Positions 1 to 64,000 of a stretch of DNA of 64,000 bases are shown here, piece by piece. The notes under the pieces are model-generated. The model did no database searches. It was not told the origin of the DNA and saw only the letters and a list, made by a program, of their open reading frames with translations. Each line of letters begins with the position of its first letter. Position 1 is the first letter of the stretch. The translations under genes were made by a program, and so were the position numbers. The DNA is from Deltaproteobacteria bacterium (GTDB lineage Bacteria > JAGRBM01 > JAHCIT01), in contig JAHCIT010000008.1 in assembly GCA_026129095.1 (NCBI GenBank), positions 133,021-197,020 on the forward strand. Reading direction: 5' to 3'.

Positions 1-1
1 C

Positions 2-808
2 TACTCGCTCACGGTCAAGGAGATCGAAAAGCGGCTGACGCCAAAGACGGCAGGCGTCGTGATCGTCCACATCGGCGGCTTCGTGACTCCGCACATCAAC
101 GAGATTGCCGATTTCTGCAAGAGCAAGGGTATCTGGCTGTTCGAGGACGCGGCCCACGCCCACGGTTCATCCTACAAGGGAAAAAAGGCGGGTGCCTTCG
201 GCCGGGCGTCGAGTTTCTCGTTCTACCCGACCAAGGTGATGACCAGCGGCGAGGGCGGCATCATCGCCACCGATGACGAGCACGTCTACAATGAGGCGCT
301 CATCTACCGCGACCAGGGGAAGGCCAGCTTCACCGTCAATGCCCACACGCGCCTTGGCTATAACTGGCGCATGTCGGAGATCCACGCCGTCATCGGCCTC
401 AAGCAGATGGACCGGCTGGAGTTCATGATCTCCGAGCGCCAGCGCGCCGCCCGGGCCTATGATGCGGCCTTCCGGAATGACCCGCTGGCGCGGCCCATGC
501 TTACGCCGGATGGCGGAACCGCGAACTACTACAAGTACCTGCTCATCCCGGCGCGGCCGCTCAAGGACCGAAAGGCGATGAAGATGGCCGTGCGTGAGAA
601 GTTCAACGTCGGCCTCACTGGCGAGGTTTACGAGGAACCGCTCCACAAACAGCCTGTCTTCAAGAACCTGGACAGGGGGAACTACCCGGTAGCCGACGAG
701 GGCTGCGCCCGGCACATCTGCCTGCCGCTGTTCCCCGGCATCACCGACGAGATGATCCAGCGGACCATCGAAGGTGTGAAGTGGGGTCTGAAGGAGTTCT
801 CGTCCTAA
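2..808 (+). CDS. DegT/DnrJ/EryC1/StrS family PLP-dependent sugar aminotransferase (5'-truncated by window edge)
   Basis: Frame open from nt 2 (YSLTVKEIEKRLTPKTAGVVIVHIGG); motifs EDAAHAHG, SFSFYPTKVMTSGEGG (PLP lysine), GYNWRMSE, ICLPLFP. Confidence 0.92.
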   Translation, partial: YSLTVKEIEKRLTPKTAGVVIVHIGGFVTPHINEIADFCKSKGIWLFEDAAHAHGSSYKGKKAGAFGRASSFSFYPTKVMTSGEGGIIATDDEHVYNEALIYRDQGKASFTVNAHTRLGYNWRMSEIHAVIGLKQMDRLEFMISERQRAARAYDAAFRNDPLARPMLTPDGGTANYYKYLLIPARPLKDRKAMKMAVREKFNVGLTGEVYEEPLHKQPVFKNLDRGNYPVADEGCARHICLPLFPGITDEMIQRTIEGVKWGLKEFSS

Positions 809-820
809 GAGGCGAAACCG

Positions 821-1900
821 TCAGAGCCCGAGTTCCTTTTCGAGGGCGTCCTGTTCGTCGCGGAACTTCTTCTGCTCCTCGCCGCTCTTGATGGGCGGCG
901 GAGTAGCCTTCTCCTTCAGGGATTGCTCCGCCAAACGGGCGGCTTTCTCCGCATCTGCTTCGCGGCCTGAAAGGCTGTAGAACCGGGCGGCGACAGATGC
1001 CTCTCCCGTTTTCATGGCCGCGTCGCCAAGTTCCCCGGCCCGCTTCCGCAGCTTTTCCGCCTTCTTCTCCGCGCCTGAAAACCGGTAGTACATGAGCGCG
1101 TGCTGGATGGGATCGGGATGATCCGCACCGGCGGCGATCGAATCCCCCCGCTGGTCGGCCCTCCCCGTCACCTGCGAAATCCGCCGGTCAGCGAACAGTT
1201 CCCACCAGCGGCGGGCATCCTCCAGCGCCTTCAGCGACCGGTCTTCCCGCGTCCCGCCCGCGCCGATCCCCGGCTTCTGGAACTCCGTTTCCTCCCGGGC
1301 GAGAGCCGCCTCGCCGCGGGTTGCCGCCAGCTTCCGGAGTTCTTCCAGATAGTCTGCCGGCGGACGGTACGAATCGACAGGCTGCGCCGTCCGGCTTTCC
1401 AGATGGTTCTTCAGGTTCCGCACGTCCTCGACCGTGCTCGCGTATTTCCGCATGTATTCCATCCGGACCCGGTCCTCATCCGCCCAGTTCCGCGAGGCGG
1501 TATACCAGGCCACCGCCCCGGACTGCGGATGAAGGGAAAGCCGCTCGCCGTCCTCGCAGTCAGGCACTGCGGGGTCATTACGTCCGGTTACCCGTTTGCA
1601 TTCGGCATCGGCCCGGCGGCTGAACAGGTCCGCTCCGGTCATCAGCCGCCCGGCCTTTTCCGCGTCCTGCCCGATCCGCTTGCCCACCCGGCGCAGGCCG
1701 GCGGCGGCCACCGGCGAGCACATCTCGCCGGAGCGGAACCAGAGGAAGGCAGTAGCGAGCTTGCCAGTCCGTTCCGCCTCGGTACCGCTTCGCACGAGCG
1801 CGTCCCAGTTGCCGCCTCCGCAGGGGTCATCGGCCCGTGCCGGCCCGTGCGCCGGGCCTGCAACCAGGGCTGCCAATAGCAAGGTGTGCCGTATCTTCAT
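821..1900 (-). CDS. Hypothetical secreted helical protein (359 aa)
   Basis: Long ORF with signal peptide MKIRHTLLLAALVAGPAHGPARA; Ala/Glu/Arg-rich, several Cys; co-oriented with upstream gene. Confidence 0.75.
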   Translation of the reverse strand: MKIRHTLLLAALVAGPAHGPARADDPCGGGNWDALVRSGTEAERTGKLATAFLWFRSGEMCSPVAAAGLRRVGKRIGQDAEKAGRLMTGADLFSRRADAECKRVTGRNDPAVPDCEDGERLSLHPQSGAVAWYTASRNWADEDRVRMEYMRKYASTVEDVRNLKNHLESRTAQPVDSYRPPADYLEELRKLAATRGEAALAREETEFQKPGIGAGGTREDRSLKALEDARRWWELFADRRISQVTGRADQRGDSIAAGADHPDPIQHALMYYRFSGAEKKAEKLRKRAGELGDAAMKTGEASVAARFYSLSGREADAEKAARLAEQSLKEKATPPPIKSGEEQKKFRDEQDALEKELGL

Positions 1901-1918
1901 CGCTCTGTCTCCTGAGGC

Positions 1919-2734
1919 CTACTGGCCCGCCTGCTCCATCTGCTTGCGGATCATCTCCTGCATTTCCGGGGGCAGGTTTTCGAAACCGGGCGGCATCTGC
2001 CCGGACGCGGGCGGCTGGCTGTAGGGGGATTCCGGCGGCATCCGCTTTTCACGGCCGCCGCGCTTCTGGGCCGGATCGGCTCCGCCTTCAGCGGGTTTTG
2101 CTGATGGCCTCGCCCCCGGCTGCCCGCCCGTCATGCCGGGAAAAGAGGGCATCTTCTGGTAGCCGGGCGGTATCTCGAACAGGGAGTCTGGCTGCGGGCC
2201 CACTTTCAGGTTCTTCAGTTCACGCCTGAACCGGTGTTTCTTGTCCTTGTCCACGGCGATGGCGTCGATCTTGAGGAGAATCCCCTCCTTCTTCGTCATC
2301 CACATGAAGCCGCCCATCTTCGTGCCGTCCTTCCGGTGGGTCATGACAACCTTGGACTTCTTCGTGGGTATACCGTCGATCGTCTCCTCGCCAGCGTCGG
2401 TCCACTCGACCTGGTAGTCGTCCATCCCGTCCGGGGAGCTTTCCGCCGTACCGAAGGCATGCTCCATGTACATCCGCTGGTCGGGGATCAGCATCCAGGT
2501 GACCTGCCTGTCCCTCCGCATGATGGATATCTGGCTGGAGCCGCTGACCGACATCTCCATGCGGGATTTCTGGCCTGACTCGTAGACCCGGCCCTGGATC
2601 GACATCTGTTCGGTTTCCATGACCTGATCGGCCGAGTAGCTCGCTGCCGGCTTCGGAAACCCTTGGGCGTCCGCCGGTCCCGCCACCATGAGCACGCAAA
2701 CCGCCGCGCCCAGCAGCACCATCTGGATCTTCAT
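1919..2734 (-). CDS. Secreted DUF4412-like protein with Pro/Gln-rich C-terminal tail
   Basis: Start MKIQMVLL after GGAGA; signal peptide; SRMEM...IMRRD...WMLIPDQRMYME, GEETIDG, QPDSLFEIPPGY pattern. Confidence 0.75.
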   Translation of the reverse strand: MKIQMVLLGAAVCVLMVAGPADAQGFPKPAASYSADQVMETEQMSIQGRVYESGQKSRMEMSVSGSSQISIMRRDRQVTWMLIPDQRMYMEHAFGTAESSPDGMDDYQVEWTDAGEETIDGIPTKKSKVVMTHRKDGTKMGGFMWMTKKEGILLKIDAIAVDKDKKHRFRRELKNLKVGPQPDSLFEIPPGYQKMPSFPGMTGGQPGARPSAKPAEGGADPAQKRGGREKRMPPESPYSQPPASGQMPPGFENLPPEMQEMIRKQMEQAGQ

Positions 2735-2828
2735 ACCGTTATCTCCCCCATGCGGCTCGCTTGCCACGTTCATGCAGGGGAAGCCTAGGCGACCGCCGGG
2801 CGGCGGGAAAGGAGAGAGGGGCAAAGGT

Positions 2829-2918
2829 TGGTGCCCCGGCCCGGACTCGAACCGGGACGGCCGGGTTAGGGCCTGCGGATTTTAAGTCCGCTGCGTATAC
2901 CAGTTTCGCCACCGGGGC
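2829..2918 (-). tRNA. tRNA-Leu (anticodon TAA)
   Basis: Reverse complement GCCCCGGTGGCGAAACTGGTATACGCAGCGGA-CTTAAAA-TCCGC...GGTTCGAGTCCGGGCCGGGGCACCA: acceptor stem, D-loop GG, long variable arm, TTC loop, encoded CCA. Confidence 0.96.
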
Positions 2919-3060
2919 ATCGGGTGAGTAGTAGCCGGAATGGCGCAATTGGGGAAGGTTGCCGTCTGCGTCATCATCCGGTTAGGGTGGCCGGAACCGG
3001 AACAACACTGGCTGGCGGCCTTCTCCAAAAGGGCGCGCCGGCAATTCGCAGGAGGATTGG

Positions 3061-3396
3061 GTGCTGCGCAACACGCCAGATGGACTATTATTTGCCAGGA
3101 TCATGCTCGTCGTGATGGTTTTCGAGTTCCTGGTGCTTTTCGACATGCGGCCCGCCACCAACGAGTTCAAGAGCATCGGGACGACCGTCTTTTTCGGCTA
3201 CCTGCTCATGGCCGCGCTCGTGCAACTCATCGGGCTCCTGCTGGTGAAGGCGGGGCACTACAAGGCGGGCGGCGCCCTGCAGATCATCGCCAGCGCGGGG
3301 CATATTATCGACCTGATCGGTATCATCGGGATCTATGGCGGGCTGAAGGCCTACCGGTTCACGGAGGCCGGAGAGGCCGCTCCATCGGCGGCCTGA
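3061..3396 (+). CDS. Small multi-pass membrane protein
   Basis: GGAGGA upstream of GTG; three to four hydrophobic segments. Confidence 0.65.
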   Translation: MLRNTPDGLLFARIMLVVMVFEFLVLFDMRPATNEFKSIGTTVFFGYLLMAALVQLIGLLLVKAGHYKAGGALQIIASAGHIIDLIGIIGIYGGLKAYRFTEAGEAAPSAA

Positions 3397-3445
3397 ACAC
3401 CCCGCCCCATCAGACTGCACGGGCCTGACGGTCAATCAGGGGCTC

Positions 3446-4501
3446 TCAGGAAATCTCCCGTCCTTCCGGCAGGAGCGCCTCGACACGGATAATGTCCCCC
3501 TGGGCGAGAAAAAACGCCCCGATGGCACCGATGGCGGCCGGGACCGCAAGCACGGCCGCCAGCAGCACGGTCAGGGCCGACTCCACCGGGCCCGGGGCGT
3601 CCGCGCCCGGTGTCGAGCGGATGAGGACATGCAGGCGGTTCGGCCGCCGGGTGACGAGCGACATCAGCGACTGCAGGAAGCAGAAGAACGAATACTCGAC
3701 CGAGAAGTTGGCGAGGATTCGCACCCTGAAACCCATCTTCTCCAGCATCGCCGCGAGCGACTTTTGCGTGAAATGCACCAGATGGCGGGGCGGGTCCAGG
3801 TGCCACCACCAGCGGCCGAACAGGCCGCGCTGGAGGCGGCAGTAGTTGGGCACCTCGATCACCATCCGTCCGCCGGGCCTGAGATGCCGGGCGAGCTTGC
3901 GCACCGTGGCCCTGGGATCTGACAGGTGCTCCAGAACGTGAAACAGGGTGATGAGATCGAACCTCGCCCCCCCGAGCTGCTCGATGGCGTCCGGTCCGTG
4001 GAGCACGTCCACGCCGTACTCGGCCTTGACCAGCGCCGCCGACTGCTCGGAGAACTCTACGCCCCTCGCCTCCCAGCCGTTCTCGCGGAATGACCCGAGC
4101 ATGACGCCACGCCCGCAGCCGAAGTCGAGCACCGAGGGCAGTTCGCTACTCCCCCTGCTGTTCCGGCGGGCTTCCGTCCCGATGCGGTCAAACAGCACAT
4201 GGAACCGCCAGCGGCGGAAGGCATCCGACAGCCGCTGGAACACTCCCCGGTATTTCTGCTGTCTGCTACCGTAGTAGTCGCCGGGGTAGTAGTGGGCGAG
4301 CGGATGCGGCAGCGAGGCGGTATCAATGAACCGTGAACCGCACGCGCCGCAGGCGTAGAGGCGGAACCGGTCCGGGCTCGTGAGCCAGGCATCCTGCTCG
4401 CGGACTTCCGTCTCGAACCGGCCCTCGCCACCGCACACCGGGCAACGAAGGGCGGCGGTTTCAGGACCGGACGTCTGGCGTTTGGACAAGGCGGGAGTCA
4501 C
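3446..4501 (-). CDS. Class I SAM-dependent methyltransferase with N-terminal Cys pairs
   Basis: CPVC...CGAC; VLDFGCGRG motif I; FDLITLFHVLEHL; IEVPN; HLVHFT. Confidence 0.9.
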   Translation of the reverse strand: MTPALSKRQTSGPETAALRCPVCGGEGRFETEVREQDAWLTSPDRFRLYACGACGSRFIDTASLPHPLAHYYPGDYYGSRQQKYRGVFQRLSDAFRRWRFHVLFDRIGTEARRNSRGSSELPSVLDFGCGRGVMLGSFRENGWEARGVEFSEQSAALVKAEYGVDVLHGPDAIEQLGGARFDLITLFHVLEHLSDPRATVRKLARHLRPGGRMVIEVPNYCRLQRGLFGRWWWHLDPPRHLVHFTQKSLAAMLEKMGFRVRILANFSVEYSFFCFLQSLMSLVTRRPNRLHVLIRSTPGADAPGPVESALTVLLAAVLAVPAAIGAIGAFFLAQGDIIRVEALLPEGREIS

Positions 4502-4518
4502 CGTTCAGCAGGATATTG

Positions 4519-6948
4519 ATGCGGACTGACGTTAAATCATCCCCCGGCACCCCGCAACGGCTCGCCCGCCTCGCCGCCGTTCCGGCCGCCATCCTGGGCT
4601 GGAACATCCTCTTCTTCAGCCAGATCTGGAACGGCGCGGGTGCGTTCTGGTTCCGCGACACGGTCATCAGCTTCCTGCCGCTTCGCCTCTACCTGCGCGA
4701 GCGGCTCCTTTCCGGCGAGTGGCCCCTCTGGACACAAGCCGTGAAGGCCGGGATGCCGTTCTGGGCCGACCCGGTGAATGGTGTGCTCTACCCGCTGCAT
4801 ATGGTCCTCGTTGCCCTAGACGATCCCGTTCATGCCTATGGACTTCTCGTCGCCGGACATTACGCGCTCGCCCACGGCGGCTTTTACGTCTGGCTCCGGG
4901 GGCTGGGACGGAGCCGCACAGCCGCATTCATGTCCGCGCTCGCCGTCGCCCACGGCGGCGCATTCCTGCAGAAGCACGAAAACCTCCAGTTCCTCTACTG
5001 CTGGTCGTGGCTCGGCTGGTACCTGGCGACGGCAGGATTTTTCCTGAAAAACCCGTCATGGCCGAGGTTCGCCCTCTCCGCCGCCGTCATGTGGAACCTC
5101 GTCACGAGCGGCGATATCCAGACGTTCTACCTCGCCAGCATCACGGGCGTGGCTCTGGCGCTATTAAAGACCGGCGGCGACGCCGCTCTCAGGATCCGAC
5201 GCGCCATCCAGACCGGCTGGGCCCCCGTGACGGCGGCGCTGCTCGCCGCGCCATGGCTCCTCACCGTGCATGAGCTTTCCGGCCGGACCCTGCGGGCCGC
5301 GCAGAACTCCTTCGAGTTCGCCGCCCAGTGGTCGTTCCACCCGTTCCGGTGGATCGAATGGCTCGCGCCGGGCGTGTTCGGCTTCACCTTCCAGGAACCG
5401 GGCTGGTGGGCGGGCGGCATCGCCCGTTCCGGCTGGCAGGGTTTTTACACGCCGTCGTCGTACTTCGGCGTGCTGCTGATCCCGCTGGCTGCACTGGGCC
5501 TGTGGCGCGGGCGGGGAGAGTTCCACGTCCGGTTCTGGGCAGCAGCGGGAGTTGCCGGGTATCTTTGGTCCTGCGGCGACTACCTGCCCTTCTACCGGAT
5601 TCTCTACGACTGGCTCCCCTTCTGGAGCCAGTTCCGGTTCCCTGAACGGCTTCTCCTGTGGGTGATGCTCGGCCTTGCCGTGCTGGCGGCGCGTGGCCTT
5701 GACGAGCTTTGGCAGTGTGGCATCCCCGGCCTGTGGCTGCTCCCGGCAGTGTGTGTGGCGGTTTCCGGGCTCCTTCGCCTTGCGGGCTATTCCACGCTGA
5801 ACCTCTCGCCCTGGATCAACGGCATTGCCGGAAAGGCAGCGGGCCCGGAGGCTTACAGCACCGTCACCCGTACGCTGGAATCGGCCTCCGCGGTCTGGCT
5901 CGCAGCCGCCGTCACGCTACTTCTGGCGATCCGGCTTCGACCGCCTTACGCGGCCGTCCTGCTTCTCCTTTTTACGACTGCTGAACTTTACGCTCTCAAC
6001 CGGCCCCTCGCACCGGTCCGGGATTCGGCCATCTACCGGGAGAAACCGGCCCTTCTCGCCCGGCTGGAGGCGGACTTCCCCGCGCTCGCCAGCGAGACAC
6101 CGGTCCCGGCCCGCATTTTCCCCAACAGCGAGAGCAGCCTCGTCCGGTGGGAGGGAAGCGAGACGGCCGATGTCTCGCGGCAGATGTGGAATCTTCTTTA
6201 CGGTAACGGCGTGATGGCGACACCCTACTCCACGCCGACGGGCTACAACTCCTCGGAACTGGCCACCATGTACAGGATGATCCGCTCGGCACACTGGCGA
6301 AACTACACGGCGCTGGTGGATGCGCCGGTCTGGGGAATCCTGTCCGGATCCGCCCGCCAAACCCCCGGCTGGAAGTGCGGCGAGGTGGATTCCGGAACCG
6401 GCATGGGCTGGTGTTCGGACGGAAATCGCCTCGGCCCGGTCCGATGTCCAACCGGGTGGGAAGTGCCGCCTTCACCGGAAGCGCTTCTGGACAGATACCG
6501 CCGGACCCGCTTCGCCAGCAGGCCGGAGTTTGCCCTGCTGGGTTCGTTCGATCCCCATGACCCCGCCCCGCCAGCAGCTGCCATTCCCGATCCGGCAGGC
6601 CAGTCTGCACCGGCAGCCACCGGTTCCGCCCTGCCTGCGAGCCGGTGCGAAGCGGTCCGGTGGAACGAGGACGCATGGACTCTGGCTATCGAGCGGGAAA
6701 CGGCGGGACCGGTCATCCTGCGCGACAACTACTATCCGGGCTGGAATGCCTATCTGGACGGGGAAAGGCTGCCGGTCTTCACCGCCAACGGGGGGCAACT
6801 GGCAGTCTGGACCCCGCCCGGCAGCCACGAAATCAAACTCCGCTTTGAACCGCCACTCATCGACCTCGGTACCACGATCGCCGCCATCACCCTGGTGTTC
6901 AATCTGGGACTGTGGTGGTGGGGAAGAAGGGAAAACATCCTCCTTTGA
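4519..6948 (+). CDS. YfhO-like polytopic membrane protein (GT-C fold glycosyltransferase candidate)
   Basis: GEWPLW...GMPFWADP...LYP, FRFPER, C-terminal DNYYPGWNAYLDG...PPGSHEIKLRFEP; many TM segments. Confidence 0.82.
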   Translation: MRTDVKSSPGTPQRLARLAAVPAAILGWNILFFSQIWNGAGAFWFRDTVISFLPLRLYLRERLLSGEWPLWTQAVKAGMPFWADPVNGVLYPLHMVLVALDDPVHAYGLLVAGHYALAHGGFYVWLRGLGRSRTAAFMSALAVAHGGAFLQKHENLQFLYCWSWLGWYLATAGFFLKNPSWPRFALSAAVMWNLVTSGDIQTFYLASITGVALALLKTGGDAALRIRRAIQTGWAPVTAALLAAPWLLTVHELSGRTLRAAQNSFEFAAQWSFHPFRWIEWLAPGVFGFTFQEPGWWAGGIARSGWQGFYTPSSYFGVLLIPLAALGLWRGRGEFHVRFWAAAGVAGYLWSCGDYLPFYRILYDWLPFWSQFRFPERLLLWVMLGLAVLAARGLDELWQCGIPGLWLLPAVCVAVSGLLRLAGYSTLNLSPWINGIAGKAAGPEAYSTVTRTLESASAVWLAAAVTLLLAIRLRPPYAAVLLLLFTTAELYALNRPLAPVRDSAIYREKPALLARLEADFPALASETPVPARIFPNSESSLVRWEGSETADVSRQMWNLLYGNGVMATPYSTPTGYNSSELATMYRMIRSAHWRNYTALVDAPVWGILSGSARQTPGWKCGEVDSGTGMGWCSDGNRLGPVRCPTGWEVPPSPEALLDRYRRTRFASRPEFALLGSFDPHDPAPPAAAIPDPAGQSAPAATGSALPASRCEAVRWNEDAWTLAIERETAGPVILRDNYYPGWNAYLDGERLPVFTANGGQLAVWTPPGSHEIKLRFEPPLIDLGTTIAAITLVFNLGLWWWGRRENILL

Positions 6949-7039
6949 CGATTCCGCCCCGCCGGTCATACTTGCGCCTTTCCGGCGGAGCGGCTGCGGA
7001 GGCCAGCTCCGTGTGAAGGCGAAGGAGGCGGGAACCAGG

Positions 7040-7549
7040 ATGGCACGCAAGGCAGGCAAAAAGTCCGTGCAGCCGCTCGTCGCCGTTATCATGGGAAGCC
7101 GGAGCGATCTGGAGCATCTGGAGCCCGCCTGCGAACTGCTGGAAGCATTCGGCATCCCCTACGAAAAGAAGGTCGTCTCCGCCCACCGGACCCCGGACTG
7201 GCTCTTTGAATACGCCGAGTCAGCCGAAAAACGCGGGCTGATGGTGATTATCGCGGGCGCGGGCGGCGCGGCACACCTGCCCGGCATGGTGGCGTCCAAG
7301 ACGCTGGTCCCCGTGCTGGGCGTCCCGGTCCCGGCGACGCTCCTGAACGGGATGGACGCGCTCATGTCGATCGTGCAGATGCCGAAAGGGGTTCCCGTCG
7401 GCACACTCGCCATCGGAAAGCCGGGCGCCGGCAACGCCGCCATCCTCGCCACCGAGATCGTCGGCCTGAAATACCCCGAATACCGCGAAAGGCTGAGGAA
7501 GTGGCGGCGCTCCCGCACGGCCGAAGTGCTCAAGCAGCGCGACCTATGA
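7040..7549 (+). CDS. purE: N5-carboxyaminoimidazole ribonucleotide mutase
   Basis: VAVIMGSRSD, VVSAHRTPD, IIAGAGGAAHLPGM, SIVQMPKGVPVGT; start reassigned to MARKAG. Confidence 0.97.
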   Translation: MARKAGKKSVQPLVAVIMGSRSDLEHLEPACELLEAFGIPYEKKVVSAHRTPDWLFEYAESAEKRGLMVIIAGAGGAAHLPGMVASKTLVPVLGVPVPATLLNGMDALMSIVQMPKGVPVGTLAIGKPGAGNAAILATEIVGLKYPEYRERLRKWRRSRTAEVLKQRDL

Positions 7550-8685
7550 CCGCAACGATTCCTCCCGGCTCGATCATCGGAATCCTGGGCGGCGGACAGC
7601 TCGGCCGCATGACCTCGATGGCCGCCCGATCGCTGGGCTACCACCTGCACATCCTCGACCCCGACCCCAACTGCGCGGCGCGGTATGTCTCGGACCTGTG
7701 CGTGACGGCGCCTTTCGATGACGCTGTTTCGGCGGCCTATCTTGCCAGCAAGTGCCATGTGGTGACGCTGGAGATCGAAAAGATCGGCGCCGAGGCGTTG
7801 CAGGCGGTGAGCCGCCACACCCCGCTCCGCCCCGGCGCGGAAGTCCTCCATGTCATCCAGGACAGGGCCCGCCAGAAGAACTGGATCGCCGGAAAGGGGT
7901 TCCCGTCGGGACCGTTCCGGTGCGCCTCGTCGGCGATGGAGCTTGCCTCTGCCGTTCGGGATCTCGGCGGCGACTGCTTCGTGAAGTCCTGCACGGGCGG
8001 TTATGACGGCCGGAGCCAGGTGCGTGTGAAACAGGAGGCCGAGGTCGCCTCCGCGTGGGAAACGCTCGGCAGCGCACCCTGCGTCGTCGAAAAGGCACTC
8101 GACCTGGAAGCCGAGCTTTCCGTGCTGGTCGCCCGGCGGCCCGGCGGCGAAATCGCCGTCTACCCGCCCGCCCTCAATCATCACGAGAACCGCATTCTTG
8201 CCTGGTCGGTACTGCCCGGTCCTCTCCCCGAACGGACCAACACCGGGGCGGTAAAGATCGCCGCCGACCTTGCCGGCGCCCTGCAGGTCGAGGGACTGCT
8301 GGTCGTGGAGCTCTTTCTAACGAAAGACGGCAAAGTGCTGGTAAACGAACTTGCTCCCCGGCCCCACAACTCGTTTCACCAGACCGAGCGGGCGTGTGTC
8401 ACGAGCCAGTTTGAACAGCATGTGCGCGCCGTCTGTAATCTTCCTCTGGGGAGCGTCGAAGTGCTGCGCCCGGCGGCCATTGTGAATCTGCTCGGCGAGG
8501 TGTGGCTTGGTGAACGGCCTCCGGATTTCAACGCCGCTCTCTCCATCCCCGGTGTCCGCCTGCATCTTTACGGGAAGAGCAACCCCCGCAAGGGCCGCAA
8601 GATGGGCCACCTGTCGGCCATTGGCCCTACCCCCGGCGATGCCGTCAAGGCCGCGCAAGAAGCCTATAAGCGCCTGGCTGGATAG
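7546..8685 (+). CDS. purK: N5-carboxyaminoimidazole ribonucleotide synthase (ATP-grasp)
   Basis: IGILGGGQLGRM, GGYDGR, NELAPRPHNS, LYGK...GRKMGH; ATGA overlap with purE. Confidence 0.97.
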   Translation: MTATIPPGSIIGILGGGQLGRMTSMAARSLGYHLHILDPDPNCAARYVSDLCVTAPFDDAVSAAYLASKCHVVTLEIEKIGAEALQAVSRHTPLRPGAEVLHVIQDRARQKNWIAGKGFPSGPFRCASSAMELASAVRDLGGDCFVKSCTGGYDGRSQVRVKQEAEVASAWETLGSAPCVVEKALDLEAELSVLVARRPGGEIAVYPPALNHHENRILAWSVLPGPLPERTNTGAVKIAADLAGALQVEGLLVVELFLTKDGKVLVNELAPRPHNSFHQTERACVTSQFEQHVRAVCNLPLGSVEVLRPAAIVNLLGEVWLGERPPDFNAALSIPGVRLHLYGKSNPRKGRKMGHLSAIGPTPGDAVKAAQEAYKRLAG

Positions 8686-8724
8686 CTGTTTTCCCTGTCC
8701 CGTTGTTCCTTCCTTCCGTATAGA

Positions 8725-11700
8725 ATGGGTTTCATGGGCAGTTTCCTGCTGAAGCATATGGGGGCCCCCGTCGCCCTTCTTTTTTTGCTTCTTCCCGCCT
8801 GCGCGGAGAAGCCTGTCCAGACCACTTCCGAGTTTGCGGTCCCGGCTATTTCCGCCGGGGCTGAACCTCCCAGGATTACCCTTCTTGCCCCAACGGGCGA
8901 GGGCTTGCTCGACGTCGGCACCCTGACTGTGGCCGGTGTGGTATCCAGACCGGCATCAAAGATAACCGTCACCGCCGGAGACGTGTCGACTCCGGCACGA
9001 ACCTGGCCGGACGGCCGGTTCGTCGCATCCTTTCCGGTTCCCGCCGGTGACCTGAAGATATTCGTCAGGGCATTACTGAAAGACGGACAAACGGCTGAGC
9101 GTGAACTGTCTGTCCGGAATATCCCCGCTGACCGGGCCATCCTCGCGGACATTTCCGATGAGCCAATCCTTACCGGCAATGCCATGCAGGAACTGAGGGG
9201 GACGGTGGCCGAGGGCGTCCGGGCACTCGTGCTGAATGGCGATCCGGTCCCGATGGATGGAAGCCGGTTCAGCCGTACTGTGGTCCTGCCGGGTGACGGC
9301 CCTCAGACAATCCGGCTTGAGGCCCTGACAACGTCCGGCCTCACGTACGAAAAAAATGCCGTATTCATCCTGGACCGTACCCCGCCGTTTTTGACGGTTT
9401 CAGGGCTGCCGGGACGCACGAACCAGGCCGAAGTAATGGTCAGCATCGAGGCGTCCGAACCGCTGGAGAGGGTGGAACTGATTGGCCAGACCATCTCGCC
9501 CGTCGAGAACGGCCGCTATCAGTCGGCCATCTCCCTTATTCCGGGCCGGAACGAAATAACCATCCTTGCCGCCGATCCAGCGGGGAACATCACCCGGCTC
9601 GACTGGACCACGGTCCGCGACAGCGAGCCGCCGGCATTTTCCTGCCAGCCGTCCGGTCCGGTGAAAAACGATCCCGTGGAAGTGGTCTGCACGGCCAATG
9701 AACCGCTGCTCGGGGCCGTGATCGGCAAGAGTCCCGCTGTCATCCGCGACGGCCACACCGCCGCAGTCCTGCTCGCAGGAATTACCGAAGGCGAACAGTC
9801 GATTCCTGTCCGGCTCGCTGACCTTGCAGGCAATGAGGCCACAGGTGTGGCAAGATTCACGATAGACCGAATAGCCCCGGCCCTCACGATCCTGGAACCT
9901 GCAAATGGCCGTACGCCCCTTCCCTCGTTCCGGATCACCGGGACGGTGGAACCCGGCAGCACGGTCCGCATTGGCGGCAATCCGGTGCAATCACTCCTGG
10001 GGCTGTTCAGCGCCGATTTCGTCCGGGCCGAGGGCCGCCATGATTTTGAAATCACGGCTGATGATGCCGCCGGGAACCGGGCGTCGCTCCGGCAGAAGAT
10101 CGATGTCCGGGACGATCCGAAGCGGTTCCTGCGCGCCACCGGAGAAACGCGGGGCAAGGCAACTTCCGACTCTCCCCTGTCGGCGACACTCGCCCAACCC
10201 CTCGAAGGCCGCGCCTACGGCGCTGAGGTGCCCATCAGCCTGAATGGTCTCCGGGGGAAGTCGCTTTCCGTTCTCCTGAATGGCGAACCGCTGCTAACCG
10301 AAGCCATGCTTCCCGCACCGTCTGGCAATCCGGCCAACGCGCAGGCTCTGGCAGATATCCTGCCGTCCGCGAAACTCCATGAGGGCGGAAACCATCTCGC
10401 CATCACTGTCACCAGCGCCACCGGCCACCAGATGCAGATCACCCGGAACTTCACTGTGGACCGGCAGCCGCCGCAGGTGGCGATCATCAATCCCCTCGAT
10501 GGAGAACTGGTGCAGTCGGTTACGCCAGTGGCGTCAGTAAACGATGTCTCCAGCTTCAGGACCGAATGGACACTCGACGGCAAGCCCCTTGCCGCCGAAA
10601 AACCGGTAGCAGTCCGGGCACACGGCCGCGGTTCCAGGGTTCTCTGTCTTCGTGCCGTTGATGCCGCCGGAAACATCGCCTCGACATGCCGGACTGTCAT
10701 TCTCCACGACGCGCCGCCGCTTGGGCGCCGGGGCTCCACCGATCCCCGCCCTGCCGCTACTGCCCCGATCCGCCGCGATCTCATCCAGCCGATGCTGGCC
10801 GACCTCGTGGCGACCGGCCTGCTGGCCGACATCCTGCTTGGCAACCTGACGCTGCTCGGGGACGCCGCCGGTACTTTCTATCCCGACCTGTCGGGTGATC
10901 TCGATGAACTGGCGCAGGTGCTGGCCGAGCAGGCCCGGTCGGGGGAGCTCGCCGCCGTACTCCGGTCCCTGACAGTTTTCCGCAAACGGGGCTGGTGGGA
11001 AGATGCCGAAGCCTTGCTTGCCGGCCTGACCCGGCCACCATCAGGCCCGGCGGACAAGACCCTCCGGGGCAGGCGGGTTCCCCTGGCGGACGCGACCTTT
11101 GCCCTCGACGGCTTCCTGCCGCAATCTGCCGTGCAGTTTGCAGCACTGGACCGGCTGGTGGCCGTCGACCTCGGCCGTGGGCGCACGGCCCTGGATCTGC
11201 CCTCGGCAGCGATCGAAATACTCACCCGGCTGGACAGTGCCGCCTGGTCAGGACTCTGGACCCAGACCAGGGCCGGAACTGAAGGGGAGCTGGCCTCCGC
11301 CTTCGACCGGCTGGGACAGGTAATGGCGAAACCGGAACCGGATGGCGTCACCCCGTTCGACCGGCTGGAACCAGTTTACCGGAATCTACTCGGGACTGGC
11401 CGGGATGCGCCGCTGGGGCTCCTCTTTGACACCTATCTGGAAGCAGTCGCGAAACTCCCCGATACGCGGGACCGGGAGACGTTCCGGTTGCTCGCCGGGG
11501 TTCTACTCGAGGTGCTGCTTGATCCGCGAACCGCCCGCGCCTTCGGACGCATTCTGGATACCCCCTACCTTGAGGCCAATGCCGAATGGCTCCGTGAAAC
11601 CATCGACCGTGGCGACCTTATCCACCTGCTCCGGGTTCTCTCCAAAGCCTCTCTCGAATCCGACCCACGGAATCCCACGGCACCGGTACTGGCCGCGACA

Positions 11701-13395
11701 GTCCGGCTGCTCCAGATGCTCTGGGAAACCGACCGGCGCAACCGTTCGCGCACCTATGCCGAAAGCATGGCCATCGCCATCGGCGAACTGTTGCAGGCAG
11801 GAAGCGACGGCACCTCCTCCATCGCCGACTTCGTGAACTACCTCGGCACGATCAGCGATAACGACCGCCAGCAGCTTGGCCGCATCTTCTGGCAAAGCTC
11901 GAAGAAGAACGAACGGCCTGCCGATCCGTTCCCTGCAAACGGACCCACCGATGCCGAACGGCTCATGCGGCTTTTCGCCGTGGCAAACTCCCCGCTCAAC
12001 TGCGGGGCTCCCATCCCGTTCACCAGCCAGGTGGTCCCGCTGAACGTGCCGGGGCTGCCGCAGCTCTTCCCGACCGACAACTTCATTACCGAACTGTTCG
12101 AGGCGAGCACCTATTTCAAGCCCGACACAGTAATCCAGCTGGCCAGGCTGATGCCGAAGTTCATCCATGTGCTGCGGACAGGCGACAACTTCTGCGAACC
12201 GGAGATCGTCAAGGAACTGCTGTCCGACACCGACGTGATCGAGGCAAGCATCGCCCATCCGCTGCTGCCCGACCTGCTGCGTCTTGGCCGCCAGATGGTG
12301 CTCAGGCGTCAGCACCATGCGGCAATCCGGCTGCTGACCATCTTCTCAGACTCTGGTGTGGTCCCGCATGGAATCCCGCTCCTCGCCACCTTGTACAAGA
12401 CGGACGGGGCTGAGCAGTTATACCAGTTCGTCGAACGGCAGAAATCGTGGGAACTCCGCAATAGGAACCAGCTGACGGCCTTCGAGCATTCGCTCAGGTC
12501 CGGCGCAGTCCTCCTGGCACCGGACCGGGATCATGTGGTGCCGGGTGCCGAGCTCGCCGGGCGCCTGCACCCGTTCTTCCGGAAGGACCGGCTGATCCAC
12601 CTCGAGCGGGCATTCTCGCACGTGGGCCGACGCCTCGTTTCCGGGGAACAGGCGCCGGGACTGGGGCGCATGGACCTGGTGGCCTCCCGCTGGATTGCGG
12701 CCGATCCCGATGGACACGGGATTCGCCAGCTCCGGGATTTTCTGGATGGAAGCCCGGAGAACGGCGACCTTGTGGCGGTGCTGGCGGCACTGCCTCCAGC
12801 ATCCGGTCAGCCTTCGGTGATTGCGGCGAGTCTGCCCGGCCTCGCCGTGAATATGGATGAAGCTGGACTGGTGGATGCCGGGCTCAACCTCGGACGCCGT
12901 TTTTTCACGATCAACCGCCAGACCGGTGCCTCCCTTTCGTGGACATTCCATAAACTGTTTTATCCGCGTCCCGATACCGGCCAGACGCCCTTTTCCCATA
13001 CGATGCCGGCTTTCTCCGCACTGTCCGGGCACATGACGCCGCGGCAGGCTGTCTGGAAGGCATGGGCCGGAAGTGGAACTGCCCGGCCGCTCGAACCACT
13101 CCTTAAATCCGTCCGACACTGGACTCGCGCCCGCGAATCCGGTCCACCGCATGCTCTCCGGGTACGAACGCTGCTAACCCGCCTCACCCGGCTTCCCGCC
13201 CCAGAAGGCCGGGGACTGCTGGTTGACCGTGCTGCCGAACTGGCAGGAAAATCCCGCGAGAACGGTTTTGCACGGACCCTGATTGAAACCCTCGAAATGC
13301 TGGAAGTCCGGGGGTACCTCGATACCCGCAATCCGTCCATTATGGACTGGGCTGCCAGCCGGTTACATAACCGTGATTTGGACGACGGCTTATAA
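8725..13395 (+). CDS. Very large lipoprotein: N-terminal tandem Ig-like repeats plus ~880-aa helical C-terminal region
   Basis: Lipobox-like LLPAC; repeated A-x-D-x-A-G-N and D-x-x-P-P Ig signatures; Leu/Ala-rich C-terminus; exact start uncertain. Confidence 0.75.
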   Translation: MGFMGSFLLKHMGAPVALLFLLLPACAEKPVQTTSEFAVPAISAGAEPPRITLLAPTGEGLLDVGTLTVAGVVSRPASKITVTAGDVSTPARTWPDGRFVASFPVPAGDLKIFVRALLKDGQTAERELSVRNIPADRAILADISDEPILTGNAMQELRGTVAEGVRALVLNGDPVPMDGSRFSRTVVLPGDGPQTIRLEALTTSGLTYEKNAVFILDRTPPFLTVSGLPGRTNQAEVMVSIEASEPLERVELIGQTISPVENGRYQSAISLIPGRNEITILAADPAGNITRLDWTTVRDSEPPAFSCQPSGPVKNDPVEVVCTANEPLLGAVIGKSPAVIRDGHTAAVLLAGITEGEQSIPVRLADLAGNEATGVARFTIDRIAPALTILEPANGRTPLPSFRITGTVEPGSTVRIGGNPVQSLLGLFSADFVRAEGRHDFEITADDAAGNRASLRQKIDVRDDPKRFLRATGETRGKATSDSPLSATLAQPLEGRAYGAEVPISLNGLRGKSLSVLLNGEPLLTEAMLPAPSGNPANAQALADILPSAKLHEGGNHLAITVTSATGHQMQITRNFTVDRQPPQVAIINPLDGELVQSVTPVASVNDVSSFRTEWTLDGKPLAAEKPVAVRAHGRGSRVLCLRAVDAAGNIASTCRTVILHDAPPLGRRGSTDPRPAATAPIRRDLIQPMLADLVATGLLADILLGNLTLLGDAAGTFYPDLSGDLDELAQVLAEQARSGELAAVLRSLTVFRKRGWWEDAEALLAGLTRPPSGPADKTLRGRRVPLADATFALDGFLPQSAVQFAALDRLVAVDLGRGRTALDLPSAAIEILTRLDSAAWSGLWTQTRAGTEGELASAFDRLGQVMAKPEPDGVTPFDRLEPVYRNLLGTGRDAPLGLLFDTYLEAVAKLPDTRDRETFRLLAGVLLEVLLDPRTARAFGRILDTPYLEANAEWLRETIDRGDLIHLLRVLSKASLESDPRNPTAPVLAATVRLLQMLWETDRRNRSRTYAESMAIAIGELLQAGSDGTSSIADFVNYLGTISDNDRQQLGRIFWQSSKKNERPADPFPANGPTDAERLMRLFAVANSPLNCGAPIPFTSQVVPLNVPGLPQLFPTDNFITELFEASTYFKPDTVIQLARLMPKFIHVLRTGDNFCEPEIVKELLSDTDVIEASIAHPLLPDLLRLGRQMVLRRQHHAAIRLLTIFSDSGVVPHGIPLLATLYKTDGAEQLYQFVERQKSWELRNRNQLTAFEHSLRSGAVLLAPDRDHVVPGAELAGRLHPFFRKDRLIHLERAFSHVGRRLVSGEQAPGLGRMDLVASRWIAADPDGHGIRQLRDFLDGSPENGDLVAVLAALPPASGQPSVIAASLPGLAVNMDEAGLVDAGLNLGRRFFTINRQTGASLSWTFHKLFYPRPDTGQTPFSHTMPAFSALSGHMTPRQAVWKAWAGSGTARPLEPLLKSVRHWTRARESGPPHALRVRTLLTRLTRLPAPEGRGLLVDRAAELAGKSRENGFARTLIETLEMLEVRGYLDTRNPSIMDWAASRLHNRDLDDGL

Positions 13396-13441
13396 AATTA
13401 CCCTCTCCCTTTAGGCCAAGGAAACATTAGACTTCATCCCC

Positions 13442-14353
13442 ATGTTCCGCTGGAGTGGACTCATAGCCGGATCGGCAGTGCTGTTCGCGGGTTTCGTGGT
13501 GCTGTGGTTTACCAGCTACACGTTCGCCCCGCCCGCGGCCATCGTGGGCGGCGTCGAGCCCGGGAGCCCCGCCGCACAGGCGGGGCTGATATCCGGCGAC
13601 GCCATCGCGGCAGTCAACGGCCGGGAGATTTCCAACTTCACGGAGTTCCTGGAGATAGCCGGTTCGGCCCAGGTGGGCGAACCGCTTTATCTGACCCTGT
13701 ACCGGGAGGGCACCGCACTCGACCGGCGTACCCTGATCCGCCCCGCCCCGCTCCCGCACGAAGACCCGGACAGCCTGTACTGGACCGGCATCGATCCACC
13801 CCACCGGGCCGTCATTGGCGCCATCGCGCCGCGGAATCCCGCCGATCTGGCGGGGCTGCTGCCGGGCGATGTCATTCTCTCCGCCGGTGGTGAACCGGTC
13901 GATTTTTTCTCCCAGCTCGCACAGATCACAGCCGCCGCCAGCGGGCCCATTGACCTGAAGGTCCGGCGGGTGGGCCGCGAATTCACCGTTACCGTCACGC
14001 CGATGGATGTCGAACTGAAAACCGCCGCGGGTGAGCCGTTCCTGGACCGGAACGGACAGCCCATCCGGAAGAAGATCATTGGCGTGGCGCTGGATCCGTC
14101 CCGTTACCTGTATTCGCCGGTCACACGGTTCTCGTCCGCGGCTGAAGCGATATCGAGCACCATCAGGGCGCCACGCCACACCATCACTGCCCTGACCCTG
14201 CTGGCGGGTGGAATCTCCGGCGACCCCCTCCAGGACCGTACCGCCGCGCTGTTCCGTTCCATCGGAACGCTGGTCGCCTGTCTCGGGTGGCTGACGCTTG
14301 CAGCCGGGGTTGGCATCGTGTTCTGGCTGAAACCGGAGAAACCGGCCAGCTAA
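13442..14353 (+). CDS. Tandem-PDZ membrane protein, RseP-like but lacking protease motifs
   Basis: GGVEPGSPAAQAGLISGD and NPADLAGLLPGD PDZ signatures; N- and C-terminal TMs; no HEXXH or LDG motif. Confidence 0.8.
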   Translation: MFRWSGLIAGSAVLFAGFVVLWFTSYTFAPPAAIVGGVEPGSPAAQAGLISGDAIAAVNGREISNFTEFLEIAGSAQVGEPLYLTLYREGTALDRRTLIRPAPLPHEDPDSLYWTGIDPPHRAVIGAIAPRNPADLAGLLPGDVILSAGGEPVDFFSQLAQITAAASGPIDLKVRRVGREFTVTVTPMDVELKTAAGEPFLDRNGQPIRKKIIGVALDPSRYLYSPVTRFSSAAEAISSTIRAPRHTITALTLLAGGISGDPLQDRTAALFRSIGTLVACLGWLTLAAGVGIVFWLKPEKPAS

Positions 14354-14461
14354 CTGCCCAACAACCCGGCTGTTTTCGCCCTGAATTGAGCAATTTTCAT
14401 GGATCAGGGCCGCTTGTTGGCCTTGGACGCCGCTGGAGCCGTGGCTAGACTCGTTTCCAGC

Positions 14462-15859
14462 ATGAGTTTCTTCTTTATATTGATAGGCATACTGGCGATC
14501 GGTTTCCTGATCTTCGTTCATGAACTCGGCCATTTCCTCGCGGCCAAGTGGTGCGGCGTAAAGGTTGAGCGGTTCGCCATCGGCTTCGGCCCGAAACTGG
14601 CCGGGTTCAACTGGGGCGAAACCGAGTACGCCCTGTGCGCCATCCCGCTCGGCGGATACGTGAAGATGCACGGCGACGCCTACGAGGAGTTCGAGGGCAA
14701 GGAGGCCAAGGGCCTCGAAAACATGGGGTACGGGAAGGACGAAAAGCCGGAAAGTTCCGAACCGGAAGCCCCGCCGCCGCCGCCCGTGGACCCCAGCCGC
14801 AGTTTTCTCAAGAAGTCGATTCCCCAGCGGATCCTCATTGCGCTGGCGGGCCCCGCTTTCAATATCGGCTTCGCACTGCTCCTTTTCGTCGGCTACCACA
14901 TGGCAACGCCCCTGCCCGAGCCGGTAGCGGGCGGTGTTGCTACCGGCTCGCCGGCCGAACTGGCCGGCATCCAGGCTGGCGACCGGATTGTCAGGATCGA
15001 CGGCAGCACGCCACGCAATTACGAGGAAGTGCTCCTTTACGCCGAACGGGCGGTGACCGGCCCCGTGCCACTAACGATTCAACGTGGCGAAAATACCTTT
15101 GATGCCGTTGTCCAGAAACCCCAGATCGCTCCGGCTGACGACATGGGCCAGTTCAGCTGGCTGGGGATTTACCAGCCGTTCGAGGCGCGTATCGGCCGGT
15201 TCTCGGCTGAGTCCGCCGCACAGGCCGCCGGGTTCAAGGTGGACGACGAGGTGATCGCCATTGACGGCCAGCCAGTTCACTACTTTTTCCAGATGGCCAC
15301 CATCGTACGCGGATCGGGCGGGCGCGAACTCAATTTCACCATCCGGCGGGGCAATGAGACACTTCAGATCGCCGTGAGCCCCAGGGCGGTCAGCGAGAAC
15401 GGCCCCTTCCTCATCGGCGTCGAGCCCAACGTGAGCCGCTATACCCGCGGCGCACCGATGTCCTTCGACTCTGCCGTAAGGTCGTCCGTCCAGCAGACCC
15501 TGTACCTGTCGGCCATGATCCCCCGCGTGTTCTACCAGATGATCACGCAGCAGCGCTCGGCCAAGGAACTGGGCGGGCCGATCGAGATCGTCAAACAGAT
15601 CGGGCATCAGGCCGAGCAGAGTCTCGCGCAGGTTGTGCGTCTTGTGGCTCTCATCAGCGTCAACCTCGGAATCGTCAACCTGTTCCCCATCCCCGTGCTC
15701 GACGGCGGACATATCGTCATGTTCCTCATGGAGGCAGTGAACCGCAAACCGGTCAGCCTCCGTGTGCGCGAAGTCATGCAGGGGTTCGGGCTCGTGTTCA
15801 TCCTGGGCCTGATGGTGATCGCCCTCTACAACGACATCGTACGGAACTTCGTCAACTGA
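14462..15859 (+). CDS. rseP: RIP metalloprotease RseP (M50, two PDZ domains)
   Basis: IFVHELGHF, FAIGFGP, IPLGGYVKM, LAGPAFN, NLFPIPVLDGGH. Confidence 0.96.
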   Translation: MSFFFILIGILAIGFLIFVHELGHFLAAKWCGVKVERFAIGFGPKLAGFNWGETEYALCAIPLGGYVKMHGDAYEEFEGKEAKGLENMGYGKDEKPESSEPEAPPPPPVDPSRSFLKKSIPQRILIALAGPAFNIGFALLLFVGYHMATPLPEPVAGGVATGSPAELAGIQAGDRIVRIDGSTPRNYEEVLLYAERAVTGPVPLTIQRGENTFDAVVQKPQIAPADDMGQFSWLGIYQPFEARIGRFSAESAAQAAGFKVDDEVIAIDGQPVHYFFQMATIVRGSGGRELNFTIRRGNETLQIAVSPRAVSENGPFLIGVEPNVSRYTRGAPMSFDSAVRSSVQQTLYLSAMIPRVFYQMITQQRSAKELGGPIEIVKQIGHQAEQSLAQVVRLVALISVNLGIVNLFPIPVLDGGHIVMFLMEAVNRKPVSLRVREVMQGFGLVFILGLMVIALYNDIVRNFVN

Positions 15860-16506
15860 AAACGCTTGTCTTCGACACCTCTGGACGGACCTTCAGCGCG
15901 GCGCTGGCCGACGGCCCTCAAATCGTAGCCCGGTATGCGGAGCGCGAACCGGGCCAGGTGTCCGAGCGGCTGCTCCCCATCGTCGACCGGCTTCTTGATG
16001 GGGCTGGATGGAAAAAAACGGACCTGGAAGCCGTGGGGTTCGTGGACGGGCCAGGCAGCTTCACTGGGCTCCGGATCGGACTGTCCACGGCCTTGGGACT
16101 TCAGGCCGGGCTCGGCCTGAAACTCGCGGCTGCCGGAACATTCGAGTCGCTGGCCGAAACCGCTTCCGGCCAGGGGAAACCGGTAATCTGTCTTGAAGAT
16201 GCCCGTATCGGCCAGTTCTATGCGGCCCTCTATGATGCCGCCGGAACGCCAGACTCCCGGTTGCCCGAGGGCGCCTATCCGGAAGCAACAGTCCGGCGGT
16301 TCATCGCGCCGGATGTGCTGCGTGCCGGGCGGGGCTGGAACTCCCGCAACGGTGCCGTGTTTGGCCCGCTGCCCGCAGATATTGACGCCCCCGGCATCGC
16401 CGCCATTGCGCGGATCATTCACCGGAAGGCCGGGGCCGGAGCGTGGTCCGGGCCGGACAGTGTGAGGCCCCGTTATCTCGGCATCTCGCCGGTAGAGGCA
16501 AAATAG
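15856..16506 (+). CDS. tsaB: tRNA threonylcarbamoyladenosine biosynthesis protein TsaB (probable CTG start)
   Basis: GPGSFTGLRIG, EDARIGQFY, C-terminal PRYL; conserved N-terminus (L)KTLVFDTS begins at CTG 15856, overlapping the rseP stop. Confidence 0.88.
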   Translation: MKTLVFDTSGRTFSAALADGPQIVARYAEREPGQVSERLLPIVDRLLDGAGWKKTDLEAVGFVDGPGSFTGLRIGLSTALGLQAGLGLKLAAAGTFESLAETASGQGKPVICLEDARIGQFYAALYDAAGTPDSRLPEGAYPEATVRRFIAPDVLRAGRGWNSRNGAVFGPLPADIDAPGIAAIARIIHRKAGAGAWSGPDSVRPRYLGISPVEAK

Positions 16507-16508
16507 TC

Positions 16509-17132
16509 ATGCCCTCCAGCTCCAGAACATCCCCATCGCAAAAGCCGGGAAGGCGGATTGCACTGTTTGGCGGCAGCTTTGATCCGCCGCACTTTGCGCA
16601 TGTCCTGGCCGTGGCCCATCTGGCCGCAGGACCGTTCGACGAGGTGTGGGTGATCCCCTGTGCAGGCCATCCGTTTGGAAAACAGCTTGCTCCCTTCGCG
16701 GACCGGATGGCCATGTGCCGTGCGGCATTCGGATTCATGCGTAATGTCAGGGTGATTCCCATCGAAGACCGCCTCCCCAAGCCAACGTTGACCCTGAATA
16801 CCCTTCGGGAGCTGAAACGCCTCCATCCCCATGTGAACTTCACGCTCGCCTTCGGAGCGGACGTGATCGCCCAACGCCGCCGCTGGCACCGGTTCGACCG
16901 TATTGAGAAAGAAGCCGAGGTCGTGTTTTTCCGGCGCCCAGGCTTCGGTGGCGGCAAGGGCATCAGTTGGATCAGCAGCGTGGAGTTCGGGGATATCTCC
17001 TCCACGAAGATACGCCGGGCGCTCGCCACTGGCAGGAATGCCAGCCACCTGGTACCTGCCCGGGTGCTGGAAGAAATCGGTCGCCGCGGGCTTTATCGGG
17101 TTCGACGAAACCGGACGAAAAGGCCACACTAA
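16509..17132 (+). CDS. nadD: Nicotinate-nucleotide adenylyltransferase
   Basis: IALFGGSFDPPHFAH, FGAD, ISSTKIR. Confidence 0.92.
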   Translation: MPSSSRTSPSQKPGRRIALFGGSFDPPHFAHVLAVAHLAAGPFDEVWVIPCAGHPFGKQLAPFADRMAMCRAAFGFMRNVRVIPIEDRLPKPTLTLNTLRELKRLHPHVNFTLAFGADVIAQRRRWHRFDRIEKEAEVVFFRRPGFGGGKGISWISSVEFGDISSTKIRRALATGRNASHLVPARVLEEIGRRGLYRVRRNRTKRPH

Positions 17133-17146
17133 CACTAGAAGACGAT

Positions 17147-20100
17147 ATGGATCAGGAACCGGCAGCCGGAACTACCGCCCCCCCTCGGGGACCCACCCGC
17201 CATGCAGAAGCCCATGTGCCGTGGCCGGTATGGGCGGTTCTGTACGAAGCCCGCTGGCGCCTGAGGGGTGCCGCGCTGGTCCGTACATTCCTCGCCCTCA
17301 TGATGGGAACCGGCATGACCGCAACCGGCCTGTTGCTGGCCTACCCATATGCCCGTGACACCCGGCTGGGGCTCCCGCTTCTGGTGGTAATGGCATGGAT
17401 AACGGTCTGCGCCGGTGCGGGTCTGGCAATCTGGTGGTTCCTGCTCGACCGGTTTTCCAGCCGGGATATCGCCCGACGTATCGAGGACCGCCACCCGGAA
17501 CTGAGTGGCGCCTTTTCGAATACGATCGAGTTTCAGCATTGGCTGTCGGGCAAGCAGAAACCGCCGGAAGGCATCTCCCTTGAACTGGCCGCGGAGGAGT
17601 TCGCAAGAGCCTCGCATGAGGCTGGACGCCTCCGCATGGGGAGGCTCAACAACTGGAGACAGGTTGGATGGCTGGCACTGGCCTCGCTGGCACCCGTTCT
17701 GATTGCCGGCAGTCTCATTCTGGCTGACTCTTTCCGGGCGCGCCGGGCATGGATCGCCTTCCGTGAGCCCCGGCAGGCCGTTCAGGAAATCAGGGCCGCG
17801 CTGGAAACCACCGGTGCGCAGTTCGATCCGGCCAAGATCGCCGCTGTCCGGGTCGAGCTGCACTACCCTGACTATCTTGCCCTGCCACCGACCATCATCG
17901 AAGCAAGCGACGGTTCCATCGAGGCCATACGGGGAACCCGCGTCATACTGGATATCCGTACGCTGGAGAATGTCCGCGCGGCCCGCATGGGGTTCGCTGA
18001 TGGCGGGTCTGCGTTCACCAGCGGCCCCGCTTCACCCAGGCCGGCCGTGGAGGTAACCAGCAGCCGTTCGCTCAAGGCCGAGTTCATCACCGGCACCAGC
18101 GGCGTCCTGTATTTCTACTATCGCCGTCCCTGGCGGATCGGAGAGAGCCGCTCCCAGGCGTTCCGGATCACCGTCACCGACGATCTCACGCCACGGGTCG
18201 AGATGCCCGAACCCGCCGGAGAGAGGAAAGTGAAACCCGGCGATGAGTTCACGGTTCGCTACCATGCCTTCGATGACCACGCCCTCACGAAGCTCCAGCT
18301 GAGGCTGAAGGGGCGGCTGGTCGATGAAACCCGGGAACTCCCCGCGCCTGAACCGGGTTCCTCCAGTGCGGGCGGGGAATACAAACTGGAACTCGGTTCG
18401 GTGGATCTCACGGGAGAGGAAGAGGTCGAGCTCTTCATCGAAGCGCTCGACAACGATACCGTATCCGGCCCCAAGACCGGTGTTTCGCCCAAGGCACGAC
18501 TCCTGCTCCGGGCCGACGAACGGGAACTGCTCGCCATCCTCGACAACCAGGAGCGGATTCTCGCCGGAATGATCGACTGGCTGGGCGGGAATCTCCAGTC
18601 CTACCCGCGTTCGGACTCCCCGCAGGCAGAAGCCGTTCTGGCCGATTTCATGATGCTGGTTCGGCGCGGGCAGGATGTGGTGACAGCACTCGACGAAACC
18701 GTCACTGCCATGCGGAATAATCCGCTGGCCGACGAGAACGCCACCGAAGCGCTCGATAATATCTACAAGGATCTGTCCGAAGGGGCCCGCCGGTTTGAAC
18801 AGGCCGGAACCCGGATAGGGTTTCCAAAGCAGCTTCCGGGCACGCCCGCAGCAGCGGCCGGCAGCCTGACGTCAGTGGCCGGCGAACAGGTGCCCCCGCT
18901 GGAAAAGCACATCCTCTTTCTGGATACACTGATCTCAAAACAGCGGCTTGACGAGGCCCTGAGGCCCCGCGAGGAGATCGATGCGATCAAGAACCGGATC
19001 CGGGAACTGATCGATGAATACCGCAAGACCGGCGACAAGGCACTGCTGGAGCAGATCCGCAAACTCAGCAACCGGCTCAAGGAACTCGTGAGCCGGACCA
19101 TGATGGATGCCGCCCGGCGGTTTGATGATCTTCCTGATGAATACGTGAACAAGACTGAGCGCAAGAAGGAGATGGAAGAACTCGAAAAGCTCTCGGACCA
19201 GCTTGCTGGCGAGCAGTTCGACGATCTCTCGGCGCTGGAGAACTATCTCAACCAGCTGGACGACACCTTCGACAACATGGATCTCGCCCGGTCGGCGTTC
19301 GCCAGTGAGGCATTCTTCAAGGAACTGGGCAGGCTCACGGAACTGGAACGGAAGGTGGCCGCCCTGGAGAAGGAACAGAAGGAAATCGTCCAGGAAATCG
19401 AGAAGCTGCGCGGGAACGAAAGCGACAACCCGTTCACCAAGGCAGAACAGGAACAGATACGGCAAAGTATCGAGGCCGCCAGCCGTCACCTGGAAAGCGC
19501 AGGCCGCCTGCAGGGGAACCGCGAACGGCAGCTTTTCCGCGAGCTGATGGAAGCCCGGCAGCAAGGCGACCAGGCGCGGCTGCAGCAGATCCAGCAGGAA
19601 CTCCAGAATGAGCAGATGCAGCGGCTCAACCAGCGGCTGTCGAATGCCTCCCGGCAGGCCGAGAGCGCGAAAAACGACTTCGAGGCGCTGAATCTCGGTG
19701 GTGCGATGGCCAGTCTGAAAGGCCTTGAGCGGGAAGCGGCCAACCTCGCCCAGCGGACGAGCGAAAAGGGGAGCGAGCCGGGAGAACCCGGGCCCAGGGG
19801 CGACGCGCAGAAGGCCTCCGAACATATCCGGAACGCCGCCCAGCTTCTCGAAAGAAAGCTGGCAGAAGCAGCCCAGCAGAAACCCGGCCGCCAGGCACGG
19901 CAAGGCCAGTCAGACCGGCTCGGCGAACGGCAGGGGCGGGCCCAGAAGCAGGCACAGGAACTGGCCGAACAACTGAAGGAACTGGCCGGAGGTTCACCCA
20001 TGATTCCCGGCGAAAGCGGCCCCGAGATGGATTCCGCAGCGGGCGAAATGGGAACGTCATCCGGTCAGCTCGGCCAGGGCCGTCCACAGGCGGCATTAAG

Positions 20101-20416
20101 CCCGTCCGCTTCGGCCAGCAGCCGGCTGCAGTCGATCCGCCAGGGTCTCAGCCAGGCCCGGCAGCGGATGGAAAACGGCATGCAGAGCGGCGGCCGCAGT
20201 GGGATGGCATCCGGCGGGATGCCTGGTGGCGGCCGCTCGCGTGGCCGCGAGGGCGGGGATGGAATCTGGCAGAGCGACCCGAACGTGGAAATCCCTGGCG
20301 CCGGAGAAGCCCGCGCCCCGAGCAAGGACGAGATCATCAACTCGATGAAAGAGCCCGCCCCGAAGGCGTACACGCCCCAGAACCGCGACTACTACAAGAA
20401 CCTGATGCAGAACTAG
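17147..20416 (+). CDS. DUF4175-like membrane-anchored coiled-coil protein
   Basis: N-terminal TMs, YPDYL, AFDDHAL, EALDNDTVSGPK, long Q/E-rich coiled coil, C-terminal DYYKNL. Confidence 0.8.
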   Translation: MDQEPAAGTTAPPRGPTRHAEAHVPWPVWAVLYEARWRLRGAALVRTFLALMMGTGMTATGLLLAYPYARDTRLGLPLLVVMAWITVCAGAGLAIWWFLLDRFSSRDIARRIEDRHPELSGAFSNTIEFQHWLSGKQKPPEGISLELAAEEFARASHEAGRLRMGRLNNWRQVGWLALASLAPVLIAGSLILADSFRARRAWIAFREPRQAVQEIRAALETTGAQFDPAKIAAVRVELHYPDYLALPPTIIEASDGSIEAIRGTRVILDIRTLENVRAARMGFADGGSAFTSGPASPRPAVEVTSSRSLKAEFITGTSGVLYFYYRRPWRIGESRSQAFRITVTDDLTPRVEMPEPAGERKVKPGDEFTVRYHAFDDHALTKLQLRLKGRLVDETRELPAPEPGSSSAGGEYKLELGSVDLTGEEEVELFIEALDNDTVSGPKTGVSPKARLLLRADERELLAILDNQERILAGMIDWLGGNLQSYPRSDSPQAEAVLADFMMLVRRGQDVVTALDETVTAMRNNPLADENATEALDNIYKDLSEGARRFEQAGTRIGFPKQLPGTPAAAAGSLTSVAGEQVPPLEKHILFLDTLISKQRLDEALRPREEIDAIKNRIRELIDEYRKTGDKALLEQIRKLSNRLKELVSRTMMDAARRFDDLPDEYVNKTERKKEMEELEKLSDQLAGEQFDDLSALENYLNQLDDTFDNMDLARSAFASEAFFKELGRLTELERKVAALEKEQKEIVQEIEKLRGNESDNPFTKAEQEQIRQSIEAASRHLESAGRLQGNRERQLFRELMEARQQGDQARLQQIQQELQNEQMQRLNQRLSNASRQAESAKNDFEALNLGGAMASLKGLEREAANLAQRTSEKGSEPGEPGPRGDAQKASEHIRNAAQLLERKLAEAAQQKPGRQARQGQSDRLGERQGRAQKQAQELAEQLKELAGGSPMIPGESGPEMDSAAGEMGTSSGQLGQGRPQAALSPSASASSRLQSIRQGLSQARQRMENGMQSGGRSGMASGGMPGGGRSRGREGGDGIWQSDPNVEIPGAGEARAPSKDEIINSMKEPAPKAYTPQNRDYYKNLMQN

Positions 20417-20422
20417 GCCGGG

Positions 20423-21571
20423 CTAGAGTCCCATCTGCTTGGCGATGATCACCTTCATGATCTCGTTCGAGCCGGCAAAGATCCGCTGCACGCGTGCGTC
20501 CTGGTACATCTTGGCGATCGGATATTCGAGCATGTAGCCGTATCCGCCGTGGAGCTGCACGCCGTCATCCACGACCTGGCAGAGCATGTCGGTAATCCAC
20601 CACTTCGCCATCGACACTTCCTTGACAATGTTCTTGCCCGCCATGTGGTCAACAATCAGCTTGTCCACAAACGTACGGCCGATCTCCACCTTGGTGGCCA
20701 TCTCGGCCAGCTTGAACTGGCTGTGCTGGAACTTCGAGAGGGGCTTTCCGAACACCTGCCGCTCCTGTGCGTACTTGAGCGACTCCTTCAGCGCCACTTC
20801 CGCCCCTGACTGCGCCCCCGCGCAGACCATGAGCCGCTCCTGCTGGAGCTCCTTCATCAGGATATAGAAGCCCGACCCCTCGGTTCCGAGTATGTTCGTC
20901 ACCGGTACGCGGCAGTCCTCGAACGACATCTCGGAGGTGTCCTGGGCATGGAGGCCCACCTTCTCCAGGTTACGGCCCCGCTTGAAACCGGGAGTGCTGG
21001 CCTCGACCAGGATGAGCGAAATGCCCGCATGCGGGGGATTCGCCCTGGGGTTGGTCTTGGCCGCGACGACGATGAGGTCGCAGTGCTGGCCACTGGAGAT
21101 AAACGTCTTCTGGCCATTGATGATGTAATGGTCACCGTCGCGGACGGCTGTGGTCTGGATCGAGGCGAGATCCGAACCCGTATTGGGTTCGGTCATGGCG
21201 ACAGCCAGCACGATCTCGCCCGACGCGCACTTGGGCAGGTACTTTTTCTTCTGCTCCGGTGTTCCCGACCGGAAGATGTACGGCCCCACGATGTCGTTAT
21301 GGAGTGAAAGGCTGAGTGCGGTTACACGGGCCGCGGCGCACTCCTCTGTCATCACGATCGAGTAGAGGAAGTCCGCGTCCACACCGCCATACTCCTCAGG
21401 CAGCCACGGGCAGAGAAAGCCATTCTTCCCCGCGCTGTTCCAGATCTCCCGCGGCGCAATACCCGCCTTTTCCCACTGGTCGTGGAACGGAACCACTTCC
21501 TTCTGAAGCCATTTGCGGAACGATTCGCGCAGAAGCTCGTGCTCTTCCTTGAACTGGACCAGACGGGGCAT
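20423..21571 (-). CDS. Acyl-CoA dehydrogenase (long-chain type)
   Basis: AMTEPNTGSDL, NGQKTFIS, LQQERL, QLHGGYGYMLEY, IFAGSNEIMK. Confidence 0.95.
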   Translation of the reverse strand: MPRLVQFKEEHELLRESFRKWLQKEVVPFHDQWEKAGIAPREIWNSAGKNGFLCPWLPEEYGGVDADFLYSIVMTEECAAARVTALSLSLHNDIVGPYIFRSGTPEQKKKYLPKCASGEIVLAVAMTEPNTGSDLASIQTTAVRDGDHYIINGQKTFISSGQHCDLIVVAAKTNPRANPPHAGISLILVEASTPGFKRGRNLEKVGLHAQDTSEMSFEDCRVPVTNILGTEGSGFYILMKELQQERLMVCAGAQSGAEVALKESLKYAQERQVFGKPLSKFQHSQFKLAEMATKVEIGRTFVDKLIVDHMAGKNIVKEVSMAKWWITDMLCQVVDDGVQLHGGYGYMLEYPIAKMYQDARVQRIFAGSNEIMKVIIAKQMGL

Positions 21572-21679
21572 GACGGGGACTCCTTCACCTTGACTGGATG
21601 TCAGCAATTCAGGGCCGCCGCTGACGGCCCTGTCAGCGGGGAATAGGCGCGATTGACTGGTGAGTCAATGAGCGGCGGC

Positions 21680-21916
21680 CTAATCTTCCTTATCCGCCTC
21701 CACCTCGCGGCTGAACAGGACAAACGCCATTGTTGGACGCTTGCTCGCCTCGGTCCGGACAAACTGGATCGAGTCGTAATGCCACCCCTCGGCCGTAACC
21801 GTATTGAGGATTTCCTCCAGCCGGTCATCGGTGACGGTACTGGTCTCGACCACCTTGTAGCGGATGGTGCTCTTGCCCTTCGGGCGGACTGGGGGCAGTT
21901 CTGAACGTCTGCTCAT
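21680..21916 (-). CDS. Small DUF4177-like protein
   Basis: RYKVVE...LEEILNTVTAEGW pattern; start reassigned to MSRRSE. Confidence 0.65.
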   Translation of the reverse strand: MSRRSELPPVRPKGKSTIRYKVVETSTVTDDRLEEILNTVTAEGWHYDSIQFVRTEASKRPTMAFVLFSREVEADKED

Positions 21917-21992
21917 GGAACCGGAAGCATAACGCCCGGCGGCCCCACTTGAATAGAGCCACAGAGACCATCGCCAAAGGGGCAACAGAGAA

Positions 21993-22523
21993 CTAGAGAG
22001 CCGACCTGGACGCCTTTTTGGGCGGGGCCTTGTTCTTGCGGATCTTCTTCTTGATGAGGGTCCGTTTCAGCATCGACAGGTGATCGATAAAAAGCGTCCC
22101 GTCCAGATGGTCAATTTCGTGCTGGAAGATAACGGCCAGGAAATCCTCCGCATCGATCCGGAGGTCTTTCCCGTCCAGGCCTTGCCCGGTCACAGTGACT
22201 TTCTGATAACGGTCCACTTCCTCGTTGAAGCCGGGAACCGACAGGCATCCTTCCTCGAAGGTGATTTCGCCACTGGCCTCCGTGATGACGGGATTGGCGA
22301 CAGCGATGAAATTTCCGGCCTTTTCCCCGGCCGTCGGGTCCACAACAATAAGCCGGATACTCTCGCCCACCTGCGGGGCGGCGAGCCCAACCCCCGGCGC
22401 CGCGTACAGGGTTTCGCGCATGTCATCCACGAGTTTTTTCAGCCGCGGGCCAAACTCCGCCACCGGATCGGCAATCCGCTCAAGCACGGGGTCAGGGAAG
22501 GTCCGGATATCGATAAGCGCCAT
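21993..22523 (-). CDS. def: Peptide deformylase
   Basis: GVGLAAPQVG, EGCLSVP, QHEIDHLDG. Confidence 0.97.
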   Translation of the reverse strand: MALIDIRTFPDPVLERIADPVAEFGPRLKKLVDDMRETLYAAPGVGLAAPQVGESIRLIVVDPTAGEKAGNFIAVANPVITEASGEITFEEGCLSVPGFNEEVDRYQKVTVTGQGLDGKDLRIDAEDFLAVIFQHEIDHLDGTLFIDHLSMLKRTLIKKKIRKNKAPPKKASRSAL

Positions 22524-22677
22524 GTCCATCACCTTATTAACCACGTCCGGCGGGACCGGCAAGCATGATGGCCTGTGCTGGCTGCCGCCAATCCGTTACT
22601 CATGCTCCGCCGGTTGAAACCGCACGGAACCCATATTAAAAATCGTCCTTTCATGGAGCGGCTTGGAGTGCGAGACA

Positions 22678-22935
22678 ATGACAATTCTTAAACGGCTTGG
22701 TTTCACGGTGACAGCCCTTTCCATTGGGCTTCTGCCTGCCTGCGGCAAGGAAGAATTGATCAAGGAAAACGAGTCGCTCAAGGCCCAGCTCACTGAAAAG
22801 GAAAAGGAGCTGTTCCAGGCCCAGTTTTCGCTGGACAAGTGCAATAGCGACAAGAAATACCTCCAGGACGAGATCCGCAAAATCCAGAGGCTTCCCAAGA
22901 ACGAACGCCAGATGCGCGACGTGGACCTGAAGTAA
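22678..22935 (+). CDS. Small coiled-coil lipoprotein
   Basis: Signal MTILKRLGFTVTALSIGLLPAC with lipobox Cys, then heptad-like charged region. Confidence 0.65.
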   Translation: MTILKRLGFTVTALSIGLLPACGKEELIKENESLKAQLTEKEKELFQAQFSLDKCNSDKKYLQDEIRKIQRLPKNERQMRDVDLK

Positions 22936-22945
22936 CGGGGCCCCC

Positions 22946-23914
22946 TTGGATCTGGACCAGGCGGCTGACCTTTTTCTGACGCACCTGAAAAGTGAACGGG
23001 GCCTGTCGGCCCATACCGTGTCCGGTTATGCGCTCGATGTGCGGTCCTTCGTGGAGTTCGCCACAAGGAACGGCATCCCTGACCCGAAATCGGTCACCCA
23101 GGACATGGGTAGCCGGTGGCTCGAAAGCCTCCACGCACAAGGACTTTCGGTCCGGTCGGTGTTCCGGCGGCAGGTGGGAGTGCGCGGTTTCTTCCGTTTT
23201 TTGCGCCGCGAGCGGATCATCGACAGCGATCCCTTCACAGGCCTCCCTACACCGAAACTGCCCCGCGCCCTGCCGAAGGCCCTCGGATACCCGCAAGCGG
23301 CGTCGCTGCTTGGAACCGCCTCCCGCACCGGAAAGAAGGGCAGCGCGACAAAGGCTTCACGCCCGCTGACACCCGCCGAAGCCGCCCGGCAGCTTCGCAA
23401 TCTCGCCATGATCGAACTGCTCTACGCCACGGGCCTGCGCGTCTCGGAGCTGGTCAATCTGCCTGCCGGGGCTGTCGATACCGGTGAACGGATCCTTCGC
23501 GTCCGGGGCAAGGGGGACAAGGAACGGCTCGTTCCTGTGGGCGATGCCGCCTACGAACTTCTGGACGCCTACGTCAAACAGGCCCGGCCCGCACTTCTGA
23601 ACGGCCGCGAGAGCCCGGCCCTGTTTGTCACGGCCCGTGGCCGGGCCATGACACGCCAGATGTTCTGGAACCAGGTCAGGACCTGGGCAAAGGAAGCAGG
23701 CATAAGGGCGAGCCCGCATACGCTGAGACATACATTTGCCACACACCTGCTTACCGAGGGCATTGATCTCCGCACCCTCCAGATGCTTCTGGGCCATTCG
23801 AACCTGACGACCACCGAGATCTACACCCACGTGAGCCGTGACCGGCTCCGGCAGCAGTACCAGCAGGCCCACCCCCGCGCACGGGTAAAACCCGGCCGTC
23901 CAGCAAAATCGTAA
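22946..23914 (+). CDS. xerD: Site-specific tyrosine recombinase XerD
   Basis: ELLYATGLRVSEL, GKGDKERLVP, SPHTLRHTFATHLL, LLGHSNLTTTEIYTHV; housekeeping context. Confidence 0.88.
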   Translation: MDLDQAADLFLTHLKSERGLSAHTVSGYALDVRSFVEFATRNGIPDPKSVTQDMGSRWLESLHAQGLSVRSVFRRQVGVRGFFRFLRRERIIDSDPFTGLPTPKLPRALPKALGYPQAASLLGTASRTGKKGSATKASRPLTPAEAARQLRNLAMIELLYATGLRVSELVNLPAGAVDTGERILRVRGKGDKERLVPVGDAAYELLDAYVKQARPALLNGRESPALFVTARGRAMTRQMFWNQVRTWAKEAGIRASPHTLRHTFATHLLTEGIDLRTLQMLLGHSNLTTTEIYTHVSRDRLRQQYQQAHPRARVKPGRPAKS

Positions 23915-23992
23915 CAAACGCCTGCCAGCGCTTGTCACATGGCCCACAAGCGGTGATGTTTCCGGGTCAGGAAAGGAACAGCCCGGTCACCC

Positions 23993-25540
23993 ATGAGCGT
24001 CTTCGCGGCCATCGACTGCGGCACCAACTCCTTCCGGCTCGTGACGGGCCGCAAGGATCCCGATACCGGTTACCGGTTCCTCAGCGAACTGAAGGAGCCA
24101 GTGCGCATCGGCGCGGATCTTTTTACCGGAGAGGTCATCACCGAAAAGGCCATCGAGCGGGGCATCGCCGCCCTCAACCTCTTTCAGAAGGAAATCCAGC
24201 GCGAGCCGGTGTCACGGGTAAGGTGCGTGGGGACGAGCGCTTTCCGCGAAGCGAAGAACAGTGCGGAAGTGATCGAACGGTTCCGCAAGGAGACCGGCCT
24301 CCAGCTTGAAATCATACGCGGCACGGAGGAAGCCCGCATCATCTCGCTCGGCATCCTCAAGACGCTCCGCAAGGACGGCTCGCGCTTCCTGCTGGTGGAT
24401 ATCGGCGGCGGCTCGACCGAGCTGACCATCGTTGAAAACGGTGAAGGCCACTACATCGAATCGGCCCAGGTGGGAGCCGTCCGGCTGACCAACCTGTTCC
24501 TGAAGAATGACCCGCCCTCGGAAAAGGAGCAGAAACTCCTCGCCAACTTCATTGACGACAAGCTCCGGCGACCCCTGCGGCGAATACTCGAGTCCGGGTT
24601 CGACGAGGTGGTGGGGTCTGCCGGCACCATGACCACACTGGCCAAGATGAGCCGCGAGGGCGCCAAACTCGACCGCTCCAACCTGTATACGGTGAAGACC
24701 GTCTTCGTCCGGCAACAGCTCGAACGCATCCTGGAGATGAAAACCTCCGAGCGGGCGAAACTCCCCGGCATGTCGAAGCAGCGGGCTGAAATCGCCATCG
24801 CCGGTTTTTCCATTGCCAGCTACATTCTTTCCGGGCTGGGCGTGAAACAGTTCAAGGTGTCCGGCCGGGGGCTGGTGGACGGGCTCATGATCGACATGAT
24901 CGAGGACGCCGAAAACCACCCCCTGTATTCCCAGTACCTCACACGCCAGCACCGGGCGGATTTCAATGACCTGGCCGCCCGTTACCGGCTGGACAAGATC
25001 CATGCCGAGCGGGTCCAGGGGTTTGCCCTCGACCTGTTCGACCAGATGAAGGATCTGCACCACCTGGGAGAGCGCGAGCGCAACTGGCTGTCGGCGGCCG
25101 CCTTCTTCCATGACATCGGTATGCTGATTGCCATGAACAGCCACCACAAGCATTCCGAATACATCATCCGGAACATGGATATTTCCGGCTATTCCCAGAC
25201 GGACCTGGACATGGTGGCCCGTATTGCACGGTTCCACCGCAAGGCCGAACCCACGCCCAAGCGCCCGGAAGTGGCTGTACTGTCGTCGGCCGACCAGCAG
25301 AAACTGATGTGGCTCGCGGCGATACTGCGTACTGCCGACGGCCTCGACCGGTCCCATGCCTCGCATGTGAAATCTGTCCGGGCGATCATTACCAAGGATC
25401 TCATCACCATCGAACTCGCCACGCCGTTCGATGTGGACCTCGACATCTGGGCCGCCGAAAACAAGGGCGAAATGCTGGGCAAACTCGCCGACCGCAAGGT
25501 CAAATACCGCGTGATGGACTCCGGACCGGGCGGGGAATGA
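23993..25540 (+). CDS. ppx: Ppx/GppA phosphatase with C-terminal HD domain
   Basis: AAIDCGTNSFRL, GTSAFREA, DIGGGSTE, FHDIG, HHKHS, ADGLDRSH. Confidence 0.93.
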   Translation: MSVFAAIDCGTNSFRLVTGRKDPDTGYRFLSELKEPVRIGADLFTGEVITEKAIERGIAALNLFQKEIQREPVSRVRCVGTSAFREAKNSAEVIERFRKETGLQLEIIRGTEEARIISLGILKTLRKDGSRFLLVDIGGGSTELTIVENGEGHYIESAQVGAVRLTNLFLKNDPPSEKEQKLLANFIDDKLRRPLRRILESGFDEVVGSAGTMTTLAKMSREGAKLDRSNLYTVKTVFVRQQLERILEMKTSERAKLPGMSKQRAEIAIAGFSIASYILSGLGVKQFKVSGRGLVDGLMIDMIEDAENHPLYSQYLTRQHRADFNDLAARYRLDKIHAERVQGFALDLFDQMKDLHHLGERERNWLSAAAFFHDIGMLIAMNSHHKHSEYIIRNMDISGYSQTDLDMVARIARFHRKAEPTPKRPEVAVLSSADQQKLMWLAAILRTADGLDRSHASHVKSVRAIITKDLITIELATPFDVDLDIWAAENKGEMLGKLADRKVKYRVMDSGPGGE

Positions 25541-25646
25541 GGGCACCCGGCCCCTGCCCTTGCCCGCCACCCAATCCGGTTTAGACTGTGTATAAATGGG
25601 ATGGGCCTTCTGCTGATGAAGGGCCGTCCGGAAGCCGTATAACCGC

Positions 25647-26861
25647 ATGAAATATCTCATTCTTCTTGGCGATGGCATGGCCGACCTCCCCCACCCGAAA
25701 CTGGGCGGGAAAACGCCGCTCGACCTGGCCAACAAGCCCCTGATCGACCGGTTTGCCACCTATGGCGAACTGGGCCTGTGCGACACCACGCCGAAGGGGT
25801 GTGAGCCGGGTTCCGACGTCAACAACATGGCGATCCTGGGCTACGACGCCGGGAATCTTTATACCGGCCGTTCACCGCTGGAAGCGGCGGCGATGGGATA
25901 TGAACTGAAGGATGACGATGTGGCCTTCCGGTGCAACCTCGTCACACTGGACGGCGACGGTCTCGACTCGGTGATGAAAAGCTACAGCGCCGGGTCCATC
26001 ACCACCGAGGAAGCCCGTGAGGTCATCGAAACCGTCCACGAAAAGCTGGGCGGCGACCAGGGCAGATACGGACGGTTCACCTTCCGGCCGGGCATCGCCT
26101 ACCGGCACCTTATGGTCTGGCACGGCGGCAGGGAGCGGCACGACCTCAAGCCCCCGCACAACATTGCCGACAGGCCGGTGAAGGAATGGTTCCCGGTGGA
26201 CGAGTCGCTGCGGTATCTCATGCTGGAGAGCCGCAAGTTCCTCAAGGAGCACCCGGTAAACCGGAAGCGGGTCGCTGCCGGAAAGCTCCCTGCCAACTCC
26301 GTCTGGTTCTGGGGCCAGGGCAAGCGCCCCCGCCTGCCGGAAATCACCGGCCAGATCGGCATGTCCGGGGCGATGATCTCGGCCGTGGACCTGCTGCGCG
26401 GCATCGGCAAGCTGGCCGGAATGGAAGTGATCAGGGTACCAGGCTCGACCGGTGAGATTCACACCGACTGGGACGCCGAGACCCTCGCCGCCATTGAGGC
26501 CCTGAAGCGGCATGACTTCGTGTTCCTCCACCAGGAGGCACCCGATGAGGCCGGCCATCAGGGAAATCCTGAGGACAAGATCAGGACGATCGAGTACCTG
26601 GACTCAAAACATCTGAAACCGATCGTGGATTTTCTGGATCAGAACCATCCGGACTACCGGGTACTGATCCTGCCAGACCATCCAACGCCATGGGCCACCA
26701 AGGACCACATTCCGGACCCGGTTCCTTACGTGCTTTACCGCTCCGGTGATGCCCGAAAGGGCGGCGTCACACCCCGGAAATACACCGAGCGCGATGCAGC
26801 TGCTTCAGGGATATTCATCCCACACGGCAAGGAGCTCGTTCCGAGAATGATGGCAGGCTGA
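25647..26861 (+). CDS. apgM: Cofactor-independent phosphoglycerate mutase (ApgM type)
   Basis: LGDGMAD...KTPL, PGSD, YTGRSPLEA, EAPDEAGH, PDHPTP. Confidence 0.9.
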   Translation: MKYLILLGDGMADLPHPKLGGKTPLDLANKPLIDRFATYGELGLCDTTPKGCEPGSDVNNMAILGYDAGNLYTGRSPLEAAAMGYELKDDDVAFRCNLVTLDGDGLDSVMKSYSAGSITTEEAREVIETVHEKLGGDQGRYGRFTFRPGIAYRHLMVWHGGRERHDLKPPHNIADRPVKEWFPVDESLRYLMLESRKFLKEHPVNRKRVAAGKLPANSVWFWGQGKRPRLPEITGQIGMSGAMISAVDLLRGIGKLAGMEVIRVPGSTGEIHTDWDAETLAAIEALKRHDFVFLHQEAPDEAGHQGNPEDKIRTIEYLDSKHLKPIVDFLDQNHPDYRVLILPDHPTPWATKDHIPDPVPYVLYRSGDARKGGVTPRKYTERDAAASGIFIPHGKELVPRMMAG

Positions 26862-26887
26862 CCCTGCCGGTCTGCGCGGCAGTATGA

Positions 26888-27796
26888 TCAGCGACTGGTG
26901 GCGATGAGGCTGGAAAGCCGTGCGATTTCCTTTTTCGTCCACAGTGACGGATCATACTCTTTCAGTCCGTTCGGAGCGGCGGCGTTCAACGCTGGCGGCT
27001 TGCCAAGTATCGTTCGGGCTGCCTCGCACGCTCCCGCAGGGGTTCTGCCGTCCAAACAACCCGGTATGTTCACAGTCCCGGCCACATGCAGCCCATAACG
27101 AAGCGCTTCCAGTGCCATCTTGGGCAGACCGTCATGAACCGTGGGCCGGAACAGCACGGTGGACGCGGCGTAGAGTTCGCCCAGATGGCCCCGGCTGACT
27201 TTGCCCGCATCAGTCACGTTAGATGTCGCGTTTCCGGGTAGCCTCCCTCCACCCACAGCCATGAACGGCACCGAAGGAAACTCATGGGCGAGGCTGAGGA
27301 AATGGCCAGTGCCATAGAACTCCTCCCTCCCGGGGGCCGAGTAAAACAGGACCTGATGCCGCACAGGCGCTGGACGGGAGACAAGCGAAAGATCGGGAGG
27401 CGTGAGCGGCATCAGTTCGGCCGCAATTCCCAGGACCTTGAGTTCTTCCACCAGATGCGGCGCGACAGCGGCATGCATCGTGACCGGCGAGCGCAGGACC
27501 AGTAGCTGCCGGCGCAACTCATCCCGGTTCAGGCAGTCATGGACATCGGTCCCGGCCCACAGCAGGACTATGGGACGGCGGAAGGCCTTCAGGCGTGCGA
27601 GCAGTCTTGGTGATCCCGCCATCAGGATAGCGACGAGAACGTCCCGCCGGGCGAGCTTCCATACAAGCGGGAGCAGCGATGGCCGGGCAAAGGACACGTC
27701 CACGGTGACATGGGCCCGCCACATCTCCCCGAGGGCTTGGCATATACCACTATCGCCGGTGAGCAGGATTCGGGGATCTGATTCGGCGGCCACCAT
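26888..27796 (-). CDS. Glycosyltransferase (GT-B, family 4-like)
   Basis: WAGTDV, RPTVHDGLPKMALEAL; start reassigned to MVAAESDP. Confidence 0.75.
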   Translation of the reverse strand: MVAAESDPRILLTGDSGICQALGEMWRAHVTVDVSFARPSLLPLVWKLARRDVLVAILMAGSPRLLARLKAFRRPIVLLWAGTDVHDCLNRDELRRQLLVLRSPVTMHAAVAPHLVEELKVLGIAAELMPLTPPDLSLVSRPAPVRHQVLFYSAPGREEFYGTGHFLSLAHEFPSVPFMAVGGGRLPGNATSNVTDAGKVSRGHLGELYAASTVLFRPTVHDGLPKMALEALRYGLHVAGTVNIPGCLDGRTPAGACEAARTILGKPPALNAAAPNGLKEYDPSLWTKKEIARLSSLIATSR

Positions 27797-27828
27797 CTGG
27801 GCGGAAGTGTAACCGCTTCCCGGACCTT

Positions 27829-28767
27829 TTACCGCAGGTGATGATGTCCCTCGACAAACCGGATCGTGCGGGTAGCCGAGCGCATGACGATCGAATGGGT
27901 AACGAGGCCATGCCGGGTGTATCTGACACCCTTCAGCAGGTCGCCATCCGTGACGCCGGAGGCGGCGAACATGGTCTGGCCCTTCGCCAGTTCGTTCAGG
28001 GTATAGACCTTGTCCGGGTCGGCAATGCCCATCGACTTCGCCCGCTCTTTCTCGGCGTCGTTCCGCCACCAGAACCGGCCCTGCATGTCGCCGTCCATAC
28101 AGTTGAGCGCGGCAGCGGCGATCACCCCTTCCGGCGCACCGCCAATCCCGAACAGGATATCCACGCCCGTATCATCGAAGGCCGTGGCAATGGCGGCTGC
28201 CACGTCACCGTCACCGATCAGCTTGATCCGGCAGCCGGTGGCCCGGACCTGCTCTATCAGCTTTTCGTGGCGGGGACGGTCAAGAATGATGGCCGTGATA
28301 TCAGTCACGGGTTTTCCCAAGGCCTTCGACACCGCCTCGAGGTTTTCCTTCGGCGGCCTCAGGATGTTCACCTTTCCCTTGGCGCGGGGACCGACGGCGA
28401 TCTTCTCCATGTAGACGTCGGGCGCATTCAGCAGATTCCCCTTTTCAGCCATGGCGATCACGGCTAGCGCGTTTGGCAGCCCGCGGGCCGTGATGGTGGT
28501 GCCTTCCAGCGGATCCAGGGCAATATCAAGCTCGGGGCCATTACCGGTGCCAACCTTCTCTCCGATGTAGAGCATCGGGGCCTCGTCGCGCTCGCCCTCG
28601 CCGATCACCACAGTCCCCCGCATCTCGATGGCGTTCAGCCTGGAGCGCATGGCGTCCACGGCAGCCTGGTCGGCGGCCTTCTCATCCCCCCGGCCCATCA
28701 GGCGGGAGGCGCTGATGGCGGCGGCTTCGGTAACGCGGACTAGTTCAAGGGCGAGATTTCGGTCCAT
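27829..28767 (-). CDS. glpX: Class II fructose-1,6-bisphosphatase
   Basis: MDRNLALELVRVTEAAA, GEGERDEAPML, LDPLEGT, DGDV, GIGGAPEG. Confidence 0.97.
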   Translation of the reverse strand: MDRNLALELVRVTEAAAISASRLMGRGDEKAADQAAVDAMRSRLNAIEMRGTVVIGEGERDEAPMLYIGEKVGTGNGPELDIALDPLEGTTITARGLPNALAVIAMAEKGNLLNAPDVYMEKIAVGPRAKGKVNILRPPKENLEAVSKALGKPVTDITAIILDRPRHEKLIEQVRATGCRIKLIGDGDVAAAIATAFDDTGVDILFGIGGAPEGVIAAAALNCMDGDMQGRFWWRNDAEKERAKSMGIADPDKVYTLNELAKGQTMFAASGVTDGDLLKGVRYTRHGLVTHSIVMRSATRTIRFVEGHHHLR

Positions 28768-28877
28768 TGGCACAGCGCAAACTCCCTGGCCGGGCATACC
28801 GGTCAGCTGGTGGGGTAGCGCAACTGGCGGGGCAGGGGCAATGGAGCGGGAACGCTGGCGGCAGGATGCCCTCCGGC

Positions 28878-29540
28878 CTATCCCTTCAGGACGATCTTCT
28901 TGCCGTGGACGCGGATGTAGCCGTCCTTGGAGAGATCGGAGAGGACGCGTGAGACCGTTTCCCGCGAGGTGCCGATCATGGAGGCAATTTCCTGATGCGT
29001 GGGACGGTTCTCGATGACGATACCCTCGTCGGTAACAACGCCTTCGTTCTGGGAGATTTCGAGAAGCACACGCGCCACACGTCCATAAACGTCCAGCAGT
29101 ACGAGGTTGCCGATCTTTTCGTCCGCCCGGCGCAGACGGCGGCTCATTTCGGCAAGGATATTGAGCGCCACGGACGGGAACTTCTGGACGTGGCTTACGA
29201 AGTCATCGCGCTTGAGCTGAAGCAGCACCGCGTCTTCCTTGGTGGTGACATCCGCGCTCCGGGGTTCCTGGTCGAGCAGCGACATTTCTCCGAAGAAATC
29301 CCCCGGCCCGAGCGTCGAGAGGATGATTTCGCGTCCATCCTCGCCGTACAGCGACACTTTCACCTTTCCCGAAGCGATAATGAACATCGAATCGCCCGGG
29401 TCCATCCGGTGTATGATCGGCGTGTCCTTGGGGAACTCCCGCACGGCTTCAAGCCGTGCCAAGGTTTCTATCTCCGAATCCGAAAGATCGGCGAAGATTG
29501 ATACCCTCTTGAGCAGTTCCGCTTTGGTCCGGTCATCCAT
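28878..29540 (-). CDS. Crp/Fnr family transcriptional regulator
   Basis: cNMP motifs FFGEMSLL and PRSA; HTH THQEIASMIGTSRETVSR. Confidence 0.94.
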   Translation of the reverse strand: MDDRTKAELLKRVSIFADLSDSEIETLARLEAVREFPKDTPIIHRMDPGDSMFIIASGKVKVSLYGEDGREIILSTLGPGDFFGEMSLLDQEPRSADVTTKEDAVLLQLKRDDFVSHVQKFPSVALNILAEMSRRLRRADEKIGNLVLLDVYGRVARVLLEISQNEGVVTDEGIVIENRPTHQEIASMIGTSRETVSRVLSDLSKDGYIRVHGKKIVLKG

Positions 29541-29660
29541 ACGCTAGCAACCCACCCCCAAAACCACGGGTCCTCAGAGTGAACTTCATCCAGTTCCAAG
29601 CCGGGTGGTTATCACAACCAACTGCCCCTTATCAATCCGTTTCTTGCAATATCGACCGGC

Positions 29661-30713
29661 TTACTGCGGGGCGGCTTCGCCGGTGGTTCCCGGTTGCACA
29701 GGCGCACTTCCCTGCAACCGGATGCGGCTTGGATTGTTGTACCGCCGGAACGCCGGCGCGGGTCTCCCGTCAACGGTAACTGTCACGGCCGCCGGATTAC
29801 CCGCCGTCAGTTCAGCCTCGCCGTCAAACCTGAACTCAAGCTGCTCTCCACTCCTCATCAGACGCTCGTAAACGGTCTTCCCGTCCTGGTAGATGAGAAC
29901 CCAGCTCTCCCCGCTGGTAACCACTTTCACGCTGCGGGAACCGAATCCCGCAACGACCGGCGCACGTGGGAGCACCGGCTTTTGAGGTGCGGCCGCCGGT
30001 GCCGGTGCGGGCGGACTCGCTACCACAGGAGCAGCCGGGGCAGTTGCTTCCGTTTGTCCAATCCCCTCGGCTGGCGTTTCTTGCGCAGTTGCAGGCTGAC
30101 CGGCCTCCGCGTCATCCGCTGACTCGCCCGTTATCGCGTCAACAGGCGGACCAGCCGGTTCTTCCGTAACCGCCATTTCCGGAGGCCGGATCACCGGGGC
30201 CGGCGCAGACGGAGCGGGCGGCGTCACCGGACGGCCAGCCAGACCTTCAAGATCGACATAACGGGTGACGACGACCAGCCCGACGATCATCAGGAGAAAA
30301 AACAGGAACGCGATTCGTCCCCGTGCCTGCCGCTGGGCTCCGAACGGTTGGGTCCTGCGAAGCTTGAGCGCCGTGTTGGCCTGCAGTTTCGGCGGAACGG
30401 GCGTCTCCGCCGTCACAGCCGCTGCCAACGGCGCCCCCAGGGCCTGTTCCACTTCGTGCCGGAGCGCGTCCATTTCGAGGCCCACGCTGCGGGCATACGA
30501 CCGGACAAATCCACGCACGAACACATCTGCCGGAAGGTCAGCGCGACGGCCCTCTTCCAGAGCCAGCAGCAGTTCCACCCGGACCCGTGTCTGGTCCGAT
30601 ACATCCCGGACCGACATCCCCAGCGCCTCGCGGGCCGCCCGCAGCCGCGTACCCAGCCGCGCAAACGGAGACTGTCCCGCTGGGGCGGCCGGTTCTGGCG
30701 TTTCCGGTTCCAT
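29661..30713 (-). CDS. rodZ: RodZ-like protein (HTH, one TM, periplasmic C-terminal domain)
   Basis: GTRLRAARE...LEEG...FVRGFVRSYARSVGL; single TM; ESWVLI...LTAGNPAAV C-terminal domain. Confidence 0.82.
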   Translation of the reverse strand: MEPETPEPAAPAGQSPFARLGTRLRAAREALGMSVRDVSDQTRVRVELLLALEEGRRADLPADVFVRGFVRSYARSVGLEMDALRHEVEQALGAPLAAAVTAETPVPPKLQANTALKLRRTQPFGAQRQARGRIAFLFFLLMIVGLVVVTRYVDLEGLAGRPVTPPAPSAPAPVIRPPEMAVTEEPAGPPVDAITGESADDAEAGQPATAQETPAEGIGQTEATAPAAPVVASPPAPAPAAAPQKPVLPRAPVVAGFGSRSVKVVTSGESWVLIYQDGKTVYERLMRSGEQLEFRFDGEAELTAGNPAAVTVTVDGRPAPAFRRYNNPSRIRLQGSAPVQPGTTGEAAPQ

Positions 30714-30734
30714 CAGGCTTCCTCCGGCAGGCAG

Positions 30735-31607
30735 CTACTTCCCGCGGCGGGCGGGACGTTCGTCTAGATAGTCCAGGTTCATCGCGGGCGGCAGTTTCTG
30801 TTCAGCCTTGGGAGGCTCCTTGCATTCGATCTGCTTGAGCAGGCGGAGCGTCCGGTCGCCGATTTCCGAATCGGGAGCGATCTCCTTCACCTTGAACAGG
30901 TTGTCGCAGGCCTTGGGGAAATCCTTGCGGCCAATATACAGGTTCGCAAGCTGGAAATACGGCTGCGGGAACCGGGGACCATGCCGTATGGCCGATTCGT
31001 ATGCTTCGATTGCCTCCGGAATCCGGTCCATCGCCACCAGCACATCTCCGGTCTTCATGTGCCCTTCCCATGAGGCACGGTTCGACTGGGTTGCTGCCCG
31101 GCAGGCATCGAGCGCGGCGCGGTGGTTTTTCGTCCGGAGGTGAACCTCGCACTTGTTGATGTGGACCACATCCGGCTTGGTATAGAAAGCGAAGGAAAGC
31201 GCCTTGTCGAAGGCCTCGATCGCCTCCTGGTTGCGGCCAACTTCGGAATACACAATCCCCAGGTTGGTATAGGCTTCCGGCAGATCTCCCTTGATCTTGA
31301 TCGCCTTGTTCAGACGGGAGATCGATTCGGGATAGTTGCGCATCCCCCGGTAAATCAGTCCCAGCAGGATCTGGGTGTCGGGATCGTCCGGGCCGACCCG
31401 CTCGGCTTCCAGGCACCGGGTCAACGCCGATGGATAGTCGGCCTTCAGGAAAAACTCCGAACATACCTCCTTGACCGACTGCGCCTGCTGTCTCTGCTTG
31501 GCCTTGTCGCCACAACCGGCAAGCGCTGCCACGAAAACCATGATGGTGGCGGCAACGGTAATGGCTGGTGTTTGCTGCTTCACGAGATTCTTATCCACCC
31601 TGGGCAT
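30735..31607 (-). CDS. tgl: TPR lipoprotein, Tgl/PilF-like type IV pilus pilotin
   Basis: Lipobox LAGC; TPR repeats (EAYTNLG, FYTKPD); Cys-rich TPRs; upstream of a rodZ-like gene as in pilF/tgl loci. Confidence 0.7.
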   Translation of the reverse strand: MPRVDKNLVKQQTPAITVAATIMVFVAALAGCGDKAKQRQQAQSVKEVCSEFFLKADYPSALTRCLEAERVGPDDPDTQILLGLIYRGMRNYPESISRLNKAIKIKGDLPEAYTNLGIVYSEVGRNQEAIEAFDKALSFAFYTKPDVVHINKCEVHLRTKNHRAALDACRAATQSNRASWEGHMKTGDVLVAMDRIPEAIEAYESAIRHGPRFPQPYFQLANLYIGRKDFPKACDNLFKVKEIAPDSEIGDRTLRLLKQIECKEPPKAEQKLPPAMNLDYLDERPARRGK

Positions 31608-31614
31608 CAGTCCC

Positions 31615-33117
31615 TTATAGCGTAGCCAGAAGCTTCCCGTAAGCCTTGAGGCGTCCGGCCCTTTCCTCGGCGGTCAGTGAAGGCGTGGAGGCGGCCACCG
31701 GGGCCGCCACGGCCGGAGCCTGCCCGGCAACGGGCATCTCAATATCTATATCGACCCCGGCCTCAGCCGCAGGTCCGGCCGCTGTCGCCTCATTGCCTGC
31801 GCTGTCGCCCAGGGATGGCTCGTCGATCAGCTCTTCCGTGCCGTCTGGCTCACCCGCGCTGGCGGCGGCAGGTGGCGACGAGAGAATATCATCAAGCGAT
31901 TTGTCGAGATCGGCGGCCAGATCCTCTCCGTCCCCGAACAGGCTGTCCGAACCGCCAGCCACATCGGGGCCGTCCAGTCCCGCATCCAGCTCGCCGAACT
32001 CGTCACCGCCGGACAGTTTCATGAAGTCGTCATCGCCGGTTGCCTCGGGAGACGTTTTACCGGTGTCTGGCTCGTCCGGCATGAACTCACCAAAGTCCGC
32101 CCCGCCACCGGCAGCGGTATCCTCGTCCGCCAGTGCGCCGAAGTCGGTCGTCTCCTCTCCGGCCGGAGGAGGTGAGGGTGGCACTTCAACCTCCAGGTCA
32201 ACCATATCCTCGCCGGCGGTGCCGGTGTCTTCCATCTCGGCCGTTTCGCCCAAGTCTTCGACCTCGACCGCCTCCACCTCGACACCAGCGTCACCGAGCG
32301 CCGAATCGAGCTCTCCCGACAGGGCTTCCAGGGCTCCCGCTTCTTCATCCGGCGGCTCAACCAGCTCGGAAACCATGCCGCCCGCCGTCGGCGCCGGCTT
32401 CGCCGGCGTACCCAGGTCCATTACCGGCTCGTCGTCACCAAACGGTGCATCTGCCAGCTCGGAACCGGCCGAAGAATCGAAATCATCAAACGGATTGGCG
32501 GGTTTATCTTCCCCTTCGGCGCTGGCATCCACTTCAAAATCGTCGAACGGGGAGTGCCGCTTTTCCTCCACGCCAGCCTCAAAGGCATCCACGTTCACCG
32601 TGGTTACCACTTTCTTTTCCTCTTCCGTGAATGCTTCGGGGTTATCCTCGAGGTCGACGATGTCATCGGAGAGATCCAGCAGTGAAGGATCCTCCTTGCT
32701 CTCCAGTTCCTGCCGGTAACTTCCCCCGCCAGACGCAAACACTGGAACCGATTCAAACACCGATTGCCGTTCTTCAGGCTGGAGCTTGCGGAACTGCGTG
32801 TTGTCCATCATGAAGCCCATCGACTCGATGAAATTGAGCGCCTGCATCTCGACGTCGGCAAAACTGGCGCGAGTCACCTTTGGACCATCCCAAACATAAA
32901 CCCGCGGGGTGAATGTCCGCTCGTGGTACAGGTAGGCGAAGAGCTCGTACTGGTCCGGTGTGCGCTGGACGCCGACAATAAACGCTTCGGCCGGTTCCGG
33001 CTCACCGTCGCCGCCGTCCTGCGGAATGAGGTCGATCTTGTTCAGTGACCGGATCAGCGAGACGACCCGATCGGGTTTGGCCTCCACATGGTCACGATTG
33101 AGGTCGCAGGAGAACAT
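31615..33117 (-). CDS. Tgl-locus upstream protein with long acidic low-complexity insert
   Basis: N-terminal domain (AEAFIVG...ALNFIESMGFMMDN) and C-terminal GKLLATL resemble, from memory, the conserved ORF preceding myxobacterial tgl; D/E-rich middle. Confidence 0.65.
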   Translation of the reverse strand: MFSCDLNRDHVEAKPDRVVSLIRSLNKIDLIPQDGGDGEPEPAEAFIVGVQRTPDQYELFAYLYHERTFTPRVYVWDGPKVTRASFADVEMQALNFIESMGFMMDNTQFRKLQPEERQSVFESVPVFASGGGSYRQELESKEDPSLLDLSDDIVDLEDNPEAFTEEEKKVVTTVNVDAFEAGVEEKRHSPFDDFEVDASAEGEDKPANPFDDFDSSAGSELADAPFGDDEPVMDLGTPAKPAPTAGGMVSELVEPPDEEAGALEALSGELDSALGDAGVEVEAVEVEDLGETAEMEDTGTAGEDMVDLEVEVPPSPPPAGEETTDFGALADEDTAAGGGADFGEFMPDEPDTGKTSPEATGDDDFMKLSGGDEFGELDAGLDGPDVAGGSDSLFGDGEDLAADLDKSLDDILSSPPAAASAGEPDGTEELIDEPSLGDSAGNEATAAGPAAEAGVDIDIEMPVAGQAPAVAAPVAASTPSLTAEERAGRLKAYGKLLATL

Positions 33118-33248
33118 CTTACTCCGCGCTGGACGCGCTCCGGATTCTGGGCCTAGCCAAATCAACACCCCACTGGCTGGCCTGGAAACGCAAAATTAAA
33201 CGTCCTGCAATCCCGGAGTCAATGCGGAATGCTTATGGAGGAAACCGG

Positions 33249-34169
33249 CTAAAGCCTCGTAAACCTTACGAAATCGTTGAACCGGCGGCGGAGTTCGGCC
33301 GGACCCAGCGAAGCCGTACCGGCAGTGGAAAACCGCTCCACGACAAACGAGCCCATCACGCTTCCCCAGACGAGCGCCCGACGGAGCGCCGCATCCGAGA
33401 AGTTCCGCTCCTTCGCCAGTGCGCCCATCAAGCCGCCCGCAAAGCTGTCCCCCGCGCCGGTGGGATCGCGGACGATCTCCAGCGGATAAGCCGGTTGCGC
33501 AAAAAATGTCTGGTCCCGGGTAAACAGGTTCGCCCCGTACTCGCCCCGCTTGATGACCACCGCCTTGGGACCCATCCTGAGAACCCTCCGGGCAGCTTGG
33601 GGAAGCTGGTCACAGCCGGACAGCAGCCGCGCCTCGCCCTCATTGATGCAGACGAGGTCAACCTTCTTCAGCACCTTGTCCAGCACCGGCCGGGTTTCGG
33701 GCAGATTGATCCACAGGTTCATCGTATCAAGGGCCCTGAACTTCGCCTTTCTGGCCTGGGAAAGCACATGGAGCTGGAGCGCCGGATGGATATTGGCGAG
33801 AAACAGCACCTCGGCCTCCCGGTAGTGGGCCGGCAGGTTTGGCCGGAAGGTGGCAAACACATTCAGTTGTGTGTCGAGGGTTTCCGCCTGGTTGAGATCC
33901 TTCAGGTACGATCCTTTCCAGCGGAACGTGTCTCCGCTGGAAACTTCCAGCCCTGCGAGATCGACACCGCGCTTTTCGAGATGCCTGATCGTCTTCGCCG
34001 GAAAATCCTTCCCGGCAACCCCGACGAGTCTCACCTTCGTGAAGTAGCTGGCGGCTATCGAGAAATAGACCGCTGCACCGCCCACGGCGTCGCGCACACG
34101 GCCCGAGGGCGTCTCCACATCGTCCAGGGCGACCGAACCCACCACGCAGATATCGTACGGAGATGCCAT
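33249..34169 (-). CDS. PfkB family carbohydrate/nucleoside kinase
   Basis: VGSVALD, INEGEA, KRGEYG, DPTGAGDSFAGG. Confidence 0.93.
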   Translation of the reverse strand: MASPYDICVVGSVALDDVETPSGRVRDAVGGAAVYFSIAASYFTKVRLVGVAGKDFPAKTIRHLEKRGVDLAGLEVSSGDTFRWKGSYLKDLNQAETLDTQLNVFATFRPNLPAHYREAEVLFLANIHPALQLHVLSQARKAKFRALDTMNLWINLPETRPVLDKVLKKVDLVCINEGEARLLSGCDQLPQAARRVLRMGPKAVVIKRGEYGANLFTRDQTFFAQPAYPLEIVRDPTGAGDSFAGGLMGALAKERNFSDAALRRALVWGSVMGSFVVERFSTAGTASLGPAELRRRFNDFVRFTRL

Positions 34170-34206
34170 GAGAGTTCCTTTCAGGATGAGACAGGTGTGA
34201 AAACGG

Positions 34207-35058
34207 TCAGCCCAGGTATTTCCCGATCAGCGGCTCCAGCCGGCGGCGGGTTTCCGGCGGGATCGCGTCGCGGCCGGTGACGATGGCCGTCTTGAGCGCG
34301 CCGTGGGCCGCACAGGGCTCGTCCGGTTTCATCCGCTCCAGGACCTTGCGAATCACCGACTGCGCGTTCCTGGCATTCTGGAGCAGGACCGCCACCACCG
34401 CATCCGCAGTCACTTCCTCGTCCTTCCAGCAGTCGTAGTCGGTCGAGAGTGCCAGCGTCGCGTAGCCCAGCTCGGCCTCGCGGGCGAGCTTTGCCTCGGT
34501 CGCGTTCGTCATGCCGATCACATCCACGCCCCAAGAGCGGTAGAGCATCGATTCGGCCCGGCTGGAGAACTGCGGCCCCTCCATGCAGACATACGTGCCG
34601 CCATCATGAACGGTGAGCCCGAGTTCACGGGCCGCCACGACCAGATGCCGGGCCATCCCCTCGTCAACCGGATGGCCGTAGCTCACGTGCGCCACGCAGC
34701 CGTCACCGAAGAAGGTGCTTTTGCGGTGTCTGGTGAGATCAATGAACTGCCGGGGCACGACCATGTGGCCGGGGTGGATCTCCTCCTTCATGGAACCCAC
34801 GGCCGAGATGGCGAAAATCCGGTCTACGCCGGCCGCCTTCATCGCCCAGATGTTCGCCCGGTAGGGAACTTCCGTGGGGAGATAGCGATGCCCGCGTCCA
34901 TGCCGGGCGAGAAACACCAGTTCGCGGCCGTTCAGCACCCCGGCCATGAGCGCGTCGCTCGGGCGGCCAAAGGGCGTCTCCACCTCGATCTCGTTCAGGT
35001 TCTGGATTCCATCCATCTGGTAGAGGCCGGAGCCGCCGATGATGCCGATGCGTGCCAT
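34207..35058 (-). CDS. mtnP: S-methyl-5'-thioadenosine phosphorylase
   Basis: IGIIGGSGLY, LARHGRGH, EGPQFSSRAES, IGMTNATEAKLAREA, TDYDCW. Confidence 0.95.
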   Translation of the reverse strand: MARIGIIGGSGLYQMDGIQNLNEIEVETPFGRPSDALMAGVLNGRELVFLARHGRGHRYLPTEVPYRANIWAMKAAGVDRIFAISAVGSMKEEIHPGHMVVPRQFIDLTRHRKSTFFGDGCVAHVSYGHPVDEGMARHLVVAARELGLTVHDGGTYVCMEGPQFSSRAESMLYRSWGVDVIGMTNATEAKLAREAELGYATLALSTDYDCWKDEEVTADAVVAVLLQNARNAQSVIRKVLERMKPDEPCAAHGALKTAIVTGRDAIPPETRRRLEPLIGKYLG

Positions 35059-35089
35059 AGGGTTCTCCCTTTTGTCCCCGCGGCGGGGA

Positions 35090-36031
35090 TCAGTACTTGA
35101 TGAACTGGATGAGCGGCCCCACCCGAACGGTGATATGGCGCGGAGCGGGCTTTACCTCGCCGTCCAGCATGAAGTCGTAACCGTCATCCTTCAGGTCAAT
35201 GGTGAAGGTCCGCACCAGCTCGTCATAGACCGCGCCCTTGATCTTCGTGCCGAAGTAGATCGCCGGGAGCTGCGCGACAATGTTGAGCGGATTGATCGCC
35301 GCCGCGATGATCTGTGCCTTGCCCGGCACCGCCAGCGTGCGCCCCAGCGGGCTGAAGCCGAGGCCGATTTCCGACACCGTGGAGGCCATGATGACGGTGT
35401 AGTTCTCGTAGGGCGAAGGGTTCTCGTCGCCCACCACCCGCGCCCGGACGCGGGCGAAGATTCGCCGGGCGTAGGGCCCCCACCGCAGCGTGGAGAGCAC
35501 CGCCCGCCCCAGCACATAGACCGCCTTCATCGGGCCCGTGGTTTCGCCCTCGTAGTAGAGCTTCAGGAACGAGGCCGCGAGCCCCAGCCCAAAGATGAAG
35601 CAATGTTCCTGGCCGTTGATCTCCAGCGTGTGCCGCTCGACGATGGCGAACCGGTCCTGCTTGCGGAACTTCGACACCACGCGGTCGAGGATCGACGCCG
35701 GTGAACCGGTCATTCCCCGGAACGAACGGCTGATCGTGTTCATGGTGCCGCCGCAGAGAAGCACCACCAGCGGCAGTGGTTTCCCCGCCGCCTGGTAGAT
35801 GGGAATGGCGCGTGTCAGGGTATGGTGCAGCGTGCCGTCCCCGCCATTCAGGGCGAGGATTTCGATATCGCGGTCCACCAGTTCACGGACAACGCCCTCG
35901 ATCTCGCCGAGCGTGTTCGTCTCGCGAACGACCCCGTGGGGCCCCAGGACGAGCTTCAGCTCCTCGCAGATCACCGGACGCCGCCGGTTCATGCGCGAGT
36001 TGGGATTGGAGATAACGCCGATTCCAGCCAC
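35090..36031 (-). CDS. Diacylglycerol/lipid kinase family protein
   Basis: ISNPNS, GGDGT, GGTMNTI, MLDGE; start reassigned to GTG 36031 with GGAG upstream. Confidence 0.88.
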   Translation of the reverse strand: MAGIGVISNPNSRMNRRRPVICEELKLVLGPHGVVRETNTLGEIEGVVRELVDRDIEILALNGGDGTLHHTLTRAIPIYQAAGKPLPLVVLLCGGTMNTISRSFRGMTGSPASILDRVVSKFRKQDRFAIVERHTLEINGQEHCFIFGLGLAASFLKLYYEGETTGPMKAVYVLGRAVLSTLRWGPYARRIFARVRARVVGDENPSPYENYTVIMASTVSEIGLGFSPLGRTLAVPGKAQIIAAAINPLNIVAQLPAIYFGTKIKGAVYDELVRTFTIDLKDDGYDFMLDGEVKPAPRHITVRVGPLIQFIKY

Positions 36032-36101
36032 CCGAAACTCCCGTTCCCCTGCCGGAAGGCCCTGTTGGACCCGCCGGAAACCATCGTATACATAACGGGA
36101 C

Positions 36102-36785
36102 GTGGGCCGCCAACCTGATACCTGCCGTTTGGTCCGTCGTGGACACGTTCTGGCCGCGTTCTTCCTGCTGCCACTCGCCCTCTCCGCCTGCGGCGCCAAG
36201 GGCCGCCCGGCGGTGGAGCTCGACGAGTACGAGAAATACCGCGGCCAGACTGTAACGTCGCTGAGGCCCTCGCTCCTCAACTACTATTCCGAGATGCCGC
36301 GCGGCCTGCGCCTCCAGTGCCTGGAACCGCCACCCCGCTACTCCCTGTTCCAGACGTTCACGGCCCGCGGCGGGCCGGGCCCGGCCACCGTGGAGCGCAA
36401 GATCGACGCCGGCGAGACGGCCACCATCAGCAACGTGGTCCGGTACAAGGAAGCGCCGGGCGTCGTTTACCTGGAGGCCCGGCTCGACCGGGACCGGACC
36501 GAATGCATCATCCCGCTGGCCGAGGGGCTCCAGTACCGGCTCGTTTTTACCCGCACGGAACTGGACGACTTCAACCGGCTCCCGCCCGAACTCCGCGGGC
36601 AGATTGTCTCCCGCCAGCTCCGGCCAGGCATGAAGACCGAACACGTGCTGCTCACGCTCGGCGTCCCGCACGAGCGCATACCGGGCGCCCTGCCCGGCAC
36701 CGAGACCTGGACCTACATCCCGCAACTCAACAAGCTCATCTATCTGGATTTCGATGGCGGCGAACTGAAGGGAATGCGGGAGTAG
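36102..36785 (+). CDS. Hypothetical lipoprotein with SmpA/OmlA-like C-terminal motif
   Basis: Lipobox LSAC; LRPGMKTEHVLLTLGVP...ETWTY...YLDFDGGEL. Confidence 0.7.
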   Translation: MGRQPDTCRLVRRGHVLAAFFLLPLALSACGAKGRPAVELDEYEKYRGQTVTSLRPSLLNYYSEMPRGLRLQCLEPPPRYSLFQTFTARGGPGPATVERKIDAGETATISNVVRYKEAPGVVYLEARLDRDRTECIIPLAEGLQYRLVFTRTELDDFNRLPPELRGQIVSRQLRPGMKTEHVLLTLGVPHERIPGALPGTETWTYIPQLNKLIYLDFDGGELKGMRE

Positions 36786-36795
36786 GTAGGAGGCC

Positions 36796-36841
36796 TTACT
36801 CCACCTTGAACAGCCAGACCGGTCCCCATTTCTGCTCAAGC
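36796..36841 (-). pseudogene. Probable 3' remnant of a host gene interrupted by the prophage
   Basis: Reads CTT GAG CAG AAA TGG GGA CCG GTC TGG CTG TTC AAG GTG GAG TAA (LEQKWGPVWLFKVE*) with host-like codons, abutting the putative phage TG end. Confidence 0.5.
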
Positions 36842-36965
36842 TGTAAGCGCGTGTCATAAACCGGCGCGAAAAGTTGTCATAAACGCCTTTCCGGCGGGTT
36901 TCACTTTTTGAGTCGATTCGTTTCACTTTTTGAGGGTCAGGGACGGCGCGGGTTTCAGTTTTTGC
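36842..36965. repeat. Putative transposon-type phage end with repeated transposase-binding sites
   Basis: TG at 36842; TGTCATAAAC at 36852 and 36875; GTTTCACTTTTTGAG at 36898 and 36920; GTTTCAGTTTTTG at 36952; ~22-23 bp period. Confidence 0.7.
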
Positions 36966-37036
36966 TGGGGCCGGCTCCGCCAGGATCGCTGGCTCGGCCG
37001 GGGCACTTCACAACACAACGGTGTTCTTTTGATGGA

Positions 37037-37480
37037 TCAGGCCGGCGCGGCGGCGGTCTTGCGGGCCTTCGCCCGCGCGAGCCGGGCGGCCTGCCTCGAT
37101 CGCACCGCCTCGCGCTTCTGCTCCAGTTCGGCCTTCACCGCCTTCCGGTAGGCCGGGTCGCGGAGCATCCGGATGATTCGGTCGTAGGGTCCGGGCCGGA
37201 CTGAAACCGGCGATGAGGGGGTAAGGTCTCCCGGGAATGGGGGCCGCGACAGTGGCGCCTGCTGTGACGAACTCTCCTGCGGCCGACAGCCGCCCAGGAT
37301 GCCCGCCCGGCGGACTCGTTCCCCGGCCGTCAGCGGCTCGCCAGGCTTGGCCTGCCGGCGCGCCCGTGGCCTGGCCGTGGGCGGACCCGGGGAGGCCTTC
37401 CGCCTGGCGGCCAGCCGTTCGCGGAGGCCGGGCCGCGAAGCGCGGCCTTTTGGTCCGTTCTTTCGAGTTAAGATTCCCAT
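37037..37480 (-). CDS. Basic Arg/Ala/Pro-rich phage hypothetical protein (last late gene)
   Basis: GGAGG 8 nt before ATG 37480; follows tail-fibre gene; very basic. Confidence 0.55.
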   Translation of the reverse strand: MGILTRKNGPKGRASRPGLRERLAARRKASPGPPTARPRARRQAKPGEPLTAGERVRRAGILGGCRPQESSSQQAPLSRPPFPGDLTPSSPVSVRPGPYDRIIRMLRDPAYRKAVKAELEQKREAVRSRQAARLARAKARKTAAAPA

Positions 37481-37502
37481 GCGCTTTTCCTCCGTCACTC
37501 GC

Positions 37503-39617
37503 TCAGGTGTCGAGCGTCACGGTTTCCCAGCCGCCCGCGCCGTCGCTGACCCTCAGCTTCCCGCTCGACAGGTCGAGCCGGATGTAGGCCGCCGGAGCCC
37601 CTTCTGGATCATCCATACTGTCTCCGAGCCGGTCCGGCGTCAGCGCCGAGACCGTCCCGCTGTAACCCGCGTGCACCGTGCTCGCGCGTGTCTCCTGGGT
37701 GAGGTGAACCACTGTGAGACCCTGGGAATCGTCATCGATCCCCACGACAGCATCATCGGCCAGAACCGACTGGCCGTCCAGCAGGACGAGCGGCGCCAAC
37801 CCGTCGTCGTGATGGAAGCTGCCCGGACCCAAAACGGTCCGCCCACGGCCGATCACCACGGTACCGGCGGTGGTGATCAGACCGCCGATGACACCCGCTC
37901 CGGCACCGTTGGATATGGCGACATCATCCAGGACGAGCCGTGAGCCGGTCTCAGGATTACCTCCAGCAGTACCGGTAATGAGGAGCTGCGCGTCCTCGCC
38001 GGAGAGACCTTCGACCTCAAATGGACCCCCGCTGAACCGGGGGGTACCGGCCAGTATCGCCCTGGCGGTCTCCACCGACTCCTCCTCGGTAATTTCCAGC
38101 GTGATGACGATGGGGCTGGCGTTGCCCCCCGTCGAGTAGCTGTTGCGCGCATTCACGAACTCAATGCCCTCGACCGGCCATATCTGGAGTTCGCCGAACG
38201 GCACGCCGCCGACAGGGACGGAGATATTACTCCGGCACCGGATACGGGCGCCCGGCGCGCCCTCTGCAATGGCGTCCATGAGGAACTCCATCATGGACTC
38301 CCAGTCGCTGAAGACCGTGGAGCCATCCGGAGTCGCGCCGGAATCGAACACCAGCTCTACGATCCCGGCCGACGCGCCGGACGTGGGCCCCAGCACCGGC
38401 CAGCCGTCAGAGTCCACTGACAGCACACGCTTCCACATGCCTTCGTGAAAGGCTGCACCTGAAACTGGTGCCATCGGAAGAAATGGGCCGGGTGTTCCGA
38501 GCAGAGGACCAACGAATGCAGCCAACTCCGCGCCCGACTGCGTTCGGTCAAGCATGACCAGCGCCGGGCCGTCAGGGAGCTGAACCGCGTAGGTCGAGAT
38601 GCGCGTGGAGCCGTCCTTGCCGTCGCGGCGGATAGCCGCCCGCCAGCGCCGGAGTCCGAGGGCGGTCTCGGCCGTCGGTGACCCAGCCGTGAACACCACC
38701 GCGACCTGCGGGTCCGAGTGGTCATACCAGCCGACGCTGAAGCCGTCGGTACCGGCGTCGCCATCGAGCGCCTGGATGTCTTCCAGGCGTGCCGCCTCGC
38801 GGGCCGTCGCGCCGGAATAGAGCGCGAACCTCAGGCTCGCCATCGCCACGCCGAGCTGTGTGCCGATGTCGTAGACCTCGCTCCAGCTCCCGCTGTCCTT
38901 GATATATGCCTTCCCGGCGGCGGCATCGACGGCGAGGTCCATGTCCTCGCCCGTGCCGTTGTCAGGAGGCCCATCCGTGTCGAGGATCGCTCCGCCGGCG
39001 GTGACGCCGAGAAGCTCCCAGCCGGTGCGGCCGTGCCGGTACCAGATCGCGTTCTGCCCGTCTCCGGCGGCGGTATCGCGGGCGAGGGAGCCCGGATTCC
39101 CGAGCTCAGGCGGCGGCGCACCCTCGTAGCTGCCCTCGAAAAACTCGATCTCGTAAGGGAGGATTTCGGCCGTCACCGTGTCCGGGAGCGGCTCGCCCTC
39201 TGAGGTGGCGTCGCCGAGGACGCCCTCGTCGAAGCCCATGAGCTGGCCGGTGTCCGCGCCGCCCTCGCCGACCGGCTCGCCGGCCGGGCCGCGAAGCTGG
39301 CCGCTGAAGGCCCACTCGCCGCCCGACTTGACGTAGAAATCGAGGCCGGGCGAGGCGGTGTCGACGTAGAACTGTCCATCGGAGCCGGTCTCGTTTCCGG
39401 GAGCGCCGCTCCCGGTGAGCCACTGGAGCGCGCTCTCGCCGGCCGGGACGGTCCAGACTCCGCCCTTCCAGATGCGGATGACCGGCGCGCCGTCGCCGGG
39501 GCCAGTGAGCACGACGCGGATGTCGCCCTCGCGGTTGCCGGCATCCGGCAGGTCCGGGACCGTCGCGACGGGATCCCGCCAGTTTCGTAGGGCCCCGGGT
39601 AGTCTCGTAATCTGCAT
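37503..39617 (-). CDS. Tail fibre/receptor-binding-like protein (704 aa)
   Basis: Position at end of tail module; repeated G-x-P-x4-G-x2-(G/M)...D-(T/A)...K...W modules; Gly/Asp-rich beta-type C-terminus. Confidence 0.65.
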   Translation of the reverse strand: MQITRLPGALRNWRDPVATVPDLPDAGNREGDIRVVLTGPGDGAPVIRIWKGGVWTVPAGESALQWLTGSGAPGNETGSDGQFYVDTASPGLDFYVKSGGEWAFSGQLRGPAGEPVGEGGADTGQLMGFDEGVLGDATSEGEPLPDTVTAEILPYEIEFFEGSYEGAPPPELGNPGSLARDTAAGDGQNAIWYRHGRTGWELLGVTAGGAILDTDGPPDNGTGEDMDLAVDAAAGKAYIKDSGSWSEVYDIGTQLGVAMASLRFALYSGATAREAARLEDIQALDGDAGTDGFSVGWYDHSDPQVAVVFTAGSPTAETALGLRRWRAAIRRDGKDGSTRISTYAVQLPDGPALVMLDRTQSGAELAAFVGPLLGTPGPFLPMAPVSGAAFHEGMWKRVLSVDSDGWPVLGPTSGASAGIVELVFDSGATPDGSTVFSDWESMMEFLMDAIAEGAPGARIRCRSNISVPVGGVPFGELQIWPVEGIEFVNARNSYSTGGNASPIVITLEITEEESVETARAILAGTPRFSGGPFEVEGLSGEDAQLLITGTAGGNPETGSRLVLDDVAISNGAGAGVIGGLITTAGTVVIGRGRTVLGPGSFHHDDGLAPLVLLDGQSVLADDAVVGIDDDSQGLTVVHLTQETRASTVHAGYSGTVSALTPDRLGDSMDDPEGAPAAYIRLDLSSGKLRVSDGAGGWETVTLDT

Positions 39618-39630
39618 CTCGTCTCTCCGT

Positions 39631-40041
39631 TCAGGCGACCCGGATCCCGTACAGGAACCGGCCGTAGACCGTGTGTCCCGAGCCGAGCGAGCCCGTCTCG
39701 CGCAGCCTGAGGCGCTGGGGCACCGAGTCGATCTGGAGTGTGCGGCGGCCGGCGCCCATCGTGATCTCGCCCTCCTGGTCCTCCATCGGCTCCCAGACCG
39801 ATGTGGAGGTGTCCTGGTTCAGGGCCCCCTCGCTGGCGAAGAGCTGCTCGGCCGGGTCCGACGGCAGCGGCTGGCCAGGGTCGGTGTCGCACCCTTCGAC
39901 CGCGATGACCGCGCCGCTGAAATCATCGAGGCCAGCACCCTCGCCGTAGATCTGGATCCGGACATCCTCGGCCTGCGGCTGCCGGAGCACCGCCAGCTGG
40001 CCGGCCTGGAGGGCGAACCGCTGCTCCTTCCACTGGATCAC
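39631..40041 (-). CDS. Phage hypothetical protein (beta-rich, possibly virion-associated)
   Basis: GGAGG then GTG 40041 overlapping upstream TGA (GTGA); VIQWKEQRFALQAGQ... Confidence 0.65.
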   Translation of the reverse strand: MIQWKEQRFALQAGQLAVLRQPQAEDVRIQIYGEGAGLDDFSGAVIAVEGCDTDPGQPLPSDPAEQLFASEGALNQDTSTSVWEPMEDQEGEITMGAGRRTLQIDSVPQRLRLRETGSLGSGHTVYGRFLYGIRVA

Positions 40042-40349
40042 CTGCCACCTCCGTTTCGCCCGCCGCGTTCGGTGAGCACGGCGAGCTGGGTGGCGAGCGC
40101 CACCAGCGCATGGCGCGTTTCCTTCAGCTCCGCCACGGCATCTCCCATCGCCTGCTCGACGGGCCGCACGCGCAGCTCGATGTAGGCCATCGTCGCCGCC
40201 CAGTTCACCGCGAACGACCCCACGAGCACCGCCACGAGATGCTTCCACCGGACGAAGATTTCCGGAGCGTCGATCGGCGCACGGCGGCCTCCGTCGCGGG
40301 TAGGCGACTGCAGCGAGCCCCCGGCGTCGAGTTCCTGCGGATAGAACAT
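40038..40349 (-). CDS. Small single-TM phage membrane protein with C-terminal coiled coil
   Basis: TGATG coupling to upstream gene; TM HLVAVLVGSFAVNWAATMAYI followed by amphipathic helix. Confidence 0.62.
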   Translation of the reverse strand: MFYPQELDAGGSLQSPTRDGGRRAPIDAPEIFVRWKHLVAVLVGSFAVNWAATMAYIELRVRPVEQAMGDAVAELKETRHALVALATQLAVLTERGGRNGGGR

Positions 40350-41362
40350 CAGTAGATCCTCATGGCGTACTGGAAGCCCCGGTAGGCTGGAACATGGTTC
40401 GCCGTGGACACAGAGTGCGTGTGCGCCGTCAGGTGGTTGTTGATGGCGCCGCCGCCGACCACCGAGGTGTTGTTTTCGATGACTTCGTTTCCTGGCGAGG
40501 CGGTGGTCGGGTTCGTGCCGGTCGTGTGGCTGTGCGTATCGGAGCCGCCGGACGGCGTCGAGGCGACTTCGGCCGACGCCGCCGCGCCCCGGACGAACCG
40601 GTTCGTCAGGTCCGGGACCGCAAGCCCGTGGAAGGGCGAGCGAGGCTGGCTTACGGTGCCGCCCGTGAGGGCGATCCAGTTCGAGGGCAGCGCGTCGGCG
40701 GACCCCTTCCGGATCCAGGGCACGGGCATGCCGACCGGCAGGGCCAGGTCGGAATCCGCGAGCGGTTTCGCCGGGAACGTCACGGTGACGGTTCCGATGC
40801 CGTTCGTCGCCCAGTTGCACAGGAAAAACCTCGTCGGGTCTGCCACCGACCGGACGCCGTTCGTCCATGCGAATTCGGCGACTCCGTCGGCACCGGCCGT
40901 GACGAGCTCGAACACTGGCCGGTTCGTTTCAGGGTCGAAGCCGCTGAAGTGCAGATACAGCCCGCCGGAGTTCGACTCCGGAAGGTCGCTCTTGTCGCGG
41001 TCGGCGGACGGTTCGTACCAGTAGCCGTTCACGAGGATCCGGCAGGAGGAGGGCAGCCGGACGGTGTTCGGCGCCGGTGAAGTGACATCCGACCCGGCGA
41101 ACATCCGGTTTCCGAAGAGGCGGTAGAGTTCGGCGGCCTTGCGGGCATGGGCCCTCACCGAGGAATCGCGCACGTCGGCACCGATCAGGTCCGACAGCTG
41201 CTGGGCGACCGCCGTGACGCGGCGGTTCAGGCCCCGCCCGGTCTTGTTGGACGGCGCGGTCTCGTCACCGCCCTGTACGAGATCAGAGGTCTCGATCTTC
41301 GGGACGTCCGCCTCGAAGGCTGCATAGCGGTCTGCCGGTGCTGGATCTGCGAATACGCCCAT
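40349..41362 (-). CDS. Tail fibre protein with tail-collar-like domain
   Basis: N-terminal KIETSDLVQGG...SN...LNRR; LPVGMPVPW...LPSNWI...VPDLTNRFVRGA; HSH motifs; C-terminal PAYRGFQYAMRI. Confidence 0.8.
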   Translation of the reverse strand: MGVFADPAPADRYAAFEADVPKIETSDLVQGGDETAPSNKTGRGLNRRVTAVAQQLSDLIGADVRDSSVRAHARKAAELYRLFGNRMFAGSDVTSPAPNTVRLPSSCRILVNGYWYEPSADRDKSDLPESNSGGLYLHFSGFDPETNRPVFELVTAGADGVAEFAWTNGVRSVADPTRFFLCNWATNGIGTVTVTFPAKPLADSDLALPVGMPVPWIRKGSADALPSNWIALTGGTVSQPRSPFHGLAVPDLTNRFVRGAAASAEVASTPSGGSDTHSHTTGTNPTTASPGNEVIENNTSVVGGGAINNHLTAHTHSVSTANHVPAYRGFQYAMRIY

Positions 41363-41389
41363 GACGGTCCGGAGTGGCCTCCGCTCCTG

Positions 41390-41422
41390 ACCTTACGCGG
41401 GGGCGGTTCCGGTTTGCGGGAC
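41390..41422 (-). promoter_or_regulatory. Candidate phage late promoter, copy 3 (19-bp motif plus -10 TAAGGT) upstream of tail fibre genes
   Basis: Minus strand GTCCCGCAAACCGGAACCG-N8-TAAGGT; intergenic. Confidence 0.72.
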
Positions 41423-41430
41423 CGTCGCGG

Positions 41431-42144
41431 TCATTCCCACAGGTCCGATGGCAGCCCCCAGACGCCGCCGTATTCCGCCGCCCCGCCGTGGAGCAGCTGG
41501 CCGCCGTTGTAGTCCGCGCCGTCGTAGCGGTAGGGGTGCCCGGTCTCGGAAGCGAACACGGTCGCGTAGTAGGTGTGATCGCCGTCCGGATCGTAAAGAT
41601 AGAACAGGAACCGGTAGGGCCTTGACCTTGCCGGTTTCACGAGGCGGACCTGGTTCAGGAGGCGCCGCCAGGCGTGAACGTCCGGGATCTGGTCTTCCGA
41701 ATTCAGATAGATCACCACGTCGAACAGTGCCCAGGCGAGCCAGCCGAAATCGATCATTCCGTCGTGGACCCACGTTCCGTCGTAATAGGTCTCCGACCGG
41801 TCCTCGAGGATCTCCACGCGGGGGAACCCGAGCAGCACGAGCGCGGCCACCATGCCGGGGTCGGTGCCCGCCGACCGCCAGGTGGCGTGCGCCGCGATGA
41901 CCCGGGCCCGGTAATGGTCCTCCGTTTCGCCGGTCGCGGGATCGATCGCCCGGGCGCGGCCGTGGCGCCGGAGTGCCTCGCCTTCCGAGAACCGGGGGAA
42001 CCGGAGCGTCCGGGCCAGCTCCAGCTCGTCCTGCCGCTTCTGGAGCGTTTCGGTGAGCGTCTCCCACAGGCCGTGGATTTTCTTCCCGGCGTCCCACAGC
42101 CACGGCACGTTCAGCCAGTCGCGGAAATACTCGATGACGGTCAC
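41431..42144 (-). CDS. Baseplate wedge protein (P2 gpI / Mu gp48-like)
   Basis: GTGA overlap with baseplate J gene; GETEDHYRARV...AGT..GM, VKPARS. Confidence 0.75.
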   Translation of the reverse strand: MTVIEYFRDWLNVPWLWDAGKKIHGLWETLTETLQKRQDELELARTLRFPRFSEGEALRRHGRARAIDPATGETEDHYRARVIAAHATWRSAGTDPGMVAALVLLGFPRVEILEDRSETYYDGTWVHDGMIDFGWLAWALFDVVIYLNSEDQIPDVHAWRRLLNQVRLVKPARSRPYRFLFYLYDPDGDHTYYATVFASETGHPYRYDGADYNGGQLLHGGAAEYGGVWGLPSDLWE

Positions 42145-43283
42145 GGCTGCGAAGCCTCCGTGACCGTGAGGGTCCACTCTCCGCGTACGGCCAGTTCGCC
42201 GGGCGCAAGCGTGACGTTCGCGGACGGCGCGGCGAACACCACATCTTTCAGCGGGAACCGCCGGAGCAGCTCCATCGCCAGACGGGCGCGGACGAAATCC
42301 TCCCCGACCTCCTGCGGCCGGAGCAGGGGTTCCAGCGAGCCGTTCAGCTCGAAGAAGGCGTCCAGGACCGTTTCCGCCTCGGCGGCGAGACCGGCATAGG
42401 CGCGGCCCGGCAACGCCACCAGCTGGGCCTCGCCGTCCACCGGCACGGCGGCCGGGCCCAGAACCAGCAGATCGTCGTTCACCGGCCGGATCGCCTGGAG
42501 CGCCTCCGTGACGGCTTCGATCAGCCCCTCGGTCGGAATGCCGGCCGAACTCACCACGTACACGTCGACCGTTCCGTGCCCCCTCGGGTGCTGCGCGTCA
42601 ACGAAGGCGGAGACGACTCCGGGCACGGCCAGCGCCGCCTGCCGGTAGGCTTCGGCGGTGGTGCCCGACGCCAGCGACTGCCAGACGCCGAGAATCCGGG
42701 TGCGGTAGGGCTCGTGGTCCTCTTCGTCGGCGCCCTCGGCGGTGAGCCAGTTCTCGCCGTTCGTGACGCTATCGACGCCCGGAACCGGGGTGACAATCTC
42801 CGTGATCCGTCCGGTTCCGGCGTTGTATCCGGAGCCTGTCCCGAGGGCGCGGACCGGCGCGTCCGCCGACGTCTCGCCGTCAGGGATCACGGCCTCGGCT
42901 GCCGTCTCATAAAGGTATCTTCGTCCCTGCGAATCGGTCTTTGTGCCGACCTGGGTGCCTGACGGAATCGCCGTGTTGCCGTCGGTCCCCTCGCGGACGA
43001 ACGTGACGACGCCTTCGGCTACCAGCGCGCCTTTGCGCGGGCGGTTCACGTCCTGCCCGTGCAGGTCCAGCCAGCCGCCCTGCGCCGTGGCGGCGAACAC
43101 CATCTGGATCACCGCCCAGCAGAACCGGTGCAGCCAGAACGCCCCCTCGATCAGCGTTTCCAGCCACCAGCGCGTCAGGCCCGGCGAGTTCAGGTTCGTG
43201 TCTTCGGGCAGCTTCTGCCGGGCGATCGTCATCACCTCGTCGCGGATTTCGTCGCGGGTCATCAGCTTCGGAATGTCAGCCAT
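42141..43283 (-). CDS. Baseplate J/gp47-like protein
   Basis: ATAQGGWLDLHG...RPRK, IPSGT, GADEEDHEPYRTR, AYRQAAL.VPGV, RGHGTVDVYV. Confidence 0.92.
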   Translation of the reverse strand: MADIPKLMTRDEIRDEVMTIARQKLPEDTNLNSPGLTRWWLETLIEGAFWLHRFCWAVIQMVFAATAQGGWLDLHGQDVNRPRKGALVAEGVVTFVREGTDGNTAIPSGTQVGTKTDSQGRRYLYETAAEAVIPDGETSADAPVRALGTGSGYNAGTGRITEIVTPVPGVDSVTNGENWLTAEGADEEDHEPYRTRILGVWQSLASGTTAEAYRQAALAVPGVVSAFVDAQHPRGHGTVDVYVVSSAGIPTEGLIEAVTEALQAIRPVNDDLLVLGPAAVPVDGEAQLVALPGRAYAGLAAEAETVLDAFFELNGSLEPLLRPQEVGEDFVRARLAMELLRRFPLKDVVFAAPSANVTLAPGELAVRGEWTLTVTEASQP

Positions 43284-43746
43284 CGGCAATCCCCTCGTCA
43301 CGTCCGAAGCCCGCCTCGCGGCGGGTCCGATCTATGGTGACCTGGAACCGGTCCGGGTCGGCCACGATGAGGAGGCTCGACCGACGGAGTTCGTCCTCGT
43401 CGTACCAGCCGAACGAGACGCGGCACCGGAACGAGGGGCCGTCCTTCACGACCTCGGCCCCTGTGTAGGCCGGATCGATGCGCGGGTCCGCGTTCACCTG
43501 GTCCTCGAGGTCCAGCCGGAGTTCCTCCTCCATGCCGGGCTGGTATTCGGCGCCGTAGTACCGGCTCCACTGGATCCCGGCGGAGCGGTCGAAGAAGATG
43601 GAGCCCAGCTCTGCCCGGAGGCGGATCGCGAGGTCCTGCACGAGCACCTCGGACCCGGAGCCCTCGACGAACGTTCCGCCCGCGTCGGTTTCCAGGTCGG
43701 TCATCGGATCGTCCAGAAGCAGGTCTTTCCCGCCGGCGGTGCCCAT
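43276..43746 (-). CDS. Baseplate sheath-initiator protein (gp46/gp25-like)
   Basis: Position between spike and J genes; QDLAIRL..ELGSIFF...G, ADPRI. Confidence 0.7.
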   Translation of the reverse strand: MGTAGGKDLLLDDPMTDLETDAGGTFVEGSGSEVLVQDLAIRLRAELGSIFFDRSAGIQWSRYYGAEYQPGMEEELRLDLEDQVNADPRIDPAYTGAEVVKDGPSFRCRVSFGWYDEDELRRSSLLIVADPDRFQVTIDRTRREAGFGRDEGIADG

Positions 43747-43748
43747 GA

Positions 43749-44516
43749 CTATTCCGCCCTCGTCTTCACGGCCGTGGCGATCACCGACGGCGGCTGGCCC
43801 AACACCGTGACCGCACCGCCCATGGAATCCCGGAGCCCGCTGACGTCCACGAGGTCGCCGTGCCGGGCGACGGGCCTTCCGGCCGGGCCGCCCAGATCCA
43901 CCAGCCCGTTGATGGCCGTCTGCGGGCTGGTGACCGTCAGCAGCGTGGCGAGAATCTCGGTGATTCCGCCCGGCTTGAGGTCGATCGCATGTCCCGGGGC
44001 GAGTTCCATCCCCGCGGGGCCCCCCACGGGAGCCACCAGCTGCACGCGCCCCATGAGCTGGATCAGCGGAGCCATGATCTCCGCAATCCCCTGCCGCAGG
44101 ACGACGCGGGCCGCACCGTTCACGAAGACGATCTCCCCGGCGGCAGCGCCGGGCTGCGCGAGCCGCTTCATGCGGGAATGGGTCGTCCGGCCGTCCAGAT
44201 ACGGACGGTTCGGATCGCCATAGAGGAAGGCCACGCGCACGGCGGTGCCCACCGCCGGCAGCGCGAAGATTCCCGCGCCGTCGCGGCCCACGAGCGGGTC
44301 CAGCTCGAGTCCCGTGATCACCTGATCCGTGAGCCGTCCCCTGCGGTCCATGAGCTGCACATCCACCCCGTAGGCGGACGGACCCTGGTGGAGCTTCGTG
44401 ACGACGCCCTCGACCGGGAACCGCATGTAGTGGGAGAGGTCCGGCATGGCCTTCTCGACGAGACGGCGGACCGTCTCCAGCAGCTTTCCGGCCGCGATGA
44501 GCGGACCGGTGCTCAC
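43749..44516 (-). CDS. Baseplate spike/assembly protein V (gp45-like)
   Basis: OB-fold-like GIFALPAVGTAVRVAFLYGDPNRPY; C-terminal GRPVARHGDLV; GTGA overlap. Confidence 0.82.
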   Translation of the reverse strand: MSTGPLIAAGKLLETVRRLVEKAMPDLSHYMRFPVEGVVTKLHQGPSAYGVDVQLMDRRGRLTDQVITGLELDPLVGRDGAGIFALPAVGTAVRVAFLYGDPNRPYLDGRTTHSRMKRLAQPGAAAGEIVFVNGAARVVLRQGIAEIMAPLIQLMGRVQLVAPVGGPAGMELAPGHAIDLKPGGITEILATLLTVTSPQTAINGLVDLGGPAGRPVARHGDLVDVSGLRDSMGGAVTVLGQPPSVIATAVKTRAE

Positions 44517-45307
44517 TGCATGAACCTCATGGCGAGGTCGGTTCTCGCCCGGCGGGCGTCCCAGGTGTCGATCGCCATCAGGACACGGCCGTCCGCGGAG
44601 ACGCCGGATACCGGATCCTCCACCCGCACCCGCTGGCCGATCTCGATGCCGAAGGCAGCCGGGCACTCGGCCTCGAAGATTCCTTCGCCCGTGTGACGGC
44701 GGGCGATGATGTTGGTCCCGTAGGCGATCCGGACCTGCGGCGCGGACGGCGCCAGCATCGGGTCGCCGATGTGCAGTATGCCGCCGGTATCGAACCATCG
44801 GGTGACCTGCCAGTCGGCGCGCGGCGCCGAGAAGGCCGCCGCATGGAGGAGGGAGTCGAGGGCGGCATCGCGGGTGTGGTCGCCGAACGCGATCGACCAG
44901 CCTGCGGCGGGACCGGGCAGGTGGTGGACCTTGGCATCCTGCCAGATCCCGGAGAGCGTCTGCCGGATGTCCCCCGAACTCCTGGCATGGGCGAACCCGT
45001 CGCGCCAGAAGACCGGCGAGCCCGGCTTCAGGATGACATGGGCGGTCTCGTCCAGATCATGGGAGTCCACGAACCCGCCGAAAAGCGCCCGTGCCGGTTC
45101 GCCCGGACGGAACCAGTCGAGCCTGGCGGGGGCGCGGTCCCGCAGCAGCGGGGCGACACGACCGTCCGAGTTCTCGACCTCGAGCGCGGCATACTCTCCG
45201 CCCAGCGACGACCGGATGACGGTGAGCCGCACGAGCCGGCGCGTGAGGTCGGACCCGCCGATCCTGAAACTGACCGCTGGCCGGCCCGCTTCGACCGACG
45301 GTTCCAT
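44513..45307 (-). CDS. Baseplate hub protein (gpD/gp44-like)
   Basis: Position before spike gene; LFGGFVD, WFDTGGILHIG patterns. Confidence 0.62.
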   Translation of the reverse strand: MEPSVEAGRPAVSFRIGGSDLTRRLVRLTVIRSSLGGEYAALEVENSDGRVAPLLRDRAPARLDWFRPGEPARALFGGFVDSHDLDETAHVILKPGSPVFWRDGFAHARSSGDIRQTLSGIWQDAKVHHLPGPAAGWSIAFGDHTRDAALDSLLHAAAFSAPRADWQVTRWFDTGGILHIGDPMLAPSAPQVRIAYGTNIIARRHTGEGIFEAECPAAFGIEIGQRVRVEDPVSGVSADGRVLMAIDTWDARRARTDLAMRFMQ

Positions 45308-45912
45308 CAGTTGGTCCCCCCCGAGAGCGGCGGAATCTGCGCCGGGTCGCGCGTGTCCGGCCTGGGCGGCATGCCGGCGGCATCGGGCGGCTGGCCGGAC
45401 GTGGAAATCTTCGAGCCCATGAACTCCAGCGCCGGCGGCAGGGCGGCGCGGCGGCCCTCCATGATCGCGGCGGCGCGGGCGAGCTGGGCCTTCATCGGGC
45501 GGAACTGCTCGAACTCCAGCACGGCGCGGATCGAGTCCTCGGCAGCGCCGTCCTCGGACCGGAGCTTCGAGAACAGCACCTCGCCGAGGCGGCGGGCCTT
45601 GGCGTGCGGGGCATAAAGGCGGAACACCTTCGGGGTGCCGTCGCCGGTCTTTCCGGAAAAGAGCCGGTCGAGACCGGCCAGCTGCTCCTCCGGCGTCTCG
45701 CCGCCAGAGTCCGATTCGTCGAGCAGGAGGAGTTCGAGCGTCGCCCGCGCATCGCCGATGGAGACCGGTTTCCGGATCGAGCCCTCGATGCCGGGGACCT
45801 GGAACTCGTCGATGACGATGTCCCGGTCCACCGAGAAGTACTGGTACCGGCCCGGCACCGGGACCCCGTCCAGGGTCACGCCGCCGTTCGCCACCGCCAC
45901 GCGCCCGCTCAT
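45307..45912 (-). CDS. Tail tube initiator-like protein (gpU/gp43-like)
   Basis: Immediately after tape measure; start/stop overlaps on both sides. Confidence 0.55.
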   Translation of the reverse strand: MSGRVAVANGGVTLDGVPVPGRYQYFSVDRDIVIDEFQVPGIEGSIRKPVSIGDARATLELLLLDESDSGGETPEEQLAGLDRLFSGKTGDGTPKVFRLYAPHAKARRLGEVLFSKLRSEDGAAEDSIRAVLEFEQFRPMKAQLARAAAIMEGRRAALPPALEFMGSKISTSGQPPDAAGMPPRPDTRDPAQIPPLSGGTN

Positions 45913-47825
45913 GCCAGCCCCCTGGACACGCGGTCCAGCACCGAGAGGAACTCCATCGCCTGGGACTTCGTGGAACCTCCCGACAGGTTGAAGACGGGGC
46001 TGTTCAGGACGATGCCGCCGCGCGAGGGCTGCCCGGATCCTTCCCCGCGCCCGGCGGCTCCCCTGCGGGCACCGGCGGCGTCAGGCATGGCGACCTTGAG
46101 TGTCTTCTCGACCTTCATCGAGAGCGCCCCCTCGCCGTCCTCGATGCCGCCGCCGAACGTTTCGGCGAAGCGCATCCCCGACAGGGTGAGGTCCGAGAGG
46201 GGCCCCACCTTCGCGTCCGAGAACGGCAGGTATTCGCGCAGCGCCCCGAACACTTTGCCGGCTGCGTCCTTGAGCCGTCCGGCCGCTCCGAGAAACCCAT
46301 CGATGAACGTGTCGAGTATCTTCGGACCCGCCTCGGCCATCCAGTCGAACAGGAGGCGGAACTCGCCCCGGATCTGCGCCCAGTTTTTCCAGATCACATG
46401 GCCCGCCCAGGCGAGCGCCCCGGCGGCGGCGATGAAGGGAATCAGCGGAGCCATCGCCGCCCAGGCCGCCGCCGCCAGGCCCCAGAGCGGGGCGAGAACG
46501 GACACCAGGCCCGTCTTCGCCACCAGGAGGGCGGCATTCAGGGCGGCCCAGCCGGAAGCCACGGCCGGAATCATGACGCCGAGCGTGCCAAGCGTGAACA
46601 GGATTGATCCCGCGACGAGGAGCAGCCCGCCGAAGGCCAGGGTCGAGAAGACGATGATCTTCGTCAGCGTGGCGTGATCCCGGGCGAAGCCCAGAATCCG
46701 GTTGACGCCGGACGTGAAGATGTCGAGTGCCCTCGTTACCGCCGGGACGAGCTGCTCGCCGATCTCGATGCCGAGCGTCGACACGCTTCCTTTCAGGAAG
46801 GTGAGCGAGCCGGAGAGCGTGTTCCGGTTGTTCTTCGCGAACTGCTCGCCGACGCCATTCGCCTCGATCATGGTCTCGCGCATGCGCCGGACCTCGCCGA
46901 TGCCGGTGTTCATCACCGAGTTGAAGACGCGGAGCCCCTCGCTCCCGCCCATGATCTTCGCCTTGAACACGTCGGCCTGGGCAGCGGGGAACCGCGAGAG
47001 CGCGCCGCTGATGTTCTCGAACACCTGGGTCATGGGGAGCATCTTCCCGGAGGCGTCGCGGGTCTGGATGCCGAGCATGGCGATGAGCTTGCGGGCCTCG
47101 TCGGAGGGGCTCATGAGGGCGTTCAGGGCCGACCTCACGGCCGTTCCGGATTCCATCGCGGAAACCCCCGCGTTCCGGAGCGAGGCCATGACGGCGATGG
47201 TCTCTTCCAGGGACTGGTTCGCCGAATAGGCCGCCGCACCGGCCGCGCCGATGGCGGGGCCCAGTTCGCCGATCTTGAAGGCGCTGATGTTTCCGGACGC
47301 CGCCATCACGTCCACGACATGCGCGGTCTTCGACACGTCGAGCCGGAAGCTGTTGAGAACACCGGAGACGGCAGCGGCGGCCTCGCCGAGCCGGAGGTTG
47401 CCCGCCTCGGCGAGCAGCAGCGTGGGCCGGATCGACCCGAGGATCTGCTGGGTGTTCTGCCCGGCGGACGCCAGCTCCTGCATCGCCTGGACGGCCTCGG
47501 TCGGATCAAACCGGGTGTCCACGCCGAGCTGCTTGGCCTCGCGCTGGAGCTTGACGAATTCCTCGGCCGTCGCGCCGCTGATCGACTTGAGGGTCGCCAG
47601 CTCGCCCTCGAACTTCATGGCGGCGTTCGTCGGCAGCGCGAACGCGCCGACGATGGCGGCGCCCGCGAGCGCCATCCCCTTGCCTACGTTCTGCACGCGG
47701 CGGGAAACCTCGACGAGCCCTTTCGTCTGGTCTTCCATCGCCCTGATCTGCCGGTGCGCCTCGAGCATCGGGCCCGAAAACCTGTTGATGACCTCGAGGA
47801 CGACGCCGAGATGGTATTGTCTCAC
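45909..47825 (-). CDS. Tail tape measure protein (TP901 core type)
   Basis: KFEGELATLKSISGAT...F.PTEAVQAMQELASAG, SGTAVRS; hydrophobic Ala/Gly-rich region; follows tail chaperones. Confidence 0.92.
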   Translation of the reverse strand: MRQYHLGVVLEVINRFSGPMLEAHRQIRAMEDQTKGLVEVSRRVQNVGKGMALAGAAIVGAFALPTNAAMKFEGELATLKSISGATAEEFVKLQREAKQLGVDTRFDPTEAVQAMQELASAGQNTQQILGSIRPTLLLAEAGNLRLGEAAAAVSGVLNSFRLDVSKTAHVVDVMAASGNISAFKIGELGPAIGAAGAAAYSANQSLEETIAVMASLRNAGVSAMESGTAVRSALNALMSPSDEARKLIAMLGIQTRDASGKMLPMTQVFENISGALSRFPAAQADVFKAKIMGGSEGLRVFNSVMNTGIGEVRRMRETMIEANGVGEQFAKNNRNTLSGSLTFLKGSVSTLGIEIGEQLVPAVTRALDIFTSGVNRILGFARDHATLTKIIVFSTLAFGGLLLVAGSILFTLGTLGVMIPAVASGWAALNAALLVAKTGLVSVLAPLWGLAAAAWAAMAPLIPFIAAAGALAWAGHVIWKNWAQIRGEFRLLFDWMAEAGPKILDTFIDGFLGAAGRLKDAAGKVFGALREYLPFSDAKVGPLSDLTLSGMRFAETFGGGIEDGEGALSMKVEKTLKVAMPDAAGARRGAAGRGEGSGQPSRGGIVLNSPVFNLSGGSTKSQAMEFLSVLDRVSRGLA

Positions 47826-47828
47826 GGC

Positions 47829-48364
47829 TCACTCCTCCCCGAACAGCCGGGCGATGGCGTTCGCCCGGATGATGGCGACCTGCTCCTGCACATACAGGGC
47901 CTCGGCCACCCGGTCCCAGAACCGGTCCGGGTTTGATGCTGCGTCGGCTCCGAACGTCCGTCCGAACGTGGCCTCGATCAGGGCGCGGCCCTGGGCGAAT
48001 GGCCGCCGCTCGAGCCGGGCCCGCGCGGCGGTCAGACTTTTTTTCCGGCGAGGTCCCCGTTGAGGCCGGTGAGGTCGAGCAGGGTTCCCGCCACTTTCAG
48101 GAACATGACCGGACTCTTCTTCCGGCACTCGCCGTATTCGGTATGGGAGAGGCACAGGGCCGCCGCGAGATTTTTGGTGGCGAGGCTGGGCTTCTTCGCC
48201 GCCTCGTCCATGAACCTCTCGACGTCCGCCTCCTGCGGGACGCGGAACCACAGGTTCACGCCATCGACGGGGATCAGGATCACCTGCCCGTCGCGCTTGT
48301 GGTGCTCCAGGACATGGGGCGGCGCGGATTTAAGGGCCTCGCCGGTGCTGGTTTCTTCACTCAT
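47829..48364 (-). CDS. Tail assembly chaperone GT (extended form via -1 frameshift at 48038-48044)
   Basis: -1 frame after GGA AAA AAA stays open to TGA 47829 (...SLTAARARLERRPF...ARLFGEE), ending just before tape measure start. Confidence 0.72.
48032..48364 (-). CDS. Tail assembly chaperone G
   Basis: GGAGG RBS; between tail tube and tape measure; ends at A7 slippery site. Confidence 0.8.
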   Translation of the reverse strand: MSEETSTGEALKSAPPHVLEHHKRDGQVILIPVDGVNLWFRVPQEADVERFMDEAAKKPSLATKNLAAALCLSHTEYGECRKKSPVMFLKVAGTLLDLTGLNGDLAGKKV

Positions 48365-48398
48365 GATCGCCTCCGTGGGACTGGATCAGGGCCGCCGG

Positions 48399-48845
48399 TC
48401 AGATGACCGGGAGCGGGTTGGGACTGGGCACCGCCCAGTCGATCTTCGTGCAGAGGAAGTCGAGCTTCACCGTGGTGTTGGTGCTCTCTCGTGATGCGCC
48501 CTCCAGCGCGTGCTTCTTGATCCGCACGTTGTAGAGAAGATCCGTGAATCCGACCTCGCCGCTGTTGCCGAAGTGGACGATCACCGGGAACGGAGGCAGT
48601 TCGTCCGCGTAGGCCTTCAGCATGCCGCGCACGTAGAGCATCAGCTGGTTGAACCCTTCGCGGTTCATCGCGAGGTCTCCCGAGTGGGTCCGGGGTCCCA
48701 GTCCGATGCCGGGTTCCGCGTCCTTTCCATGGTGGTGGTTCATCACGCGTTCGGTCGCGTAGTTGATCCCCGTGCAGTGAACCTCGATGTTTTTCGGGAG
48801 CAGGATCTTGATCGTCTCCCAGTCATAGGTGCGTCCGTTGATCAT
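48399..48845 (-). CDS. Tail tube protein
   Basis: 148 aa directly after sheath; INGRTYDWETI N-terminus typical of tube proteins paired with this sheath type. Confidence 0.78.
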   Translation of the reverse strand: MINGRTYDWETIKILLPKNIEVHCTGINYATERVMNHHHGKDAEPGIGLGPRTHSGDLAMNREGFNQLMLYVRGMLKAYADELPPFPVIVHFGNSGEVGFTDLLYNVRIKKHALEGASRESTNTTVKLDFLCTKIDWAVPSPNPLPVI

Positions 48846-48873
48846 GCCGGTTCTCCTCGGGTTTGCGCCGTCT

Positions 48874-50313
48874 TCATCGCGTGACCAGTTGGCTCGTTAC
48901 GCCGATCTGGATCTCGATGTCCTCGATGTGGTCCACCGGCTGCGCCTTCACGACGACGATGGCCTTGCCGTCGGCGGCGAGATTCGTCGTGGGGGCGATC
49001 TCGACACTGACCGCGACGAGCTCGGACGGCGTCCGGTTCACCATCCCGTTCACGATGGCGTTCTTCACGTTGGCCACGAGCAGCCCGAGTCCGGCGCCGT
49101 CACCCTCGAGCGGAGACGAATCGTCCCCGAAACTGAACGTCGCGGCGAACAGCGCCAGCCGGACCAGCTTGTCGAGCGCCCGCACCGTGGGCAGCGACTG
49201 GTAGGGGCTGCCGTCCTCGGCGAGCGTCCGCGCATGGCTCCAGTACCACGACCGGTGGCCATTGTGGCGGCGGACGGTGTTGATCCGGGCGTCGTGCAGG
49301 AACAGCGCATGCGTGTTCGTGAACGCCTTGTCGACGCGCACGATGGCGGCGGCCTTGCCGTCGAGCACCCGGCTCATCTGCCGGTTGACGGTGACGGCCT
49401 GGATGCGCGATCCGAAGACGCCGAGCGGGCTGGCGTGCTCGGTGCGGCCCTGTCGGCTCACTTCGACCGGTCCGGCGACGACGGCCACGCGGTCGGTGGC
49501 GAAGCTGTTCGCCTCGTTCCGGGACGCGCTCACCCAGGAGTCCATGTCCTCTTCTTCGTCCTCGTAGTCCCGGCCCGCCAGTTCGCAGACGAAAAAGCAG
49601 GGCTTTCCGGAGACAGCCCGGTCGAAGGACCACTGTTCGTAGGCCGCCCAGTCGGCCGCCGACGACGGACCGGCCACGGCGACGAATTCGAAGTCGAGAT
49701 CGGGGTTGGCCTCGATGGCGGCGTCGAGCGCCTCCACGATGTCGGCGGCGCTGGCCGCCGGGCCCTTGACCGTGGCGGTCCAGGTGTCCCCCGCGAGGAA
49801 GCTCGGGTCTACTGACTCGTGGTTCGTGAAGGTGATCGTCACGCCGGTGTCCGCGATCTCAATGGCGCCGTCCGACGGGATGAGCGCCGACGGCAGGAAC
49901 GTGTCGCCGCCGTCGAAGGAGATTTTCACCATCGCGGTGCCGCGCTGGCCCGCCTTCGTGATGACGGCCACGAGCTCGAAATCTTCCGCGGGGTCTCCGG
50001 AGAGCGCGGCCGTTCCGCCGCTGGTTCCGGTTATCGACAGCGCGCCCAGCACTCCGGGAATGCTCGGATCGGCCTTGACGCCGATGGCCGGTTTGCGGGC
50101 GTTCAGTTCCACGTAGTGGTCGATGGCGAGGTCGGCGAGCGATCCGCGTCCCAGCACCGACCGGAGATTCACGTCACGGCCGAGGAAAAAAACCCGGCCC
50201 GCGTCGCCGTCCTTCGAGGTGACTCCGGCGAGCAGCGCGCGGCCGGAGACATCCTCCGGAAGCCGGTTCAGTTCACCTGCGGTCCTCGTCGCGTTGATTC
50301 CGCCGAAGGGCAT
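48874..50313 (-). CDS. Tail sheath protein (DUF2586-like)
   Basis: 479 aa; SFDGG.TF, FLAGDTW, VRALDKLVR, C-terminal IEDIEIQIG. Confidence 0.82.
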   Translation of the reverse strand: MPFGGINATRTAGELNRLPEDVSGRALLAGVTSKDGDAGRVFFLGRDVNLRSVLGRGSLADLAIDHYVELNARKPAIGVKADPSIPGVLGALSITGTSGGTAALSGDPAEDFELVAVITKAGQRGTAMVKISFDGGDTFLPSALIPSDGAIEIADTGVTITFTNHESVDPSFLAGDTWTATVKGPAASAADIVEALDAAIEANPDLDFEFVAVAGPSSAADWAAYEQWSFDRAVSGKPCFFVCELAGRDYEDEEEDMDSWVSASRNEANSFATDRVAVVAGPVEVSRQGRTEHASPLGVFGSRIQAVTVNRQMSRVLDGKAAAIVRVDKAFTNTHALFLHDARINTVRRHNGHRSWYWSHARTLAEDGSPYQSLPTVRALDKLVRLALFAATFSFGDDSSPLEGDGAGLGLLVANVKNAIVNGMVNRTPSELVAVSVEIAPTTNLAADGKAIVVVKAQPVDHIEDIEIQIGVTSQLVTR

Positions 50314-50315
50314 GA

Positions 50316-50690
50316 TCAGTTACCGCCTTTCAGGTCTTCCGGATTCCTGCTGTCCGGCTCGTCGCGGCGCTGCCGTTTCCCGGAAGGTGCCGGGCGATGT
50401 GCCGGGGTTTCCGGAAACAGTGCCCGGAACGGGCGCGAGTCGCCGGTGGCCCGCTTCGAGCAGAACGCATCGAGTACGCTGCGGAACTCGTCCGCACTGA
50501 CCTCGATGCTGTTGGAGCGGTCGCCCGCGCCGGACTTCCACCCGGCAAATATCTTCATGCCGGCGAACACCGCCGGGCTGACATTGAGGTCGCGGGCATA
50601 AGCAGCCGGTGTGCCGGGGCGGATCTCGCCCTCCCCGGAAGCGAAAGATCGGCCGCCGGCCTTCAGCAGGGTGATTTCAGTCTTCGACAT
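50316..50690 (-). CDS. Phage hypothetical protein
   Basis: In operon between neck genes and sheath; AVFAGMK...W...VSADEF motif. Confidence 0.6.
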   Translation of the reverse strand: MSKTEITLLKAGGRSFASGEGEIRPGTPAAYARDLNVSPAVFAGMKIFAGWKSGAGDRSNSIEVSADEFRSVLDAFCSKRATGDSRPFRALFPETPAHRPAPSGKRQRRDEPDSRNPEDLKGGN

Positions 50691-51276
50691 CGGGATCTCC
50701 TTCGGGCTCTTCGGCCGGGGGAACCGGCGGGAACGTCTTCGTCACGTCGCCGGCCCGGACCTCCATCTGGACGGACGCCACCACAGGGACTTCCGATTCC
50801 GTGCAGCGGGGCCCCTCGAACTCGACGTCGAACAGCGCGATGCCGGGATGTCCCAGGCGGTCAAGCCGCTCGTCCAGCCGGATGTCACCGGCGGTCACCC
50901 GGCACTCGCAGTCCTGCGCGTCGGCGAACCGGCGCGGCAGCGCAAGGGCCAGGGCCTCGGCGAATTCGACCGAATGCTTCGGCTGCCCGACATGCACCCG
51001 CACCGTGTAGCCCAGTGCCGCCCGGTACCGTTCCCGCAGTTCGCGGACCACCGGCACCGGTGGTTCGCCGCCCTCCGGCGTTTCCGGCTCGTGGAGGACC
51101 TTCGCCATCGGCTGGCCGCTGAACGAGTTTCCGAATGTGTCCGCATCGGCATGGCAGAGGCCGGAGTATTGCAGCAGATCTTCGATGAGCTGTGTGCGGG
51201 CGCACTTCCAGTTTTTCGCCGTGGCGACGGCGAGGATGGCGGCGTCGAGCTGGGCCAGGCATTCGGCGCTGTTCAT
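50677..51276 (-). CDS. Phage neck/tail-completion protein (putative)
   Basis: Overlaps neighbours on both sides; position of tail terminator. Confidence 0.55.
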   Translation of the reverse strand: MNSAECLAQLDAAILAVATAKNWKCARTQLIEDLLQYSGLCHADADTFGNSFSGQPMAKVLHEPETPEGGEPPVPVVRELRERYRAALGYTVRVHVGQPKHSVEFAEALALALPRRFADAQDCECRVTAGDIRLDERLDRLGHPGIALFDVEFEGPRCTESEVPVVASVQMEVRAGDVTKTFPPVPPAEEPEGDPDVED

Positions 51277-51740
51277 AGCGACACGATCCTTTCCAGCTCT
51301 TCCTCGATCTCGCCGAGACAGAGGGCGGCGAGATCATCGTCGAACCCGATCATCGGGCGCTCGGGAATTTTCGAGCGGGACGGCCCGTTCCCGCCGGCGT
51401 CCTGGTGGAACTTCGCCTTCGGGTCGTTCGTGCCGACTTCCAGAACGCCGGACGAACCCATGACCGTCACCTGCCCGGTGAAGGACCGGGCCAGCGTGCT
51501 CGTGTCGCGGAGAATCTTCGGCGATCCCGATCCCTTCCCCTTCGTCCGGTTCAGGAGCGTGGCGACCGCGAGCGGGTCCCACTTCTCCCCACCGGGGGCT
51601 TCCTCGTCTTCGAAGTTCCGGGACACGTCGTTCAGGATGTGCTCGCGGCAGCGCTTCAGCATCCGCGTGGGGTTCGCCGCGGCAGCGGCCATCCGCTGGA
51701 GCGCGGTGGACAGTTCTGTGAAGCCGGTGACGGCGGTCAT
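51273..51740 (-). CDS. Phage virion morphogenesis protein (Mu gpG / P2 gpS-like)
   Basis: NFEDEEAPGGEKWDPL, KILRDT, VGTN..KAKFHQ, IPERPMIG. Confidence 0.88.
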   Translation of the reverse strand: MTAVTGFTELSTALQRMAAAAANPTRMLKRCREHILNDVSRNFEDEEAPGGEKWDPLAVATLLNRTKGKGSGSPKILRDTSTLARSFTGQVTVMGSSGVLEVGTNDPKAKFHQDAGGNGPSRSKIPERPMIGFDDDLAALCLGEIEEELERIVSL

Positions 51741-52189
51741 GACGTGAACGCCTCCCGGCGGCGGCCATCGTAGGTTTCCGTCGCGGCGGTCTGCTTCACG
51801 ATCCTCGCCGACGTGACGCGTGGAGCGTCCGTGTCGCCGAGCGGCAGCCGCTTCGCGCTGATCTGCTGGAGTTCCTTCAGCGCCCGCTCGAAGTCATGCC
51901 TGACATCCTCGTGGCGGGAGACTTCGTTCTTTCGCGAGAACAGCTTGAACCGGGCGACGGCGAGCGCGAGTTCGCGGGCGCGGACCAGGGCCGGTCCCGT
52001 GAGCGGAAGAACCATGGCCGGTTCCAGATAGGAATCGACGAGCGCTTCGGCCTCGGAGATGACAGCCGAGATCACCAGCCCGTCGGCGGCGGCGTCCAGC
52101 GGCAGCGGCACCGCGTCCACCGTCAGGTGGATGAGCATGTCCGCCGAGATCGACCGGGCGACATCCTGGCTCGTAACGTAGGCACCCAC
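51737..52189 (-). CDS. Mu gp36-like head-tail connector (DUF1320-like)
   Basis: YVTSQDV...LIHLT...ISEAEALVDSYL...LPL...ARFKLF...ALKEL. Confidence 0.85.
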   Translation of the reverse strand: MGAYVTSQDVARSISADMLIHLTVDAVPLPLDAAADGLVISAVISEAEALVDSYLEPAMVLPLTGPALVRARELALAVARFKLFSRKNEVSRHEDVRHDFERALKELQQISAKRLPLGDTDAPRVTSARIVKQTAATETYDGRRREAFTS

Positions 52190-52329
52190 GTTCTGCCTCT
52201 TTCCTTCCGGGAGGCTGGCTCGTCAGGCCGGGGGCGCCTCTCTCTCCCCGGCGACGGAAGGCGGAGGCTCCTTCCGTTTCGCCCGTTTTCCCATCGGCGG
52301 ACTTCGGGTCCGCTTCAGGATGCGAATCT

Positions 52330-53286
52330 CTACAGCGCGTCGGTCCAGAGGAAGCCGGCTTTCGCCAGCGCCACGTAGTGCGCGTAGAAATCATTGACCT
52401 GGACGACCCGGCCCTTGCCGTTGGCCGTGTCGTAAGTGCGGACCCGCTGGAACTGCGGATCGTTCAGCCGGAGGGTCCAGCCGAACGTCGGCGCTTCCTT
52501 TTCGTTGACCGGGTTCCGGTAGTAGAGCAGCACGAAGTCGCTCCAGACATCCGTGATCGTGCCGCCGTCCCTGGTCATCGTCGCGGCGGAGCCGAGAACG
52601 ATCTGGAGGCCGGGGATGCCGAAATAGGTCACGAGGTCGTCCGCCGTCGGGAGGCTGCCCTTCTGGTAGGCGAACGCGGCGCGGACCTTCGGGTGCGTCC
52701 GGAGCCGGTTGAATACCGGCACCGGGAGCATCAGCCGGTTCGGCTGCTGGCCGCCCGTGCCGCGCCGGATCGCCTCGGCGGCGGCGAGGATCGCCACCTG
52801 CGGATCGGAACTGTCGTGCGACCATTTGGCGGTGCTGGTCAGCGTGTCCTTATTGTCGGCGGGGTAGATGCCCGCGTTCGTGACCATGCCAGCGCACAGC
52901 ACTTCCTTGCGAAGCTCGATGCGGTGCTGCAGGACTTTCGTCTTGCGCGACTCGATGTCCACCTCGCCGCCGGGGCGGGTCTTCGCCGCCCGGATTTCCC
53001 GTACGTCGATCAGCTCCTCGAGCGAATGTTCCCGGAGCGTCACGTCGCCGAAACTCGAGTCGCTGGTGACGATCCGCTTCGGGTCGTTCCGGGGCGAACG
53101 CTCGTCGTTCACGACCACGAAGGCGTCATGGCCGAACGACTCGATCTGCACGGTCTCGACCGGAACGATCAGTTCCGGAAGGATTTCGCCGTAGATCAGG
53201 CTCTGCGCCCGGTAGCCGAGGGAGACCTCGTTCAGGACCGGGTGAAGCCCGGCGGCGAGGTTGTCCAGGTTCTTTTCAGCAGGCAT
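52330..53286 (-). CDS. Major capsid protein
   Basis: 318 aa after protease/cement genes; HPVLNEVSLGY, PNRLML...LRTHPKV, PTFGWT, AGFLWTDA. Confidence 0.85.
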   Translation of the reverse strand: MPAEKNLDNLAAGLHPVLNEVSLGYRAQSLIYGEILPELIVPVETVQIESFGHDAFVVVNDERSPRNDPKRIVTSDSSFGDVTLREHSLEELIDVREIRAAKTRPGGEVDIESRKTKVLQHRIELRKEVLCAGMVTNAGIYPADNKDTLTSTAKWSHDSSDPQVAILAAAEAIRRGTGGQQPNRLMLPVPVFNRLRTHPKVRAAFAYQKGSLPTADDLVTYFGIPGLQIVLGSAATMTRDGGTITDVWSDFVLLYYRNPVNEKEAPTFGWTLRLNDPQFQRVRTYDTANGKGRVVQVNDFYAHYVALAKAGFLWTDAL

Positions 53287-53325
53287 CGTTCGTCACCTTT
53301 CCTTCGTCGTTTCTTCCCGTCCGGA

Positions 53326-54021
53326 TCAGAGCGCGATCAGCGCCGTGATTTTGAAGTCGGAGTTTGAGACCGTTCCGCCCTTGGTGACGACGGCGTCCAG
53401 CCGTCCGCCGCCGGCAGCCCGGCTCGCCATGATCATGGCGGCGGCAACGTCGGCGGTGAGGGCTCCGTCGCCGTCAGTGGTACGGGTATCGAAGTCCGCG
53501 AGAACGGTGGAGCCGTTCTTCAGCTCGATAACCAGATAGTCGGTATCCGACTGCGTACGGCCGTCGGCGGACTCCACATAGGCACCGACCAGCTCGGCAT
53601 TCGCCGGCAGATACGGTCCTTTCTTGGTCGTGTTGGCCGTGACCGTTCCGAGGTTCAGGTGTACGATCGTGACAGTCTTCCGATGCTGGACGAGCAGCAC
53701 CGGGATCGTGTCACCCGCCGAACCGGCGGCGAGTGCGATGGCTGCCGTGCCGGACGGCCCGCACTTCACGGCCTTGCCGCTGGCGCCAGGCCCGAGGTTC
53801 TGCCCGCCGAGGACCGCCTCGGCGAGTTCCACGACCGCCGTGCCGATGACGATGGAGGCGAACGTGTCGCCGGAGTTGTAGCGCCGCTCGGTGACGCCCT
53901 TCGCGGGATTCGTGGCTGTCGCGTAGTTCCCGTCGGCTCCGACGAAGCGGTGGGCCTCGAGGGCGGCGGCGGCAGTGATGTCCTCGCGGAGAAGGGGCTG
54001 GTGGGTTGCGTCCATTACCAT
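53326..54021 (-). CDS. Capsid cement/decoration protein (DUF2190-like) with extra C-terminal domain
   Basis: TAAAALEAHRFVG...GTAVVE...GKAV...ALAAGSAGDTIPVLL, then ~120 extra residues. Confidence 0.72.
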   Translation of the reverse strand: MVMDATHQPLLREDITAAAALEAHRFVGADGNYATATNPAKGVTERRYNSGDTFASIVIGTAVVELAEAVLGGQNLGPGASGKAVKCGPSGTAAIALAAGSAGDTIPVLLVQHRKTVTIVHLNLGTVTANTTKKGPYLPANAELVGAYVESADGRTQSDTDYLVIELKNGSTVLADFDTRTTDGDGALTADVAAAMIMASRAAGGGRLDAVVTKGGTVSNSDFKITALIAL

Positions 54022-54025
54022 CGGA

Positions 54026-55144
54026 TCAGTCCTCGCTGTTGTCTTCTTCGGTTTCGGCCGCCTGCAGCTGGCTCATGGCCAGGGACAGGGCGTCGCCGTA
54101 TGAAATCTTCGGGTCTTCCTTGCGGATCTTCGAGACCGCCTTGTGGAGCTTCTGCTCCGTCGACAGGTCGGCACCGTCCTTGCCCTTGCCGGCCTTGTCG
54201 CCCGGATCGGAATCCTTCGTGGCGACCTCTTTCGACAGGTCGGCATTGGGCTTTTTCCCCTGCCCGAGCACATCGCGGAGGAACGACTTGAAGGCGCTGC
54301 GGCGCGGGAGGGTTTCCTTCGCGCCGTCGCCCTTTGCCAGCTCGACGGTGTCGGTGTCGGCGAGACCGGCGAGCAGCTCAGTCAGAAGCGGGGAGAACTT
54401 CGGAAGGATCTTCCCCTCCCTGACGAGAGATTCGGAGAAATCCTTTGCGTCGGCGCGGGCGCGGACCTCGGCTTCCTTCGCCAGACGGTCGGCGGTTTCC
54501 TTCTCCTTCCTGCGGAGATCGGCCAGCTCGTCATCCTTGGCCTTCAGCGTCTTCGCGAACTCGGCAGAGGCAGCTGCCGTCGCGTCCTGGATCAGTTTCT
54601 GCTTTTCGGCTTCCGTCATCTCGGGCTCCTGCATCTGGTCTTCGGCGCTATCGCCCCCGAACTCGAAGTCGAAGGCCGTGCCGCTTGGACCATCGTAGGA
54701 AGCGCCGGTTCCGGTTTGCGGGACCGCGAACTCCGGGTCGCCGTCCGCCATGCCGGGAACGGCGGGGAGCACCGCACCGAGGTAGCCGACGTGCGCGAGG
54801 AACCAGCCCTTCGCGTCCTTCAGTACCCGCACCGACTTCTTCCGGAACTTCCCTTCGCGGAACCACCGGGCGAACCGCGAATCGACATCGCGGAACTTCG
54901 CCAGCAGCCGTCCGCCCGATACCTTGAGCCGGTCCACCCAGCCATAAGCAGGGTGATTGTCCTTGGGGTGCCCCAGCACGATGGGCGCTTCGTACCATTC
55001 CGGGCCGTGACGCTCGGCGATGGTCTTCAGGTCCGCTTCCGTGAACGTGACCTTCGTTCCGTGGGCGTCCACGAACGTCCCGGTCTTCAGGATCTCGATC
55101 CACTGGTCTCCGAGCGAGCTTTCGTTGGCGGATTTTTCGGGCAT
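54026..55144 (-). CDS. Mu-like prohead protease / scaffold protein (gpI/Z-like)
   Basis: WIEILKTG, APIVLGHP...PAYGWV, FRKKSV, LAHVGYLGAVLPAVPGM; charged helical C-terminal half ending ISYGDAL. Confidence 0.88.
   Translation of the reverse strand: MPEKSANESSLGDQWIEILKTGTFVDAHGTKVTFTEADLKTIAERHGPEWYEAPIVLGHPKDNHPAYGWVDRLKVSGGRLLAKFRDVDSRFARWFREGKFRKKSVRVLKDAKGWFLAHVGYLGAVLPAVPGMADGDPEFAVPQTGTGASYDGPSGTAFDFEFGGDSAEDQMQEPEMTEAEKQKLIQDATAAASAEFAKTLKAKDDELADLRRKEKETADRLAKEAEVRARADAKDFSESLVREGKILPKFSPLLTELLAGLADTDTVELAKGDGAKETLPRRSAFKSFLRDVLGQGKKPNADLSKEVATKDSDPGDKAGKGKDGADLSTEQKLHKAVSKIRKEDPKISYGDALSLAMSQLQAAETEEDNSED
54692..54724 (-). promoter_or_regulatory. Candidate phage late promoter, copy 2 (19-bp motif plus -10 TACGAT), inside protease gene
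   Basis: Minus strand GTCCCGCAAACCGGAACCG-N8-TACGAT, ~70 nt upstream of in-frame AGGAG-N6-ATG (54619). Confidence 0.68.
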
Positions 55145-55157
55145 GGGCGTCTCCTCG

Positions 55158-57446
55158 TTATTCGGTGGCTCCGGGGTTGTGGTCCCAGCCGGGATCGGGG
55201 GTGAATCCGGCGGGGAACGGCGAGGGTCCGGTGAGGCCGCGACGGCGGGCGTCGGCTTTCGTCACACCGCGCGTGGCGCACCGGCAGCGGTGGCCGTTGG
55301 GCGGCCAGATCGTACGCCACACGGGATCGGCCTTCGGCGCGACGAACCCGGCCAGCGCCGCGTGCGCCGGCCGCGTGCGGTCGTCGCCGACCGTCAGGTA
55401 TTCGTACCCCCAGTAGAAGTCGCCGAGGTCCGGGTCGTTCATCTGCTGCCAGCGGGCGCCGTTGTAGGCCTCGGCGGCGGTGTTCCTGAAAACGGTCTCG
55501 AGGTAGTGGTTCGACGCCGGCGTGTAACCGTGGTCCTGGTAGATCTGCCTCACTGAGTCCGTGAACTCCTTCAGGGTCTTCCCCTGCTCGAACGCCTCGG
55601 CGCGCGCCTTCTGGACGTCCGAGACGAACTGCTCCGTCACGTCGCCCGCGATGGAGAACGCCTTCCGGCGGGCGGCGTCCGCCACCGCCTTCAGCGCCTC
55701 CTGCGTCATCGGCAGCTTCGATGCGAACAGCTTCAGCGCCTCGGTGGGCACGAGGTTCAGGATGTTGATGGCGATGAAGTCGAGCGCCTCCACCGGTGCG
55801 AGGCGGAACCGGCCGTCCGGCGTCCAGCCGGACCGGCGGGCTTCGTCCACCACGGAGACGCGGCCCTCAAGGCGTCCGGCAAGAACAAGCCGCTCCATGA
55901 TGTCCACGAGCGGAAGCGGCGGAGCCATCCGCCAGGAGGCGAGCGACGGTAGCGCCCCGGCCGACTGCACCGCCGCGTCGAAGGCATCCCTCAGTTCGCG
56001 CATCGGGTCGCCGAACGTGCGGAGCGCCCGTTCCGAGAGTTCGTCGATCCGGTCGTGCCGCTCGCGGGAAAACTCGATCAGGTCGAGCCGCTCCGTCAGC
56101 GTCAGCTTTCGTGCGAACTCACGGGCGGGTCCATCTGATGGGGTCGCGGGCGGATTGTCCGGCGGGCCGCCGCCTTCTTCCGGCAGGGGCGATCCCGGCG
56201 CGGCTGGCGGGGCCGCCGCTTGAAGCACCGGTTCGCCGTCCTTCGGCGCCGGGATGCCGTAGGTCTCCCGGACGTAGCTTTCCGGAATCTCCACGCCCAT
56301 TTGCTGAAGCAGGCGGTCCCGCTCGGCGAGGCTCTTCTGGTCCGCCTTCGCGTCGTAGTTGATGACGAAGCGCGGGAAACGGTCCACGTTGAAATTGAAC
56401 CCGCAGATCCACGGGATGAGCTGGCCGTTGAAGACCTCCATCAGTTCCTCGCAGTCGCAGGCGGTCAGCTCCTCCTTGGTCCGAAGGTGAACCGCACCGA
56501 GCGCCTGGGTGCCGTTCCGGCCTTCGCCTGACGACAGCGTCTGTCCGATGATCGCCTGCGTGATCCCGTCGTCCAGCAGCTGGATCAGCGGGATGAATGA
56601 CAGGTTTCCAGCCTTCGCCAGCTCGCTCTCCAGAAGCGTCACCTTCACGTCGCCGGGGATCGTGACGCCGGACATCTCCTCGATCTCCGCGATCACCGCT
56701 TCGAGGTCGTCGATCTGCTCGTCCGTATAGGTATCCGGGTAGGTGGCGATGCTGGTCGGGGAGCCGAACTTCTTCGACATCCGCACCCACGAATCGATCA
56801 CCTGCCTCTTGAACCATGAGTACCAGTACACAAACTTCGCCTCGCCCTGGCCGTAGGGGTTGTCGTCTTCGGGCTCGTGTGTGAAGACGAGGAACTTCCG
56901 TTCCGGCAGCTCGACGCCGTTCTGAGGCTGCTCGCGGGTGAGCATCCGGAGATGGTTCTCGTGATCGAACACGAACCGGCGCGCGGGGCGGCCGAGAATC
57001 TTTGCGGGCACGATCAGCGTCCGGCCGAGGATGTCCCGTGTCTCCCAGACGATCTCGGCCACGGCGACGCCGGTGCCGATCCCGGCCAGCAGGTGGTTGT
57101 TGATCCGTTCCATGGGGAGCAGCAGGAGCATGGCCTCGACGGCCTCGCGGGCCTCCAGGTCGGCGGGTGTGTCTCCCGCGGGGACGATCTCCCAGGGCCG
57201 CCGGCGGGCAGAGACCCGGCGCTCACGGATGGCGGCGCGGACCTTCGGATCCTTGACCATCAGCTCCCGGTAGTGCTGGAGCGTCCGGCCTTCGTCCCGG
57301 AGCACCTCGTCGGGATTCCGCTTCACCGCGAGCCAGGCGTCGGTGCTGGCGGGATCGGAGCGGTCCGACCCGAGTGCGCCCGGCTCGGGCTTCAGCTTCT
57401 CGCCGCCGGCGGCGAATATCCTCAGAAAAGATTCTCTCAGTCCCAT
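55158..57446 (-). CDS. Portal protein (DUF935/gp29-like) fused to MuF/gp30 head morphogenesis domain
   Basis: DDNPYGQG...WFKR...KFGSP, IIGQTLSS, ALGAVH; C-terminal KAFSIAG, LETVFRN, GDDRTRPAH, WPPNGHRCRC in one frame. Confidence 0.9.
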   Translation of the reverse strand: MGLRESFLRIFAAGGEKLKPEPGALGSDRSDPASTDAWLAVKRNPDEVLRDEGRTLQHYRELMVKDPKVRAAIRERRVSARRRPWEIVPAGDTPADLEAREAVEAMLLLLPMERINNHLLAGIGTGVAVAEIVWETRDILGRTLIVPAKILGRPARRFVFDHENHLRMLTREQPQNGVELPERKFLVFTHEPEDDNPYGQGEAKFVYWYSWFKRQVIDSWVRMSKKFGSPTSIATYPDTYTDEQIDDLEAVIAEIEEMSGVTIPGDVKVTLLESELAKAGNLSFIPLIQLLDDGITQAIIGQTLSSGEGRNGTQALGAVHLRTKEELTACDCEELMEVFNGQLIPWICGFNFNVDRFPRFVINYDAKADQKSLAERDRLLQQMGVEIPESYVRETYGIPAPKDGEPVLQAAAPPAAPGSPLPEEGGGPPDNPPATPSDGPAREFARKLTLTERLDLIEFSRERHDRIDELSERALRTFGDPMRELRDAFDAAVQSAGALPSLASWRMAPPLPLVDIMERLVLAGRLEGRVSVVDEARRSGWTPDGRFRLAPVEALDFIAINILNLVPTEALKLFASKLPMTQEALKAVADAARRKAFSIAGDVTEQFVSDVQKARAEAFEQGKTLKEFTDSVRQIYQDHGYTPASNHYLETVFRNTAAEAYNGARWQQMNDPDLGDFYWGYEYLTVGDDRTRPAHAALAGFVAPKADPVWRTIWPPNGHRCRCATRGVTKADARRRGLTGPSPFPAGFTPDPGWDHNPGATE

Positions 57447-57468
57447 GGTTCCTCCGTGCCGACGGTGT

Positions 57469-58953
57469 TCACCGCCGCCGCGCAAACGCCTTGATCCGGC
57501 CGGCCGCCGTCCGGTGGCCGTCCATCGCCCCCGCCATGGCGTCCGGACCGTCGTCCTTCACCGAGGTGCGCGGATAGGCGAACAGCTGGTCGAGCAGGAT
57601 GCGGGTATCGCCCACGTTCCGGTTCGTGAGCAGCTCGCCCCGTTCCATCACCGGGGCGGCGCGTCCGATCCGGGTCTCCTTCGCCTCGCGGGCGGTCCAC
57701 ATCGTGAAGGGGAGCGAGTAGCCACGGCGCTGCGCCTCGTACCGGAACGGCTCCTTATAGAGAGAGGCGAAACCGTTCGACTCGAACCGCCAGACGCCGA
57801 TCTTCCGGCCGAACCGCTCGTAGATGTCGTAGTGCGCCCGGACGTATTCCTCCGGGGAATCTTTCCGGATGCGGACCTCGGCGATGTGATGGCGGCCGTC
57901 CTTCAGCGCGTCCACGACGATCACCTTGAAGTCGTTTGATCGCCCCTGACCGGCAGCCGGGTCCGAGTGGGCGGCGAGGCGGAAACCGTCCCAGCGGCCG
58001 ATCAGCGCGTCGGGATAGGAGGTCTCCCACGACGGCCGGAACATCATGCCGTCCTCGTTCGGCTCCCCGTCGTACTCCTGCGCGTAGAGACGCGAACCGA
58101 GCCGGGCCAGTTCGGCGTCCAGGAACGCGGTGCTCTTGATGAGCGGTGCGATCGATTCGCCCCGTTCGTCCCGCGAACGCCAGATCCGGCATTCCCAGGC
58201 GTGCGAGAATTCCGAGTCGCCTTTTACCAGCCGCGAGAGCGCGGCGGTCTTGGACACCAGCGTGCCCACCCAGGTGAGCGTCCAGCCCTTCGGCGACAGG
58301 GCCGGAATGACCTTCGCCATCATGTCGGTGAGCAGCGCGTTCACCCGGTCCGGGTTCCGCGCCAGTTCCTCGTCTTCAAGGTCGTCGAACACGCCGAAGT
58401 CGGGACGCTGGCCTCTGGTGACGAGGCCGCGAATCGGCTGGCTGAGTCCCAGCGCCATCAGCCGGGCGCCGCTGCGGATCGTGAAGTCGGTCTGCGTCCA
58501 GGCGCCTTCGGTCCACTGGGGGCCGTAGTCGCACAGGAGGCGCTCGTTCGCCTCGAACTCGTCGCGCACGGCCGTCACGAAGTTCGAGGCGAGGTCTTCG
58601 GTGATCGACTGGACGAAGCCGAACCGGTAGCCGGCGCACAGCATTTTCCAGATCGGCATGCCGAACGACGTGACCGTGGATTTTCCGAAGCCGCGGGGGC
58701 CGACGGTCGCGGACGGTTTATCCCGGAGCAGCGACACGCCGATCAGCGCTCGGTGAAACTCCGACAGCTCCGTCTCGAACCAGTGAGGCAGATAGGTGCG
58801 GAGGAACCAGCCCGGGTCTTTGGCCGCCCGTTCGCGGCGGAGGCGGCATGCCTCCGGCGACACATCCTCGAACGGCAGAACCGACTGGAGCCGCTTCGCG
58901 CGGATCTCCTCCATCGCCCGGAGGTAGTCACTGATCTTCAGCTGGTGGCTCAC
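57469..58953 (-). CDS. Terminase large subunit
   Basis: Walker A GPRGFGKST, Walker B FGVFDDLED, nuclease DPA and DDGPDA. Confidence 0.92.
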   Translation of the reverse strand: MSHQLKISDYLRAMEEIRAKRLQSVLPFEDVSPEACRLRRERAAKDPGWFLRTYLPHWFETELSEFHRALIGVSLLRDKPSATVGPRGFGKSTVTSFGMPIWKMLCAGYRFGFVQSITEDLASNFVTAVRDEFEANERLLCDYGPQWTEGAWTQTDFTIRSGARLMALGLSQPIRGLVTRGQRPDFGVFDDLEDEELARNPDRVNALLTDMMAKVIPALSPKGWTLTWVGTLVSKTAALSRLVKGDSEFSHAWECRIWRSRDERGESIAPLIKSTAFLDAELARLGSRLYAQEYDGEPNEDGMMFRPSWETSYPDALIGRWDGFRLAAHSDPAAGQGRSNDFKVIVVDALKDGRHHIAEVRIRKDSPEEYVRAHYDIYERFGRKIGVWRFESNGFASLYKEPFRYEAQRRGYSLPFTMWTAREAKETRIGRAAPVMERGELLTNRNVGDTRILLDQLFAYPRTSVKDDGPDAMAGAMDGHRTAAGRIKAFARRR

Positions 58954-59438
58954 CGAGAACGGATCTCCTTGTACCGGTCGATCAGCTCGCGGTTGATGCG
59001 GTCGAGGTGCTGGTCGAACCGGCGGGCGAGGTCCGTGTCATGTTTCGCCAGCACACCGAGCACCGTGTCGAGGACTTCCCTGGAGATGCCGAGAAAATCG
59101 ACGCTCCGGTCCACGCGCTGGAGAACTCCGTTCAGCTTTGCGATCCGGTCGATCAGCGTCATGAGCCGCTCGCCGGTGTCACCGGCCGAGGCGTCCCGCT
59201 CCATTTCCGTGACCAGCACGGCGAGGGTCGCCTGGATTTTTTCGGACACGTTGACGCTGGAGGCGATGCGGGTCTTCCGGAGGTCGTCCCACTTTTCGGC
59301 GTCACGCCACTTCCGGAGCGTGACCTCCGAAACGCCGGTGAGGTCCGCGATTTCGGAGAGCGGTTTCCCATCGTCCACATAGAAGGTGCGGGCCTTCGCT
59401 CCGGACTCCAGGTATTTGGGCCCGTTCTGGTAACTCAT
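58950..59438 (-). CDS. Terminase small subunit-like HTH protein
   Basis: ARTFYV..GKPLSEIADLTGVSEVTLRKWR...W HTH; GTGA overlap with terL. Confidence 0.78.
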   Translation of the reverse strand: MSYQNGPKYLESGAKARTFYVDDGKPLSEIADLTGVSEVTLRKWRDAEKWDDLRKTRIASSVNVSEKIQATLAVLVTEMERDASAGDTGERLMTLIDRIAKLNGVLQRVDRSVDFLGISREVLDTVLGVLAKHDTDLARRFDQHLDRINRELIDRYKEIRSR

Positions 59439-59489
59439 CCGCCCTCCGGAGCCGCCGCGCAATCCGGCGAAGAAGCCCGTTCAGGGCGT

Positions 59490-59936
59490 TCAGGAACACC
59501 TGGAGCCGGTCCGGACGATGGCTGGCCCGTCCCCGACTGTTCCGGGCTCCAGGACTGGGGATTCCGGCCGGATGCGGCAGCGGTCCTCGCAGGTGCGAAG
59601 GCAGTCCTCGCCGCAGGATTTCAGGCAGGGCCCATCGTAACGGCTGGCGCAGGCAGCGGGCGTGAGCCCGAGTCCGAGCGCGAACACCAGCGCCACCGAG
59701 CGGATCCGGACGTTCCGCTTCATCTGGTCCAGGAGCGGCGCGAGGTTGCCGGGCAGCGCGGCCCGGAAGGTAGCGATGCCGATGCCTTCGAGGGCCTGGG
59801 TCATTTCGGCGGAGGTGAAGATGTCGAGGGCCCCGGCGTGGTCTCCCATGAGCAGCTTCGTCACTGCCTGGAGTAAAACCAGCAGGGCCACGAGGTAGGT
59901 CCGGTATCCGGATCCGAGAGTCAGCAGTTTCAGCAC
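59490..59936 (-). CDS. Holin-like membrane protein fused to Cys-rich lipoprotein-like segment
   Basis: After endolysin; GYRTYLVALL...GIATFRAAL; then basic+hydrophobic stretch ending PAAC and CX3C repeats. Confidence 0.6.
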   Translation of the reverse strand: MLKLLTLGSGYRTYLVALLVLLQAVTKLLMGDHAGALDIFTSAEMTQALEGIGIATFRAALPGNLAPLLDQMKRNVRIRSVALVFALGLGLTPAACASRYDGPCLKSCGEDCLRTCEDRCRIRPESPVLEPGTVGDGPAIVRTGSRCS

Positions 59937-59953
59937 GGGGTTCTCCTTCGTGG

Positions 59954-60397
59954 TTAATGCCGTTCCGGCGGCCGGAACGGCGGTCGGACCTGGATGTGGA
60001 TGTGGGCGCCCTGGCCGACATCGTGATAAAGCGCGGTGGGGTAGCGGGCGGCGGGGGAGCCGAACGGCGCGTACGGGAACTCGCGGTTCAGCTTCGTGAC
60101 GAGGCTTTTGATGGTGGCGGCGTCCAGGTCACGTGTGCGGATGTCCACGGCCCGGCCGTCCTCGTGCGGCGACTTCACGGGTTCCTGCCGCCCGAGGCGG
60201 ATCGCCTCGGCGCGGTATCGCGCCTGAGTCTCCGCGTCACGGAAAACGCAGGTGATCGTGAGGGTCTTGCCGCGCTCGCTTAAGTATTCGGCGGCGGCGC
60301 GAATGACAGGCTGCAGCCGCACGTCGGCCCGGAAGAGCTGGTCCTCCAGCTCCGGGACCTTGAACGCAATCGTGAACTTGGGCGCGGCACCGGCCAT
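59954..60397 (-). CDS. Endolysin, peptidase M15-like Zn D,D/L,D-peptidase
   Basis: TCVFR...Q, SPHEDGRAVD (SxHxxGxAxD), HIHI; first late gene. Confidence 0.8.
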   Translation of the reverse strand: MAGAAPKFTIAFKVPELEDQLFRADVRLQPVIRAAAEYLSERGKTLTITCVFRDAETQARYRAEAIRLGRQEPVKSPHEDGRAVDIRTRDLDAATIKSLVTKLNREFPYAPFGSPAARYPTALYHDVGQGAHIHIQVRPPFRPPERH

Positions 60398-60403
60398 GCC
60401 GCG

Positions 60404-60436
60404 AGGTTACGGACGGGCGGTTCCGGTTTGCGGGAC
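60404..60436 (-). promoter_or_regulatory. Candidate phage late promoter, copy 1 (19-bp motif plus -10 TAACCT) upstream of lysis genes
   Basis: Minus strand GTCCCGCAAACCGGAACCG-N8-TAACCT-N6-ATG. Confidence 0.72.
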
Positions 60437-60544
60437 TAGGGGTTGAGCCGGGGACGTTCTAGTGGTGGAGTTTGCGGGCGTTGCCTCCCCGCAACTGCCT
60501 GATCGAGTCCAATGAACTCTCCCGGTAGTGGGTCAGTTTGAGGA

Positions 60545-61099
60545 TTAACGGCGATTTTTGCGCCGAGCTTCCCGCTCAGCCTTTCGTCTATCTCTGCGAT
60601 CTGGTTTGTGGCCACCTGTGTTAACCGACCGCTTAGATGGGGGTTCTGGGATTACCGGGATAATGTCGCAATATGCGCCACTGCCATCATAGATCAAACG
60701 GACAAATCGGAAAAAATCTCTCCCTAAAAGGCCATTAAATGGGCGTGGATTTGGCGGTGTGGCCATCCCAATCATCTCGGATGTAAAAGTAATTCCTCTT
60801 TTTTTGGTACCGTCCCCGACCACCAATGTGATACTCAGCAAATAGACTGGGCAGTTTTCCGGGACATGGGAGACCCCCGTCATTTCTTCAAATCGGATAG
60901 GCACAATCCCCAAAGACTCTGCAATCCCTCTGTCGATAACCGTTTTTTGTGCCCCAGTATCGACCATAAGGCGCACTTTAACGCCTCCGGCCTGGGCCGA
61001 AGCCTCCCCTGCTTGAAGGGGTCGAGTAAGAGTAACTTCTACGAGAGGCCCCTGAAGGACCAGTGAATCAGCATTGGCGCTCTGGCAACGATGCTTCAC
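60545..61099 (-). CDS. Retropepsin-like (clan AA) aspartic protease with basic C-terminal tail
   Basis: LMVDTGAQKTVI catalytic motif; GLLGRDFF psi-loop; AT-rich codons; GTGA overlap with upstream gene. Confidence 0.87.
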   Translation of the reverse strand: MKHRCQSANADSLVLQGPLVEVTLTRPLQAGEASAQAGGVKVRLMVDTGAQKTVIDRGIAESLGIVPIRFEEMTGVSHVPENCPVYLLSITLVVGDGTKKRGITFTSEMIGMATPPNPRPFNGLLGRDFFRFVRLIYDGSGAYCDIIPVIPEPPSKRSVNTGGHKPDRRDRRKAEREARRKNRR

Positions 61100-61356
61100 G
61101 CGTAAGAAAGGCCGAACATTACTGCTGTGGTGACAGGTGTCGCGGCTTGTTCCACAACGGGGCCGATAACATAGCCAGCCTCAGCCCCAAATTCTTTTAA
61201 GGCGGATTCGTAGGCGCTGCGCTCGTCATCGTGGAAGCTCTTTACCGAACCGCCGAGAAAAACCACCCATTTGCCGGGATGCGTTTTCAGGAGTTCTGGA
61301 AGCGCCTTCCTGAATTGCAGAGTTTCCTGTAAGACTTTTTCAGATGTAGTCGTCAT
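61096..61356 (-). CDS. Small DUF5678-like protein
   Basis: LPELLKTHPGKWVVFLGGSV...AYESALKEFG; GGTGGTGAG upstream of ATG 61356. Confidence 0.72.
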   Translation of the reverse strand: MTTTSEKVLQETLQFRKALPELLKTHPGKWVVFLGGSVKSFHDDERSAYESALKEFGAEAGYVIGPVVEQAATPVTTAVMFGLSYA

Positions 61357-61547
61357 ATGGCTCACCACCGTTTTTACAATAACCATCATACGTGTCCATG
61401 TCTAGTGGTATCCCAGAAGCCCAACCAGTTCCGCGATGAACTCTCCCGCTCGCTGGACCTATGAAGAGCTTTTCGCCGCACACAGGCGAGAACCCCTCTA
61501 AACTTACTCGTCCTAATTGGTCCGCCCGAACCCCCACTAGCCTCCGG

Positions 61548-61583
61548 GTTTCACACAGAACTCTGCGGGCGCAGTGCGTCAAA
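61548..61583. repeat. 36-bp repeated element, copy A
   Basis: GTTTCAC-acagaactct-GCGGGCGCAGTGCGTCAAA. Confidence 0.8.
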
Positions 61584-61586
61584 GGT

Positions 61587-62195
61587 CTATTCGCCGGATT
61601 TCTGTGCCCGCCGGAACTCCCACGGCGGTTCAGGGCCGTCCTCGTGCCATATCCCGAGGCGGTCCGCTTTCGCAGCGGCCTCCGCCTCCTCGAGCGCCCG
61701 GTCGTCTCCCGCGTACTGCCGGTACCACCAGGCCCACCCGGAGCGCACCATCTCAATCTCCACGTCACGGCCGTCGTCGGTGGTGACGCGCCCGACGGTT
61801 CGCTGGTAGCGGTCGCGCTGCCGGGGCTCGACGATCACGGTGCCCGACGACACCAGCGACTCCAGGAATCTCCACGCCTCCTCGCCGCCGGGCTGGCCGT
61901 CCCGGCCCCGCTTCGGCGTCTCCGGAGCATCCACTCCGCCGAGCCGAACCGTCACGAGGATGGCGCCGGGCGGCAGGCACGCCGGCTCCACATCGAGCGT
62001 GTCTCCGTCCTTGACCTTGACTACTCGCGCCGCAAAGGACTTCGAGCCCGCCGATACTGGCGCGTCGCAACGGCAATCCAGTGGCGCGGTCTCACTGACC
62101 GGCGCGATGCACCCCGCGAGGAGCAGGAGCGCCGCGAAGAGCGCGGTGAGCTCACTTCGCGTGCGCGAGTCTGACGATGGCGGACGACAGCTCAT
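61587..62195 (-). CDS. Thermonuclease (SNase-like) lipoprotein
   Basis: Lipobox LAGC; VVKVKDGDT, VRLGGVDAPE, RDRYQRTVG, MVRSGWAWWY, PPWEFR. Confidence 0.9.
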   Translation of the reverse strand: MSCRPPSSDSRTRSELTALFAALLLLAGCIAPVSETAPLDCRCDAPVSAGSKSFAARVVKVKDGDTLDVEPACLPPGAILVTVRLGGVDAPETPKRGRDGQPGGEEAWRFLESLVSSGTVIVEPRQRDRYQRTVGRVTTDDGRDVEIEMVRSGWAWWYRQYAGDDRALEEAEAAAKADRLGIWHEDGPEPPWEFRRAQKSGE

Positions 62196-62631
62196 CGCGG
62201 CCCCTTACCGTCTTCTCGGCCGGATCGTAATCCCACCAGAACACCGACTCGGTTCCGTTGTGCTCGACTTTCACGAAGTGTATCCAGACTGGTTTCGAGC
62301 CGGTCACACTGACGCCGGGAACCGTGTTCCGGTCAATCTCCCTCCACCCGCTCGTGACGGCGTAAACGTCCAGGATTTCCCGGAAGGTCTCCGTCCCCTG
62401 TTTCGAGGCGAGGATATTTTCCGTCGCCTGTTCGCGGGTGAGCCCGCCGGGCGCCTCCGGCCCGCACATCGCGAGCACCACGCCGATCAGGACCCCAAGC
62501 ACGATGATGCCGAGGCACCCCTTGCCGAGCTTTCGACCCTGCGCTTCAAGCTCGGCCTGCTTCGCCGCCTTCTGCTCCTCGATCCGGACCCGCTCCTCGT
62601 CCCTGATCCGCTGCTCTTCTTCCGGTGTCAT
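62152..62631 (-). CDS. Single-TM hypothetical membrane protein
   Basis: GGAGG before ATG 62631; charged N-terminal helix, TM GCLGIIVLGVLIGVVLAMC, exported domain. Confidence 0.68.
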   Translation of the reverse strand: MTPEEEQRIRDEERVRIEEQKAAKQAELEAQGRKLGKGCLGIIVLGVLIGVVLAMCGPEAPGGLTREQATENILASKQGTETFREILDVYAVTSGWREIDRNTVPGVSVTGSKPVWIHFVKVEHNGTESVFWWDYDPAEKTVRGRDELSSAIVRLAHAK

Positions 62632-62646
62632 TGTCACCCCTCCCAC

Positions 62647-62682
62647 GTTTCACGCGCCCCGGCGCGGGCGCAGTGCGTCAAA
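62647..62682. repeat. 36-bp repeated element, copy B
   Basis: GTTTCAC-gcgccccggc-GCGGGCGCAGTGCGTCAAA; overlaps the repressor stop codon. Confidence 0.8.
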
Positions 62683-63448
62683 TCTTCCGGCCGAGCCAGA
62701 CGACCCGGCCTTTCAGTTCAAACCCCCGCCCGTCGTTCTCGTCCACCTCGAACGATTCGTACCGGGGATTGTCGCTGATAATCCGGATCTTCCCGGACGG
62801 CGTCCGCTGCAGCCGCTTTACGGACAGCGCGTCGCCTTGGCGGATGACGTAGACGCCGCCGGAACCGACCGTCTTCTGCCGGAGATCCACGAGCAGGATG
62901 TCGCCGCCCAGGATCGCCGGCTCCATCGAATCCCCTTCGGCAGAGATCAGACGGAAATCCTCTTCCGGATTCGAAGTCCGGAGTTCGCGCCGGAGCCACT
63001 CGGTGCGGAACGCCATTTTCACGATCTCGCGCTCCTCGCCCACATCGTTTCCCGGGCCGGCGCTCGCCCGGACATTGAGCAGCGGGATGCGGGCGAAGTC
63101 GCGGGCGAACTGGACTTCATAGGCGGATGCCATTTCGGCCAGCCCGGCCTTCTTCATGGGCCGGACAGCGGAATCCTGCAGGGCGGCAGTATCGTCCGAC
63201 AGCTCTTCTCGGAATGCCGCCTTCACCAGTTCGGCGGGCTTGCGAAGCATCGGCCCCTCGCCGGTCTCCAGCCATTTCAGGTTCACCCCGCGAATCGCGA
63301 GCGCGGTTGAAACGAGTGTCTTTGGGGCTTCGCTGACGTCGTTTTCCCAAGCCGAGACGGTCTTTTGCGACACCCCTAGGACCTGGCTCAGGTCGGCCTG
63401 AGTCAAGTCGAGTGCATCCCTTAGTGATTTCAACTGTTTACCAAACAT
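62678..63448 (-). CDS. CI-like phage repressor (XRE HTH plus peptidase S24)
   Basis: LKSLR...LTQADLSQVLGVSQKTVSAWEN; ASAGPG cleavage site; GDSMEP (Ser) and VKRL (Lys); alternative start 63475. Confidence 0.93.
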   Translation of the reverse strand: MFGKQLKSLRDALDLTQADLSQVLGVSQKTVSAWENDVSEAPKTLVSTALAIRGVNLKWLETGEGPMLRKPAELVKAAFREELSDDTAALQDSAVRPMKKAGLAEMASAYEVQFARDFARIPLLNVRASAGPGNDVGEEREIVKMAFRTEWLRRELRTSNPEEDFRLISAEGDSMEPAILGGDILLVDLRQKTVGSGGVYVIRQGDALSVKRLQRTPSGKIRIISDNPRYESFEVDENDGRGFELKGRVVWLGRKI

Positions 63449-63507
63449 TGGTAAAATATCTTGACTTAATACCATAATCAGGTATTACTCATACCATAAT
63501 ATGGAAC
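63437..63507. promoter_or_regulatory. Divergent immunity switch with three 17-bp operators (WTACC-N7-GGTAW) and TTGACT -35
   Basis: TTACCAAACATTGGTAA 63438-63454; ATACCATAATCAGGTAT 63469-63485; ATACCATAATATGGAAC 63491-63507; TTGACT 63461-63466. Confidence 0.78.
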
Positions 63508-63731
63508 CGTTCGAAGTCGCCCATCGCCTCCGCAAAGCCGGACACACCCAAGTGGACCTAGCCAAGGAGTTCGATTGCACGCAGGGTTTCATCAACCACG
63601 TCATCTACGGCCGAAAGTCAAACCTCCGTATCCAGACTCGCATCGCCGAAATCCTCGGCGAACCCGTTGAATCCATCTGGCCTTTCGCCACCGAAACCAC
63701 ATTACCGCAAATTTCTGGAGGCGCGCAATAG
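63501..63731 (+). CDS. Ner/Cro-like HTH regulator
   Basis: EVAHRLRKAGHTQVDLA...IAEILGEPVESIWP resembles Ner/Nlp; divergent from repressor. Confidence 0.82.
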   Translation: MEPFEVAHRLRKAGHTQVDLAKEFDCTQGFINHVIYGRKSNLRIQTRIAEILGEPVESIWPFATETTLPQISGGAQ

Positions 63732-63733
63732 CG

Positions 63734-64000
63734 ATGCCGCAGCGAAGATTAGACACCCCCCTGTCTGCGGCTTCGGGAACCGGTGAAGCCGCCAGTGAAC
63801 TCGAAGGCCTGCCCCTTTTCACCGGCGTTCCACTCGCGCCCGTCACGCGGCCCGGCGAAGGCCAGCTCGACTGCGGGCCCGGTCTCAAGCGCATTCTCAC
63901 GGACGCCATGAAGCCGTTCAGCCGTTACGACGTGGCGGCGGGAATCGGAAAGTTCACCGGCCGGGACATCACCAAAACAATTCTCGACGCCTGGACCGCC
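63734..64000 (+). CDS. Early phage protein, probable DNA-binding regulator (3'-truncated by window)
   Basis: Open to window end: MPQRRLDTPL...SRYDVAAGIGKFTGRDITKTILDAWTA; HTH-like segment. Confidence 0.6.
   Translation, partial: MPQRRLDTPLSAASGTGEAASELEGLPLFTGVPLAPVTRPGEGQLDCGPGLKRILTDAMKPFSRYDVAAGIGKFTGRDITKTILDAWTA

Follow-up and report, generated by a model that had tools for sequence, protein, structure and literature searches.

Retropepsin-type proteases are homodimers in which each chain supplies one Asp to an extended cleft, and their bacterial members are called rare in the accessible text of PMC11957791. The characterised bacterial retropepsin RimB is presented there as a regulatory enzyme and not as a toxin, and prokaryotic single-domain clan AA peptidases are described as little known in the accessible part of PMC2642776. 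An aspartic-protease toxin is not mentioned in the main texts of PMC2701414, PMC3632139 and PMC4158269, as far as these were accessible, and the only protease toxin candidate in them is the zincin COG2856. Candidate defence genes have been grouped as PDCs, which are defined by their embedding in restriction-modification (RM), BREX or DISARM loci; one embedded instance has been proposed as enough to warrant defence testing (accessible text of bioRxiv 10.1101/2024.01.29.577857). The PDCs are described as unvalidated in the accessible text of 10.1101/2025.01.08.631726.

Here, we describe a two-gene cassette from a 64,000-nucleotide stretch of contig JAHCIT010000008.1 of a Deltaproteobacteria bacterium (positions 133,021 to 197,020; hereafter the window), which joins a retropepsin-like protease to a small partner protein. 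The small partner gene (61096..61356, -) starts with the ATG at 61356 and encodes 86 aa, with the string HPGKWVVF at residues 26-33. The gene of the clan AA retropepsin-like aspartic protease (60545..61099, -) has a GTG start and encodes 184 aa, including DTGA at residues 47-50, the flap Gly75, and LLGRD at 124-128. Its last part encodes a C-terminal extension (60545..60643, -), which in the structural model consists of a Pro/Gly-rich linker (residues about 152-167) and a basic helix (168-183). The two genes share a 4-nt GTGA stop/start overlap, read in the sequence at 61096..61099 (-), which indicates translational coupling. An earlier, sequence-only reading of the window had described two coupled genes, the second with an intact DTGA...LLGRD and a basic tail, and all of these features are present at these positions.

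The cassette was also described as AT-rich, which is correct in a relative sense (GC 0.517 for the pair versus 0.647 for the window) but not in itself, the pair being 48% AT. Among 632 sliding windows of 812 nt, two are at or under the GC content of the pair, and all six below 0.56 overlap it. The GC3 values of the two genes (0.54 and 0.47) likewise fall below the range of ten flanking prophage genes (0.75-0.89).

A sigma-70-like promoter candidate (TAGACA-17-TATTGT; 61376..61404, -) lies 20 nt upstream of the start of the small gene. It is the sole promoter match in 60200-61800, where 0.6 would be expected by chance, and is weak alone; a promoter-like site occupies a similar position in one related locus (L004), and none was found at the corresponding position in another (L003). 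An alternative start at 61389, giving a small protein of 97 aa, falls within the promoter-like site. For this reason, and because relatives begin at the shorter start, the 86-aa form is preferred. A 13-bp direct repeat brackets the promoter candidate and both genes, with one exact copy upstream of the promoter candidate (61436..61448, +) and the other 20 nt beyond the protease stop (60512..60524, +). Of 209 control flank pairs taken from the window, 2 share a repeat of at least 13 nt, and the repeat around the cassette is a possible insertion scar or, alternatively, an operator pair. As a feature of the family it was rejected: it was not seen in the nine related loci (L001-L009), whose longest flank matches measure 7-15 nt, the long ones being GC-rich, and its 10-nt core is absent from all 11 fetched loci. 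Structured RNA in the flanks was likewise rejected, with folding z-scores of +0.3 to +1.3. No terminator match was found after the protease stop, nor any operator-like inverted repeat of at least 10 nt in the promoter region.

The pair sits in a Mu-like contractile-tailed prophage, which encodes Mu portal and Mu F domains, a terminase, capsid, sheath, tape measure, and baseplate. Its S24-type cI gene (62678-63475) carries an S24 autoprotease domain of its own, and a probable M15-type endolysin, recognised through weak matches, is encoded downstream of the pair. Between cI and the pair lie two genes (61587-62646, -), one for a membrane protein and one for an SNase. The former product has 164 aa, one hydrophobic segment, and no family match; the latter has 202 aa and a lipoprotein-like N-terminus. 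Since their GC3 is phage-like (0.82-0.83), these two genes look like older residents of the prophage, and they possibly serve superinfection exclusion or extracellular DNA degradation. Elsewhere in the prophage, a 775-aa ORF (55158-57485, -) represents a Mu-type portal fused to Mu protein F domains. From about 37500 to 64000 the late genes share the strand of cI and point away from it, and a Ner-like gene diverges at 63501, a layout that we take to be unlike that of Mu itself and reminiscent of B3/BcepMu-type phages. Placement of the cassette between the repressor block and the late promoter, as the sequence-only reading had it, needs amending in that two genes separate it from cI and the late promoter was not located; the co-orientation with cI is real but not diagnostic, since the late genes share that strand. 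PHROGs holds no family for either the protease or the small protein.

The larger protein scores above the Pfam gathering cut-offs for Asp_protease_2 (PF13650, 33.1 versus 24.3 bits; PF13975, 30.4 versus 28.2 bits; E 1e-7) and below both curated cut-offs of the clan AA subfamilies TIGR02281 (19.8 versus 57.95 bits) and TIGR03698 (13.2 versus 57.35 bits). The monomer model (pLDDT 91) shows a complete retropepsin fold that aligns over residues 1-151 with APRc (5c9b; Z 11.5, rmsd 2.5 A, 112 aligned residues) and with retroviral proteases (Z 10-11), in agreement with Foldseek; further matches are Ddi1 (7d66, Z 9.2) and PA0462 (9g59, Z 8.3). The protein shows no evident signal peptide or membrane segment. 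By analogy with characterised retropepsins, the protease is expected to be homodimeric. A profile search returned 294 matches, of which the best 120 gave an alignment of 119 rows. Among these, D47 is kept in 118 of 119 proteins, T48, A50, G75, and G123-L-x-G-R-D-F are invariant, and E values of at most 0.001 are reached against TIGR02281 by 18 and against TIGR03698 by 7 of the 119.

Of the same 119 homologues (best 120 of 294 matches), 87 have a net charge of at least +6 in their last 18 residues and 23, some of them possibly fragments, have +2 or less; thus, the basic tail is typical of the family yet dispensable. An Atlas structure search with the model from residue 45 onward retrieved two clusters of proteins of about 190 aa in which SEC-C, the SecA metal-binding domain, is present in 83% and 72% of members. 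These SEC-C-bearing aspartyl protease clusters are rows 3 and 5 of the structure results, and one of them is 80% viral. The SecA metal-binding domain co-sediments weakly with ribosomes, and basic tails have been suggested to keep that interaction (accessible text of PMC6620043); a SEC-C motif is also carried by the anti-phage protein Rugutis (accessible text of PMC13064643). Ribosome targeting by the protease tail is therefore plausible by analogy with the SEC-C relatives, together with the basic tail itself. The proposal that this tail directs the enzyme to nucleic acid or ribosomes gains indirect support from the SEC-C relatives and the accessible text of PMC6620043, and loses from the 23 of 119 homologues (best 120 of 294) in which the tail is missing or weak.

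The small protein matches DUF5678 (PF18929) with 18.8 bits (E 0.0015), below the gathering cut-off of 23.2, and its orthologue in L001, 67% identical, passes the cut-off with 24.7 bits. Its top match in the Atlas is a DUF5678 cluster (score 0.90). The family comprises 363 clusters at 50% identity; of the best 150, which divide into 115 short and 35 longer or fused proteins, 19 match DUF5678 at an E value of at most 0.001 and 8 pass the cut-off. The small protein is thus likely a divergent branch of DUF5678, as judged from these profile scores. Profile confirmation of the two family labels given by the sequence-only reading is accordingly firm for the protease and falls short of the cut-off for the window's small protein. 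In the literature searched, the sole mention of DUF5678 is in an unrelated plant study, as far as its text was accessible.

The monomer model of the small protein (pLDDT 81) has a core of a helix, a three-stranded sheet, and a second helix (residues 4-66), followed by a hydrophobic C-terminal tail (residues about 72-83) of low confidence (pLDDT 49-54). Among the best 150 of 363 matches, tail positions are conserved as P74 in 59/118, T/S76 in 86/116, F/Y81 in 86/109, and G82 in 64/109 sequences, and the tail motif occurs in 55 of the 115 short homologues, against a shuffle mean of 2.5, and in 6 of the 35 longer or fused ones. All ten small proteins paired with a protease carry it. A hydrophobic tail that is conserved and modelled as unfolded may serve as a binding or cleavage element. 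The best-kept core positions are hydrophobic or Gly (L22, W30, F33, A48, G57), and no conserved polar catalytic constellation is found among them. Searches of Pfam and NCBIfam gave no match to an HTH, RHH, or AbrB antitoxin family, fold searches with the model gave no clear match (best Z 3.6; Foldseek best E 0.8), and a PDB sequence search returned chance-level rows (best E 0.04, a kindlin PH domain).

Two other explanations of the tail and the gene arrangement were rejected. A membrane anchor is contradicted by a best 19-residue hydropathy of 1.2 and by the shortness of the tail. A split gene is contradicted by the protease fold, which is complete alone, by the dissimilarity of the two profiles, and by the 275 fetched proteins, none of which matches both, in searches that covered the best 150 of 363 and the best 120 of 294 matches; as residues 1-151 of the protease align to APRc without the partner, the tail is not required as a missing strand. 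The longer proteins with a DUF5678-like core (35 of the best 150 of 363, among P0053-P0171) mostly lack the tail; in P0087 the core stands behind a PHROG 20753 domain, in P0145 behind a Fis-type HTH, and P0136 is a tandem duplicate. It might be speculated that some of these proteins are phage-borne decoys of the partner.

A scan of GTDB genomes with one conserved pattern, which yields a lower bound on occurrence, led to 71 stretches, 12 confirmed cases, and 11 loci. Nine of these loci (L001-L009), from Myxococcales, Deltaproteobacteria, and similar MAGs, hold true relatives. The remaining two (L010 and L011; E 5e-4 and 6e-4, 28-30% identity) belong to different aspartyl-protease families and were excluded from the co-occurrence count, and neither has the small gene. 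Counted from the protease side, the small gene stands directly upstream of the protease gene in 9/9 true relatives; a lack of co-occurrence elsewhere, which the sequence-only reading had named as refuting, is thus not what was found. Together with the window these make ten loci, in which the junction is a 4-nt overlap in seven, an 8-nt overlap in one, and a gap of 4 or 7 nt in two. Pairwise divergence of the two genes correlates across the seven complete loci (rho 0.76, exact Mantel p 0.026; L005, L008, and L009 were left out because of gaps or a deletion), which, at the level of sequence, indicates co-inheritance and not contact. Where dS is unsaturated, dN/dS is low, as under purifying selection (0.09 and 0.14 for L001 versus L002, and 0.15 for the small gene in the window versus L001; the remaining comparisons are saturated), and both ORFs are therefore real genes. 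The GC content of the pair is lower than that of the rest of the locus in 9/9 relatives and among the lowest 6% of windows in 6/9.

The neighbours of the pair, read from 65 script-picked ORFs within about 6 kb, differ in all ten loci, and there is no conserved third gene. In L001, hsdS and hsdR of a type I RM operon flank the pair, which runs in the opposite direction. Further cargo of this operon (L001:6973-9738) comprises a DUF433 gene and its partner of 172 aa, a PHROG 2602 gene of 190 aa, and, adjoining the pair, an ORF that looks truncated. In L002, hsdM, hsdS, and a ClpP-like gene precede the pair, which is thus one gene from hsdS, and the contig ends behind it. The HsdM proteins of these two loci are 29% identical and the pair genes 83% and 69%; the cassette therefore reached unrelated RM loci separately. 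Elsewhere, the pair is accompanied by two AlbA_2 genes (L003), stands directly behind an RtcR-like activator with a DUF1016-SNase gene also near (L004), adjoins genes for a NucC-like/PD-(D/E)XK nuclease, MqsA, and PIN (L005), or is flanked by an HTH repressor gene and an ImmA/RmrA-like gene within an element that also encodes prim-pol, ParB, and integrase (L006). Among the neighbours scanned in the remaining three of the nine loci (L007, L008, L009), no defence or mobile gene was found. As a raw tally without a background rate, one of the nine pairs is embedded in type I RM, one is RM-adjacent, one has a nuclease/TA context, two have weaker contexts, one lies in a mobile element, and three have none. 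The defence setting proposed beforehand is thus seen in several loci and missing from three of nine. Near the loci scanned no cas genes were found, and neither the window nor L001-L009 showed a match to the RimK/ATP-grasp family among the neighbours scanned.

In L008, about 50 residues of the protease (gene at L008:7171-7476), among them the catalytic motif, have been lost in frame; the sequence contains no N bases, and the partner gene is intact. If the protease is the harmful member of the pair, a loss on its side only would be expected, and this single case could reflect that, but the deletion might also be an artefact of assembly.

Addiction modules are usually common in plasmid and phage records. 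A tblastn search with both proteins and three homologues gave no match in 50,697 phage or 72,556 plasmid records, sets that favour cultured hosts. Moreover, the repressor regions of recognisable mobile elements hold only two of the ten loci, and in eight of the ten no repressor stands next to the pair. The pair, called a moron by the sequence-only reading, is therefore not a phage-specific moron family. The claim in that reading of a horizontally acquired, coupled two-gene module is borne out by the pairing, the overlap, the foreign GC content, and the varied neighbours: the module is conserved, mobile, coupled, and foreign to its surroundings, and both genes are real.

As the best explanation we tentatively propose, at somewhat below an even chance, that the pair is a self-contained mobile effector/inhibitor module, similar to type II TA or abortive-infection systems, with a retroviral-type aspartic protease as effector. 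Coupling would ensure that the partner is made before the protease and is no less abundant, and the tail of the partner would occupy or cover the dimer cleft in the manner of a pseudo-substrate, so that the enzyme is held off. Loss of the partner, whether the cassette is lost, its expression is shut off, the partner is degraded, or a phage protein binds the partner's core, would free the protease. The basic helix would then draw the freed enzyme to ribosomes or another polyanion, where host proteins would be cut and the cell arrested. In this prophage, the module might stabilise the lysogen or block unrelated phages. We consider it rather unlikely that this holds in its most specific form, namely a TA or abortive-infection toxin that is a retroviral-type aspartic protease, silenced in trans by a DUF5678 tail acting as pseudo-substrate, with a partner core that senses phage and a basic helix, interchangeable with SEC-C, that aims the enzyme at the ribosome. 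Points that appear to favour the effector/inhibitor reading are the 9/9 pairing, the co-divergence, the foreign GC content, the RM, nuclease, and TA contexts, the asymmetry in L008, the tail motif in the paired proteins, and the SEC-C relatives. Those that appear to weigh against it are the lack of an antitoxin-type domain or operator, the three of nine loci without defence context, the lack of plasmid and phage matches, the weak tail in 23 of 119 protease homologues, and the regulatory nature of RimB. With no HTH, RHH, or AbrB match for the small protein in Pfam or NCBIfam and no inverted repeat of at least 10 nt in the promoter region, canonical TA autoregulation is not evident.

Coupling and co-inheritance would be equally expected if the small protein were a dedicated substrate or activator of the protease, its tail being clipped to release an active core, or the protein promoting dimerisation and delivering substrates. 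The tail, short, hydrophobic, flexible, and conserved, resembles a cleavage site; the core recurs in longer fusions of which 6 of 35 (best 150 of 363) keep the tail, so that it may act alone; and other protein factors are often required to activate the bacterial A2 peptidases characterised so far (accessible text of PMC11957791). We nevertheless consider this arrangement rather unlikely, as the core has neither a conserved polar catalytic constellation nor a toxin-like fold match (best Z 3.6), and the retention of the small gene in L008 after loss of the catalytic segment fits only if the uncut form is harmless. The three of nine loci in which the pair stands among housekeeping-type genes, and the one in which it directly follows an RtcR-like activator (L004), would instead fit a module outside defence: a pair serving stress response or proteostasis, such as a RimB-like ribosome-associated regulatory protease, that hitchhikes into variable regions. 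The basic tail and the SEC-C relatives would be compatible with ribosome binding without killing, and RimB itself is a retropepsin that regulates the modification of ribosomal protein S6 and has a patchy, accessory distribution (accessible text of PMC11957791). We consider such a role rather unlikely as well, given that neither RimK nor a conserved third gene accompanies the pair, that its neighbours differ in 10/10 loci, and that it recurs at RM loci and in the repressor regions of mobile elements with a composition foreign to every host.

That the pair lies close to cI in the window, and in L006 has an HTH repressor gene on one side and an ImmA/RmrA-like gene on the other, would also suit a lysis-lysogeny regulator, whose protease would cut the carrier element's repressor or some other of its regulators, with the small protein as the switch; the largely viral cluster of SEC-C-bearing structural neighbours (80%) is in line with this. 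We regard such a function as very improbable, because eight of the ten loci have no repressor adjoining the pair, the cI of the window already possesses an S24 autoprotease domain, the base composition of the cassette departs from that of this phage, and PHROGs lacks a family for either protein.

The pair is real, conserved, mobile, and apparently uncharacterised, and would be an addiction or defence module with unusual chemistry if the effector/inhibitor reading holds. Few bacterial retropepsins have a known function, and the family is sizeable and uncharacterised, with 363 clusters of small proteins and 294 protease matches. If true, this reading would introduce a new effector chemistry into bacterial immunity, along with a natural protein inhibitor of an HIV-protease-like fold, and the DUF5678 pseudo-substrate version would assign a function to DUF5678 and an immune role to bacterial retropepsins. 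At less than 1 kb, and with D47N as an obvious catalytic mutant and two tails that can be removed, the pair makes direct testing feasible.

No characterised system in PADLOC or the literature searched matches the pair, as the sequence-only reading had supposed, and no description of the pair itself was found in the full-text literature searched, which covers subscription papers thinly. In PADLOC, PDC-M08B (models of 127-128 positions) weakly matches the protease (18.1 bits, E 5e-4), at a level far below that of a family match and mostly through the DTG motif, and its model is about 55 aa shorter than the protease. Among the protease homologues (best 120 of 294 matches), 48 of 119 match PDC-M08B at an E value of at most 0.01, the best at 1.4e-5, whereas the PDC-M08 models match none of 126 small proteins at that threshold and none of nine at an E value of at most 1. 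Like a PDC, the pair is embedded in an RM locus in L001. PDC-M08 is not named in the main text of 10.1101/2024.01.29.577857 or in the literature searched, as far as these were accessible; a related pair may have been listed computationally in the supplements of that PDC-defining preprint.

With APRc of Rickettsia, RimB of Pseudomonas, COG3577/COG5550, TIGR02281/TIGR03698, and the RVP domain of Ddi1, the protease shares the fold and the DTG and hydrophobic-hydrophobic-G motifs, and RimB would resemble it further in acting on a ribosomal protein. What sets the protease described here apart from these bacterial retropepsins is its basic C-terminal helix and, where RimB has RimK, an obligatory DUF5678-like partner. 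The type III CRISPR-associated aspartic protease of the Saci_1895 type is similar in being a small retropepsin that serves as an accessory gene of a defence locus, but it has about 100 aa, occurs in Sulfolobales cas cassettes, and is described without a small partner (accessible text of PMC3973734). From type II TA systems the pair differs in having a clan AA protease as its putative toxin and a partner that shows no known DNA-binding antitoxin fold. It resembles them in its coupled operon of a small gene followed by a larger one, its promoter-like site, its mobility and patchy occurrence, its position beside RM, PIN, and MqsA genes, and the loss, in one locus (L008), of the putative effector only.
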